Source of the DNA: Curvularia clavata
Taxonomy: Eukaryota
Direction of reading: 5' to 3'
DNA: 64,000 nt
Assembly (NCBI GenBank): GCA_023920165.1
Contig: CP089274.1
Span: 2,232,001 to 2,296,000 of the forward strand
This document shows positions 1 to 64,000 of this stretch, one piece after another. The translations under genes and the position numbers were made by a program. How positions within the stretch are numbered: the first letter of the stretch is position 1; each line of letters starts with the position of its first letter. Below the pieces are notes generated by a model. It searched no databases, was not told the DNA's origin, and saw only the letters and a list, made by a program, of their open reading frames with translations.

Positions 1-613
1 AACGACGATGTTATTCTCGAAGCCGCTAGGGAGCTCTGCCGCCAGCTACAAAAACAGCATTACTATACCGACACACAGAAGTTCGATATCAAGTGCAACA
101 CGTGTGGGTGGAAGGGCGCCGGAGAACGAGGGGCGATTCAGCATGCAACAGAGACTGGGCATAGCGATTTTGGTGAGGCAGACTAAGCACGCCACCATAA
201 TTGTTACCCAACCTGTTGGAAAGGGCACATATGTTGTTATTGGGATAGTGTAGATATTGAATTACCTAGAATATACCCTCCCGGTGGATGTCTGTGACAT
301 TCTCCATTCAGTTGGTTATTTTAATTCACCTACCACCACCAGAACTCCTAGAAAGCTCCAAGCAGGGCAACAGCTCAGTTACCATCATATGAACACATCC
401 AGTCATTTCGAAAAAAGAGAAACACAGCACATGGAAGGATTGGGCCTACAATGATACAACCGTCAATTCATCTCTCAGTAGCTACGCTTAGCGCTGATAT
501 CTCAAATCACAAAAGAACGCCATTATGCTCTAGACCCATGATGTGTTACACTAAACTTTCACACGCTGCCAAGAACTCCAAGCCAAACTCTGATAATGTA
601 AAAGTTGGGTACT

Positions 614-2182
614 CTAGAAGGGAAAGCCACCGAAGCCTCCACCAGGGAATCCACCACCCTGCTGGAACTTGAAGCTCGCTCCGCCGGGGAAACCGCCACC
701 CCCTTGCCTGAACATGAATTGCTGGCCACCGAATGGCGATCCTTGGAATGGGTTGCCTTGCTGCTCGTTGCTGTTGGGGTCGTCGCCGCGGTCAAAGCGT
801 GCCTTGAGCTCAGGATCGGAAAGGACTTCATAGGCTTCGTTGACCTCCGCCATCTTCTTCTGTGCTTCTTCGGGCGTCATACCGTTCGACGATGCCTTGT
901 CTGGGTGGAACATCTTACTGCGCTTGCGATAGGCCTTCTTGATTTCGCGCTCATCAGCGTCGCGTGTCACGCCGAGGACCTTGTAGTAGTCCTTTTCCTT
1001 GGAGCGCTTTAGGAGCGTGCGTGCCTTCTGCAACAACTCTTCAAGTTTCTGGTGCTGGTGGTGCTCTTTGGCATGCTCCAAGGTGCGGATGCATTCCTCA
1101 AAGTCGTCGGCGTCCAATTGGCCTTGGGCCTTGAAGATGTGTCCGTGAAGGGAATCGGGGTTGAGTTCCAGGGCTTCCTTACAGTAAGGCGCACCCTTCT
1201 TTAGGTTGTTCATTTCGACATAGGCTTCACAGGTCATCTCGACGAGGTTCCGGTAGAGGCCTTGGGGCGAGTTGGCATAGATGTAGCCTTGCTCCGTGTA
1301 GTCTTTGAAATCTTGTTTAACCTCCTTCAACAAACCAGGCTCTTCGGCACCGCGGTCGATAAGGAGTTTCGAGGCGGTGGCAAATTGGCGCCTTTCGAAG
1401 GACTTGCGTACTTTCTTGATGTCCTTCTCAATGTTCTTTTCCCTCCTACGCAGCTTCATGCATGCCTTGGAGTCTGGGTCTGACTGCAGACATTGGGCGA
1501 CGTGCTTGATTCCCTTTTCGGTTTCGCCAAGGGAGTAAAAGGCCATAGCGGAACTCTGGAGGTAGGGCTGAATGTCTCCCGTATTGATCTGGAGAAGATG
1601 CTGCAGGTCGCTAATGCCCTCAACGACCTCGCCCTTCTCAAAGCGACAGCGTGCCCTTGTCTTGCGGAGATCATATGCGCCATTGGCGACTACGATGGCA
1701 GCCCCGGCATTTGTGATACACGAGTCCCAGTCGCCTTTGTCGGCAGCCTCTTGCGCGATGATAGCAGCAGCCTGAGTTTCCTCTAGCTGTGCGATCTCAT
1801 CGGCCTTGCCCGCTGCCTCGTAGTCCTTGCGCGCTGCAGCCCAGTCGGCCTTCCTTGCCCTTATCTTGGCTCGCTGCACCAGTGCGCCCTCGAAACCAGG
1901 CTTCAACTCCAGAACCTTGTTAAAATCCTGCTCTGCTTGTGAAGTCTTGCCGATTTGGAGGTAAGCGGCGCCGCGCCTAAAGTAGGTGAGGTAGTTGCGC
2001 GGGTCACGGGAGATGGCGATATCGAAATAAGTGAGGGCATCCTGGGTGTTTCCAGTCGCCAGTTGGACAGTGGCGTCCTTGATCAGCTGCGACACAGGTG
2101 TATCCGCAGGAATATCGGCAGCGGACAGAGCGCTTGCGAGCGGGAGCAGGCCCAGGGCCAACGAGGATAGTCTGAGGATCAT
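614..2182 (-). CDS. DNAJC3: ER-lumenal DnaJ/TPR co-chaperone (P58IPK/DNAJC3/Jem1-like)
   Basis: Single-exon 522-aa ORF with an N-terminal signal peptide (MILRLSSLALGLLPLASA), TPR repeats, a C-terminal J domain (KDYYKVLGV...HPDK...AYEVLSD) and a G/F-rich tail. Confidence 0.92.
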   Translation of the reverse strand: MILRLSSLALGLLPLASALSAADIPADTPVSQLIKDATVQLATGNTQDALTYFDIAISRDPRNYLTYFRRGAAYLQIGKTSQAEQDFNKVLELKPGFEGALVQRAKIRARKADWAAARKDYEAAGKADEIAQLEETQAAAIIAQEAADKGDWDSCITNAGAAIVVANGAYDLRKTRARCRFEKGEVVEGISDLQHLLQINTGDIQPYLQSSAMAFYSLGETEKGIKHVAQCLQSDPDSKACMKLRRREKNIEKDIKKVRKSFERRQFATASKLLIDRGAEEPGLLKEVKQDFKDYTEQGYIYANSPQGLYRNLVEMTCEAYVEMNNLKKGAPYCKEALELNPDSLHGHIFKAQGQLDADDFEECIRTLEHAKEHHQHQKLEELLQKARTLLKRSKEKDYYKVLGVTRDADEREIKKAYRKRSKMFHPDKASSNGMTPEEAQKKMAEVNEAYEVLSDPELKARFDRGDDPNSNEQQGNPFQGSPFGGQQFMFRQGGGGFPGGASFKFQQGGGFPGGGFGGFPF

Positions 2183-2575
2183 GATGCGACGTCGATATAG
2201 TGGCGGGTTTGTGGTGAACGAGAGACTGTGGGTAAGGAGAAACGACCCGGTAGAGGCGAGTGTAGTCCGCGCAGGAGAGCCACGACGGGAGCAGACTATC
2301 TGGTCATGAAAGGAAGGACACGGTTGAGCAAAGGGTTTAATATATGTGACTTTGATTTACCGTTCATGCAACTTGTCCTGAAGTCGGCGCGGGCGCCGGG
2401 GCCACCCCGATCTGTGAACCCCAGCCCAGGCACGCGCTAGCAGTGCGTCATGCATGTGAACACCAGCAGGGCTAAGGCCGGCCCTATCTCCATAGTCCGC
2501 CATTTACCTGCGTAGGACCCTTCTGCCCTTGTGTCTGGTCCTCCACAACCTGTATTCGTCTCATATCCTCTAGCA

Positions 2576-4991
2576 ATGTCTTCCATCCGCCTGCGTATCG
2601 ACGGACGGACATTCCGCGACGCCCATAACCGCGAAGTAACACTGCATGGCATCAACTGTGCTGCCGATGCCAAATTCCCTGCGAGCCCCAACCAACCTTC
2701 ACACATAGCCGACAACTTCTTCGACGGAGATAATGTCTCGTTCGTCAACCGACCGTTCTCTTTGGAAGACTCGGCCACACACTTCTCACGGCTGCGGAGT
2801 TGGGGCTACAACACTATACGTTACATCTTTACCTGGGAGGCGATAGAACACGCTGGGCCAGGAAAGTACGATGAGGAGTGGATAGAGCACACCATTGCTG
2901 TGCTGCGAAAGGCCAAAGAGTATGGCTTCTACATCTTCATGGACCCTCATCAGGACGTCGTAGGTAGTATTCCAATGTACTCTGATTACCTTGTTCTAAT
3001 TCGCCGCCCAGTGGTCACGATTCTCTGGAGGTTCTGGTGCACCCATGTGGACTCTCTATGCTTGTGGGCTGGATCCTGAGCACTTTGCTGTCACTGAGGC
3101 TGCCATCGTGCACAACACCTACCCCGACCCTGCGACCTTTCCCAAGATGATCTGGACAACCAACTACACGCGCTTGGCATGTCAAGTCATGTGGACCGTC
3201 TTCTTTGGTGGCAGGGACTTTGCCCCGAAGGCCATCATAGATGGCAAGAATATCCAGGACTACCTGCAGGAGCACTACATTGGCGCATGCGAACATCTTG
3301 CAAAGCGTATAAAGGAAGCTGGTGACCTGTGGCATGACCCAGTCATCGGATGGGAGAGCATGAACGAACCTAACAGAGGCCTCATTAGTTACCAGGATAT
3401 TACCCAGATACCCAGCGAACAAAAGTTACAGAAGGGCACCTCACCGACAGCTTGGCAGGCAATACTTACCGGATCGGGTCGAGCTTGCGAGATCGCCACT
3501 TGGGAGTTTGGTGGCTTGGGGCCTTACAAGAGCGGCTCAGTATTGGTGGATCCAGAGGGCACGTCTGCATGGCTGTCGAAAGATTACGATGACACCAAAT
3601 ACGGCTGGAAACGCGACCCCGGGTGGCGTTTGGGCGAGTGCTTGTGGGCACAGCATGGCGTATGGGACCCAGAGACCGACACAGTCTTGAAAAAGGACTA
3701 TTTTGGAATTGACCCAAAGAATGGCGCTAAAATTGACTATGAGTACTTCACGAATCACTACTGGTTGGCGCATTATCGAGCTTACAGCAAGATGATCAAG
3801 TCAATCTTCCCGGACTCGTTGATGTTCTTCCAGCCTCCAGTACTAGAGATACCCCCAAAGATCAAGGGCACCGAAGATGACGATCCGAACATGATCTTCT
3901 CGCCTCATTTTTACGATGGCATCACTCTTATTACGAAGAAATGGTATGTTTTTGTATGCGCGAAAACGCGACCCCATCTGACAGAAATCAGGAACCGAGT
4001 GTGGAACGTGGATGTCTTTGGCGTGCTACGAGGCAAATATCTAACACCAGCATTCGCGATCAAGGTTGGAGAGACTGCCATTAGAAACTGCTTTTCGCAC
4101 CAGCTCAAGGCGATTCGAGAAGAGGGTACTGAATACATGGGGGTGCATCCTTGCATCTTCACCGAGATTGGCATACCATATGATATGGACGACAAGTACG
4201 CTTATAAGACGGGCAACTACAGCAGTCAGATCGCTGCACTGGACGCCAACCATTTTGCCCTTGAGGATAGCATGGCCAATGGCTTTGCTCTATGGACCTA
4301 TGTTGCCAATGTAAGTTATGTTGTAGGTATGGCTGGTGCAAAACTAACGCGAACGTAGAACTGCCATCTCTGGGGTGATCTGTGGAACGGAGAAGACCTA
4401 TCCATCTATTCACTGGATGACAAGGCGGTGCCGGCGGGCCCCTTCTCACTAGAAGCATCTCGGGCGTCTCTTGACCTAAATTCACCGACATTCTCGCGAG
4501 CACAGTCATCAGACACACTTAGTGTCACACCCAGCAACTTGCAGAAGACCATTTCGACGGAGCAGATGAGTTCAAAGAAGACTGAGGGTGACGTGGCTGG
4601 CCTTCGTGCTGCAGAAGCTTTCATCCGCCCTACTCCTGTTGCGGTTCACGGAGACCTTTCTTCCTACGGATTCGACCTCAGGAACTGTACCTTCAAGCTT
4701 TCGCTCTGCGCACCAAGCTCCACGTCGGAAGATGTACCGACAGTGTGCTACCTACCGGAATTCCATTTCCCGTCAGGCCTGACGACGGTAGAGGTCAGCG
4801 GAGGCAAATGGACTATTACTTCAGAAGAGACGGACGGGGCCTTGCAGCAGATACTGCGGTGGTGGCATGCAGAAGGCGACCAGACAATGACGGTCAAGGG
4901 CGTGGTGCGGAAACCTGGCAGCACGCTGGGCACGGAAGAGGATGAGGGCTACTTGCAGCAGTGCCAGAAACAGGCTTGCACGGTGATGTAA
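2576..4991 (+). CDS. EGH1: GH5 endoglycoceramidase-related protein (EGCrP2/Egh1-type steryl-beta-glucosidase)
   Basis: ATG at 2576. Introns 2960-3011, 3944-3991 and 4311-4358 restore the motifs DPHQDVWSRFSGGSGAP, WESMNEP (acid/base Glu), FTEIGIP (nucleophile) and WGDLWNGEDLSI. The protein ends in CTVM. Confidence 0.88.
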
Positions 4992-5723
4992 GCGACAGGC
5001 ACGGAGGTTGCAATGTCGAAAGATGGTGTTGCGGGGAGTTCTGGCCAATGCGCGAGGACGTAATGTCATGCGATGCTCAGGTCATGCAATGCAATCAGCG
5101 TGGATGCGGCGACGAAGCGATTTTGGCTACGAAGGAATGGGTTGGTCTTTTGTATAGTATCCGGCGTTAGGATGGCATATGGGATTAGGGTAGCGAGTAT
5201 ATATTGTTTGCCAGGCTGCGAGGTCTGTTGTGGATACAATGGGTTTGCTCCCACTGGCGCAAAGCAGCTGACATCGCGTAGACGCGTGCCGTGGCCTTGG
5301 GACAACCAGGCAGCAAGGCGCGTTTGTGGAACCCGGGACGTGAGACGCAGGCCATGCATGTTTATTTTTGCACACAACCAAGACAAGACAGAGACACGAC
5401 TCAACCACCAAAGTCAATGCATCTGGGCCTATTTAGCAGCCGCTACACCGCCATCTGATCCTGAGTGGGTTGTTTGTCCTGGTCCCAGCCGAGCCCGTGG
5501 GCGCCAAAGCTTCTCGAGCCGCAATCCTTGTCCTTCTGCACATCTTCCGCTTTCAGCAACCTCCGCCCGAAACGCCTGCGAGAACCACGAAACCAGCACC
5601 GCTTGACAATTCCCTACGCCAACACCACCACACTACTACCAAGCGCGAGCCTCCCAGCCAGCCACATCTGACATCCAGACGCCACCCGCCATACGCTGCG
5701 GCCCGAGAAGCCCTTTCTCCACA

Positions 5724-8700
5724 ATGAATGCTGGGGTGAACGACCAAGCCCCGCAAACAAGTCTCGCAAATGGCGGCGGCGGAGCGCAACACGACCAAAA
5801 TGCACAGGCAGACCTCTCGCAAGTGCTAGAGGCCCTGCAGGCCATCTACGCCCCGACCTCGAGCAATGATACCCGCCGACAGGCAACCGAATACCTCGAG
5901 CAAGCAAAGCGTCACCCCGAAGCTCCGTCCCATGGCCACACGCTCGCCCTCGACCGCTCACAGCCCGCACAACTGCGCTACTATGGCCTGACCATGCTTG
6001 AGCATTCCATCAAGTACGGATGGGAGGACTATACCGTCGACCAAGGCGCCGCGCTGAGAAGATACGCAGTCGAGCTTGCGCAGAACGTAGTCGAGACCGA
6101 CCCCGTCTACATTCGCAACAAGATTGCTCAACTCTGGACCGAGATTGCCAAGCGCAGTTGGGGTGCCGAGTGGCTAGACATGGACGAGCAGCTAGTAGCC
6201 CTCTGGACAAACTCATTACACCACCAGGCCATAGTTCTCTATGTTCTCGAAACACTCTCCGAAGAGGTTTTCAACCGCGAAGATGCTACGGCGGGTCTAC
6301 GAGGCAGCGACCTAGGACGTGCCTGTGTCGAGATCTTCACGCCTCACATCGTCATACAAGAGCAACTCCCTACCAGAGAAAAAGGGCTGGATTTACGGTG
6401 CGGTGACCAGGGCTGGCTGACGAGGCTGTGCGAAAATCTGGGTTGGTGTTTAGGACAGGACTATCAGAACCAGGAAGATATCAGAGCTAGCGCTGTCAAG
6501 TCCATGCATGCTCTTAGAGCAGCCATGCCGTGGGTCATGCCAAAAGCCATTGCAGCAACCCAGGTCATTGAGGCAGTCTGCAAGGCCCTGGCTACTCCAG
6601 CCGTCGAGATGCAAATCGTATGGTGACCCCAATCCAACACTGCGAGACTACCGCTAACAAACCCCAGGCCGCAGTCGAGACTCTACAGGCTATCTACAAC
6701 CGAACACACCTACACGATGACGAGTTTGTGGAGCTGGTGTGTCCCATGTACACACCGGGCAGCGTTTCGCTCCTACGGGAAGTATACAATTGGACACTCG
6801 TGGATATGGACGTCAATGACATCGATGATCAGAAATACATGCTTTGCAAGAGGCTGTCTGAGGTAGGCAATCCTTTTCCTCGCCAATGCTTTAATCTCAT
6901 GGCTAACAACCGCAGTTGGCAAACAACCTTGGCCTGTTCATCGAACAAAAACCCCAGTCGATCCCAGACAGCAGCGATCTCGCTGGCATGTTTGGCTTTC
7001 TCTACGACATCATGCGCCACCCAAGTCTTGTCGTCTCGATACCTGTCCTTCATTGCTGGACCAAGCTACTGCGATCAAGCGTTGTGCGCGAGTCTGACGT
7101 CGTGAATTCCATGGTTGGAGGTTTGCTCGAGACGTGTTGTGCCCGACTGATCCGTTACGAAGCGCTGCCTGAAGATACCGAAGACGTGACGCTGCAATTC
7201 TTGAATGAAGACATTGACACCATCCCTGAACGGCATGCCTTCCTGGGCAACTACCGGAGATTCTGCGCAGATGTAATCGAGGTCCTTGTGCGCAAGACGC
7301 CAATCGAGGCCATGGAACATATCCTCGCTCAAGCAACCAACATGCTGCAGAACCTCTACCGCGACCAGCCTCCATTCCAGCCACAGACGTTTAGCAAGAA
7401 CTCGTCGCAGGCTCTCCAGGTCGATGCGCAGGTCACCGTCATTGAGGCCGCACTCAAAGGCTACATGAAGTGGCAGCAAGGCCAAGGCGACGATGCACAA
7501 GGCGACGAGCGAACCCGCAATGTCCTAGAAGACTCGCTCGAGCAGTGGGGCCGACAGATCCTGAACGCGAGATTCGATGACCCTGAAGTCGCAAGAAAAA
7601 TCATATCACTCATGGCAACTCTTGCTACCAAATCATTGGGCGACAGGCCTGGTTTTGCACTAACCTTCCTTGAGTACATGCTTACCATACGCCTAGCAGA
7701 TGATGCAAACTACCCACAGTACTCGGAAGCAGTAAAGGACCTGGAGCGCATATGCAGCTTGGAGATGCAGAAACTAGCCATGAAGTTCGCCGATGATTTT
7801 ATGAACGTCTACGAGCAATTAGAAGCAAAGATCAATGAGATGATCAGTGACCCCACGACTGACGAGCGCCAACGAATGGCATACTCTGCTTTCCTTTTCA
7901 TCATCATACACAGATGCACAACATTAGACCGCACCACTCAGAAGGAGCGCATGAGACAGATGCTCAACCGCGTCAAAGAGGCATGGCAAAATGACGAGCT
8001 TACCAAAGCCATTTCTTCGTTCCATTCTTTCTGCGATGTCTTGGGCATGGGTCAATTGCCTCAATTTCTGTCTGCGAATAACTTCAGCAGCGTACAGGAT
8101 TGGTCTGAGCAGCAATTGCCCGCCGAAGGTCAAGCATTACAAGCTTCCGTCCTTGAGCGGTCTCAACAACTGCCGCTGCGACTCACCAAGACACTACTTG
8201 CAGCTTCCACAGAGAAGCTACGCGACGGCACTGCTGCTTATGAGACTGCTGCAGAATTATGGGCAGAGACGATACCTGTGCTACTTCCCAATCTTCTTCA
8301 ACTTGTGAGCCATGCGCAAGCATTTAACGACATTGACAGCAACTGGTCACACCTGCCAATTGAACTGCAGCAGGTCATCAAACGTGTCCTCACTGATCGG
8401 TTCTGGCAGGCTGGCATCTCCACAGAAAGCCGGGATGACTTCTTCGCCAGGGTCAGCGGCTCCAAGTCTACCTACGAAGGTTTCGCATCGACAATTCGAG
8501 GCACTGTCCGCCAGATTAGGGAGAGTTCCTACTACATTCTCTACTCGTTGACAAGGTTCCGAGACTTCTTCTACGGTATACAAGACTTACCAGAACCACT
8601 CAGCCAAGCCCTCTTTGCGCACGCTGGTGCCTTGACTGCTCATCATCTGTCTGTTTTACTGACAGTTTCCACGCACCTCATTGAAGGATGCCCATCGCAA

Positions 8701-9657
8701 TTACGGTCACGGTTCCTGCCTCCCATGATTCAGGGGCTTTTCAGGGAACTAGATCGTAAGATATCTGGAGAATGGAATGAGATTGCTCGACAAGTCGCCG
8801 AATCGGGCGACAACGACAATTTAACAGACGAGATGAAGACTGAGAGCATTCTTCGTCAACTTACATACTCTTCAGTCTCGCTTGTCGCCGTCCTGCTCGA
8901 TTCGAGGCAGGGTAAGTTGAAAATTTCTTTTCGAGTGGCAACCCCTGGAATAAAAATACCCGGTAGTACTACTGCTGCTGCTCTCTATTTTCCATCACAA
9001 AAAGCACACAAGTTAACATATATTGTAGAGTTTGCTCGGAACGACGAGCAAAGCCGCAAGGAAGCCAATGCCCCGCCCATGTGCGACTTCATTCTTGCCA
9101 CACCCTCAGTTTTGGAGCCCATTCTCCTCTTCTGCAACTCGACCATTCGCGTAAGGGATACTCGATCTGTCATTACGATTGTGCGCGTCATGCGGACCCT
9201 GCTTCCGCGCTTCAAAGAGAAGTCTCCGATCCGCGACTACTTCTGCAATGACATCCTTAAGTCCGCCATCACCTCGCTACACGAACCCTACTTTGTCGAT
9301 TGCCAAAAGGAGCTTGCATCTCTGATTGCTGGTATCATCCATCTCGACAACGAGATCCCGCGATCCATCATCCTATCACTACCTGGCATGGGTGATGAAG
9401 CTCGCGTTGACCGCCGGCTTGCAAAGCTTCAGAGTGCAAATCGCCAGGACGAGAGGATGCAAAGGAGCATCGTTTTGGACCTTCTCAGCAGCATCAAGGG
9501 CGTGAGCATTCACGAGCAAGGCAAGATTCAGCGACCAAAGACGAAGACGAGGACGGCTATGATGGAGCAGTATATGACTGTTGATCAGCAGCCGGCTATT
9601 GTTCGTGGTACGAGCCCGGGCTTGGCAGGCGTGGCGGACATGTTTGGAGGACAGTAA
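5724..9657 (+). CDS. MSN5: Exportin-5/Msn5 karyopherin
   Basis: Importin-beta/Xpo1-type N-terminus (ALQAIYAPTSSNDTRRQATEYLE; EIAKRSW) and the Msn5-like motif DRFWQAGISTESRDDF. Introns near 6618-6667, 6863-6915 and 8912-9028. Confidence 0.88.
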
Positions 9658-10300
9658 GGGAGAGAGCGGTAATGCTGGCGATCGATGGAAAAATAAGATA
9701 CCATAATCGGGTGACGGGTGGATTGATACCATGGGACGGGTGGGCAGTCGGAAAGTGGTGGCACGGGTATGCATAGCATGGATGTTTGTTTTACTGTGCT
9801 CGATATCATAGGTTCATTGTGTGTTTTGATATACCGCAAGGGTATATTTCATAAGATGCAATTTTGGCTGAAATTGCGTACAAAAGGAGCTTTTTCTGGG
9901 ACTACTACTGTGCTTGATAGCTTGTGGGTCTCATTGCGATTCCTAGAGTTGATTTGTCATGAGCACGCTGATTTTCATATGAAATAAATACGCTGTATCG
10001 TGTCATCCGAAAACGTCTTTACTATATCTTTTGTGATGCCTCGGCGCTCATAGGAGGTAGCGAAGACGCGCATGGTATCGGAACAATCGGAATACTCAAT
10101 GCGGCTATTGCAGGATCTCGGAACGACGCCCGACACTGCATGATCCCACTTCCAGTAACCAATATCAGGACAAAGATATCTAAAGCTTCCTCTTGGAAAA
10201 TAATCGTAACCTGTCCATCCATTCCTCGCCAACGTTTCGTTTTAACAACACGACTCAATTCACCACCAACGAAGCACATTCAACTACAACCAACATCACA

Positions 10301-11248
10301 ATGGCGCCTCCACCAACACCAGGCGTCTGGTGCCCCGCAGTAACCTTCTACACACCGGACAGCGAGACTGCAACCTTGGATCTCGTTGCCCAGAAAAAAT
10401 ACTTCAGCTACCTCTCCAAATCCGGTCTCACAGGCCTCGTCATTCTCGGCTCTAACGCCGAAGCATTTCTCCTCACCCGCGACGAGAAGCGGGCACTCAT
10501 GAAATGCGCCCGCGAAGCCGTTGGGCCTGATTATCCCCTCATAGTCGGTATTTCAGGCTTTTCCGTACCACAGGTTATGGAGAATATCAGCGACGCAATC
10601 GAAGCTGGGGCAAACTACGGACTGCTGCTACCAGCAGCATACTACGGGCCCGCGACGTCGAAGGAAGTTGTCATGGCGTTTTACGATGAAGTAGCGCAAA
10701 AGAGCGCGTTGCCAATCGTCATTTACAATTTCCCTGGCATCTGCAGCGGCGTAGACCTCGACTCGGTCACTATTGCTGCACTGGCAAAACGCAACCCAGG
10801 GAAGATTGTGGGCGTGAAGTTGACGTGTGGGAGTGTGGCGAAGATTACCAGGCTCTGTGCCGAACTGCCGAGTGATGCTTTTTCAACATTTGCTGGACAG
10901 GCGGATTGGATGGTTGCTGGGTTGGCGGTAGGAAGCGCGGGATGCGTGTCTGCGTTCAGCAATGTTTTTCCAAAGGTTTGCTCGAAGGTGTATGAGCTTT
11001 ATACGAGTGGCAAGACAAAGGAGGCGCTGGAGCTACAGCGTAAGGCGGCACTTGCAGAAAGCCCGATCAAGGCGGGAATTGCACCGACGAAGTACGCGGT
11101 TGGTCAGTATAGTGCAAAGGCCGCCGGCATTGAAGGTGCAGAGGAGAGGCTGAATCCAAGAAGGCCTTATATGCCGGTTGGTGAAGCACTCAAGACGACT
11201 GTTAGCGACACCATGGGGGAATTGGCTGCGATTGAGAATAGCCTGTAG
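10301..11248 (+). CDS. DHDPS/NAL-family aldolase (L-threo-3-deoxy-hexylosonate aldolase LGA1/GaaC-like)
   Basis: Single exon from ATG 10301 (cacaATGG). Motifs LGSNAEA, VIYNFP (catalytic Tyr) and GVKLT (Schiff-base Lys). The substrate cannot be determined from sequence. Confidence 0.85.
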   Translation: MAPPPTPGVWCPAVTFYTPDSETATLDLVAQKKYFSYLSKSGLTGLVILGSNAEAFLLTRDEKRALMKCAREAVGPDYPLIVGISGFSVPQVMENISDAIEAGANYGLLLPAAYYGPATSKEVVMAFYDEVAQKSALPIVIYNFPGICSGVDLDSVTIAALAKRNPGKIVGVKLTCGSVAKITRLCAELPSDAFSTFAGQADWMVAGLAVGSAGCVSAFSNVFPKVCSKVYELYTSGKTKEALELQRKAALAESPIKAGIAPTKYAVGQYSAKAAGIEGAEERLNPRRPYMPVGEALKTTVSDTMGELAAIENSL

Positions 11249-11444
11249 ACAGATTTCACTTTTACAATTGCACACTTGTCGATAGCTATGTCCTGACTCC
11301 AGGTTATCATATACATGTGTCGACAAGGGCGTGATGTCTACAGTCCATGCAGACCCTGGAATTCCTTAGCGCCGCACGTGCCCTATCGATAACCCAGCAT
11401 TCACGTCTCGAACTTTTTCCCTTGCCAACTTTATCATACAAAAA

Positions 11445-12050
11445 ATGGCGGCGCAAAGAGGAGCAAGCGGTGTTGAGAAGAAGAAGCGATCAAAGAAGAG
11501 GGGAAAGAGAACAGAGGGTACATATACCATACAAAAGTTAGAGAAAAACGCGTTCCAACTGACATTTTCACAGTCTCGTCGTCCAGCGAAAGTGACAGCG
11601 ATGTTCCTAACAAAAAGGTGATTGCGGTAGAATCCGAGTCCAGTGTAAGTCTTGTCCAATCCAAAGGAGCGAAGAAAAAGAAATTGGGGTTGACATTTGC
11701 CAAAGGATTCATCACCAGACCCAGCACCTGCTAAGAAAGAAAAGAAGAAAAAGGCTAAAGCAGACACTGCGCCAGATGAGGATGTGAACATGGAGGACGC
11801 GCCAGCGTCGCCGGACTCGCCACCGCCAGCTAAGTCAGCTACGAAAAGTAGCAAGCAGGCTCAAGAGGAGTTTGGTCCGCTTTATCTGCGCAAGATTGCC
11901 GCAGAGTTCGCGGATGATCTTGACAAGGTGCGCGAGGCGCAGGACTTCAAGGCGAGTAGCGTGCCGATGCTTATTCACGCATTGAAGCAGGGCGAAAGTC
12001 TATTTACGCCTGAAGAGAAGAGGAGGGTGGTTGGAGCTGCGAACGCGTAG
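11445..12050 (+). CDS. RSA3: Ribosome assembly protein 3
   Basis: Basic N-terminus (KKKRSKKRGKRTE|VSSSSESDSD) across two introns (~11518-11573, ~11645-11705). C-terminal Rsa3 motif YLRKIAAEFADDLDKVREAQDFKASSVPMLIHALKQG. Confidence 0.8.
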
Positions 12051-12207
12051 ACGAGAGGCATTTAGAGCATGGTAGGAGTTTTTGGAGTTGGGAAACGTGT
12101 ATCTTGAATTTTTGCTTTCATGAATGAGAGCTGCTGTCAGATTATACCAAATCGCTTTGCTGGCTCTCTAATCCAAAACGCCGTGTTATGCTCTGCCAAT
12201 TCAATGC

Positions 12208-13121
12208 TCAATGCGCCTCGACTTCCATGCCTGACCACCACTCCAACTCTATGGTCCAAGCCAGTAGATTCGGGTGCTTGATGACCACCATGTCATGTGC
12301 TAACTTCATGACCTTTTCTCGCTTTTCTGCTTTCTCGCCGGCAGGCAGAACCATCAGCGTGTCGTACGCCCTCGCCAGCAGCTTCTCCTCGTACTCCCTC
12401 CGCAACTCGTCATCACGCGTCCAGTTGATAGCCTGCTCGTATATATCTTCCAAGGGGCTTGAAGAATATACTTCGCGCTTGACAGACGTAGTGGTGCCTT
12501 CGAGGGTTGCGCCAACTCGGAGTCGGCGCTCTTCCACGAGCCGTTTGATAGTGGCTGCTTCTTGTGTCTCGTGGATCTCGGCGACACGCATATATGTCTT
12601 TGACGGATCCGGTATCCGACCTTCGAGATATTTATATACGGGAGAGGAGGGCAGCTGGGTGCTGAGGGCGCGAGCGTACTGCATCTTGGTACCGTGTGCG
12701 CGAGCATGATCCACAAGCTTATCGATTGCGGACTGCGACTTTTGTATGTCGTCGCTGTGTTTGGTTAGCATTTGGTTTTGCTCTGTGAAAGCAATCGAAC
12801 TTACAGGTCCATATATATCTGTGCCAGTGCCAGACCGACATCCGTGTTCTCGTCTACCTTTGCGCCTTTAAGCCCCTCGTACATCCCTCTCAAACCCAGC
12901 CATGCCTGGGGATCTTCGGGCTTGATCTTGGTCGCTGCATAGTAGGCTTTTGCTGCATCCTCGAACATGTTCAGCCCATGATTTGCGCGGCCCAGAAAAA
13001 GGTAAGCAAAGTAGTTGTTCGGGTCTTTGCTAATGACTGCTGTGGCTTGGTTCTTAGCTTCGTCCCAGTCCTTTGCGCCAATTGCAGCCTTGGCGGCCTT
13101 GAGGGCTGTTTTTGTAGACAT
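12208..13121 (-). CDS. SKI3: Superkiller protein 3, N-terminal part only (287 aa, TPR arm)
   Basis: Typical Ski3 start MSTKTALKAAKAAIGAKDWDEAKNQA...FLGRA. Canonical intron 12755-12804 (GTAAGT...GCTAAC...CAG). Exon 2 contains YLEGRIPDPSKTY, RREYEEKLL and HDMVVIKHP..AWTIELEW, then a short tail and stop. Confidence 0.88.
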
Positions 13122-13402
13122 TATTTCAATTTAGATAAAGGTGGTCCATTAGGTAGCTGCTATATGCTAGGAATGTGCCATTGAGAGCCGTGTTAGAGTC
13201 GTGTTGTGGTTGTGGTGGGGCGCGGAAATCGAATGACGCACGGCGCGTTGGATCCTAGGCTAGGCCAGCCCTATCGACAAACACCAACGTCAACCATTCT
13301 GCGTTTGCAGGTGAAAACCCATCCTACCCCAGTGCTTCACCATTGGGCCTAAAACCTGTGCTGTGCATCATATCAGTCAATTCACAGTCTTGAGCCGCCG
13401 TC
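13122..13402. promoter_or_regulatory. Putative bidirectional promoter between the two SKI3 halves
   Basis: 281-bp non-coding spacer between two divergent ATGs, with a GC-rich core (GGGGCGCGGAAATC...CGGCGCG) and GCCCTATCGA. Function is inferred from position only. Confidence 0.6.
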
Positions 13403-16400
13403 ATGGCGTCACATGCAGACAGCGCCCATGACTTGCTGGATCTGGACATCTCAACACTACGGCAATTCATCGAGCTATTTCCGAACGAGGGTCTATCAAA
13501 AGTCATCATAGGCTGGCTTAGCAGTGGTATAGCAAAGTACCCACTTACCGCAGAGGGCGATTCAAGAGAAGCACCAGACTTGAGCGAAGGCGGGGTAGCT
13601 CTCACACAAGATGTTCCTGTATCACAAGAAGATTGCCTGGTGTTGATGACCGAAGGCATCAGCGAGGCACCAAAATCTCCTCTCGCCCATTGCCTTCTCG
13701 GAGACTACTATTTGTTCCTCGAGGAATACGAAAGTGCAGTAGAGACTACCAGGAAAGGCCTCAAATACGCAGCTGCAGAGGCCAAAAAGACCGATCTATC
13801 ATTTCAAAAGACGCGCGATGCTCTGAGTAGCACTCTCGCCACTGCTTTGGTCTATTATCAAGCCCCAAGAAACCACTTGGAGGCCAAGGGTATCTTTGAG
13901 TCAATCCTGAAGCGTAAACCTCAATTCACCTCAGCCCTTATCGGTATTGGATTAGTCTTGGAAGAAGAGGAGGAGTATGAGCAAGCCTTTCAGTTTCTGG
14001 AGAAAGCTTTGCAGCAAGACCCTTCAAATGGTCGTATCGGTGCCGAATCGGCGTGGTGTCAGGCTTTGGCTGGCGACTACAAGACCGGTTTAGAAAGACT
14101 CCAAAAGTATCTTGATTACCCCCAGCTCGATGCATCGAAGCAACGCGGTCGTGAACTCCGAGCACAGACACTCTATAGAATAGGTGTTTGCTTATGGGAA
14201 CTTGATTCATCAAAAGCTGCGCGCAAGGACCGACAAAGAACATACGCAAAGCTACTCGCAGCTATCAAGGCAAACCCAAATTATGCCCCCGCGTACACTC
14301 TTCTTGGCATATTCTACGAAGACTACAACAAGGACCGTAGGCGTGCACGGCAGTGCTTCCAGAAAGCCTTTGAGCTGTCACCTTCGGAGGTAGTCGCAGC
14401 TGAGCGACTGGCTCGTCTGTTTGCCAACCAAGGAGAGTGGGACATTGTGGAGGTGGTCGCCCAGCGGGTGGTTGACTCTGGAAAAGCTCGGCAAACCCCC
14501 GGATCGAAGCGAAAGGGTATTAGCTGGCCATACTCAGCTCTTGGTGTTGTCCAGATGAATAAGCAAGAGTACCAGAAGAGTATTGTATCATTTCTGTCAG
14601 CACTGCGCATTAGTCCAGATGACTACTACTCCTACGTGGGTCTTGGTGAGAGCTACCATAACTCTGGACGATACAACTCAGCATCTCGTGCCTTCAATTA
14701 CGCAGAAAACCCCACGGATGGCGTGGTATTGAAGAGATCAGATGAGGAAGGATGGTTCACAAAGTACATGCTGGCCAACGTCAATCGTGAGTTGAGCGAA
14801 TTTGACGAAGCCCTTGCTGGCTATGAAGCAGTACTGGCGGTCCGGCCAAAAGAGTTTGGTGTATCCATCGCACTACTACAGACACTTGTCGAGAAAGCCT
14901 GGCACTGCACCGAGACTGGCTTCTTTGGCGAGGCAGCCGATAGTGTTACCAGAGGAATCGAGGTTGCTGACACTATCACGGAGTACAAGCCGGACGCCTT
15001 CAACTTGTGGAAAGCCGTTGGAGATGCATGCAGCATATTCAGCTGGGTTCAAGACAAGCTCGATCAATGCCCTTTTGAGCTGGTTGTGAAAGTCTTACAG
15101 AGTAAGTCAGATATGGATCTCGACTTTGACGCCCATAAAGACATCGATGGCCTTGGTCAAGCAGAGCTAGCCTCACTTTCCACAAACAGGGATTCGATTC
15201 TCACGAAAATCCTTAAAGCTGCGATTCTAGCCCAAAAGAGAGCGATTATAAGCTGTGCTCATGATATACATGCACAGGCTGTAGCATGGTACAATCTCGG
15301 CTGGACTGAGTACAGGGCGCATGTCTGCTTGGAGCAAGAATCTGGCAACGAGTCCACGTTGACGACATATCTTCGCGCGGCCATGAAATGCTTCAAGCGT
15401 GCCATAGAGCTCGAGGCAGGCAACTCTGAGTTTTGGAATTCACTTGGTGTAATCACGACGACACTGAACCCAAAAGTCGCTCAACACGCATTCGTTCGGT
15501 CTTTGCATCTGAACGAACGCAGTGTGCATACATGGACTAACCTTGGTGCGCTATATCTACTGCAAAACGATACCGAGCTCGCACATGCCGCCTTCTCACG
15601 AGCACAGTCGCAAGATCCCGATTACTCCTTGGCTTGGGTAGGCGAAGGAATCATTGCCCTCCTTACTGGAGATGCCAATGAGGCGTTGTCTCATTTCACT
15701 CATGCATTCGAGCTGTCAGAATCGTCGCTACTTCTCACCAAGCGACAGTATGCGGTGTCAGCCTTTGACTTCATTGCATCCTCCCCATCATCCTCGAGCG
15801 ACATTACGAGCCTGATTCAGCCGCTCTTCGCCCTCCAGCAACTGAGTATACAAGCACCATATGATATTCCACACAGACATCTTGCAGCCCTGTTTTTAGA
15901 GCGCATCGGCAACCATGACGCAGCTGTAACTGCTCTGGACATGGTCAATGAGGCCGTTGAACAGGAATACGAAAAGACAGAATCGAAGCAATCGTTGGCT
16001 CGGGTCGCTCAGGCAAAGACTGATTTGGCTCGCAATCTCCTAGCGGTTGGATCCGACGAAATCGCGGTAGAAGATGCTGAGACAGCCCTTGATCTACTTT
16101 CAGAAATTGAAAGTGATTCCAAACAGGCTGTTATGTCCAGGAGCCAACTTGCAAGGACCAAACTGTCGGCGCGTCTTACAGCTGGCTTAGCGCATTATTT
16201 CTATGGTTCCTTTGATGCGGCCATAGCATACTTCCGCAAAGCTTTAGAGTCAACTGGTGCCAATCCTGATATAATCTGCATTTTGGCTGAGGTCCTTTGG
16301 GCAAAAGGCGGCGAAAATGAAAAGCAAGTAGCTCGCGATCAGATCTTCGCTGCTATTGAGAAGCACGACGGTCATGTTGGTTTGCTGACACTTATCGGTG

Positions 16401-16834
16401 CCATGACAGTTCTGGACGATGACCTCGAAACCATGGAAGCCATTAAAGACGACCTCGACCGTATGCGCACAAATAAGAATCTCACAGATCAACAGCTGGC
16501 TAGGGTAGAGAAGGTCGTGGAAGCTATATCAATCAGCCTTGGTGGTGAAGAACAAGAGCTTGACGAAGCGCGACGCAGCGTCATGCTAGCACCATACAAG
16601 CATACTGGTTGGGCAGAGCTCGCAGATGCAACTGGTGGCAATGAATTCGCAAGTACGCTGGCAAAAGAAACGGCGATGCAAAATGCACCTCCAAAGGGTA
16701 CGCTTGGTGCGGCTGGCCTCGCTGGTGCAATGAATGGAACTGGAGATGTTGGAGATGCCCAGAGAGCCATCATGCTGGCACCATGGTGTAAAGACAATTG
16801 GGGTGGACTAGCTGAGTGCATCCAGAGTGCATAG
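13403..16834 (+). CDS. SKI3: Superkiller protein 3, C-terminal part (1143 aa TPR solenoid)
   Basis: Uninterrupted ORF with the ATG in a strong context (gccgccgtcATGG). Ski3-type motifs: YAPAYTLLGIFYEDY, RARQCFQKAFELS, LGESYHNSGRY, CFKRAIELEAGNSEFWNSLG, AQHAFVRSLHLNERS, AQRAIMLAPW. Confidence 0.92.
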   Translation: MASHADSAHDLLDLDISTLRQFIELFPNEGLSKVIIGWLSSGIAKYPLTAEGDSREAPDLSEGGVALTQDVPVSQEDCLVLMTEGISEAPKSPLAHCLLGDYYLFLEEYESAVETTRKGLKYAAAEAKKTDLSFQKTRDALSSTLATALVYYQAPRNHLEAKGIFESILKRKPQFTSALIGIGLVLEEEEEYEQAFQFLEKALQQDPSNGRIGAESAWCQALAGDYKTGLERLQKYLDYPQLDASKQRGRELRAQTLYRIGVCLWELDSSKAARKDRQRTYAKLLAAIKANPNYAPAYTLLGIFYEDYNKDRRRARQCFQKAFELSPSEVVAAERLARLFANQGEWDIVEVVAQRVVDSGKARQTPGSKRKGISWPYSALGVVQMNKQEYQKSIVSFLSALRISPDDYYSYVGLGESYHNSGRYNSASRAFNYAENPTDGVVLKRSDEEGWFTKYMLANVNRELSEFDEALAGYEAVLAVRPKEFGVSIALLQTLVEKAWHCTETGFFGEAADSVTRGIEVADTITEYKPDAFNLWKAVGDACSIFSWVQDKLDQCPFELVVKVLQSKSDMDLDFDAHKDIDGLGQAELASLSTNRDSILTKILKAAILAQKRAIISCAHDIHAQAVAWYNLGWTEYRAHVCLEQESGNESTLTTYLRAAMKCFKRAIELEAGNSEFWNSLGVITTTLNPKVAQHAFVRSLHLNERSVHTWTNLGALYLLQNDTELAHAAFSRAQSQDPDYSLAWVGEGIIALLTGDANEALSHFTHAFELSESSLLLTKRQYAVSAFDFIASSPSSSSDITSLIQPLFALQQLSIQAPYDIPHRHLAALFLERIGNHDAAVTALDMVNEAVEQEYEKTESKQSLARVAQAKTDLARNLLAVGSDEIAVEDAETALDLLSEIESDSKQAVMSRSQLARTKLSARLTAGLAHYFYGSFDAAIAYFRKALESTGANPDIICILAEVLWAKGGENEKQVARDQIFAAIEKHDGHVGLLTLIGAMTVLDDDLETMEAIKDDLDRMRTNKNLTDQQLARVEKVVEAISISLGGEEQELDEARRSVMLAPYKHTGWAELADATGGNEFASTLAKETAMQNAPPKGTLGAAGLAGAMNGTGDVGDAQRAIMLAPWCKDNWGGLAECIQSA

Positions 16835-17461
16835 ATGGGGTATTGAACACCACTAAGCGCTCTACCACAGTTGGTCCAGGACTTTTCCGCTTTTCATAAA
16901 CCAAATACTTGTTAAAATCACGCCCGGATTGTCTACATCACTAGGAGCCCCATCCATCCGGCTGCGCTGGTTTGCATTTGAAGGCGTCTGAACTATCTAC
17001 GGCGCACCCGATACGAGAATTTGGGGTCCAGAGTTCGGTAATCACGTTGTTACTTCTGCAGTGGCAAAAGGGAAGATACGGTGATGAATACGAAGGTCAC
17101 TGATCCAGCATCTCAGTACTGACATTCTCATCTTGGATTCTTGGCTCCAAGGTTTGGGCTGAGAGTGAAGGATTCGACCAAAAAGCAGTTTAAGCGATGG
17201 GATCATGTTTTCGAATGCTTCGACGACTGGACAATCAATTTCCGTACGGTCAGATGTGCAAGAACTTATGTGGGAGCATGTTGTATAGAGTTTAAAGTGT
17301 ATTCAATTGGTCAAAAGTCTTTCAGAGTATGGCGAGCATGCTGCTCTTCCCGATGTAACTGAATCCTTCTCCTATATCACCCAATGTGGCAGTGTATAGA
17401 TCGACGAATATACAATTGGTTCAACCGCAGTCGATTTCCACCCAGTCTCTCGCCTAAGGCT

Positions 17462-17828
17462 CTAATTACTGCTACTATTTGCGGAGGCATCATTCGTCGC
17501 TTGCATCCGAGCAGCTTTAGCATCCTAGACCTACGTTAGCACTCGCCTCGTCTGAACAAGGTTAGTAAATCCCTATACTCACCACCACTATTGTCTGAGT
17601 GATTGGATCAGTAGGTACAGCGACAGCACCATTTCGCATCAACCATTCCTTCATATCCGCAGGTTCCACCTTCTGAAATGCTTCATACAGCTCAGAGAAC
17701 GAAGTTGAACGTGCTTTGGCCTCGTCGTGACCAATCTGTAGGTAATAACGATTCTCGCCGTCCTCGATTGTAAGTCCGAAGACGTTGATTTCTTGATACT
17801 TTTGGATTGTATGAGGGGCGTGAGACAT
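17462..17828 (-). CDS. Small hypothetical protein (~102 aa)
   Basis: ATG at 17828 and an 82-codon exon, then a plausible intron 17525-17582 (GTGAGT...GCTAAC...TAG) and a 20-codon last exon. No recognisable family. Confidence 0.35.
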
Positions 17829-19306
17829 ATTGTAACGAATGCTGAGGATGTATTTGAAGATGAGAATGCGGACGAGGTAGCTGGCAAAGGTCGTAGGTTG
17901 AGAGGAGTGAATGGCGATAGTGTGGTTTGAATAGCTGATAAATTAAATTTGATTATATGGTAAATTTATGTATACAATTGTCGGAATCTTGATTCTTTTG
18001 TGCAAAATCGTTGTTGCCTAATCGAAGGAATATTCGCCACCTCCGCCAGGCGTTCGCTTGCAGCGTCTGCTGAGGTGGTTTTGATTGCCCTACTACCAAA
18101 TCTGTGTAGATAACTGTCTAAGGCTTTTGATGAAACTCCTGCACTATTCTACCCAGGGAGGTCTATTACCATGAATGAAATGTATTTACACGATTCCAAA
18201 GTTGGGTCATCAGACCCTGTTCCCGTTCGGTGGCTCACGCTGACGCAGCTTCCCTAGCTTACCAGTCTTTTGAATTGCGATCATGCATATTGCTCTTAGC
18301 CTCTGCAAGCTGCTGCTTTAGTGCAAGTTTCTCCTGAGCTAGCTGCTCCAGGGTCGCACGACTGAGTATTTGCAAACCTAACCAGTACCTATAGAACTAA
18401 ATGTCGTTTCCAAGGATTGCACTTCCTTTATAGAGCTACACAAACAGCAAGACTATCCTTTTTGCAGTGACATGTATATCAAAAGAACCCTAGCCCTGAG
18501 TCCTAAAACATTGCACATAGAAAATTGGGCCTCTTGGAAGAATTTATCTATCTCACAGTCTTTTCGTCGTTGTCTCGTACGTGTACGATGGATTTCATTC
18601 GACTTAGTAGCGTGAGCTGAAAGTTTGCCGTAGGGGCTGCTTGCGCAACACTCGCTCTATCATTTGGGGACATAAAGACAACTAGGTACGACGTGTTTTA
18701 CACCGCATCCCTGCCATCTTTTATTGCAAGTACAATTTGCTTGCTCTTTGGCTGTCTAGCAGACGCATGGCTACTAAAGCTTTAGTTGCTAAAGTAACAA
18801 TAATCGTATTACGCCAAACTGAAAACTCAGGCCTTTCCATTTGTCGTCAGCTCTTTAAGCAAACGAGCCCCTTCTCTTTCTGTAGATGCTTAAATTATTG
18901 AGGAGTTGACGCGTGGACTTTCTGTTTGTGGAAACGAAGATCCGATTCTTAGATACAAGATCAGAAGACAACAGCATAAATAAATATGCTGTTAGGGACG
19001 CAGAGTTGTCAACAGTTTGCTCCCTTTGCCCCCTTTGTGTCGGTTAACGGCTAAGGCATTCTGTAGGCCCAGACCGCACTGCGCTTGGCTGATCGCCATT
19101 CAACAGCCCTTGGCACGAAAACACGAGCCTCGTCCACGTCATAATATGGGTTGGCATGCAGCTACCAGGAGCCATGCGCAGGGGCAAATATTCTATTTTA
19201 AAAATCCATTACATATAGAGATGGAATGTTCAGGTTTTAACCTACATTCATTCGCTCTATTTCTATATTTCACGTCCATACTATAATCTACTTTTAATAC
19301 CTGAAC

Positions 19307-20298
19307 ATGTGGGCAAAGGCTACATCAATCCTCGCACTAGCAGCCACGGCTGTGGCGCAAACCAAGGGCTTCAACTACGGTGCCACCAACGCAGATGGCT
19401 CATGTCGCGGATACGACGACTTTGTTCGTTTCTTCAACGAGGCTAAGAGTCTTCCTGGAGTGTCCGATTTCAACACAGCACGTCTGTATACCTCGATTCA
19501 ATGTGGCACTGCAGCCGACCCCATCTCTGCCTTCCGCGCAGCCATCGATACTGATACAAAGATCCTTGTGGGTCTCTGGGCGAGTGCAGGACGTGCGGCT
19601 TACGAAAATGAGCTCAACGCATTGATTCGTGGTGCCAGAGAACTGGGCACCGCTTTCACAGATAAGATCGTTGGCATTAGCGTGGGCTCTGAGGACTTGT
19701 ACCGCAGCAGCGCCCAGGGCGTCGCCAACAACGCCGGTGCTGGTGCTACTGGCGCTGAGATCGAGGGATACATCGGCTGGCTGCGCGATTGGATTCGCGG
19801 CACTGCGCTCGAGAACAAGCCGATTGGTCACGTAGATACGTGGACTGCGTGGGTTCTACCTGAGAACCGTGGTGTTGCGCGGGCTGTGAACTGGCTTGGG
19901 CACAACTCATTCCCATATTTCGAGACCACCCGGCCCAACTCGATTGACCAGGCACGTGAGAACTTTTTCGTGGCTGTGGGTCAGACTGAGAGCGTATCCG
20001 ACGGAAAGGAAGTTTGGATCACAGAGACGGGGTGGCCACATAGTAAGTCATGCGATAAAAAGGGGTTTTTTTTGGATATTATGATGCTAACTCTCGTATA
20101 GGGGGTCCTAACTCTGGCTCTGCTGTTGCATCTCTAGAGAACTCGAAGCGCTACTGGGATGAGGTTGGCTGTTCGCTTTTCGGCACCCGTAACGTCTTCT
20201 GGTACACTTTGAAGGATGCCAATACGGCGCAGACTGACTTGTCTTTTGCTATTACGCCGCTGCAGAACAACACACCGTACTTCGACCTGAGCTGCTAA
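19307..20298 (+). CDS. Secreted GH17 beta-1,3-glucanase/glucanosyltransferase (EglC/Bgt2-like)
   Basis: Signal peptide; motifs GFNYG, ARLYT, ISVGSEDLYR, GHVDTW, FPYFE and WITETGWP. Intron 20043-20101. Ends YWDEVGC...FWYTL...FDLSC*. Confidence 0.9.
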
Positions 20299-20949
20299 AC
20301 CATTAGCTTGACTAAGATTATATATTCTTGTAAAGCAATCCAATACGCCTAGTAATGATTGGCTTCCCGATGTAGAGAACGTTTTCAAGCATGTCGCATG
20401 CAATTCGTTATAGGTTGCGGCTTTTTCAATGTTAAAATTGACCCATCAATGATAACGTCTCCAAATACTAGTTCCTAGAAGCCTCATCTGCGAATTCTTG
20501 CTGGATCCATGCGCCGGACGTGAAATTGACTGTCGGGTCAATTGTCGGGAGTGACTTAGTTTTAGGTTAGCATTGCCAGGCATGCACGTGACCTATTGCA
20601 TTATTAACGAGTACGTCAATATATAAATGGAGCTTCATCATCTGACTCCCAACCTGCTGCGGCTCTAGTCCTAATCAGTCATATGTAGTTTATATAACCA
20701 GAACTGGCATGTGGAGTCCCCACAGTCGGTCGACTTAATTCAGGCACTGAACGCGAATTTCTCCACACAATGACATCAGACGTCATCATTTTGTCGTGAA
20801 TAAATGGACCTTCCTTCTCCGCGGATACAGAATGCTACATGGGTTTTAAAGAAGAAATCATTAGTCGTGATGGCAATAAAAAGACGAAGTATCTCATACA
20901 TGAGCAGCCCTACTGCTGCTATATATTTACTCAACACACTACACAACCC

Positions 20950-22208
20950 ATGTCCACCTCCAGTAGTCCCAAAATCTTTCCTCAGGATTCCTCACAGCAG
21001 CTGAACTATATCCAAGGTAGTTCCCACCAAGTCTTAGGCTTCCAGAACGCCAATTCGCGGCGTTATGCTGTCAAAGACGAGGATGGTAATGCAAGCGGTA
21101 CCGAGTGGGAATGGTGGAGTCGCGAAAACCGAAAGGGTGAATGATCAGGTGTCTTATTTATATTCGCACCATCTGCTGACATAACTTTGTTTCAGGTCGA
21201 CATATACTCCTCCTTAACCACAAGCAAGCACCATCACACGCTGAGCGAACAACCCGCCTTCTTCGAGCGTTGGCACGCATGCTCACCGTCGTAGCGTGGT
21301 GGGACATCTCGTGGTGGATTGGCATCCTCTTTACTTTTGGCTCTCTCTGCTCCATCACAGCTGGTGTCATGCAGTGGCTTCCAATTGCATATCCCTCCAT
21401 CAACTTCGCTGCTGATTCCACCGTCGTCAGCGGTGTAATATCTTTCATCCGCGGCATGTTATTTCTGCTAGGCGGCATGCTACTCGTAGTCGAAGCAGTA
21501 AATGCAAACCAGAGCGACTGTTTCGGTTGGGCCTTAAAAGAAGCCTTGAATTCCGACAGCGAAAATGTTGAAATTGGTCGTACCGACGAAGAGAAAAGTA
21601 CCGGGAATACCTCTGGCTTTCAGCCAGACCGTCGAAACTGCACGCATATTCACAACCCGGACCGTATGAAGCACCGCATTATGCACACCAAGACGTTCAA
21701 AGTCGAGGCCCGTCCAACTCCGGGACCTGAGCAAGCTTGGAAATGGTGGCCCACGTGGGAGGATATCTGCATCCATTATCGCCGCGAAATAGGGTTCAAT
21801 GCGAACCTCATTCTCTTTATTGGAACGGCCATCTATTGGGTTACTAACTTCCTCACCCTGCCAGGTATATACAACATGCTGCCACAGGGCGTGCTTTACG
21901 GACTGTATTATCCTTCTTTTCTGTTAGGTGCCATCTGCTTCTTGATCGCATCGATCCTGTACATTTTGGAAGTGCAGCGCCAGTGGTGGGAACCCGCGCC
22001 CAAGATGGTGGGGTGGTGGGTTGGAATGACGAATCTGGTCGGTAGTTTGGGATGGATATGGAGCGCTTGCTTGGGATATTGTAACAGTAGCTGGTGCGAG
22101 TACCAGAGTACACTGGCTCTGGTTTGGGCGCCAGCAGTATATCTTCTTGGCAGTTTGTTACTTATTTATGAGGCTGTAGAGAAATGGCCGATTCATATCG
22201 CCGGCTAA
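20950..22208 (+). CDS. Conserved fungal multi-pass integral membrane protein, function unknown
   Basis: An intron at ~21137-21195 restores WWSRENRKG|RH, followed by WDISWWIGILFTFGS and several TM helices. The start is uncertain (20950, or 20839). Confidence 0.7.
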
Positions 22209-22438
22209 CAGCCTATCTGGGTGCTATCGACTGGCCTCAAGTATAGAATTAAAGAATTAAAGAATTGAAACTATTACGAATGATTAGTAGGGATATAGAG
22301 GCAATTTGGAGTATATTGTGTTCCAAGGAGTGCTCTTATATATGACCAGGCATGACGTCAAGATATAAAGCCCATCAAAAGCAGCAATATACATGAAGAA
22401 CGCATATCTTATACAACTGAATTATATCATCTAATACC

Positions 22439-23183
22439 ATGACACTCCCAGTTACAGGCAAGTCCGGAAAAGACACGCTCGGGGCACATCTCGAGCGCGA
22501 CTTCGAGAAACGACCTGACCCCGTGGCCTTGACCCAAAACGCCGATGCCTCGCAAAACAGCTCTTCAGGTGTCGACTATGAACCACATCCTGAGAAGTCG
22601 ATCAAACTAGAGCCAGAAAGAGAACGCATCGTGCAGTCCATATGCAACCTCTACTCTGGAAGCGCAAGCGAAGACGACATGATGGTGTATGGTAAAGAAG
22701 CAGTATACGACGACCCATGGAGCTACTGTGATACGAGATACAAGATCGCGGGCCAGTGGTATGGTACGTAACTTGACACTTTTCGCAGTAGGCGGATGCG
22801 AGAATACGCTGGATTAACGCATGACAGGTATTCCTAAAATCATGAAGAGCAGCCGCACAATCAAGACAGAAGTCGTTTCATCAAAGCCCGATGAGATCAT
22901 CTTCAAGCTGCAGCAAGAATACACGCCCAAGCCCATGCCCATTGCCAAGAAAGTGAATAGCTTGGTTACTCTGACGCTCGATCAGGAGGGCAAGGTGAGG
23001 TATCACAAGGTATGTTGAACTGTGCCTGCAGAAACGGGCGAAAGATTGCGCAGGATAGCAGCTCATGTTGAACAGGATATGTGGAATGAAAAGGATTATA
23101 GTCATGAGGGTTTGGGCAAGATTATGAAGGAGCTGAATGGCGATCATTTGACAAAGATTACGCAGCCTCCGGCGGATTTGTGA
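22439..23183 (+). CDS. Conserved hypothetical protein, NTF2/SnoaL-like fold
   Basis: Three exons (introns ~22764-22827, ~23010-23075) give AVYDDPWSYCDTRYKIAGQWYGIPK...SLVTLTLDQEGKVRYHKDMWNEKDYSHEG. Confidence 0.7.
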
Positions 23184-24185
23184 GAGGTGGAAGGGGATGT
23201 GTGAATGGGACTGGGTGTACGTGAATTTCTTTTCATGGAGATCGTGCTTCCAAGGGCGCTTGAGAATGTGTTACCAACAAGTGACATGTGAAGTAACGAT
23301 ATGCTTAGAGTTGAGGATCGTCCCCTTTTTCTTATCTCTGTGTTCTATTCTTCTGACGACTATTATACCATGTGTTTCTAGAACACGCAAATCCCTCATC
23401 CTCGTCTAACTCCTTAAAACTCCAAGACCGCAAGTCCACCAAGCTAGCTCCCCCGGCCCACTTGCCCACTCAAGACCTATTATGACGAGCTATGACATAT
23501 CTAATAACCAGCAGCATTATGAAAACCCTGCCAAACACATATGAAGCTGTTTCTGTGCGTTTCATTTCACTATTATGCCTCGGAGCATGTGACGGAAGAA
23601 CGTGCGCAACGGTCGTTAATGAAACAATAATGGATACCTATAGTACGCGGTATATACCTTGATATAATTCTAGGTAAGTATAAGCCGAGATAAAGGATTC
23701 TTGCTAACACAATCAAGACTTAGGTTGAAATATCTCGAGTCAGGTTTGTTTCAATTTCCGTATGGCGAAATTTGGATTGAAAGCAGGGTTTGCAGGCCCA
23801 CAGTCACGGGATTTCATGCATACGTTAGGAGCCCACCGTTCGAAAGCACTTAGTGACAAGGTTGGTGAACATTTAGAACCGTACATTACTTTCTTGCTAA
23901 GCTGAACTTCTCGTGACAACTAGGCATGCTGGTCATACGTTTAGAGCAATAAGAAGCATAGGTATTAACAAACAGCTGCAGCTTCCAAAAGCCTTAGGGA
24001 TTTCAAGGAAGTGTTTGGCTCTAGCAAAATCACAAAGCAAATACACGCCATCAAACAAGAATTATTTCAAACAGAGTGCTGAATAAACAGCAGATCCTGA
24101 ATGTATTTCACTATCTTATCGTTTCCAGGTATAATCACCTCACATCTACGTCTAGGGTGCTGCATAGCTAGCCAGCATTCAAACC

Positions 24186-26499
24186 TCACTGCGAAATGCC
24201 CAATTCCTTATAGAAAGCCTCTGTTTGCGGCTTGCGGCCCAGGAACTCCTCGAGGATATCCATCTCCTCCTTCGAGCCGCCGCGTTCCAGAACAGTGTGG
24301 CGGTAGCGGCGACCTTCCTTAGGGTTCATAGGGTCGGACTTGAATACAGTGTAGAACATGTCGGTGGAGTAGACTTGTGAGGAGAGGTAGCCGTAGTATC
24401 TATTCTTTGTTAGTATGCATGTCGTTGTCACATGGTTTTGGTAGAAACTCACCCAGCGTCATAGCCACCGATCAAGTGACCAAAGGTAGCTTGTCCGTTA
24501 CCCCAGTGCCAGTCACCCTTCTTGGCACCCTCCAGCGACTCGGGTCCCTTTAGCTGACTGATCTCGTGCCTCAAGGAGTTGTACTTTTCAGTAATGTCCA
24601 TCTTCTCGAGCTCCTCGTGGCTGGCAGGTTCGTGAACAGCCATGTCGAAAGTGCCGAAGTGCAACTGTCTCAGGTTGAAGAGCGCATCGTTGACGTGCTT
24701 GGTAGAGATCAGGTTGGCGATAAGCGACTGGGGAATCTGTTCCGAGGGCTTCGAGCTCTTGCCCGACGACTCGAGATATGCCTTCTCGTAGTCGGAAGAG
24801 AGGTAAGAGTAGTGGTGTGAGAGTGAGCGCAGTTGCGATGGGGTCCAGCACCAGTTCTCCAACATCTGGGAGGGGGCCTCGACGAAGTCACGGACGGTGT
24901 TGGTGCCGTGGAAGCGAGAGTAGGTTGTCCGAGAGACCAGGTCGTGAATACCGTGTCCAAGCTCGTGGAAGAGAGTGACCACTTCCTCGTGCTTCAGCAG
25001 CGAAGGCTTCTTCGGTGTAGGCTTGGAGAAGTTGCAGACAAGAGCAGTGGCAGGGTAGCGTCGCTTGCCATTTTCATCAATGTATCCAGGTTGCAGGTTG
25101 AAGTTCGCCGCATGTCCGTACTTGCCATCTCGTGGGAAAAGGTCAAGATAGAGATAGCCCACGAAGCCTGCGCCCTCGCCTTCATCATCCCAGACGCTGA
25201 AGATCTGTACATCCTCGTGCCAAACAATGTCGGATCCCTTACCGCCATCCGCAAGAGCAGCCCTTTCTTCCTCACCAGCAATCTCGACGAAGACCAGACC
25301 GAAAAGCTCCTCGAAGATCTTCAGCATGCCCTGAATTGTTGTTGACAGAGGGAAGTATTCAGCAATAACCTGATGATCGAGCTGGTAATCCTTTTCTAGC
25401 ATCAGGCGATCGTAGTATCTGTTGTCCCAGAGGTAGTAGTCTTCCGCCAACGGGCCAGTCAGTCCGTTTTCTTTGGCATCTTGCTTCTTGAGCTCTATCA
25501 GCTTCTCAATCTCCTTCTTGCCGCCTGGCGCGAGCCTCTTGCGTAAGTCTCCAAGGAACTCGTCAACAGTCTGGGGTGTTTTTGCCATCTTGTCTTCTAT
25601 CCGGAACTGCGCATGGTTGTCGTATCCAAGGATGCGAGCTCCCTCGTCACGAAGGAGAATTGCCTCCCTGAAGAGAGCGACGTTGTCATTGCATTTGTTC
25701 TCGTTGGCGACAAAGACCTTCATTCGCGTGTCTGGGTTGGTAGCATACTTGAGCGTTGGGAACAGGTCAGGGTACTTGAAGGTGAGGAAGAGCTTGCCCT
25801 CGTTCTCGCCCTCGCCCTTCTTGAGTCCTGACACGACGTCTTCCGGAACGCCATGTAGCTCGTCGGGTGTGAACCACAGTCCTCCGTTCTCCTCGTTGAG
25901 ATTCTTCTGGAAAGCAATGCTGATTTGACTCAACCTTTGCTTGATCTCCTTGAATCTGTCTCTCTTGGGGCCCGCAGGCAGGTTCAAACCATTGCGGATG
26001 AAGGATTTATGATCCTTCTCTAGCAACCGCTGCGACTCGGGATCTAGCTTCTCGCCCTTCTTCAGCACCGCATCAACGAGGTTGAAGACATCCTCGCGCA
26101 TAGACGACTCAATTCCAAAGTCATCGAGCATCTGCTCTACTTCACTCGAAGCGTCACGCAACTCCTTGCTGGTCGACACAGCATTGTAGAAGCCGAGGAT
26201 ATGGGCTTCAATGGCCATTTTGTTGTCATCGCGGGCAATTGGAAGAAGAGTGTTGGCAAAAGTTGCGCTCTCGGGCTTGACGTCGCGGACAATGGCATCT
26301 TGGACGCTACGTGATCTGTCGATCTTGGGCACGTCAGCACGTATCCGAAGCACCGCGCCCTGGCCGGGGAAGAACAAGAGCCACAATACTATGTGAAGAG
26401 ACAACATACCAGTCTCTTTGCGTCATCGACTAGGCTTTGCTTGGTAGCAGTGAACTTGGGCGGCAGCTGGGGCGGCTTCTTGTACTGGGCCGGGGCCAT
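24186..26499 (-). CDS. PRD1: M3A metallo-oligopeptidase (thimet oligopeptidase/saccharolysin; MepB/Prd1)
   Basis: Motifs FHELGHGIH, DFVEAPSQMLENW, YLDLFPRDGKYGHAA and FGHLIGGYDAGYYGYL. Introns 26324-26409 and 24400-24452. First AUG at 26499; see findings for a possible upstream GUG start. Confidence 0.93.
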
Positions 26500-27375
26500 G
26501 GTGGAGTTTGTGAGGGGTCGGAAGGGCTGGGTATAGAGGGGATTGCGCAAGGGCGTGGGCTTGACGTATTGCAGGATCGAAGGTACGCGCCCGCCGAGTC
26601 GAATCGAAGCCAGGATGGCGGTAGTGCCAATGAAGAGAGCGACAGCGGCGAGGAAGAACTTGGTTAAGCGTGAGGAAGCCACGGTGGGCAAAGAGCTTGC
26701 TGCTTCAGCTTGCTCTTATGCCGGCATGTGGGGAAGCGGGCGTTTGGGCGGTGTGCTGTGATGAACAAGGGTTTTGTACTTGTGAGCACGACGGTGATGC
26801 TTCAAGGTCGATTGTATGGGCTACGTGACCTCTCCGCAGCGCTCCAGCTACAAATAGCCGCATGAGGATCGGCGTCTTGTATGGATACGCCCGTAATAGA
26901 CCGGTAGCCCTGAATGGCAAGGCGCCATCTCTGCCCCCATGTCCCATGCGGATTGTTCCCGCCATTGTGCAACAGTCGCTGTTGGAAGTTGCGGCCTCTT
27001 CAGCTATGCAACCAAGCTTGATTGAGGCATCCGAGTCACTAGATGCTACTATCCTATCTTCACGTGTACCTCGGGGCGTCCTCTGCAGCAGACGTGGCTT
27101 GTGCTGTGTCGAGCTAGATTAGTGCATTTTGCCAGCTGACTTGGACTCCCGACTATTAGCTCTGGAGAATACGTATGTAGATGCAAATGCCAATTCATTA
27201 TCAAGTTCAAGTCCAAGAACAAGAGACGCTCACTAGGTCCTATCCTACATTTATCGTACATGAAGAATGTCATCAAACTCCTTTTTTTCGCCCAGATAGC
27301 CCAGCTACCTCCGCCCTTTGTCATACCTCGTTTCGGACATAGACATTATGTTTTAAGAAATGCAGTGGTTCTACC

Positions 27376-28706
27376 TCACGCTATCCTATTTGGATATCTC
27401 GCGGGCTCCAGGTGCACGCTGCCCTTTCCATCTGAGCTTAAACTTTCCGGTATGGTGACAAAGGGGCCCCAGTTGGACTCTCTAGCAATGGTAGTCCTTT
27501 CGTGGATTGAGATAAAACCAACCGTATCTCCCCTCTCGATAGCCTTTTCGTTCGGCAGCGGCCACATCTCTACGTCTGGTGTTTTGCGCCGACTGTGGGC
27601 ATGGACTGGTGCGGCTGGCGGCGAAGCTGACTGCGGAATCGCAGGCAGAGTCACATACATCTTCTGTGGCGTTCCGCTCTGGCGCGTTTTCTTATCCTTG
27701 TCGCGGAAAAGAAGACGAAGAAAGGGCACAGACGCAGATATAATGCCACTGTTGGTCTCGACCTGGCCCCACAGGAGAAGATCCGCTCCGTATCGCGCAG
27801 CGTTGTAAGGAGAAGCCGCCCACATGTACATGACCCATAAGCGCACTGAAGATGCTGCGATGGCCAGGAGACCTACAGAGAATATGCCAATGAGTGCTAG
27901 TCGTTTAGAGGTTGGGATGCGGAGACTCAGCAATGTCGGTAGAGGCATCAAGAGGACAATGACATCAGTCAGCAGGTTGCAGGCCGATGAAAATACCCAC
28001 AACGGGACCGGGTCGAAGCACACGGCGGGCTCTGGCTTCAGGCTGGGCTGGAATTGCGCAAGGTAGTTGTTCACAGACCAAGCGCTCGCTGGATTTTGGC
28101 ATTGAAAAATTGCGGCCATGCTCGCGGCGAACGTGTACATGATCACAAACGCAATCATGCCATAGACCAGTCGGCGGAAGACGGGGTTTGCAGCGATGGA
28201 CCGATAAAAGAAGAGGATGCTGAGCTTGATGAAGCCTAGCCCTATAACGTAGATCAATCGGTAGGTCCACCAAGAGATGAGTACACCTAGAACGTAACCC
28301 TCAATCTCTGGCCTTTTTTCCTAATCAGGTGTGTTAAAGCAGTTCTTAGGAGGAGGAGAGAGCTCTTTTCTTACAGGTCTCTTCAGGTACGAGGGTCGAT
28401 AACCACTGCTCGTTACATCTTGAAAATAATTCACGACAAACGTTCCCCATGCGACAACCTAGATATTATCAGCTTGGCGTTTAGCCTGGGGTTGGCGAAG
28501 CTTACAAGAGCGGCAAACATAAGATGGTCGCTCGCGCTGACGGCCCCAACACGAAAGTACCGACAGTAGTATCTGCAGATGCTAATTAGGACTTGACCTG
28601 CAGCTGCTAGAAACGTGTAGACTAACCGGAGCGCTACAACGATTGTTGATAGCGTTGTCAACGCCGCGCCGACAATGACCACGACATAGCCTGGTCGATA
28701 ATACAT
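27376..28706 (-). CDS. PTH11-like (fungal rhodopsin-domain) integral membrane protein without CFEM
   Basis: Three short canonical introns. Motifs VALRYYCR, IKLSILFFYRSI, IFQCQNPASAW, NLLTDVIVLLMPLP and VETNSGIISASVPFLR. Confidence 0.85.
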
Positions 28707-29806
28707 TGTCGTCTAGGCGTGTGGGCTTGCCCTTGGGATCGTGAGTCGGACGTGGTTAGTCCCCAAGTCGAGGATGGCGATCGCAGAGACGTGCGCCGAG
28801 AGAACAGTGGGATGTGCGAACAAAAGAACAAACAACGAACATAGACGCGTCGGTCCCTCTAAGAGCTTGTGTATAGGGGAGGGGGCGAGCTCCAAGATTT
28901 AGGGTTCCCCGGGTTCTGCGCCAGCGGGAGGCACTGTTCCGTAAGGCGTTTCGTGACCCTTACGCGTGCCGAGTAGGACTATCATCCCAGCCGTGGCGAT
29001 CCTACTAGCGAAGTAGAGGTATGGCTCGACGCACAGCAAACCTCACTATTGTCTTACGATACATGATAGGCTCGCGGTGCCGCTAGGAGGTCGAGACAAC
29101 GTGGAGTACTGGGATGAGCCAGCAGCATATAGCATTTTGCAATTAGAGATCGGGCCGCGACCTGGCTAGACTAGGAACTTGGGCTGAAGCAAAAATATGG
29201 CTGCACTGCTATGTGGTCCGGACCTGAGGGGTACGGTCAGGCAACGGAGACGATTGCCAGACTGAGTTACAAAAGCTGGCGCATTTGGACGTCCCAAACG
29301 GCCACTAGCTGCAAGTGGAATAGACAGTGGTGTCGCATGGTTACATACAACCGAGCAACAAAAAGCTTGCATGAACTGATAGACTCGGCAACGGGATGTG
29401 GGGTGTGCCTGGTTTTCCGTGGTGAACGCTGGGCTCCAGATGTTTGAGGACGCTGAGGCTGAAACCTGGCATGTATGCTGATGAACGACCACGATCTGAG
29501 GCGCATCTTGACTGACCTTGTTACATCCGGTACCGCGAACGTTACCCACGTGTCGCGATCGGAAACAGTTCGCTCACGTGAAAAAAAGCAAAGGTGTTCT
29601 TCTTTTACTCCATCTTCTCAACACGTCTCGACTATACGGAATACGAGCCATGGAGGCGTAATGGGCTTACGTTGGAAGGGCCTTTTGATTAAATTGACCT
29701 CATCTATGTAAGCTCGTGACTTGACACAAACTTGGACAAGACAACTGACTAGACGGTGGAGTCGCGTGTGGCTGCAGCTCGCTTTGAGTTGGGCCGAAGC
29801 AGGGTG

Positions 29807-29826
29807 TGTATGTATGTATGTATGTA
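29807..29826. repeat. (TGTA)5 microsatellite
   Basis: Read directly from the sequence. Confidence 0.85.
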
Positions 29827-30617
29827 ATTACCACAGCCTGCGTCGCGTGCATAACCGAGCGTCCGGAAAAGCCGTGCCGGGGTCGACGCGACCTGGCTGC
29901 TGGGTTGTGACGTCAACAGAGAGTTGCCATTTTCGAAGACGGAGCTGGGGATGGCCCAAAGGATTGGGAATGATTGTTGGGGATGCGCAAGACGGCTTTG
30001 TTGTGCTTCCAAGCTGCGAGTGTAGCCCTAAAGGGACTTAGAAATGGCCAAGCGATGCAATACATGTTGAGTGAGAATGACTCACGAGACTCAAATGTGA
30101 TTGGCCAGCCAGGCGGGGCCAAATATATGCATTCGGTAAGGCCGAGCACCACCGAGAGGCAGGCGCAGGAAACAAATCAAGGTGCACGTCGCACTTGGCT
30201 GATAGTAGCAGGCGCTGGCGGTGGACGCGCGCTGGGACCACAGCGCCTTTAAACCTGTGTCTGCCAGAATGGTCACGTGATGGCGATACAACTCACCTCG
30301 ACTCATAGTGACGTTGATGGTTGAGTGAGGAACTTCGTCTGCCTAAACGTTGCGCCCTTTCTCAGGATGAGTAGGAATGATACACCTGCTATACGTGCGG
30401 GAATGCAGCCAGTATAAGATGGACTCTATTTTCCAAAACAAGACTTGGATTCCATTATCTGTACTCAGACGCATTACCAGGCATCCATAATCCAACCCAT
30501 ATATCGCCTGAGGCTATGGTCGACCAGAGACCCAGCACCATCTGAACAGAGAGCCACGCTTAAACGGCTGAACGAAACAAAAGAAACATCATCTCCTGCT
30601 GACACGCTGAAACAGAA

Positions 30618-31478
30618 TTACTTTTGAGAGCGAAGAAGAGCACGAAGCGTCTCCACCTCGCCTTCTAGCCGGGCATTGCGGACTTTGAGTTCATCCCGCT
30701 CGGCCTTGATCTGCTTGAGCTCAGCTTCGAGTGAGCTCATCTGGTCAACCCGCTTCTGGCGGTAACGGCGAGCAGCGAGAGTGTTTGCTTTTCGCTTCTC
30801 GATGCGCGACGGAGGCTCTTGGATTACGGGGCTGCTCTTAGTAGATTGCAATTTGGATGAAGAGATGTGCTCAGGAGACGATGAGCTCCGGTCCTTGTGG
30901 CTTGTCCAAGAAGAACCAGACTGAGAGCATTCTGTGCAGGTTAGAAACTGATGACAGGATACGCGAGAGCACGGCTTACCTCTCGTCATTTGTGAGGATG
31001 TGTTCATGTTGCGTGAGAGATCCATGCCGGAAGGCATGGCAAGTGTTTTCATAGTGTCTTCGGCAGTAGAAAGTGAGGCAGAACCGCCAGGAAATAGTTG
31101 GGTCTCATGACCAAGGTACGGTGAGTCAGAAGTCGGGAAAAGGTTCCAGTCAGAAGTAGTGTAAACAGAAGCGTCCGGTGCGATGAGGCTATCCGCCAAG
31201 ACAGTCGAGGAGGATGAGGTGGTTGGAAGAAGGGAGGAAGTGTCGAGTAAAGAGTTGCTGTCTTGAGGGGTAGAATAAGGAGAAAGATGCCAATCAGCAG
31301 ACAGGGGCCCATGGAGGCTTGATGACAACACGGAGTTGAGAAGGTTGCCAGAACATGCGGAAGGGTCGGATTGTGCTGGCCGGCATGGGGGCGGCGGTAT
31401 ATTGCATTCTGAGATGTTGTAGTGCGGGTCCTGATACCCGCTGGTGAAAACTAGGAATTCGTCAAATGAAATTGGAAA
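30618..31478 (-). CDS. jlbA: bZIP transcription factor, JlbA/IDI-4 type (start codon uncertain)
   Basis: C-terminal basic region and zipper RIEKRKANTLAARRYRQKRVDQMSSLEAELKQIKAERDELKVRNARLEGEVETLRALL. Intron 30932-30979. The frame is open from 31478, but the first in-frame AUG is at 31052. Confidence 0.75.
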   Translation of the reverse strand, partial: FPISFDEFLVFTSGYQDPHYNISECNIPPPPCRPAQSDPSACSGNLLNSVLSSSLHGPLSADWHLSPYSTPQDSNSLLDTSSLLPTTSSSSTVLADSLIAPDASVYTTSDWNLFPTSDSPYLGHETQLFPGGSASLSTAEDTMKTLAMPSGMDLSRNMNTSSQMTRGKPCSRVSCHQFLTCTECSQSGSSWTSHKDRSSSSPEHISSSKLQSTKSSPVIQEPPSRIEKRKANTLAARRYRQKRVDQMSSLEAELKQIKAERDELKVRNARLEGEVETLRALLRSQK

Positions 31479-31728
31479 CTATCTGAGGGCGCCCAACACG
31501 GGGTGATGAGCGCGAAGTTGGATGAGGAGCAGAAGAAGGAGGGCGGGGCGGCTTCGCTTTATACCGGGAGCAACGAGAAGGATGGGCAGGGCACTACCTA
31601 GGCTGACCGACCGGCCTGCAAGCCATCCCATCCATCGACGGCACGCTAGTCGCCCACCCCGGTCGCACTTTGCTGCTGCAACTTTGCTGCGCCCTTCTGC
31701 GTCGGCAAGCACAGCCCACACCAACGCC

Positions 31729-32616
31729 ATGGCGACAATGCCCTCTGCACGACTGTTACGGCCCAGTGTAGTGCCATCGCGATTCGACCCCCTCGTCGCA
31801 CTCCTCGTTCCCTCGGCTCAATGCGCACACAATGCCCCTAGAGCGTGCTTTTCGACGTCACCAGCCCGCTGGAAGAGGGACAACAACAAGAATCGAGGAG
31901 TGTCTGCCGTGAGGGCCACTGCGCTGCGTCCAAGGCAAACGCTGTCGGTCAGACAAAAAGACTTTGATAAGCAACAATTGCCCAAGCCTGTTGAGATTGA
32001 ACACAAGCTCACGGGCACATCGGACCACGGACTCTGGGGCTTCTTCAAGGACCAAAAACTGTTGCAGACACCGGTGGATGAGCAGAGACATGGTATGCAG
32101 CATCTAGCTCAATGTTCCATGGGCAGTAGCTGACAAGGACACAGGCAGGGCGTGGACTGTCGGCGAGCTGCGCAGTCGAGACTGGGACACTCTACACCAA
32201 CTGTGGTGGGTATGCGTCAAGGAGCGAAACCGCCTTGCGACGGAGAAAATTGAGCGCAAGCGCCTGAATGCGGGCTATGGTGATTTTGAGAACCAGGAGC
32301 GGGACAGGACGGTACAGGAGACGATGAAGGCAATCCTGGATACACTGGCAGAGAGGCACCAGGCGTATCAAGAGGCATATGTTCTGGCACAACATGACCC
32401 AGATATCGATCTGTCAAGGACAGATGGACCACAGTATACACAACCTCCATACGTGAGTTTGCCCTCTCGACGCAACCAGACGTCTTGTGCTAATACTTTC
32501 CCTAGGATCCCTTAGAAGCTGACGATACACCATACGATGCTCAACCTGCCTCCACAACTGAAGAGTCTGTGAAGGACAAGACGAGCACGGAACCGAGAGA
32601 AAAGGTTAATGTCTGA
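31729..32616 (+). CDS. MRPL4: Mitochondrial large-subunit ribosomal protein uL29m (MRPL4)
   Basis: Presequence-like N-terminus, RDNNKNRGVSAVRAT and DHGLWGFF. An intron restores HGRAWTVGELR...LHQLWWVCVKERNRLATE. A second intron lies near 32452-32505. Confidence 0.9.
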
Positions 32617-33096
32617 AAACGGCTTAGAGGGCCTTGATGTCCCAAGCGTGCACTCGGACGACTCTTGCACGTCCATGTCCCTTCAGTGCAAGAGCCGGCG
32701 GTGGTGGAAACTCCAGCCGTGCACAGGATGCATCGTCACATTCTCGGTGCAGCAAGCCCTAGGCGCCTGCGGAGTGTATCCACGGATAGAGGCACCTGGA
32801 GCAGCCAAGGTAGCCTGGTTTTTCTGCAGCATGTTGCATGTATCATAGTAGCACTGGATGAAAATAGTGGACTGCACTAGCGTAGCATATACCAAACGCG
32901 TTGAGTTATGAAAGTAATGCTAGCACAAACCAGTCGACCAGATTGGCGAGGCGCTTCCCAAAGAGCTTCCAACCCCACATCCACCTCACCGCCCTAAGCC
33001 GACCTGCCCACGCCCACGCCCACGCGCTTCCTAGCGGACTTCTTCTACTGCAGACTGCAAACACCCCTATTTTCCACAACTTCACATCAATCAGCC

Positions 33097-34880
33097 ATGG
33101 AAGAAATCGCTCCAGAATACGACGTCGTGGTCCTGGGAACAGGTGGGCTGCCATTACCCCGCCTACGTAACATGGAGGCCTCTGAAGCTAACTAGGTATC
33201 TCCAGGTCTCACCGAATGTGTGCTTTCAGGGTATTACAGGACCTCGAACAAAAAGCAAACCTGGCTACAGGCTGACATCCTTGCAGTGTTCTTAGTGTTA
33301 AGGGCAAGAAGGTGCTCCACATTGATCGCAATGATCACTATGGAGGGTGAGTGGCGCTGCTGGCAGCTGTAGAGGGAGGGGTTCGAGGCTAACAATACGC
33401 AGTGAGGCAGCATCACTGAACATCGAAGCAGTACGTATCTCAGAAGTATATCCACCGTCCATCATGCTGACTGGAAACTTAGCTCTTCAAGCGGTACGGC
33501 CAGACCGAGGGTGAGCCATGGAAGAAGTACGGTCGTGTCAACGACTGGAACATCGACCTCGTCCCTAAGCTCCTCATGGCCAACGGCGAACTCACCAACA
33601 TCCTCGTTTCCACCGACGTTACCAAATACCTCGATTTCAAGCAGATTGCTGGCAGCTATGTCCAGCAGGGCAAGGGCCCCAAGGCGACCATCGCCAAGGT
33701 CCCTTCGGATGCTGGCGAGGCTCTTCGATCGCCCCTCATGGGTCTTTTCGAGAAGCGCCGCGCGAGGAACTTCCTCGAATGGGTTGGTGCATACAAGGAG
33801 GATGACCCAGCTACACACAAGGGTATGAGAGTCTGCGGACAAGGTGCTATTGAAAGCAGAATTGCTGACATTTAATAGGCGTCGATGTCAAGAACAGCAC
33901 CATGAAGGAAGTCTACGACAAGTTCGGCCTTGAGGACTCTACTCGCGACTTTGTTGGTCACTCCATGGCTCTGTACCCGACTGACGACTACATCAACCAA
34001 AAGGGTGGAGCAGGAGATGCTATCCAGCGTATCAGGCTGTACGTGAACTCCATGGCACGATACGGAAAGTCCCCATACATCTACCCCCTCTACGGTCTCG
34101 GCGAGCTCCCCCAGGGCTTTGCTCGTCTATCCGCCATCTATGGTGGTACTTACATGCTCAACACTGACGTCGATGAATTTATTTATGAGGGCGGCAAGGT
34201 CGTTGGTATTAAGGCCACCATGAAGGAAAAGGATGTTCCTGGCGAAGGCATGAAGTTCGAGACCAAGGCTGGCAAGATCCTCGCAGATCCTTCGTACTTC
34301 CCCAGCAAGGCCCGTATCACTGGACACCTGCTCAAGGCTATTTGCATTCTCAACCACCCCATCCCCAACACATCTGATGCCGACTCTCTGCAACTGATTA
34401 TCCCCCAGTCCCAGGTCGGACGCAAGCATGGTAGGTGAGCAATTGGCTACTTTCGGAATCGATGCTTACAATCATTCTAGACATCTACATTGCGGTCGTC
34501 TCGTCTGCACACAACGTCTGCCCCAAGGGATACTATATTGCAATCGTCTCCACCATTGCTGAGGGCGACAGCAACCACCACCTCGAGCTCCAGCCCGGTC
34601 TTGAGCGTCTTGGAGCAATTGAGGAGAAGTTCATGGGCCCAGCTATCCCACTCTACGAGCCAATTGAGAGCGGCGTTAACGACAACATTTTCCTGTCGAA
34701 GAGCTACGATGCTACGAGCCACTTCGAGACAACGACTGGTAAGGCGTGGCAGCCAAAGATAGAGTTGACAGTGCTAACATGAGAACAGATGATATCAAGG
34801 ATATTTACAGGCGCGCAGAGGGCCACGAACTCGTTGTCGAAGGCCTGAGGGAAGACGCAAACTTCAACGTTGAGGAATAG
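33097..34880 (+). CDS. GDI1: Rab GDP-dissociation inhibitor
   Basis: Eight exons including 25- and 28-nt microexons. [92 protein letters not shown]. Confidence 0.96.
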
Positions 34881-35350
34881 ACTAGAGGCTTCGGGTATGA
34901 TGGATGATGGGCGATATAAGCAGCAATCGTTCGTTTTGGCAATTTTTCTGGATTTGCTGTAGTAAAATATGATAGCAATGGCATACATCGATGACAATCA
35001 AGTACTTGGTGAAGGAAGACACAGTAGCTTCTGCGGAGCTTGAGCTCGGTATTTCCTATTTGGGCGACGCAGGAAATACAACAATGACAAGCCCGTTGTG
35101 CTACTCACACGTTTTGTGGCAATTATGTCAAGCCAATCGAAGTAGGGGCCGTGTCTGTAACGTGAAATGCCTGTCCAATCCGCCTGACAATAGTGACAAC
35201 GTGCGGTGGTGGTCTCCTTAATATGACGGCGCAAACTCTTGGCAGGGCCACCCTCATGGAGCGTAAACCATCTGAGTACTGAGTACCGGGTCGCGTCGCA
35301 ACCAAACGTGTCCTCGAGGCGCGTCTTCTTTTTTCTCACGCTCATTCACA

Positions 35351-38300
35351 ATGTCGCATTTTAGGCGATATTCGTTCCTGCTAATTGCAGTAGTCTTCCA
35401 TCTGACGTACATATATTCTTGCTTCTCGATTTACTTTGTGAGCCCCATCGTTCATGGCATGCGCGAGCATCGTGTGGAGACGCAAGAAGCCCCCGCGAAG
35501 CGATTGGTACTCTTTGTTGGTACGAGAGACCCTTTTTTCCCCAAAAGTCATCTACAAGCTAATTGTCTTCCAGGCGACGGTCTGCGCGCAGACAAAGCGT
35601 TTCAGTCATTTCCCAATCCTGATCCCAATCCACCAGCCCATCTCGCAGACGATGTAGATACCCCTCGTCCCCTCGCCCCGTTCCTCCGCTCTCGCGTTTT
35701 GGAGAAGGGCACCTTTGGTGTCTCGCATACTCGTGTCCCTACCGAATCGCGGCCTGGTCATGTTGCGCTTATTGCGGGCTTATACGAAGATGTTTCCGCT
35801 GTTACCACGGGATGGAAGCTGAATCCAGTAAACTTCGACAGCGTCTTTAACCGAAGCCGGCATACATGGAGCTGGGGTAGCCCTGATATTCTCCCCATGT
35901 TTGAGGCGGGAGCGGTGCCAGGAAGAGTGGACGCATACTGCTACGCTGCTGAAGACGAGGATTCGTCAAAAGACGCATGGGCATTGGACGAATGGGTTTT
36001 TGAGCGCGTAGAACGACTCTTTGCAGAGGCAAAGACGAACGCAACACTGGATGCTGAGCTGCGACGGGAGAAGAATGTCTTCTTCCTGCACCTGCTCGGA
36101 CTGGACACCACGGGTCATATACACAGGCCGTATTCCTGGCAGTATTTGCACAACCTCCAGATTGTGGACCGTGGGGTGCAGAGGATCACGCAACTTATTG
36201 AAGAGTTCTACAACGACGATAAGACAGCCTTCATCTTCACAGCAGATCATGGCATGAGCGATTGGGGCAGCCATGGCGATGGACATCCGGACAACACACG
36301 TACACCCTTGATTACATGGGGTGCTGGTATCGCGCCGCCAGCGAAGAGCACAAACGGCATTGCCAAAGGGCATACCGAGTTCTCGTCGGACTGGAACCTG
36401 GATGAGATTGAGCGACACGATGTCTCTCAGGCTGATGTCGCGGCTCTGATGGCTTATCTCGTTGGACTCGACTTTCCCACCAATTCTGTCGGAGTTCTGC
36501 CTCTCTCATACCTTGATACGGATATCAAGTCCAAGGCTGAAGCGCTGCTTGTCAACGCCAAGGAGATCCTGGAAATGTATCACGTCAAGGAAGATATCAA
36601 AAAGTCTACTACGCTCAAGTACAAGCCCTTTGCTGGTCTTGGTGACGAGGCACATTCGGTTGAGCATCGCATCTCAGAGATTCAGGCAGCGATTAACAAA
36701 GGCGACGCAGAGGATGCTATCCGCCAGACTTACGATCTGATCAATCTTGGCCTGGAGGGTCTTCGTTATTTGCAGACCTACGACTGGCTGTTTCTGCGAA
36801 CATTGGTCACAGCTGGCTATGTTGGCTGGATGATCTATGCCATTACGACGGTGATTGATCTTCACGTGCTCACAGAGGAAGTGCCGACACAAAGGACGAT
36901 TCCAAGCATGGTGGTATTCTCTTCAGTGCTCGTTGCTCTCTATGGGGTCCTCTTGAAGCAGCAGTCTCCTGTTGTCTACTATGCGTATGCATTCTTTCCA
37001 GTGCTGTTCTGGGAGGAAATTTATGCGCAGAGACTATCACTAGTCCAAGGAGGCAGGATACTGCTGGGTCACCTCAACTCGGGAGCTGATGTAACGAAGC
37101 TTGTTCTGGCAACGCTGGGGTTCTTTGGTCTTCTTGAAGCTCTTGTATGTGGCAAATGCGATGGCCCCGCCGACTCCTTTGTACTGACTGAGAACAGGTT
37201 CAAAGTTACTTCATTCGAGAGATCTACACAGCCTGCTATCTGCTAGCGACATGCTGGCCCATGGTCTACGGCCAGGAGTTTATGCGCAAGAACATGGCAA
37301 CGGTCGCGGCCTGGGTGCTGTCATGTGTATCCATGAGTGCTTTTACGCTTTTGCCTGCAAACAAGGCCGAGGATGTGCGCCTGATGTATGTATACCGAAG
37401 TCCGGTTGTGTTCAACTGCTAACATTACATGCGTAGTCTACTCGGAGGAGCGCTGATGTTCGCTGTGGGAGCGCTCTACCTTGTCTTTGAGAGAAACCTG
37501 GTTGCAGGGTCCAAATCAGAGTCTGAGCTGGCCTCTCACGAACTCAGCAACAAGTCTCGCATCGTCCTCGGCGTCCAACTCGGCCTCGTCTTGCTGTCTA
37601 TGATTGTCACCAAGAGCAGCATCAGCTACCTACAAGCGCGCGAGGGTATACCATATGGTGTGCTTACAATGGGACGAGCGACGCTCGCAGCCTCGCTCGT
37701 AGTGCCGCAACTGCATGGCCTCTATCCCAACAGTCACTACGTGCACCGCCTTGTGGTCATCTTCCTCCAATTCGCGCCGACATTCATCATCCTGTCGATC
37801 TCGTACGAAGGGCTCTTCTACTTTGCCTTTTGCATGTGTCTCTTTAGCTGGATGAGTCTTGAGCAACAGGTCTACCTGCACAGCACATCCAAGCCATCGA
37901 CGTCAGCTATCGCGTCCGACCCGAGCAAGCCAACCAAAGACGCAGCTGTTGACCGCGTCCGCTCCACGCAAAAGGGAGAATACAGGCCATTGACACTGGC
38001 AGACGCACGCACGGCTCTTTTCTTCATTTTCTTCATTCAGTCTGCGTTTTTCAGTGCTTCGAACATTGCGTCGGTGTCGTCGTTTTCTCTCGAGGCGGTG
38101 TACCGGTTGATACCCATTTTCGATCCCTTTTCGCAGGGCGGCTTGCTCATCCTCAAGTTGATGGCGCCGTTTGCAGTGCTATCAGCCAACTTTGGGCTCT
38201 TGAACCGTGGCCTGGGCGTAGCGCCTTCTGCGCTGTTCATGGTGGTCATGGCAGTCAGCGACGTCATGACGCTGAGTTTCTTCTACATGGTCAAGGATGA

Positions 38301-38466
38301 GGGCAGTTGGCTGGACATTGGGACGACGATTAGCCATTTTGTGATTGCGAGTCTGCTGGGCGTGTTTGTGTCAGGGTTGGAGATTTACAGCGAGTGGACG
38401 ATCCGGGGGGTGGAGTTTGGAGGCAAGACATTGGGTGGTGCTAAGGCAAAGGGCAAGGCGGCGTAG
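35351..38466 (+). CDS. MCD4: GPI ethanolamine-phosphate transferase 1 (PIG-N)
   Basis: Motifs LFVGDGLRADK, SHTRVPTESRPGHVA, HLLGLDTTGH, TADHGMSDWGSHGDG and GSWLDIGTTISHF. Three introns. The C-terminal KGKAA fits a KxKxx ER-retrieval signal. Confidence 0.95.
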
Positions 38467-39363
38467 TTAGTACCGTGGAAGGGAGTCAATGCCATAAACT
38501 AGAGTATTTGCTTGTTGCACGGTGTGGGCCGTTGGATGGTGAGAAGAAGCAACAGAGAGCCAGTTCGCATGCACGGGCTACGTAGACCGAGTACCACGGT
38601 TTTGTTGGACAGGATGCCCGTTGTTGAGGTGTTGTGGCGTTGCTGGGCAACAGTTTGTGGCTTTGATGAAGGGTGGGGGGTTGGCTTCTCTATTTGGGGA
38701 TATGGGGAGATGCGGCGGCGACGGACCGGTCCCACGTGGGGTGGGTGTCGTGTATGCACATCATGGAGAGGGCATGGCCTGCACGGGCTGAGCCATGTCG
38801 CGACGGGCGACACGGGTCGCGTCTGTAAATGAGCATAGACGGGTGAACGGCATGGGCGGCATGGATATGATATGACGAGGCTGGGGAGAGGCTGGGCTGC
38901 ACGTAGGCGTTCGGCTCCACCAGACGATTAGTCGGTGGGGGTAGTCGTGCTGGCATGCCATGGCATTGCACATGCTGTGGTCCGGAACCCAATTCTCGCT
39001 GCATACCACAATCAACCAAGGCAGCGCGACGGCTCACTGCAACTGCACTGCGACTGGTTGTATTCTCTTCCGCGGCATATACCTCTGGCAAACGACTTGC
39101 TTTGGGCGTGCCGTTGCCGTCATCCTCGATCCTCTGGAAACGACGGGGGCCGTCCCAACCACCACCCGCTACCCGCCGCCCGACACGACACGCGCCCAGC
39201 CATAGTGCTTCAACCTCGCACTTTTTCTACCAATCTTAGCCCCCCAGACAACCCAACCTTTCTCTTATTTTTCCATCGTGGCGCGAGCTCGCTTCCTGCC
39301 TCTTCCGCGCTTATAACCCCAACAACTGTCTTTGTCCGCCGCAAACTCCTCTTCCCCCCCATA

Positions 39364-40475
39364 ATGTTCTTCAAAAGGTAGCCCGCCAACCTTGGTCCCC
39401 CCTCAACCTCGCCCAGGCTAACCCAATCCAGGAGATCAAGGGCAAACTCCTACGTCGAAAACGAACCCAATCCCCGTTCGCAGTCGTTTGACGACTACGC
39501 AGAGAAGCGCCCGGAATCCAGCCGCAAAGAGTCTCACCACAGCCAACCAATCTCGCTCGACGATCAGGACATGTACCCCCGCCAGCAGCAGCCCCAGGAG
39601 CCCACGTACGCTCAGAGTGCTCCCACCTCCCACAACGCTATGCCCATGAGGACACAGACTGTGCCCTCGACCAGCAACGCGACCCCAATGGGGCTCGGTA
39701 TGCCTGATCTGCTTACTGCCGCCTTCAACCAGGCCGTGCAGCCCTACACAGAGAAGATTGAGCAGCTCGAGAGCCAGCTGGCCGATCTGCAAGCATGGGT
39801 CGACCAGCTCGAGCAACAGCGCGCCGAAGTACACAATTGGATTGACAAGCGCGGCTTGCGACCAGGTATGATGCCTCGCAATATTCACTGCAGACGTCCA
39901 TTTGCTGACTATCCCTAGATGTCCCCGCCTCAATTGCAAAGATCATGGATACCACTACTGCCGACGCTGCGCCCACGCTCAACGCTCAGCTCGACCGCAA
40001 GATCACCATTGTCAACTTTGATCTCCACCGTCTACAAGACGACCTCAACGACTCCATATCCTCATCGCACTTTGCCTCTGCCATGCTCAAGTTCCTACCG
40101 GACATCCAGCGGCTGACGCTTCTGCCATCTGGCCCCCGCTACGCCTTCGACCTCATCCTGAAGCTCGGCGGCAACCTCAACTCGCACGGTGGCATCGATA
40201 GCGCCGATGCCGGCGACATTGCTGCCCGCCGCGACTTCTACAACCGCCTCGACGAGACCATGGTCGATGTTGTCCAGCGCCGCTTTGGCGAGGGCGAGAC
40301 CTGGGACGTCAAGCGCGAAATCAAGCGCATTGAGAAGACGGCTAGTTACCTCAAGACATACGGTGTCGAGCCTTACTTCCCATCGACGCTTGATATGATG
40401 AAGCGCGAGATGGAGTTCCAACCAAATGGTGGCAATATGGGCAACGGTACGGGCACCCCGCCTCGGTTCCACTAA
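39364..40475 (+). CDS. Conserved hypothetical fungal protein with coiled coil
   Basis: Three exons with canonical introns (~39378-39431, ~39865-39918). Strongly biased codon usage. Coiled coil KIEQLESQLADLQAWVDQLEQQR, then WIDKRGLRP|DVP. Confidence 0.7.
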
Positions 40476-41531
40476 ATGCTCCTAGGAGTAGCGTCCGAGC
40501 GAGGCTAGTCGTAACGTCGGATCGACCCATGGGATCCACGAGTTTGGTCCCCCCTAAGCTTCTTTTTTTCGGCTTTTGTTTGGATACCGACCTGCACGCT
40601 TCCCTGGTCCAGAACAGACGCATATCGCGTGTTCTGACGCCTTTTCACTTCCTTCTATGACTCTTTCCCTTTTCTCTAGCCTCTCTTGGGCTTCCTGCTA
40701 GTCTGAGAGAGTATGAGATGGGGGGACAGGGATCCAATTAGGGCAGACGAATTGAAATGCCCTCAACAACGACCCATATACAACCTCTTTGTACTCTAAT
40801 ACTTCCTTTTCATAAGGACACGAATCTCCTTACTTTTTCTTTCCTGTTTTCTATCTAGTTTTTTTTTCCTTTATCTGCACGTGGAAGGTATGTATGGTAG
40901 GGGAGGAGAGGGGAGAAATGCGATTGGATCGGGGTACTGCTCATTGTTTGCATCATACCCGGGTACTCTTTTGATTTTCACACTGCGTATAATGATGTTT
41001 GGCGTTAGTTATGGGAAATGAGAGAGAGATGCGTTAGCATATATCGTCTGGAAGGAAAATTGAGCCAGATCTTTTCCCGACTATGTAGCTAGTGGGCGTG
41101 AGTGAAATGTCAATCTATGAAAAAAAGTATTAGTCGCGTCTTGAAGGGGAGTCGTGTGATGTCATGACCACTACATTCTAACACCTTTTTTCACATTTTT
41201 CATCTTGATAGTCTCGTCTGCATACTGTAGTGTCGTTGAGAAACAATCAGTCTCATTTGTCTATTTGTTCAATTTGAATCTTAACTCAGGGGTATATAGA
41301 ATGAGTAGGGTGAAGTAAATACATACATATCCAAAATCCAGGAAGAAAATCGAAAAAAAAAACATGAAGAAAATATAGGGAATTACGCAGTTGAGAACAA
41401 CAAAAATAAATAAAGGAAAGGGTAAAGAGAGAGAGAGAGAGGTGTGATATCTCTTTGGTCACATGGTTAGGAAAGAGAGGGAAGAAAATGACCAAGAGAC
41501 AGAAAGGAGAGAAGAACAAAGCAGGAGTTAC

Positions 41532-43493
41532 TCAAACAAGTACAGAATCCAACACGGATTCAATCCAAGCTTCCCAGTTATTCCGCTTCATCCCCAATAC
41601 GCCCTTGCCACCAAATCCCTCGTCTTTCCCAACCTCCTTTTGCAGCCCTTCTTTCGCACCCTCACCTTGCGCCTCCCACCATTCTGCCTCAGCCCGCTCC
41701 TTCGCCCTCTTAACCACTCTCTCCTCGTCCTCGACACGGTATAAGTCGCACTTATTACACTCATCGCATGGCTGCCCGGGCCTCTCTCGAAAATGGCCGC
41801 AAAAATGCTGGTATCCCTCAACAGCCAAGCCCTGGCGGCAGATATAGCACATGCTGTATCCGCACAAGCAGACAAGTTTGTTGCAGCCTTCTGATTTTAC
41901 GAAGCCAAGATTGCACTGCGGACAAGTACGTTTTACGGCGTCGGTAGTGGCGCGTTCGAGGGTTAGGCGGAGGGAGTTGAGTTGTGAGGAGAAGCAGGTG
42001 TGTGGATCGTGCCAGGGGAGCGAACATGCGAGACAGGATGCGCGCTGGCAGCTAGGCGAGAGGCACTGGAAGCGTAGGCCCCGGCGCTTCAGGTGGATGC
42101 GGCGGAGGGCTGCTTGGAAGGGGGCGATAACAGGGAGACGGAGGGCGATGGCGACCATGGCGTATAATAGGAGTAAGGCAAAGAGCGTAACTTGCATGAC
42201 TTTGAAGCACAGGAGCTCTAGCAAGGGGATAGACACCAGCGAAGCCATGATGATAGGCCGGGATTTAAACTGCAGCTTAGTGAAAAGGCTTGTACCCGGA
42301 AGCGCGAGATCGTCCAATTCAGCGTAGGAACAAAACGGGCATCGAACCAGCGGCAACTGCGATCTCGTCAACGCATCATTTGCAAACCGCTCGTTGAGTT
42401 TCACAAAATTATCCTTTCCATCCTGTTCTTCCTCAAGCGCTCGCTGCACAAAGCTCAGCGAAATACAACCTTTGCACTCTTCAGACCCGCCAGTCATGGG
42501 TGCTATGCATTTCAAGGTACAGAATTCGGTGTTGATATTGCGTGCCCAGCCTTGATCATACAGGGCCGCGTTAATGGCATGTCGTATGCAGCGGAAACAT
42601 ATATAATGGCCTTCTGCATCACAGGCTGACATTTGTTGCAGTGTGTTGGGTATAAAGCAGCACTCGCAATCGTACATTTCACCGTTCTCTTCAGCCTCCT
42701 CTTCGTTCCATTTCAATGCCAATTCGAAATCTTGTCGCAGCTGCTCGTTGCGGTACTTTTCATGTTCAGGTACGATGAGGGCGTTGTATAGTTCCTGGTT
42801 CAGCTCGTCACTCCTGGTTTTAACCAGCAACGGCATGGACGGTCGGTTCAGCCTCGGGTCGGCGGGCGTCCATATGACTAGGGGGTGATCTTTTGCGCTT
42901 GGGGCTTTGCGCCGCATCAGGAAATTCGTAATACTTGACCTCCAGCTCTTACTTGAAAGTTCTAGTAGCGTTGGCCGTGCGAGTGTGTAGCTCCAGTTGT
43001 ACTCAGCCAGCACTGCCTTTATGGTGGAATGGCTCAAGCCTTTGAACTCCTGGTAAAGGGCTTCCTTTGCAGCGTCCTTATAACGCCGGGAACGAAACTT
43101 GTCTCCAAGCGCTAGGGGCACACCGCGCGTGTCTTTAGGAGCGTCTTCCTTGCGGTACTTGTACTTCTGCGCCGTCTCCCGCTGCTCTTCCTGTTCTGCT
43201 GGCATCCTGTACCTGCCGCGCACATATTTATCCCCGTGTTTCAGCAGCGTCTCCGTAATGACCTGCAGTCTGCTCTCTTCGCTAAAAGTCGAGAGCATCT
43301 CTCGGAATACTTCGGGTTGGACATCTGGGAAAATGTCCGTGAGCGCCTGGAGAGCGGTATTGAGGTCACGGAGATCGGGTTCGTCGAGGCCATGGCTATC
43401 GAGTGAAGGAGTAGAGGCAGGGGTTCTGTCGAGGTTCGAAGAAGGCCGGCGGAGCTTTGGGGGCCGTACGAGGGAAGAGAATACGGCAGACAT
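41532..43493 (-). CDS. RBR (RING-IBR-RING) E3 ubiquitin ligase with N-terminal CUE-like domain (RNF216/TRIAD3-like)
   Basis: CUE-like LTDIFPDVQPEVFREML; RING1 CECCF...HYICFRC; IBR CPFC...CLSPSC...CLAC...HDPHTC; RING2 CPQCNLGFVKSEGCNKLVCLCGYSMCYIC. Confidence 0.88.
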   Translation of the reverse strand: MSAVFSSLVRPPKLRRPSSNLDRTPASTPSLDSHGLDEPDLRDLNTALQALTDIFPDVQPEVFREMLSTFSEESRLQVITETLLKHGDKYVRGRYRMPAEQEEQRETAQKYKYRKEDAPKDTRGVPLALGDKFRSRRYKDAAKEALYQEFKGLSHSTIKAVLAEYNWSYTLARPTLLELSSKSWRSSITNFLMRRKAPSAKDHPLVIWTPADPRLNRPSMPLLVKTRSDELNQELYNALIVPEHEKYRNEQLRQDFELALKWNEEEAEENGEMYDCECCFIPNTLQQMSACDAEGHYICFRCIRHAINAALYDQGWARNINTEFCTLKCIAPMTGGSEECKGCISLSFVQRALEEEQDGKDNFVKLNERFANDALTRSQLPLVRCPFCSYAELDDLALPGTSLFTKLQFKSRPIIMASLVSIPLLELLCFKVMQVTLFALLLLYAMVAIALRLPVIAPFQAALRRIHLKRRGLRFQCLSPSCQRASCLACSLPWHDPHTCFSSQLNSLRLTLERATTDAVKRTCPQCNLGFVKSEGCNKLVCLCGYSMCYICRQGLAVEGYQHFCGHFRERPGQPCDECNKCDLYRVEDEERVVKRAKERAEAEWWEAQGEGAKEGLQKEVGKDEGFGGKGVLGMKRNNWEAWIESVLDSVLV

Positions 43494-44014
43494 GAGGTTT
43501 TGGAGCGTTCAACGCCGCAGAGAAACGTGGTGGCCAGACATGCGGTATCGTGAAGCTGGCTGGCGAAAGAGGAACACGCAACAATCAAATAAACATTATA
43601 AGTGGTTTAAGGGACACGAGGTGAAGCAAAATTGAAGAGCCGTAACAGTATCGTGGGCAAAGTGTAGTGTTAAACCATGGATGACGCGTAGCCCGGGCCA
43701 TCATTATCGCCTGCGCACGTGAGACCTGCATCTCGTATTCAACACCAGTCCAGTCTACAGCACAAGCCTGATAGCGATCAATGGTTGCGCAACTCTTCTT
43801 GGGATACATCTTTCCTTAAACAGTCAATGTGCAATGCAGTCTGTTGAGCCACATATTGTACGAGTTGGTTGTGCAAGTTAGTTGCTTGCTTGTAGCAAAT
43901 GCCCCGCTTCGTGTCAACTTTACAAGCAATGGCATTTGTAACAAACTGACCTTCACGCCTACTACTTTTTCAAGGAAACCCAGGCAATGCGATAGCAGAA
44001 GGAGCGTCTGGAAT

Positions 44015-45866
44015 ATGCAGGAAGCGGAGAATCACCGGCTTGCAGCTGGCTCTAGTCAAATCAATAAGCCAAGTTCCTCAACTGAGATTCCAGTGTCGAA
44101 AGTGGAGACAGCCAATGTTCGTCAAAAAGGAAACCATAGGGGCAGTCACCGTCAAGGGAAGCTGTAAGACGCCTGGTTCAACTTACGAGAGTATGCAGCT
44201 TATTGTGAACATAGAAAATCCAAGAATGCGTCAGGAGGTTTGCCTACTACGCTAGACGTCTCACAAAATCAGGCGTCTAAGACTCAGAAGGTAGCCCAGA
44301 AAAGTCAGCCTGTGAATGAAAGTGCAAAAACTATACCAAAAGGATCTCCGGAGAGTTCAGAGCCGAGAAAAAGTAAACCTCGTCCGGGAAAATCGTACGT
44401 ACACAGGCTGAGTTTATAGACACCAAGCTTATGACTATGACAGTGAGCGTGCAAAGATACAAGCAGCAAAAGCTTCAGTTGCCACAGTCTCCCCTTCTGC
44501 ATCTACGGGAGTTGCAGAACTAGCATCAAAAAGCCAGCAGCCTCTGCTAAGCACAGCGCCTGTCCCAATATCGTCACCTACAACATCGTTCATTCAAGAA
44601 GCACCCACTAAGGCGATACCGTCAAAGCCAATAGAAGGGGAAATTTCTAAATCCACATCCAACCCGATTCAGAAAAAGTCCTTGAAAGGCGCACGTTCAA
44701 AATCACAGGCATGGAAGACAACATGGATGTTGAAAGAAACCACTGGGTCGCCCATACGCAACATTGATACGTTATCGTTGGAGCCGGACACCAACAATAT
44801 CTGCTCCACTGAGGGATTCAATACTCTGTGCACTTACAACTGGCAAAACGATGGCACAATCTACGTGCCCGGTTCGCCACCTAAGTGGAATCCCCCTTCG
44901 TTGCCTGTCACACTAGCTCAGGATACAGGCCGCCAGTTCGTCGATCAAAATGCTGCTCGCGTGCCTAAGTACCCTTTTGAACCAGTCTTCCGAGCGCTCT
45001 CCATTATGAATCCAAACACCAATCTGAACGCCATCGACATCGTCGTCAATCGTAACAGCCTGCGCAAACTTCTCGATCTAGCAGCTGGGAAGAAACTGGA
45101 TCCATTTTGCATGGGCTTGAACATGATCAACAACACTCTGGTCATCAGCCGCAAGGAGCGCAGTGCAGAGCGAATGATCCACGGTGTATCCAACTCCGGC
45201 TACGGACACACCTTCGAACACACGTTTACCACTCCCGAAGACGAGATGAGTAACTCGAGTAGCCACCATAGAGTGATTCGATACCACATTGGTCCTCTCA
45301 ACTGCGTCGTTCGGTTTGAAGTCGATGCCTACTACGACGACCCAAGCACTGAAACCACTACAGCAGAACATGATACCGCAGACCCGCTCACTGAAGCAAT
45401 GGCAAAACTCGCAGTTGCTGAGCCCTCGCCCCCAGCACAAACGACTCGCCGACCCAACCCAGCCGACAAGCCCACGATAGCCGTAGAAAGGGGAACATTC
45501 ATTCCTCCCTCCAAACTCGCCGAAATCAAAGCGAGAAAAGGCTTTCGTCTGTTCGAAGCCATGCCACAGTTGTGGTTTGGACGTACGCCTTACTTCATCA
45601 ATGGCAACCATGACAATGGAACAGTGCACTCGGTCACCATCTCACATGCTGCGGCGCAGTTTGCGCAGTGGGAGACGGCGAATCAGGAGAGGCTAAGGCG
45701 CATGGTGAGTTTGCTGGTGCAGATTAAGAGCGCCATGTGTGAGACGAGGAATGGTGCGGGCTTGCTGGTGTATGATACCAAAGGCGGGCCGTTGAAGATG
45801 TATCAGGCGAAGAATGGGGCGCCAGTTCTGCCGAAGGATATTATTGGGAAGTATTGGGCGATGTGA
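44015..45866 (+). CDS. Uncharacterised fungal protein with Rai1/DXO-like PD-(D/E)XK motifs and a disordered N-terminus
   Basis: Introns 44164-44214 and 44395-44443 join an S/P/K-rich N-terminus to a domain with YNW, VPGSPP.W, DQNAAR, NRNSLRKL, GYGHTFE, HHRVIRY, RFEVDA, EIK and QLWF. The start is uncertain. Confidence 0.7.
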
Positions 45867-46481
45867 CTGAAGGCAGTGTTGGGTGGCGTGGTGCCAGTCA
45901 TTATCGCAGTGTGGTTTGAAATACGGGCCTCAACGAAAGTATATGATGTGGATGTGCCTTGCAGCTTTTGTTAGGCTAACTTCGAGCTAATCAAAATAGC
46001 TACATCTCAGCTAGTAGCCAAGTTGCTACTGGCACGTAAGACAACTACACCTAGCATTGGAACGATGATCTTTACCAAACCAAGCCAAATCGTACCTGAC
46101 ACTGGTCTCAAACAATGGATACGTTTTGTCGAAATCTGTATATCGCGTCGCAGATTGGAGGGCTAGTTTTGATCAAGAAATTATATAGGTTTGAAATTGC
46201 GGTACTGATTAAATAGTGTGAATAGGGGTATCGAGACAGATGTGATCATGCAAACGTCAACATGACTACTGAGACATCGTGAACTCAGGAGTAGCCATAA
46301 GAAAACGCATGAAAATATTCAAAAGGGGAACTTGTCTCAAGGGAAGAAAAAAGCAAGAACAGAACATTGGTATCAAAAATCGAAAACTGAACAGGACAAG
46401 AAAACGATAACAAACATTCGCAGGACGCAAATACAGACACAGCCTCCAATCATGCAGATATGGCAAGTATGTTTGAGACGG

Positions 46482-47454
46482 TTACAACCAAGACCACTCT
46501 ACCTTGACCCTGCCCAGGTCTGGGTCGGCCAACTTTTTGAACATGGCAGGACTGACGTCAAGGTCGACAGCTTTGCAACCGGTGCCTGACACAAGATTAG
46601 CATCGACGTCCTGAATGGTGATGATATGGTCATGTCACTCAGTACTTACATCTGTCGATTACAGTCACGTCGATACTGGCTTCTTTGCCCGTCCTCTCGT
46701 CCACACGGCGGGCGCGAATCTTCTTCCCGCACAGCGTGTTGGTGTTAGGATTGGCGCCAACCTGATTCTTATCCCCTATTGAGTCCACAGATTTAGCCAA
46801 CACGTCACGTTGCAAACGAGCGAATAAGTCTTACAGATGATGTGGGACACAGCCACGACCGGATCACCGTCGCCGTGAGTCTGACCGCATGCACCCAAGC
46901 CCGGGTTGTAGTAGGTCAAGTCACCCTCAACAGTTTGCGCCCCCTCAGGGAGAGGTAGGGCAGCGGTACTGATACATGGAATTAGCAACGGCATACAGCT
47001 CGAGATTGAGATGAATGACATACCTGGACTTGCTAGACAAGCCGACTGCCAGACCAACGATGAGAGCCAGAAGAGAAAGAAACGCGGCGCCGACGATAAT
47101 AAGGAGCGTACGGCGGCCAATGCGATTGTTAAGATATCGTTTATGCGGCGGTAGAAAGTTATCTAAACGGCGAGAAAAGGCTGAGCCCAAGGCGCCTCCC
47201 GCAATAATGCCTCCACCGGCAGCGCGCTGTTTTCCGTGTAGTCCTTGTCCATCTGGGATACTTTGCTCCACCGAGGAGGCGGAGTCGTCAATCGCCGATT
47301 CTTTCTTTTGCCAGTCTGAAGTCGCATCCTGAGCGTGTGGTGCAGCATTGAATCCTGGTCCTAGGGCAGCGCTGGCAGGATCGGCCGGTTCATCTTTCAG
47401 GTGTGCCTGCGCAGGTTGCGGCAACGGTTTTCGGGTGATAGTAACAGAACTCAT
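46482..47454 (-). CDS. Membrane-anchored RlpA-like double-psi beta-barrel (expansin/loosenin/Asp f 7-like) protein
   Basis: TM anchor LLIIVGAAFLSLLALIVGLAVGL, then GDLTYYNPGLGACG, NPNTNTLCGKKI and VTVIDRCTGCKAVDLDVSPAMF...GRVKVEWSWL across three introns. Confidence 0.85.
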
Positions 47455-47941
47455 TTTCTAAGGAAGGACGGCGCGTAACGGGCGCGAAGCAGTGTATGTT
47501 TGGAGAGATTTATATACAATAACGCATCACGCTGCAATGAAGCAATGGCAGTGACAAAGGAGTGAACAGCTCAGGCGAAGCGCCCAAGCCAAGTGCGCAA
47601 CGATAACGGTTCGAGTGGGAGTGTGGAGAAGGAGGGGTCTGGTGGGTCAGAGAGTGAACGTCAACAAGGGGTCAAGGCGGCAAGTACGGAATTCGCCGAG
47701 GCTCTTCCGAACTATGTCAACCTCAACTCGACCACATATGACACTTTACTAAATACCTTTCATTCACACGGTGAACTGGACATCGCCAATAACAGAGACG
47801 TGGTATATTACCTCTTGACTTAAACACCGACAACATCTGCACATCGCCACCTACACTGCCACATACAACGCTTCCCACGGGCACGCCACTGGCCCTACTG
47901 CATCCATCGCACAACCTCCGACACACAGTGAGCAAGCAGCC

Positions 47942-48573
47942 ATGGCTGAGCAAAGCATAAACGTCCCCCAAGTCCTCGTCTTCATCGTCGTCACCTTCCT
48001 AGCCGTACGATGGTATTTTAGCAAGCCCACACCAGCCGCGCCTGGCACGCGAGCAGCCGCCAACCGCACCACGCCGCGTATCAACTTGGCGCAGATAGAC
48101 CAAGTAGCCGAGATGCTGCCGCAGCTGAACAGAAGAGACATTGCATGGGACCTACAGCGGAACGGAGGAAATGTGGCTGCAACAACAGAGAGAGCACTGA
48201 GTGGACGAGGACTGGACACAGTAAGATTTGAACTGCAGACATCTTGTAATAAGAATTTGGTTTACTGATACTGGCATAGGCACCTCCATCTTTCCAAATA
48301 CCTGCTCCAAGAGCTTCTCCTGCGCCTGTTAGAGCCGCTGCTGCGCCAGCGAAACCTTCACACCCTGATTTGATCACAAGATACAATCTCTCTTCGAAGC
48401 TAAACGAAACACCACAGGAAGAGCAAGAAGAGCAACCGAAGAAGAAATCATGGAGCGCGGATAAGAACGAGAGACAGGCGAATCTGCAACGAAGAAGAGA
48501 GGAGATGATTCTCGCTGCACGGAGAAAGCTCGAAGCGCAGGAAAAGGCAAAGGCTTCAGGAGCGGCTGCATAG
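47942..48573 (+). CDS. CUE1: Membrane-anchored CUE-domain ERAD factor (Cue1/Cue4-like)
   Basis: N-terminal TM segment; CUE domain VAEMLPQLNRRDIAWDLQRNGGNVAATTERAL; intron 48221-48279; Ubc7-binding-like tail DLITRYNL...WSADKNERQANLQRRREEMILAARRKL. Confidence 0.82.
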
Positions 48574-48959
48574 AGATTCTGGCTTCATTCGTGTTTGGCG
48601 GAGAGCAGTTCAACATCCTATGGGCTGAGCGTTTGGTTCACACGTTGTCATGATATTCCAAGATTACGCTTTTTCATCTGTGTATTACAAGCCTCACTCT
48701 TCCAAGTCTACGAACCACTCCCTCCCCATTTTCTAGTGCCAATTTTTCCCCCCGTTTTCTTCAAAACCATCATGCGTCATAAATAGCATCATCATTGACT
48801 CGTCCTTTCTGTTCGTGGCCCCCATGCTATGTAATCCATGCTGTCTATTATCATTGGGGGCCAAAACTATACCTCATGCACATCACCACCCCTTGCTCGC
48901 GCGGACTTTATCGTCAGTAATTAATTCCGCCGAATCCTACATATAACACATACACAATC

Positions 48960-50002
48960 ATGCGAAGCTACTCCCCCCACATACACACAAACTTTCACAT
49001 GTACTCCATGTCGACCGCCGAGATCTGGAGCGCGCTGGGCCTCCCCGCGCGCTCCGCCGCCCGCTTCCTCCTAGTGCCGCGCTACTTTGTCAACGGCTTC
49101 TCCCACATACGCACTTGGAATGCAAATGCATATGCGCTTGCGCGGTACGGGCCGTCGTATCGCTGGCGCATATGGCTACTGTTTGACGCCGAGGATCTAG
49201 AGGAGCTGGAACACTTGATTAATCAGAGTGCGGATAGAGAGGTGTTGGAGCTGCGAGAGGCGAAGCTCGAGCAATTTAGACTCGTGGCATTGGTGGTAAG
49301 TTATGTCCCCGCCAGAGTACGCCGCTGGTGTTCCACTGTGCGAACTGTGGAAAAAGAAAAAAAGGATAGCATGAGGCTAAGTTTGAGTGCTTTTAGGGTG
49401 CATTGCTAGCGACACTGGCGCTTCAGGCGCTGTCGCTGCCTCAATTGACGGAGGCGACGTTCGTGGTGCGCGGATGCTTTGTACTCAGTACCATGCTCTC
49501 GTTGCTCTCGACTTTCTTCACTTGTATCCAGCAGCGTGAGCTAGGCGTCATTCGTACCCCGTCAGCACTACGCATATGGCTTTCCAACGGGACGCAGTAT
49601 CGCAATGGGCAGGGTTGTCTCGTGTGGCAGAGCTCGCTGGCGTCGCTAACACTGCTCGAGGCGCCGTACGAGCTCTTGTATCTCGCTGTTTCCAACTTTG
49701 TAGTCGGCATGTCGGTGTACATGGTTAGTATGTGGAAAGATCACCTGCCGGTGCAAAAGGAAAATGGAGGGTTGCAGGGTACGGCGGTGCTGGTGTATTT
49801 TGCGGTTGGGACGACGTTTGCGTTTACGCTTTTTCCGGTGCTGCTCGGGAGTAAGGATTGTGAGTGGAAGATTGGGACGGCAGAGGCGGCAGAGTCGCAT
49901 ATGGAGACTGAGAGCCGGAATCAGGAGAGGATGTGGATAGAGAGTAGGACGGAGATGGAGACGAAGAGGGCGAGTGGTGTTGATGTTGCGGACTTATCAT
50001 GA
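48960..50002 (+). CDS. Hypothetical multi-pass membrane protein
   Basis: Two ORFs are joined in frame by intron 49296-49396 (LVALV|GALLATLALQAL). Several hydrophobic helices. The start may be a downstream Met. Confidence 0.6.
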
Positions 50003-50964
50003 CGGTGATATGAATCACTGCTGTTTTGTCGATATTTGGGATTGGAAGTTTGGCTCGGCGTTGCATTGCATTGCTAAGGCGTAGGATACCAGATGGTTTC
50101 ATGTTGTCATCTTGATTAGAAGAACCGCCCATGGTGTAGGACAAAATGCCTTCAATTGGAACTGCGACTGCTGTCTTGTCTGATTGAGATTAGCGTGGTT
50201 TATGTGTGGTACATTATTTCTGACCATTCTTCACGGAAATACCTCCAGTTCCCTCAACCAAGAACAGAAGCATATCAGATAAACTGGGACATAGCCGGTC
50301 TTCCATGCTGATCCTTGTCTAATTCACAGTATGGCTCCGTAGATTTGACCCAAGATCTTCCGGGTAGGGTGAATACCAGGTTGGCGGAAATGTCCATGCG
50401 TATCCCCTAGTTGATCGACGAGCATCGGCAGCTAAAAGGCGTCAATTCAAGCTTGACATAAGCTATTTCCAGTTCCTCGTGTTGCATATAGAAATGCAGC
50501 CTGAGATTCTACTCTGCCATTACCTAGTAACCACGTAAAATATCGTCGCAGATTTCGCAAAAGCGACCGATTCGCCATAATCTGCATGATCCCTTACCAG
50601 CAACCTTTTATCAACTATCCAGGCACTCTCAGGTAAGCCTTTCAGCAGTAATAAGCTTCATGGATGCGGCTCGGCGTTTCGGCTGGATGATACCCCATTT
50701 GCCTCCGCAAATAGCCTTCTCCAGGTACGCTAAATCCTAGTACCTTGCATATTTACCCCGTCGCCGGCGGCTGTAATATTTCTCCTACAGGGAACAACAA
50801 TCTACCGTCAATGAGATGGCCTCGCTACGCATGAGATGGAGGGCCTATCCTCGACGGGCGGCTGTAGCTCGTATAGAGATTTGGGCCGATCCCCCGGACA
50901 CATAAGCTGGGGTTCGCGACTTCTGTTTCTTGTGGTTTTTGGATTCGATGCATGGACTTGAACT

Positions 50965-53900
50965 ATGCGGTTCTTGCATCTCTTTACGGTCGCGGTGTCG
51001 CTGTGCTTCAGCGCACTAGCCACGAATAATGGACTCCAGACAACAGTCGAATGGGATAATGGCTCACTCATGGTCAACGGCGAGCGCATCCTCATCATGA
51101 GTGGAGAATTCCGTACGCAGTCCTTGTACAGCCTCGAAAGCACTTGACTGACAATCGACTCTTTCTTCACAGACTATGCTCGCCTTCCTGTACCCGAACT
51201 CTGGGCAGACGTATTCCAAAAGTTCAAAGCCAATGGCATGAATGCAGTTAGCATCTACTTTTTCTGGTCCTATCACTCTGCCTCGCGCGGCACCTTCGAC
51301 TTTACGAGTCCGGCAAAAGACCTGCAGCGTCTCTTTTCAGCAGCCCAAGATGCGGGACTGTACGTGATAGCACGGCCAGGTCCCTACTGTAATGCCGAGA
51401 CGAACGGCGGGGGCTTTGCGCTGTGGACAAGCGACGGCAGCGGCGGAAAATATCGCACCAGTGACGCAACGTACCAAGCCGCATGGTCTGAATGGGTTGC
51501 TGAAGTCGGGCGCATCATTGCAAAGAACCAGATTACGAATGGTGGGCCTGTAGTGCTGACACAGGTGGAGAACGAACTGCAGGAGACACGACATGTGGCT
51601 GATGACACGCTTGTGATTTACATGGAGCAACTGAAAGATGCGTTTAAAAAGGCAGGTATTACCGTGCCCCTGACACACAACGAGAAGGGCTTCAGGTCCA
51701 AGAGCTGGTCGACAGATTATCAGAATGTTGGAGGCGCTATCGATATCTATGGGCTGGATAGTTACCCCGGAGGTATGAGCTGTACCAATCTCGACACAGG
51801 ATTCAATCTCCCGCGAACGTACTATCAGTGGTTTCAAGAGGTGTCGCCGACACAGCCAGAATACCTTCCCGAGTTCGAGGGAGGCTGGTTTCAGCCTTGG
51901 GGTGGCTTCTTCTTTGACCAGTGTCTTGCAGAGCAGAGCCCAGAGTTTGCGGATGTGTTCTACAAGGGCTTGATTGGACAGAGAGCCACACTGTTGAACC
52001 TATACATGGCAAGTCTTTTTGTTGAGATGATTGAAAGAGGTGGCACGGTAACGTTCTTCTTGGCTAACGACTGTTACAGGCTTATGGTGGTACTAATTGG
52101 GGTCATCTTGCTGCACCGGTCGTTTATACGTCGTACGACTATGATGCGCCTCTTCGTGAAACACGGGAGGTTCGTTCAAAATTCTCGCAGTACAAGCTGC
52201 TCGCGCTTTTTACCCGTGTGAGCAAGGGATTGCACAATACTGTCATGGAGGCGAATGGCACAGCGAATGCAGTCTCGAGCTCTGCCATTTGGACGTGGCA
52301 GCTTAAGAACCGCGAGTCGAATGCCAGGTTTTATCTTGCAGAGAATAACAACACTCGGACAAGAGATGTGACTGGTTTTTCTATGACAGTCAAGACATCA
52401 GCGGGTGACGTGACGATTCCGAGTATGCAACTAGCGGGACGACAGAGTAGATGGGTGGTCACGGATTACGAGGTCGGCAATGAGACATTGCTTTACTCGT
52501 CGGCGGAGATTGCATCCTATGGGTTGTTTGACCGCCCTGTTCTTGTGTTCTATACCCGAGCTGGGCAGGTTGCACAATTTGCCTTCAAATCGCATGGTAA
52601 CCTGACCTTCAAGTCGTGGGGTGCAGAGACGGACCTTGCCAGTGCACCAGGGAACAAGACCTACTCGAGTTTCAAGTTCACTCAAAGCAAGGGGGTGACA
52701 GTTGTCGAGTTCTCCAATGGAGTTCTGGCATACCTCTTGGATATCCCGTCGGCTTGGACATTCTTTGCGCCACCGACGACTGGCAATCCCAATGTCACAC
52801 CCGACAAGCAGATCTTCGTCCTCGGACCGTACCTTGTTCGGTCAGCTAGTATTGCAGACGGGACCGTTGCTGTCGTGGGTGATAATGCAAACGCAACTTC
52901 TATTGAAGTTTATGCTGGCGCTGGTGTCAGTACGATATCCTGGAATGGTAAAAGGCTCGAGACGATAAAGACACCGTATGGCGCTCTTACGGCAAAGCTC
53001 AAGGGAACTTCAGACCGCAAAGTTAATTTGCCGGAGCTTTCTGGCTTCAAGGCGGTAGACGCTTCACCTGAGATCAACCCCTCCTACAATGACAAGAACT
53101 GGATCGTTGCAAACAAAACAACGACCCTTAGTCCAGTGAAGCCGCTTACACTGCCTGTTCTCTTCAGCAGTGACTACAAGTTTTATGCAGGCGCCAAAAT
53201 CTACCGTGGCTACTTCTCCGACAAGGCGGCGACCTCGCTCAACATGACAGTGCAGGGCGGTGTTGCGGCCGGCTGGAATGCATGGCTTAACGGACGGCCC
53301 CTCGGATACCACCCCGGCAACGCCTCCCTTACATCGACAAGCGCGCTTCTTTCATTTAGCAATGCAACGCGAACGGACGGCCAAAGCAACGTCTTAACCG
53401 TGATCACAGACTACACAGGCCACGACCAGACGTCTACAGGACCTGCTGGAGCTGAGAATCCGCGGGGCATTCTGGGCACACAACTCCTTGCTGCGAATGG
53501 GACGAAGCTGTCGTTTGACCAGTGGAAAATTCAAGGCAATGCTGGGGGTGAGGAAAACATTGACGCCGTCCGTGGACCCATGAATGAAGGCGGGCTGTAT
53601 GGCGAACGGCTCGGTTGGCATCTCCCAGGCTTCGACACGGCGACATGGGCGGCTGCGAGTCCCACGACTGATGGCGTCGAGGGCGCTGCGATCCGGTGGT
53701 TTACTACCAAGTTTACGCTCGACATTGACACGGATCTTGATGTTCCAATTGGCGTCGAAATGGGCGCACCCAAGGGCACAGTGGCACGTGTCATGTTGTT
53801 TGTGAATGGATACCAATACGGCAAGTTTGTACCGCACATCGGCCCCCAGACCCGCTTCCCGGTTCCGCCGGGCATACTCAATGTGAAAGGAGAGAATACG

Positions 53901-54056
53901 CTTAGCGTGGTAGTATGGGCGCAGACGGACAAGGGAGCGAAGCTGGACACATTGAGGTTGATAGAGTACGCGAGGTATGAGAGCGGATTTGGATTTGGTG
54001 CGATTAATGGCGAGGCTCTGCAGCCAAAGTGGAAAGATCGAAGTCAGTATGCTTGA
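50965..54056 (+). CDS. Secreted GH35 beta-galactosidase
   Basis: Signal peptide; motifs SGEFHYARLP, ARPGPYCNAETNGGG, QVENE, PEFEGGW and NLYMAYGGTNWG...YTSYDY. Introns 51113-51172 and 52009-52079 (GC-AG). Confidence 0.94.
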
Positions 54057-54240
54057 GGAGTGTTTTTGGGGACTGAAGGAAAAAGAACAGTGCCGGATTG
54101 CATATCCAATGGATTTGTTGATTTTGTTACTCGCGCGAAGTAGCGTTCTCGATATCATTTCGTCTCTTGTACAAGAAGTCACGTACACATGCAGTCGCTA
54201 GTGGTTATGCAAAAAGGAATCCACAAATGCAGAGTCGAGC

Positions 54241-55265
54241 CTAGTAGTCCCAGCCATCATCATGGCTGTCTTCGAAGTCGTACACCATGTCGAACCAGTT
54301 CCCGCCCCCGTACTGACATTTGCTCGGGCCAATTTTCTTAAAGCCAGCTCTTTCATAAAAGGGAATGTAGCGGTCTCTGCAGATGAGTGCTATGCGTGTG
54401 GCTACGCCCGAGTCCTTGATCCTCTGGACGTAGCTTTGCAGCAGTATTGAGCCAAGGCCCTTTCGTGCAAAGTCGGGGTGCACACACAGGGAGTGCAGAC
54501 ATACCGTTTGGCCATCTTCATTGTGGCCAGTGCTTGGTGCTAGTTGGTAGTTAGTCTTCCAGTCCTTGGGATAGTCCATGGCGTCATCGGTAACGAGCGG
54601 GGATTTGGACTTTGTGGAGATGATGTGAGCCAGCAGGATCCGCTTTCGGTCACTGTCGGTGGAATTTATTGAAGGGAAGGTTCGGGTCTTGAGGATTTCG
54701 CCCAGGGGCCCCTCAGTAGTGGGGTAGGCGGATGAGAAGAGGCCGCTACAGAGTTCGCCGCACGTCCGCAAGCGGTAGTCGAGCTAGAAGCGGTTAGTGC
54801 CGTGTTCCAGGTGCGACGGTTGTGCGAGGCGGAGGATGGTGGAGTGTGTAAGGGCGTCTGGGCAGAAAGGAGCACAGGTGACATGCCATACAACCACTGG
54901 GTTGGTAGCACAGCAACGCAAAAAGCAAAACAAAGAGGTCTGTAGAGGGAGATATGGCACGGGACAGAAGGAGAGCGAGGGAGAGCATGAAGGATTGGCC
55001 TCACCTTTTCTCGCGTCGCAGCCTCGATGGGATCAAAGGCGGCGTGCTCGAGCCAGTCACAGTCGTCGAGATCGTCGATGTTGAGCAGGGACGAGTAGGG
55101 GCGCACGCCCATCTGTTTGAGGCGCTCCTCCTGGGCGATGCTGGAGCTGCGATGGGGCACCAGACTGGAGTTGGCTGCGGGCTCCGGGCTGAGGGCTTGG
55201 GGCTCTCTGGACAGCTGGGGCATGCTGTCGAGCGTCTGTTTCTCTGCCAGCAGGTCTCGTGGCAT
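54241..55265 (-). CDS. PAA1: GNAT N-acetyltransferase, polyamine/arylalkylamine (Paa1-like)
   Basis: LEHAAFDPIEAATREK|LDYRLRTCGELCSGLF across intron 54784-55004. LHSLCVHPDFARKGLGSILL (acetyl-CoA motif A), FYERAGF, YGGGNWFDM. Confidence 0.82.
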
Positions 55266-55351
55266 GTTGGCAGGGGAATTGAGGGGCGGATTGATGGCAC
55301 AGGAGGACAGTCGGCGAGCACAGCACGGCAGAGAATGTACAGCAGCGCACC

Positions 55352-55380
55352 GCAGAGCAGAGCAGAGCAGAGCAGAGCAG
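55352..55380. repeat. (GCAGA)5.8 microsatellite upstream of the PAA1-like gene
   Basis: Read directly from the sequence. Confidence 0.85.
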
Positions 55381-56117
55381 CAGGCCAGGGCCGGTCACGG
55401 GACTTTGACGGGCGCGGCGGTTGTCTCGTCCCCCGCGTTTTGCTAGCGGCTCGCTTCGCCTGCCGTTGGCGATCATCACGTGACAAGCCACGCTGCATCC
55501 CGGCTCCCACCTCCCACCTCCCACGGCCCGTGTCGGCTGGTCTGGACGGCGAGGGGACCGGACGACGTGGGCTGTGGGCTGTGGGCTGGCTTACAGGGCG
55601 CAGCAGGCAGACGACAAGATTGCATGTACACGGGATGCCTGGTACGCGGGCCGGCTGGACGAGTGCACTGTACTTATACATGGTAGTAATGTGCCCCGCT
55701 TCGCCGCCACCCTTGCTCGTGCCCACGGCCAACGGCCAACGGCGTCGTAGCAGGCACTGGCAAGGCGGTGCTCCCACTCCTTCGACTGCACGTCTTCGTG
55801 CCAGCCCGACGACGCCGGTACATGACAGGGCCGCCGTCTTGCTGCCCATCTCTCCCGTGCGCTGCTCCCACAACATGGCGGCCCTGCAGCCTGTGCCCTC
55901 GGAGCCCTCTGCCCGCTGATTCATCCGCCGCTGCCCTTGCGGCTCCACCGTCCACTGCCTTCCATCCTCTTCCAGCCTCACGCCTCCACCGCGACCAAAC
56001 TCCACGGCCCAGCGCCTCGTTCCAAACGCCCACCACCGCCCCTGACTCACCTCTGCCGGACACCGTGTTACATCCTTTGCCCTCTTCAGGACGAGGCCGC
56101 ATACGCCCAGAGCCGCC

Positions 56118-57569
56118 ATGTGAGTCCATTCCCCGCCGCCCTTCTTGTCCCACCACCGCTACAACCACCCGTCCCAAGCCTCTGCTAACATGCTGCCTCC
56201 AGGCCGCGCGTCACCATATCCATCACTGCGCCCGGCACCCACGCCGACACTGACCTACTGACGCTCGAGCTGCCGCCCGGCAGCACCGTCAAGGACCTGA
56301 AGACGTACATCGAGGCCGACACCAGCCTGCCCTCGGCCGCACAGAGCCTCTACCTAAACGGCAAGCCCGTAGCCATCGACACACAGACACTAGAGGATGC
56401 CGGAATCAAGGACGGTGAGATGCTCGCCGTCGTGATGCGCACCGCACCTCGACCAAACCGGAACATGCACCAGTCGGGCAGACCAGCCCAACCCGACCCA
56501 GAGGGTGTGCGACAGCTCGTCCTCAACGATCCCCAGCAGATGAACAAGCTGCGCCAGGCCGACCCGGAACTCGCCGCCGCCGTCAACGACCCCACCAGGT
56601 GGAGGAATACATATGCCCAGAGGCAGCGTCAGGCAGAGGAATCAGAGCGAGAGCGCCAGAACCAAATCGCCCTGCTCAACGAGGACCCTTTCAACGTCGA
56701 GGCCCAGCGCAAGATTGAGGAAATCATCCGCCAGGACCGTGTTGTCGAGAATCTGCAAAAAGCATACGACGAGAACCCAGAAGGTGAGGATTGAACTTGG
56801 TTCTATTCAGGTCATCAAACACACATACTAACACATGGCAGTCTTCACACGCGTACACATGCTCTACGTCAACACCGAAGTCAATGGCGTGCCCGTCAAG
56901 GCCTTTGTTGACTCTGGTGCCCAGGCTACCATCATGTCCCCCGACTGCGCCGAGCGATGTGGTATCATGCGACTCATGGACGTCCGGTATGCTGGCATGG
57001 CACGTGGTGTCGGTACAGCACGCATCCTCGGTCGCGTACATCATGCCGAGATCAAGATTGGAGGAGCAGTCATGCCCTGCGCTTTCACCGTCATGGAAGG
57101 CAAGGATGTCGATCTGCTTTTCGGTCTTGATATGCTGAAGCGATATCGCGCCAAGATCGATCTCGAGAAGAACGCACTCTGCTTCGAAGGCCAGGAGGTA
57201 CCCTTTTTGCACGAGTCGGAAATTCCAAGGAGTTTCGAGGAGGCCGAGTTGAACGAACCCACCGTCTCTGGTCCTAATGGTGAGGAGATTGGCACCAAAA
57301 CGGGTGCCGTTCGACCCAAGGGCTCATCGCAAGCTGGGCCCTCCAACGCCGGCGCATCATCGTCGTCATCATCCCAGCCTGCACAAGCGCAACCCCAACC
57401 CGCAGCACCAAAGGCACCTGCACCCACAGCTCCAAACTCCAACTTTCCACGGGAACACGTCCAGCAACTCACCAGCATGTTTGGATGCTCGGAGCAAGAA
57501 GCTATACAAGCCCTGGAAATGTTTGGCGGTAACGTAGAGCATGCGGCGAGTTTCCTTATTGGCGGGTAA
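56118..57569 (+). CDS. DDI1: DNA damage-inducible protein 1 (UBL, retroviral-type aspartyl protease, UBA)
   Basis: The AT|G start is split by intron 56120-56202. UBL domain, NEDPFNVEAQRKIEEIIRQ, a second intron at ~56783-56840, KAFVDSGAQATIMS, LLFGLDMLKR and a C-terminal UBA. Confidence 0.93.
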
Positions 57570-57911
57570 CGACTGCCATTGTGTGGGCGAAGTAGACTTT
57601 GAAAGCATGAAACATCTTGAGACATCTCAAGAAACTTGTAGACAAAGTCTTGAAAATGGTGGTATAGTATAGCATCTCAATGCTACCTGTACTTGTGACT
57701 GCTGGGCAAAACACGCTGGGGGGCTAGAATATACACAGCGTCTTAAATGACGACGGCGAAGACGATAATAATATAGAGAAATCATTTGAAGCCAGGTTTA
57801 TACTGCCATATCAGAAGTCAATGTGAGACTCTTGTTTGTTTTATTACAACACCACGAACCCATACTTTTCCTGTAATCCCGAACACCCACTCATGCCAAC
57901 CCCCTGTCCCT

Positions 57912-59600
57912 TTACCTAATCTTATACAAACACGGCTTCAACACCGCCTTTTCCGCCTCCTCACCCTCTTCCTCCTCGCCAAGCGCCACCCTCTTCCCCT
58001 TAAGCCCAAATTTCATTCCGCCACCCCTCTGCGCCACCGCCCCTTCCTTCTGATCCTCGCGCGCATTCTTACCCCGACTAGGATGCGCCGCCTTGACAAA
58101 TTGCATCTTGACAAACATTTTGTTATTAAGATCGATTGCGTCGCCGGGGCGTTCAGGCAGCGCATCTAGCACGAAGCCGCGTTTGCGCAGGACATTGATA
58201 AAGGCCGAGACGTCTGTGCCTTCTTTTGCGGTTTGCCCGTCTACGGCTACTGCGAGTTCGGCTTCGTCGGCGGAGTCCTCGGGGCCTTCTTCTGGGGGTT
58301 TCTCGCTTTTGCTCTGCTTCTTAGGTGGTTTCTTGTTATCCATGGGCTTGCGGAGGGAGCCGATGGAATTGATGGGAACACCGCCTTTCTTCTTGTCAAC
58401 GCGGCCAAATCGCGATTTTATCTCGGAGACCCAGAGTTCTCCGCGCCAGCGCAGGATGCGGTATGCTTCGTCGATGAAGTCGAGCCAGTTTGTGCCCATC
58501 AGTGCGAGACAGAAGATGGCGACGTCGACGCTGTTGTCGGCGAGGGGCAGCGCCGCGATGTCGGCAACAGTGACGAGATCAGCGGAGGGACCGCTGGGTT
58601 TTGAGAGGTCGAATGAGTGGAAGGTGAGGTTTAGTGATTTGAGATGGGGTTGGAGGCGGTAGGAGAGAGACGCGGTGCCACAGCCCAAGTCAGCGATTGT
58701 GCTGTGGCCCTTGAAGTCGCGGGGAAGGGGTTTTGCGTCGCCGCGCGGAGGCGCAATGGCTGTGTTCTCTTCTTCGTCCTCGAAGCCAGGACCACGTCTC
58801 ACGGCAGACTTTTGTGCTTTGCGATCTCTGCGCTGGTCTTTGTTGCGGAGCTTAGCTCGTACGAGAACACTGTTTACGTAGCCGTCTACGGGATTCTCTG
58901 GCCATACTTCGACTTGCTGTGCGAAACCACGATGGTAGTCCTCGAACATCGAAGGGTCTTCCTTGAAGAGTGAGGCGCTGTCCGCAGAGGGTTTGGTGTA
59001 CAATGCTTCGTTCAGATGGCGGAAACGGGCGCTGGCAAGCTTGCTGCGCATGGAGCGCTGCAGTGGTGTGAGGCCCTTTGGCTCGGGCAGAAGGTTTTCG
59101 AGGGTGGGTGCTGCTTTCGCTTCAGCTGCGTTTGCGGCGAGGAGTTTGTCGGCCTTGGATTCCTTCTTGCGCTTCTTCTTGTCGCGTTTTGATTCCCCAT
59201 CGGCAGCAGCAGGCTTATCGGTTGAGGCTTTCGCGGGAACAAGCTTTGCGTCGTCGACTGCTTCCTCTCCTTCCTTTGAGCCATCGTCATCCTGCTGCTT
59301 CTCCTTGTTACCTCCAGCCTTTCCCCTCTTCCTCTTCTTCCCACGCTTCTCTTCCGCTGCATCATCTGCCACTACTGCACCATTCTGTTCAGACGGCTTT
59401 GCCTGCTTTGCCTCTACACTCTTGCCACTTGCGATGCTCTCCCATTTCTCTGCCAAATTGTCCGCATTGACTTCCTTCTCTTCGCGCCTTTCCTTCCGCT
59501 TCTGCGCCTTCTTTCCAGGTTTAGTCTGATCTTTTGGCTTGGGTGCTTCGACCTGGGTCTTGACCTGCGCAGAGACGTTCCATCCGGGTACCGCGAACAT
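57912..59600 (-). CDS. RRP8: 25S rRNA adenine-N1 methyltransferase Rrp8
   Basis: MFAVPGW start; KLASARFRHLNEALYT, YHRGFAQQVEVWPENPVD, IADLGCG, FCLALMGTNW, EIKSRF; C-terminal LKPCLYKIR. Confidence 0.95.
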   Translation of the reverse strand: MFAVPGWNVSAQVKTQVEAPKPKDQTKPGKKAQKRKERREEKEVNADNLAEKWESIASGKSVEAKQAKPSEQNGAVVADDAAEEKRGKKRKRGKAGGNKEKQQDDDGSKEGEEAVDDAKLVPAKASTDKPAAADGESKRDKKKRKKESKADKLLAANAAEAKAAPTLENLLPEPKGLTPLQRSMRSKLASARFRHLNEALYTKPSADSASLFKEDPSMFEDYHRGFAQQVEVWPENPVDGYVNSVLVRAKLRNKDQRRDRKAQKSAVRRGPGFEDEEENTAIAPPRGDAKPLPRDFKGHSTIADLGCGTASLSYRLQPHLKSLNLTFHSFDLSKPSGPSADLVTVADIAALPLADNSVDVAIFCLALMGTNWLDFIDEAYRILRWRGELWVSEIKSRFGRVDKKKGGVPINSIGSLRKPMDNKKPPKKQSKSEKPPEEGPEDSADEAELAVAVDGQTAKEGTDVSAFINVLRKRGFVLDALPERPGDAIDLNNKMFVKMQFVKAAHPSRGKNAREDQKEGAVAQRGGGMKFGLKGKRVALGEEEEGEEAEKAVLKPCLYKIR

Positions 59601-60291
59601 ATTGCCGGGCGAATTACAGACGGGATTCGGTGTGAGGTTTGGCTGTTGAAGTTGCGCGGAAACTTAGCGGCGCAGCTGGAAATTTTGGCGGTGGAATGTT
59701 TTGCCGAAAAGTGGGGCTTTCGCGCGGAGTTCGACTGTGGGACCTCAGCAACACCTGCGACTTTGACATGATCGCGACCTCATCGTTCAGTATAGGCCAT
59801 ACAAATTGCATGTCGGACAGGCCAACTCATTCCCCGCCTTATTGAAACAGTCACGCAAAGTGTCGATATCGCATCAGTTTCTATAACTATCACTTGAACA
59901 ATCTCTAATATGCGTGCTCTACATTTGAGTATTTTGTCAAGGACACTATAACAGGCACCGAATTTTCACACAGCATTTTGAATCAAGCAAATGAATACAC
60001 TTGAAGATGAAAGGTCATATTAGACTCAATCTCACTCCTCGTCAAGCCTATGAACATTTTGCTTTCATAAAAAGGAGTGAGTATAACTATCATCGTCAAA
60101 GCCATATAAACTAGGCGAAAACGCAATTCACCTTACAGCTCCCCGTTTCCAATCTCATGGCCGGGCTTCCAGAAAGTAAAACATAAACACAAAAACTCCT
60201 TGACCGTGCGCCAACCGCTCTAAAACAAACACTATGCAGCGAAAGCAAGACTTTACTTTTTGTCGGATACTACGATCCAACGTTCACTTAA

Positions 60292-61858
60292 CTACTCTTG
60301 GTGATGTGGTTGCTGCGAAATACCGTTTTCCTTTTCGTCTATGCTCTCGCTCTCCCTGGGGACAGCAAAGCTCTTCCTGACCGTCATATCAGACTTTGTC
60401 TTTGTCATGAGCGCATCGCGAATGTCCTGCTTGCTCCTCGACCTCCAGCTCTCGTAGTTCTTGTGGCTGAGCGGCCAGATGGGCATGTTGCCGTCACGCC
60501 TCATGAACTCGCGCGCGACGGGTGGTGGCTGAGAAGTAATGTAGTCAATGTCCATTTCGAGTTCTTCGCAGTAGGCTTCGAGGGGCAAGTCGTTGACGTC
60601 GTTGCCAAAGGGGTTTTCAATTTCGCGACCGATGGCGGACAGACCGATGCTGTGGATCTTGTTAGAATTTGCAGCAGTTAATGTGTGTTCAAGTAGTAAT
60701 GACTCACATGATATAGGCAGCGAAGATACAGCCGGGAATGGTGATATAGCGGAGGTCATCCCACAGTTGGAATGGCAACATCATGACGTAGACCCAGGTA
60801 ATTTGCGAAATGGCAATCGAGTAGGCAATAGGCAGTGGTGTTTGTAGCACACGATCCATACCAACAAGAGCCTCGTTAAGCTGAACAACACCGGTAATGG
60901 CCTGGTTCTGGTACAGACCGACGTTCAGAGTCTCGTTTTCGATGATGCTGTGGACGTAGGCAGAGAAGTGGTTGAGGATTTCGAGTGACAGGTTACCAAG
61001 AGGCTTCTTGGAGCGCTTGATCCTCTTGCGCGGGTTCGACTCGGCAAAGGTGACTCCAAGGTATTCACCAATAGCCTTGATCTTCTTCTTGTCTCCAGGC
61101 TTAGGGATCTCGACCTCGGCGGCACGAGCAAATGTGTCTAGGAACTCGACACGGTCGCGGAGATCAGGGTAGTCGATACCGGGCTCGAATCGAAGTCTGT
61201 GCTTGACAGAGCAAGCGAATGCATTGAGCAGATTCAGTGCAGACAGCTTGTTAAGCAAGTCCTCCTTGCCGAGCTCGCCTTCGCGCTCCTTGGCGTGAAT
61301 CCAGATTGTCCTTGCCAGATTCTGGCTAACAAAGATAAGTTGACTCCAATACTTTCGACCTTCGGTGTAACGCTCATAGGCAGTGCTCGTTCGGAATGAA
61401 ATGGCCAGACCCACAACGAAACCGAGAACGGTCAAAAGTAAATTGCTGACAACGAGCCTGTGGATGTGTTCCGAAATAAGGGTAACAGCAGTTGCCCACA
61501 GAGCAACAACTGTCAAGGGTAGGATCATCTTGGGAAATACGGAACCATGCATTCGCATGAAGAAGGGCCATTTGCTGTGTTTCGATATATCACGAGGGCC
61601 GACCTAGGGATTGCCATTAGCATAACCCTACATGGAGAGAAAACCGTAACAGATATTACTCACAAAGTAGTCTTCTGCATCAAGGCTGCCGGTAGTCTGG
61701 CGCCTCGAGGGGACCTGGTAAGTCACAGCACGGTGTCGCCATGATCGTGGCGACGTTGGGCAGTCATCGGGGCCATTTTGCGTTCCACTCGAGGCAGGTC
61801 GAATTTCGATATTATCTGGGCGAAGCGTCTTAGACGTGGAGGTAGTCGAGGGCGCCAT
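60292..61858 (-). CDS. Bestrophin-like/UPF0187 (YneE/VCCN-type) anion channel
   Basis: Motifs VVGLAISFRTSTAYERYTEGRKYW, RVLQTPLPIAY and IGREIENPFGNDVNDLPL. Introns 61604-61663 and 60650-60707. Confidence 0.9.
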
Positions 61859-63207
61859 CTTGTCGGTACGTGACACGGGAGATCAGCGAACAACCGCCCA
61901 GCAGTTGGAGTGCGAGAATGGTCAGTGCGAGAGCGAGTGTATGAAGGAGGTCTTAAAAGGCGATGTACAATATAAAGAGTGTATAACACGCCTAAAGAAG
62001 GGCACGTTCGCAATGAGTGTAGTAAAAAAAAAAGAGGAGCAAGAGCAAAAGACGAAGATCTAGCAGAAGTAGGGATCTTTGACCCCGTATTTAAATATCA
62101 AACACAGTGTAAAACCCAGCATCTGCACAAAATCCTTTGCGAAGCCGTGGCGCCCACGGGGATTCGCTCCCGCGGCTTCTGGCACCACCCATTATGGTCA
62201 GACGCGCGATCCAGACATACGTTGACATGCAGGGGCCGTCTTGCACAGTGTGCCCCTGAGCCAAGGCTGTACGGCCCAGCCAATTGCGCAAGGGTGATCG
62301 GTGGGGGCTGCTCGTAAAGATGGTCTATTGTAGCGAATTATGGAAGGATGGACGCTTCAGGCTGCAAGGGGTGTGACGCGGAGGTCTGTTTCATGAAACG
62401 TGCGTTGAGCTGGCCAAGCACGCCACTGACGGTGCCCTAAAGATTGTACGTTAGTAAAAAGTCAGCATCGGCTTGGTATGCGCTGGAGCCCGGCCTTGGG
62501 GCCTGAATGTGTGTACGAGACAGCCGGTAGCGCTGGTCGAAATGCACACATTGCCTTCATAAAAGTCATTGCATAGCTGCCAGTGCTGGTGCGGGCAATC
62601 GTGTTCGATCGCCATGGATTGATGTGTCAGGAATGTCGACCTCTTGGATGGCTGGTCTAGACAGTCTCGTCCCGAACCGAGACTAGGCTTCCCCTGGCCC
62701 CCGCAGCCAATAGCAATGCCGTCTAACGACTCAGCGACCAAAAGACTCGTCAGCGTCCTCGGCAAAACCTTGGGAAATGGGACGGACATGTGCGATTTCT
62801 AGATTGCCATGGATAGTGGCTGTGGCGTTCTAGCTCCCACACTATTTCCGGCTCGTCCACTAACGAGCCGCACGCATCGGGAACTGCCCTTTTGTGCTCG
62901 ACTCGGACGGGTCAAAACTCGAATATAATTTCCCCCGGCTTACCTTATATATCCTCCCCATATGTACAAGTCTCGGTCTTCGCGCCTACATAGTTCGTAC
63001 CAAGAAAGCATACGTCATGCCTGTTACAAAAGAAGAAGAAAACAGAAATAACTAAAAAAAAAACGCGCACCGAACATGCTTCTCCTTCTGTCGAGTAATC
63101 TCCGAACGCTTCGTCTCCACACGCAGCTTTGACCCGTAAACGATCACAAACCAAACCATTCTGACCCTGGAGCCATCGTATGTACAGATGTATCCACACT
63201 CTCTGCT

Positions 63208-64000
63208 CTACCTCATCTGGATTCTTCTCATTTCTGCCCGCCCCCTCTCCAGTTCCACCGCGAGCCCTCTGGTCCGGAACGTTACTCCATCAACACATAT
63301 TCGCACCCGCTTGATCTTTCCAAGCAACGTGCGATATAGCATTGCCTTGATGTCATTTCCATTGGCGTCTGTCGAAGACCAGATCTTGTCCCAGACTTCC
63401 ACCAGCTCGTTCCGTAAGAGATTCGTGGCCGTCTCGTGGGACTCAGGAACAAACAATGTATCTTCGTCACTTTCATGGCCCGGGTAACTGCTTGAAGCCC
63501 CATCGGGTAGAGGGACGATGTTCAGAATCACTTCATCCACGCAGTCCACGCGGCGGTTTCTGCGCGTCATATCGGGACCGTTGTCGAAAAGGTGCTTGAG
63601 AGCGGCACATACAGCCCAAGATGTCTGTGATTCCTCCACATGCGAGGCACTGGACTCACAGGATCGGATATCCATCCACAGACGCTCTATGGTTGCGTAC
63701 GACGGGTCAAGGCTTGTGGAGAATAGCTTCCCTCTGGAGTTCCCCTTGGCAGTGTAGGCTGTTCCGCTGAAAACGCTAGCTATCCAGCTCCAACTGTCGA
63801 TGATCATGCTCATCCAGCTCTGCTTGCCCTCCTCTTGCTGTTCCAACGCGCCTGGTTTCGTTGGTTTCACGCACGGTAAAGCGAGCCAGGTGAAGTAATG
63901 CGCGTTACTTTGCACAAAACAATCCATCCGCGTAGCCAGCTGCCCTGTCTCTCGCGCCCTCTCAACAATCTGCGTCATCTCTTCATTAATCTGGCGATTG
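63208..64000 (-). CDS. Hypothetical protein, 5' end outside the window
   Basis: The frame is open for more than 260 codons up to the window edge. No recognisable motif. The 3' end may be spliced further. Confidence 0.5.
   Translation of the reverse strand, partial: NRQINEEMTQIVERARETGQLATRMDCFVQSNAHYFTWLALPCVKPTKPGALEQQEEGKQSWMSMIIDSWSWIASVFSGTAYTAKGNSRGKLFSTSLDPSYATIERLWMDIRSCESSASHVEESQTSWAVCAALKHLFDNGPDMTRRNRRVDCVDEVILNIVPLPDGASSSYPGHESDEDTLFVPESHETATNLLRNELVEVWDKIWSSTDANGNDIKAMLYRTLLGKIKRVRICVDGVTFRTRGLAVELERGRAEMRRIQMR

Follow-up and report, generated by a model that had tools for sequence, protein, structure and literature searches.

From yeast to human, Ski3 is regarded as a scaffold made of a single chain, and it acts together with the exosome. 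In both yeast and human, its C-terminal arm provides the sites for the N-terminal region of Ski2 and for two copies of Ski8; what the flexible, distal portion of the N-terminal arm does is poorly understood. The canonical protein (yeast 4BUJ and 5MC6; human TTC37, 7QDR) is one polypeptide of about 1400 aa. An engineered yeast variant, Ski3-deltaN, lacks residues 1-521 of the arm, which relieves autoinhibition, and the contact to the Ski2 arch comprises residues 402-639 (PMC10659929, available part of the text). Nothing on Ski3 in Pleosporales was found in the literature searched.

In the window, i.e. the whole stretch of 64,000 nucleotides of Curvularia clavata DNA that was analysed, the same protein family is encoded differently from the canonical form: by two genes on opposite strands, with a new stop codon after the ELEW helix and a new methionine plus a 9-residue head before the next helix. 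The features of the locus are as follows.

13121 to 12208, minus strand: N-half gene of SKI3, spliced, 287 aa, ATG at 13121.
12805 to 13121, minus strand: exon 1 of the N-half, codons 1-105 plus 2 nt, with TPR Pfam matches, lying under spliced RNA contigs.
12755 to 12804, minus strand: intron of the N-half, 50 nt, GTAAGT..CTAAC..ACAG, skipped in RNA contigs.
12208 to 12754, minus strand: exon 2 of the N-half, stop codon TGA at 12210 to 12208, Ski3-type TPR_22 domain.
12211 to 12237, minus strand: C-terminal tail of the N-half (WSGMEVEAH), following ELEW and containing the left breakpoint.
13122 to 13216, minus strand: 5' leader of the N-half mRNA, bounded by the ends of the RNA contigs of X1 (13216) and X2 (13214).
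13217 to 13277, no strand assigned: core of the shared divergent promoter, 61 bp, under no RNA contig.
13278 to 13402, plus strand: 5' leader of the C-half mRNA, with no upstream ATG.
13403 to 16834, plus strand: C-half of SKI3, single exon, 1143 aa, under one unbroken RNA contig (13278-17390).
13403 to 13429, plus strand: junction-born head of the C-half (MASHADSAH), right breakpoint at about 13427-13430.
11416 to 12050, plus strand: RSA3 (ribosome assembly protein 3), Pfam PF14615, 68.6 bits.

The original prediction described two intact, divergently transcribed genes of 287 + 1143 = 1430 aa; both gene models and the sum were confirmed, and neither reading frame contains an internal stop or a frameshift. 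The total length is within the range of the fused Ski3 proteins of other Dothideomycetes (1416-1434 aa). The TPR_22 domain (PF18833), also present in the fused Ski3 of Macrophomina, was matched in exon 2 of the window's N-half (P0121) with 101.7 bits (cut-off 27.2). Both halves cover yeast Ski3 collinearly, contiguously and without overlap, as had been expected: the profile of the N-half matches residues 8-297 of 4buj_B (E = 3.7e-29), and the C-half matches residues 299-348 and 407-1341 (E = 2.1e-105), its homology to yeast Ski3 beginning at C-half residue 9. Fused orthologues run continuously across the split point (...LAWTIELEWRDVETLQEYDANVVREFVEFFP...), which comes close to the ELEW...FP run given for them in the prediction, whereas the N-half ends with ...HPNLLAWTIELEWWSGMEVEAH followed by the stop codon and the C-half starts with MASHADSAHDLLDLDISTLRQFIELFP. 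The first residues of the N-half tail are possibly ancestral (R/DVE), and the remainder is junction-born. In the crown group, the consensus of the tail is RSG[ML][ED]VEA[YH] followed by the stop codon. At tail position 1, the window has W (TGG, 12235-12237), and the other sequences have R.

Judged by these alignments, the detached piece of 287 aa corresponds to the distal tip of the N-terminal arm (yeast Ski3 1-293). It had been taken for the regulatory arm itself, which is too much: the yeast regions 1-521 and 402-639 lie mostly within the C-half, and the C-terminal arm region lies wholly within it. In Ski3-deltaN, part of the arm is likewise uncoupled from the Ski2/Ski8-binding C-terminal arm. 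However, the natural cut is located at the yeast-equivalent position of about 293 and not at 521, the Ski2-arch region remains mostly on the large half, and the natural piece is retained as a conserved, expressed protein instead of being deleted (compared with the available part of PMC10659929).

Both SKI3 products are transcribed, as separate divergent spliced transcripts. RNA-type contigs of X1, X2 and X9 omit positions 12755-12804, with the ends CT..AC on the plus strand; those of X1 and X2 stem from two studies, bear the label 'RNA? (a guess)' and match the window with more than 99% identity, and X13, a library recorded as RNA, yielded pieces on the N-half and on the C-half. The contigs carry neither strand nor expression level, and the direction of transcription was taken from splice sites and open reading frames. 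In neighbouring RSA3, the introns 11517-11572 and 11645-11705 are also absent from the RNA contigs. Two divergent mRNAs and a shared promoter had been predicted, and both are borne out by the contigs of the two studies, which end at 13216 and 13214 and restart at 13278. The N-half and C-half genes lie head-to-head with their ATGs 281 bp apart (281-376 bp in 10 loci), and the layout is that of a bidirectional promoter, with starts less than 1 kb apart and transcripts running outward from a common uncovered core. The core contains a conserved motif (GTGCGTCATT, minus strand, 13231-13241, from the motif alignment), and the N-half leader carries a conserved upstream open reading frame of four codons (ATG at 13181, MAHS and stop).

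A small segment of an intact collinear gene might have been placed in the wrong orientation during assembly. This is conceivable a priori, which is all that speaks for it, and such an artefact is practically inconceivable in view of the data: 19 independent metagenome loci share the arrangement, as do many genomes annotated independently of one another, the RNA contigs from the two studies stop at the promoter without ever crossing the junctions as a collinear gene would, and the new start and stop codons are conserved. The assembly inversion, which had been named as a possible refutation, is thus ruled against by this evidence.

The split is widespread. Among the best 120 matches of the C-half search, none of the proteins had 1300 aa or more, although proteins of up to 2001 aa were included in the range of the search, and none contained the ELEW N-part. 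The head M..SAHD stood at the start of 74 of the 75 listed C-half matches with 1125-1165 aa. Correspondingly, 116 of the 120 matches listed for the N-half finish with ELEW and a tail of 9-10 residues (65 are exactly 287 aa long). The halves carry adjacent locus tags in Pleosporales (e.g. ACET3X_001052/53, J4E91_001475/76 and IAQ61_010083/84). The fused form, about 1420 aa long, is retained in Botryosphaeriales, Venturia, Rhizodiscina and other classes; among the 120 matches listed in another search, the top fused form was that of Macrophomina (61% identity), and no named member of the Pleosporales appeared.

Of 40 metagenome loci, 19 contain both halves, always head-to-head, 8 contain a collinear fused gene (at most 50% identity), and 13 contain the N part only. 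In the phylogenetic tree, all 35 split sequences form one clade (SH-aLRT 99), in which L037 and L038 are sister to the remainder; an open reading frame beside L037 clusters at 90% identity with Cenococcum geophilum OTU1 (Gloniales). The split is therefore common to all sampled Pleosporales and a divergent Gloniales-like lineage and had a single origin. It had been presented as an event of this particular genome, a view that has to be abandoned: the two-piece Ski3 is of old date, inherited throughout a large fungal group, and no peculiarity of one genome.

The substitution patterns of both halves indicate strong purifying selection. For the comparison of dN/dS in each half, which had been suggested, low dN values were obtained (0.08-0.09 in the N-half, 0.07-0.10 in the C-half), against dS values exceeding 2. 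In the N-half exons this gives an omega of about 0.03-0.05, a rough value owing to the saturation of dS, which is too strong in the C-half for omega to be computed. Strain differences within the C-half comprise 13 synonymous changes and 1 non-synonymous change. At the new stop with its tail and the new start with its head, synonymous codon changes leave the protein sequence conserved. These observations speak against the view that the two genes are decaying remnants, or that trans-splicing rejoins their RNAs, while the function is supplied by an intact copy of SKI3 or by full-length mRNA. Trans-splicing is disfavoured because removal of the tail with its stop and of the head with its start would not preserve them as protein, and neither a contig linking the N-half to the C-half nor a strand-switching joint was present among the RNA contigs. 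No fused protein of the Pleosporales was found among the best 120 matches of either apt search; these searches covered proteins of relatives, which leaves some room for an intact copy in the genome of the window strain, and this explanation is nevertheless highly improbable.

The split most likely arose in the common ancestor of the Pleosporales and the Gloniales-like lineage. The most parsimonious origin would be the inversion of a local segment of about 1.2 kb, by which the promoter and the first approximately 280 codons were turned over. The N-half would have retained the native promoter and leader, and the C-half would have acquired a new start codon and its 9-residue head, being transcribed in the opposite direction from the same intergenic region of about 280 bp. 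Frequent intrachromosomal inversions (mesosynteny) are documented for Dothideomycetes and constitute a mutational process able to put a breakpoint inside a gene (PMC3516569, available part). As far as they are accessible, the mesosynteny studies concern the reshuffling of whole genes, whereas here the breakpoint lies within the scaffold gene of an essential pathway, and both fragments survived. Inversion has also been named as a general possible cause of gene fission in surveys of fission and fusion in fungi, and SKI3, Stagonospora and Phaeosphaeria do not occur in the available text of that source (PMC2557144).

The same arrangement would result if the 5' part had been duplicated in inverted orientation and complementary parts had then been lost, or if a larger inversion had been rearranged later. 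The flanks of the fused loci do not reveal the ancestral gene order, and gene order in Dothideomycetes is heavily reshuffled (PMC3516569, available part). RSA3, which lies tail-to-tail with the N-half and flanks the rearranged segment on its left as a conserved neighbour (26 of 40 loci), was found upstream in none of the 8 fused loci within the available locus DNA. However, a single inversion that broke the DNA some 300 bp upstream of the old ATG and again after codon ~282 accounts for the head-to-head order, the spacer of 281-376 bp and the clean, non-overlapping break, and no second copy or remnant of either SKI3 part was found in the 40 metagenome loci. These other routes are consequently improbable. 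The predicted inversion fits the geometry and the 281-bp spacer, and its status remains that of an inferred event, which the flanks of the fused loci do not corroborate. No flanking inverted repeats were found at the junctions. At L029 and L030, another gene of the window (6003-8832) lies upstream of the fused SKI3 in opposite orientation.

Structural modelling supports a re-association of the halves. The N-half was represented by the Bipolaris victoriae orthologue (87% identical to that of the window), both for the single structure and as a chain of the complex. Its AlphaFold2 model (pLDDT 93.3) contains 14 helices, and since the last one spans residues 269-279, the gene break falls in a loop; the best PDB match in Foldseek was 4buj_B (TMq 0.79, rmsd 3.3). 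The model of the N-half/C-half complex scored 0.61 compared to 0.27 for the best of 3 controls, a difference to which likeness to solved Ski3 structures may contribute. Of 78 solved complexes, 51 reach the mark for this score, compared with 2 of 108 mismatched pairs; the figures for eukaryotes are 39 of 65 for solved pairs and 2 of 126 for unrelated ones. Runs shared at least 83% of contacts, with a partner pLDDT of at least 87, and the modelled interface joins residues 12-31, 92-94 and 126-140 of the C-half with residues 239-283 of the N-half. The complex was modelled without alignments. The score may reflect solved yeast Ski3 structures known to the model, in which this contact is intramolecular. 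The proposed two-subunit Ski3 is thus favoured by the modelling, with this qualification.

End-to-end re-stacking of the halves would bring the tail and the two final helices of the N-half up against the helices at the start of the C-half. In contrast to the canonical protein, the solenoid would need this non-covalent completion, and the rebuilt TPR solenoid would place the distal tip of the arm as a separate subunit in the Ski2-Ski3-Ski8 complex. On the whole, an ancient fission, most likely via the inversion of about 1.2 kb, with both halves re-stacking in the SKI complex, is the probable explanation, in which the small half would continue to function in the complex.

Given a real and ancient fission, the C-half could also act alone as a naturally N-truncated Ski3 and the 287-aa TPR protein outside the SKI complex, in another role or with other partners. 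In split lineages, the N-half diverges faster than the C-half (identities of 87/95, 86/90, 72/80 and 62/70%), and in five pairs of fused proteins the N part does not (80/84, 73/74, 72/70, 71/69 and 66/67%); the faster divergence could indicate that the small half is less, or differently, constrained. In addition, the structure of the free yeast complex leaves the flexible residues 1-401 of Ski3 unmodelled, complexes without residues 1-521 still assemble and are active in vitro (PMC10659929, available part), and the upstream open reading frame in the N-half leader hints at separate regulation. Nevertheless, strong conservation is found on both sides of the split, in the last helices and the tail of the N-half as well as in the head and the first helices of the C-half; these residues are exactly those of the modelled interface, and the genes have remained head-to-head with their shared promoter in each of the 19 loci with both halves. 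A role outside the complex is therefore unlikely, and re-stacking within it remains the preferred reading.

The family of Ski3 is known, and its split into two conserved genes is a variant. A cut at the yeast-equivalent position of about 293, maintained under purifying selection across a large group, would mark the tip as an autonomous folding and functional module. It is possible, albeit doubtful, that the tip is a dissociable and separately regulated subunit, or that it has a second partner; SKI complexes with and without the arm, as originally proposed, are a speculation, and if they existed, they could, for example, serve to change RNA decay from ribosome-bound to ribosome-free and back or to tune antiviral surveillance. 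The split Ski3 offers a ready-made system for the function of the tip, which could be deleted, tagged or titrated with the rest of the complex untouched. It is also a clean case of a gene that survived a breakpoint, presumably that of an inversion, with new start and stop codons and a shared divergent promoter, in a fungal class noted for inversion-driven genome reshuffling. Annotations that name the halves 'hypothetical protein' or give both one name can be corrected, and orthology pipelines should expect two SKI3 genes in these fungi.

The two divergent SKI3 genes reported in the original prediction, a minus-strand gene for the N-terminal part (N-half) and a plus-strand gene for the remainder (C-half) in head-to-head orientation, were both recovered as gene models in the window sequence:

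13121..12805, minus strand, exon 1 of the N-half
12804..12755, minus strand, intron of the N-half (50 nt, GTAAGT...CTAAC...ACAG)
12754..12208, minus strand, exon 2 of the N-half
13403..16834, plus strand, open reading frame of the C-half (1143 aa, N-terminus MASHADSAHDLLDLDISTLRQF)

The N-half product comprises 287 aa and ends with ...LAWTIELEWWSGMEVEAH and the stop codon, and the start codons of the two genes are separated by 281 bp. In the Pfam search, exon 2 matched PF18833 (Ski3-type TPR_22) with 101.7 bits (cut-off 27.2), and exon 1 gave generic TPR matches. A profile of 36 N-half sequences aligned with residues 8-297 of yeast Ski3 (structure chain 4buj_B; E = 3.7e-29) and the window C-half with residues 299-348 and 407-1341 of the same chain (E = 2.1e-105); Ski3 is thus covered contiguously and without overlap. 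In fused, single-chain Ski3 of Dothideomycetes, the sequence across the break reads ...LAWTIELEWRDVETLQEYDANVVREFVEFFP.... An AlphaFold2 model of the N-half, for which the Bipolaris victoriae orthologue was used (first row of alignment A1, 87% identical to that of the window), had a pLDDT of 93.3 and 14 helices, and its closest PDB structure was likewise 4buj_B (TMq 0.79, rmsd 3.3 Å). The last helix of the model spans residues 269-279, and the tail (280-287) was unstructured on its own. The break therefore falls into a loop that separates two helices of the N-terminal arm.

According to PMC10659929, residues 1-401 of yeast Ski3 are unmodelled in the free complex, where density is lacking, residues 402-639 touch the Ski2 arch and help autoinhibition, and the Ski3-deltaN construct lacks residues 1-521. 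For the human protein, PMC8860381 describes an N-terminal arm (TPRs 1-8) that is flexible in all of the data presented there. The fungal N-half corresponds to yeast Ski3 1-293, the distal tip of the arm, whereas the arch-contacting part stays in the C-half. Part of the N-terminal arm has therefore been detached, rather than the whole regulatory arm that had been proposed.

The search with the C-half spanned proteins of 628-2001 aa, so that fused forms could have shown up. The best 120 matches had 975-1243 aa throughout, and no protein of at least 1300 aa or with the ELEW N-part was among them (0/120). They came from Bipolaris (95%), Exserohilum, Stemphylium, Alternaria, Plenodomus, Parastagonospora, Didymella, Corynespora, Lentithecium, Lophiotrema, Lindgomyces, Westerdykella and others. 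Within a size range of 99-317 aa, the N-half yielded 175 matches; 65 of the 120 listed had exactly 287 aa, and 116 of these 120 ended with ELEW and a tail of 9-10 residues. Both halves bear neighbouring locus tags in annotated genomes (ACET3X_001052/53, J4E91_001475/76, J4E90_000538/39, IAQ61_010083/84, J1614_002212/13). Database entries call them 'hypothetical protein' or use the name 'Superkiller protein 3' for the two alike. Among longer proteins, two split-type matches of 319-322 aa were found. The remaining long matches were fused proteins of about 1300-1640 aa, with Macrophomina best at 61%, followed by Phyllosticta, Diplodia, Saccharata, Rhizodiscina, Coniosporium, Venturia, Neohortaea and other classes; none of the long-protein matches listed came from a named species of Pleosporales. 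The matched genera were assigned to the orders to which we take them to belong, and four of these placements were checked.

When 1.84 billion representatives were screened for further split lineages, the split N-half was represented once (P0363, Westerdykella ornata). The remaining short matches that were inspected came either from contigs of 1.5-23 kb, as unnamed proteins, or from the annotation of a single species (Monilinia fructicola, 351 aa; Stygiomarasmius scandens, 391 aa), and no second conserved split was found among them. The ESM Atlas, queried with the N-half of metagenome locus L037, returned scores of at most 0.87 to viral hypothetical clusters and was uninformative.

Forty metagenome loci were retrieved with the N-half alignment. 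The C-half lay upstream on the opposite strand in 19 of them, with an intergenic spacer of 281-376 bp in ten aligned head-to-head loci; in eight, all at most 50% identical, the C-part followed the N part immediately and in the same orientation, as in a fused gene, and 13 contained the N part alone. The gene of ribosome assembly protein 3 (RSA3, Pfam PF14615; 11416..12050, plus strand) is located tail-to-tail behind the N-half in the window and in 26/40 loci, and in none of the eight fused loci according to tblastx and tblastn with the window neighbours. Upstream of RSA3, the window has an intact gene for a 315-aa member of the dihydrodipicolinate synthetase family (10301-11248; PF00701, 121 bits), a neighbour that L004 and L007, both Pleosporaceae-like, have kept. 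Loci L029/L030 (1953-4688) represent a distant fungus whose SKI3 is fused; there, the window gene at 6003-8832 has a homologue upstream of SKI3 in opposite orientation, a remnant of a common neighbourhood despite reshuffling.

A maximum likelihood tree of the C-half region (quick search, LG+G4) was calculated from 54 rows picked to span genera, namely 29 split and 15 fused proteins with names plus 6 split and 4 fused loci. All 35 split rows formed one clade (SH-aLRT 99), in which L037 and L038 were sister to the other 33, and one change between the fused and the split state is enough on this tree. An intronless ORF adjoining SKI3 in L037 falls into a 90%-identity cluster with Cenococcum geophilum OTU1. 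Cenococcum belongs to the Gloniales, which indicates that the fission is older than the Pleosporales crown; Ski3 of Rhizodiscina (Aulographales) is fused. The original interpretation was therefore right about the split of SKI3, but not about the age of the event.

Crown-group tails read R-S-G-[ML]-[ED]-V-E-A-[YH]-stop and the corresponding heads MASHADSAH followed by DLLDLD; at the protein level these new ends are conserved, with synonymous variation in their codons, which shows that they are translated. Other tails are RMAS-stop in L023 and RMDD[GS]-stop in L028, L037 and L038, the latter two having RMDDS-stop. In the L037 lineage, the head MSLPLALGLDGTA, followed by DLQDFDIGVVREF, is near the fused sequence ETLQEYDANVVREF. 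The cut in the ancestral chain therefore lies between ELEWR(DVE) and TLQEYD, and what follows it on either side, a few residues each, was recruited from flanking DNA. An alternative in which staggered breaks had duplicated an ancestral segment, leaving one copy as the tail and the other as the head, was dropped because the L037/L038 head is near the fused sequence and the tail is only RMDDS; these ends fit a simple break at the site named. In the window, ELEW is followed by W (TGG, 12235-12237), and the RNA contigs of organism A have no difference there; this residue is R (CGG/AGG/AGA) in 17/17 loci aligned and in nearly all orthologues from the databases.

In the window, the breakpoints are at about 12214-12235 and 13427-13430 and delimit a segment of ~1.2 kb. 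A single inversion of this segment, with the other breakpoint ~300 bp ahead of the former start codon, would account for the head-to-head arrangement as well as for the short spacer and the clean break. Inversions are the documented mode of gene-order change in Dothideomycetes (PMC3516569). Among the repeats listed for the window, no inverted or direct repeats flank the junctions at ~12235 and ~13420, and the ancestral neighbour order was not recovered from the distant fused loci. The geometry fits the inversion proposed originally, but with RSA3 in none of the fused loci we infer this origin rather than observe it.

Both genes are expressed. Logan contigs from two studies (X1 and X2), more than 99% identical to the window, are labelled 'RNA?, a guess', but skip three GT..AG introns. 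The first contig runs from 13216 (X2: 13214) across the spliced N-half and on into the convergent RSA3 mRNA, the second is unbroken from 13278 to 17390 with its first AUG at 13403, and 13217-13277 is uncovered in both studies. Five pieces of a further library, recorded as oligo-dT RNA (X13; >99% identical), fall on both halves. The contig depths give no relative expression of the halves, and RSA3 is moreover part of the contig that carries the N-half. Trans-splicing of the halves was considered and rejected, as no joint between the two genes occurs in the RNA contigs. The 157 bp between the stop codons of RSA3 and the N-half (12051-12207) are covered completely by one RNA contig joining these convergent genes, so that their 3' ends overlap or abut.

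The motif GTGCGTCATT (13231-13241, minus strand), containing TGACG/CGTCA, is conserved in 9/10 aligned intergenic regions and lies inside the 61-bp stretch without RNA contig, which makes it a candidate shared promoter element. A uORF of four codons (M-[AG]-x-[STAI]-stop) is located 60-77 nt ahead of the N-half start codon. In the window it reads MAHS-stop (13167-13181, minus strand) within the transcribed leader, and it also occurs in ten Pleosporales loci (L001, L002, L004, L006, L007, L010, L012, L015, L018 and L021); it is absent from L023 and the L037 lineage and not clearly present in fused loci.

Both halves are also maintained. Compared with Pleosporaceae loci, dN (Nei-Gojobori) was 0.08-0.09 in the exons of the N-half and 0.07-0.10 in the C-half; dS exceeded 2 or was saturated, and omega was 0.03-0.05 where computable. 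Contigs of another strain differed from the window at 14 coding positions in the C-half (13 synonymous) and at 2 in the N-half (1 synonymous). Identity to B. victoriae was 87% for the N-half and 95% for the C-half. Among split lineages, N-/C-half identities of 87/95, 86/90, 72/80 and 62/70% showed faster divergence of the N-half, whereas the N part was not faster in five fused pairs (80/84, 73/74, 72/70, 71/69 and 66/67%); these samples are small and not independent. The faster divergence of the N-half in split lineages calls for caution in reading the halves as re-associating.

A complex of C-half residues 1-520 of the window and the B. victoriae N-half was predicted with alignments left out. 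It scored 0.61 vs 0.27 for the best of three controls, with a contact agreement of at least 83% and a partner pLDDT of at least 87 in the runs. The same score mark was reached by 51/78 solved complexes and 2/108 mismatched pairs and, among eukaryotes, by 39/65 solved and 2/126 unrelated pairs. In the model, the tail of the N-half and its last two helices (residues 239-283) face C-half residues 12-31, 92-94 and 126-140, an interface that would continue the solenoid across the halves. The prediction supports, but does not prove, binding of the N-half to the C-half and, to this extent, the two-subunit Ski3 of the original prediction; the pass may reflect memory of the model, because solved Ski3 structures hold this contact within one chain.

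A literature search, with subscription journals and supplements outside its range, found no paper on Ski3 in Pleosporales or Dothideomycetes or on a fission of its gene, and SKI3 is unmentioned in a survey of fungal gene fusions and fissions. The two-gene Ski3 is real, ancient and clade-wide, and represents a new variant of a known scaffold.
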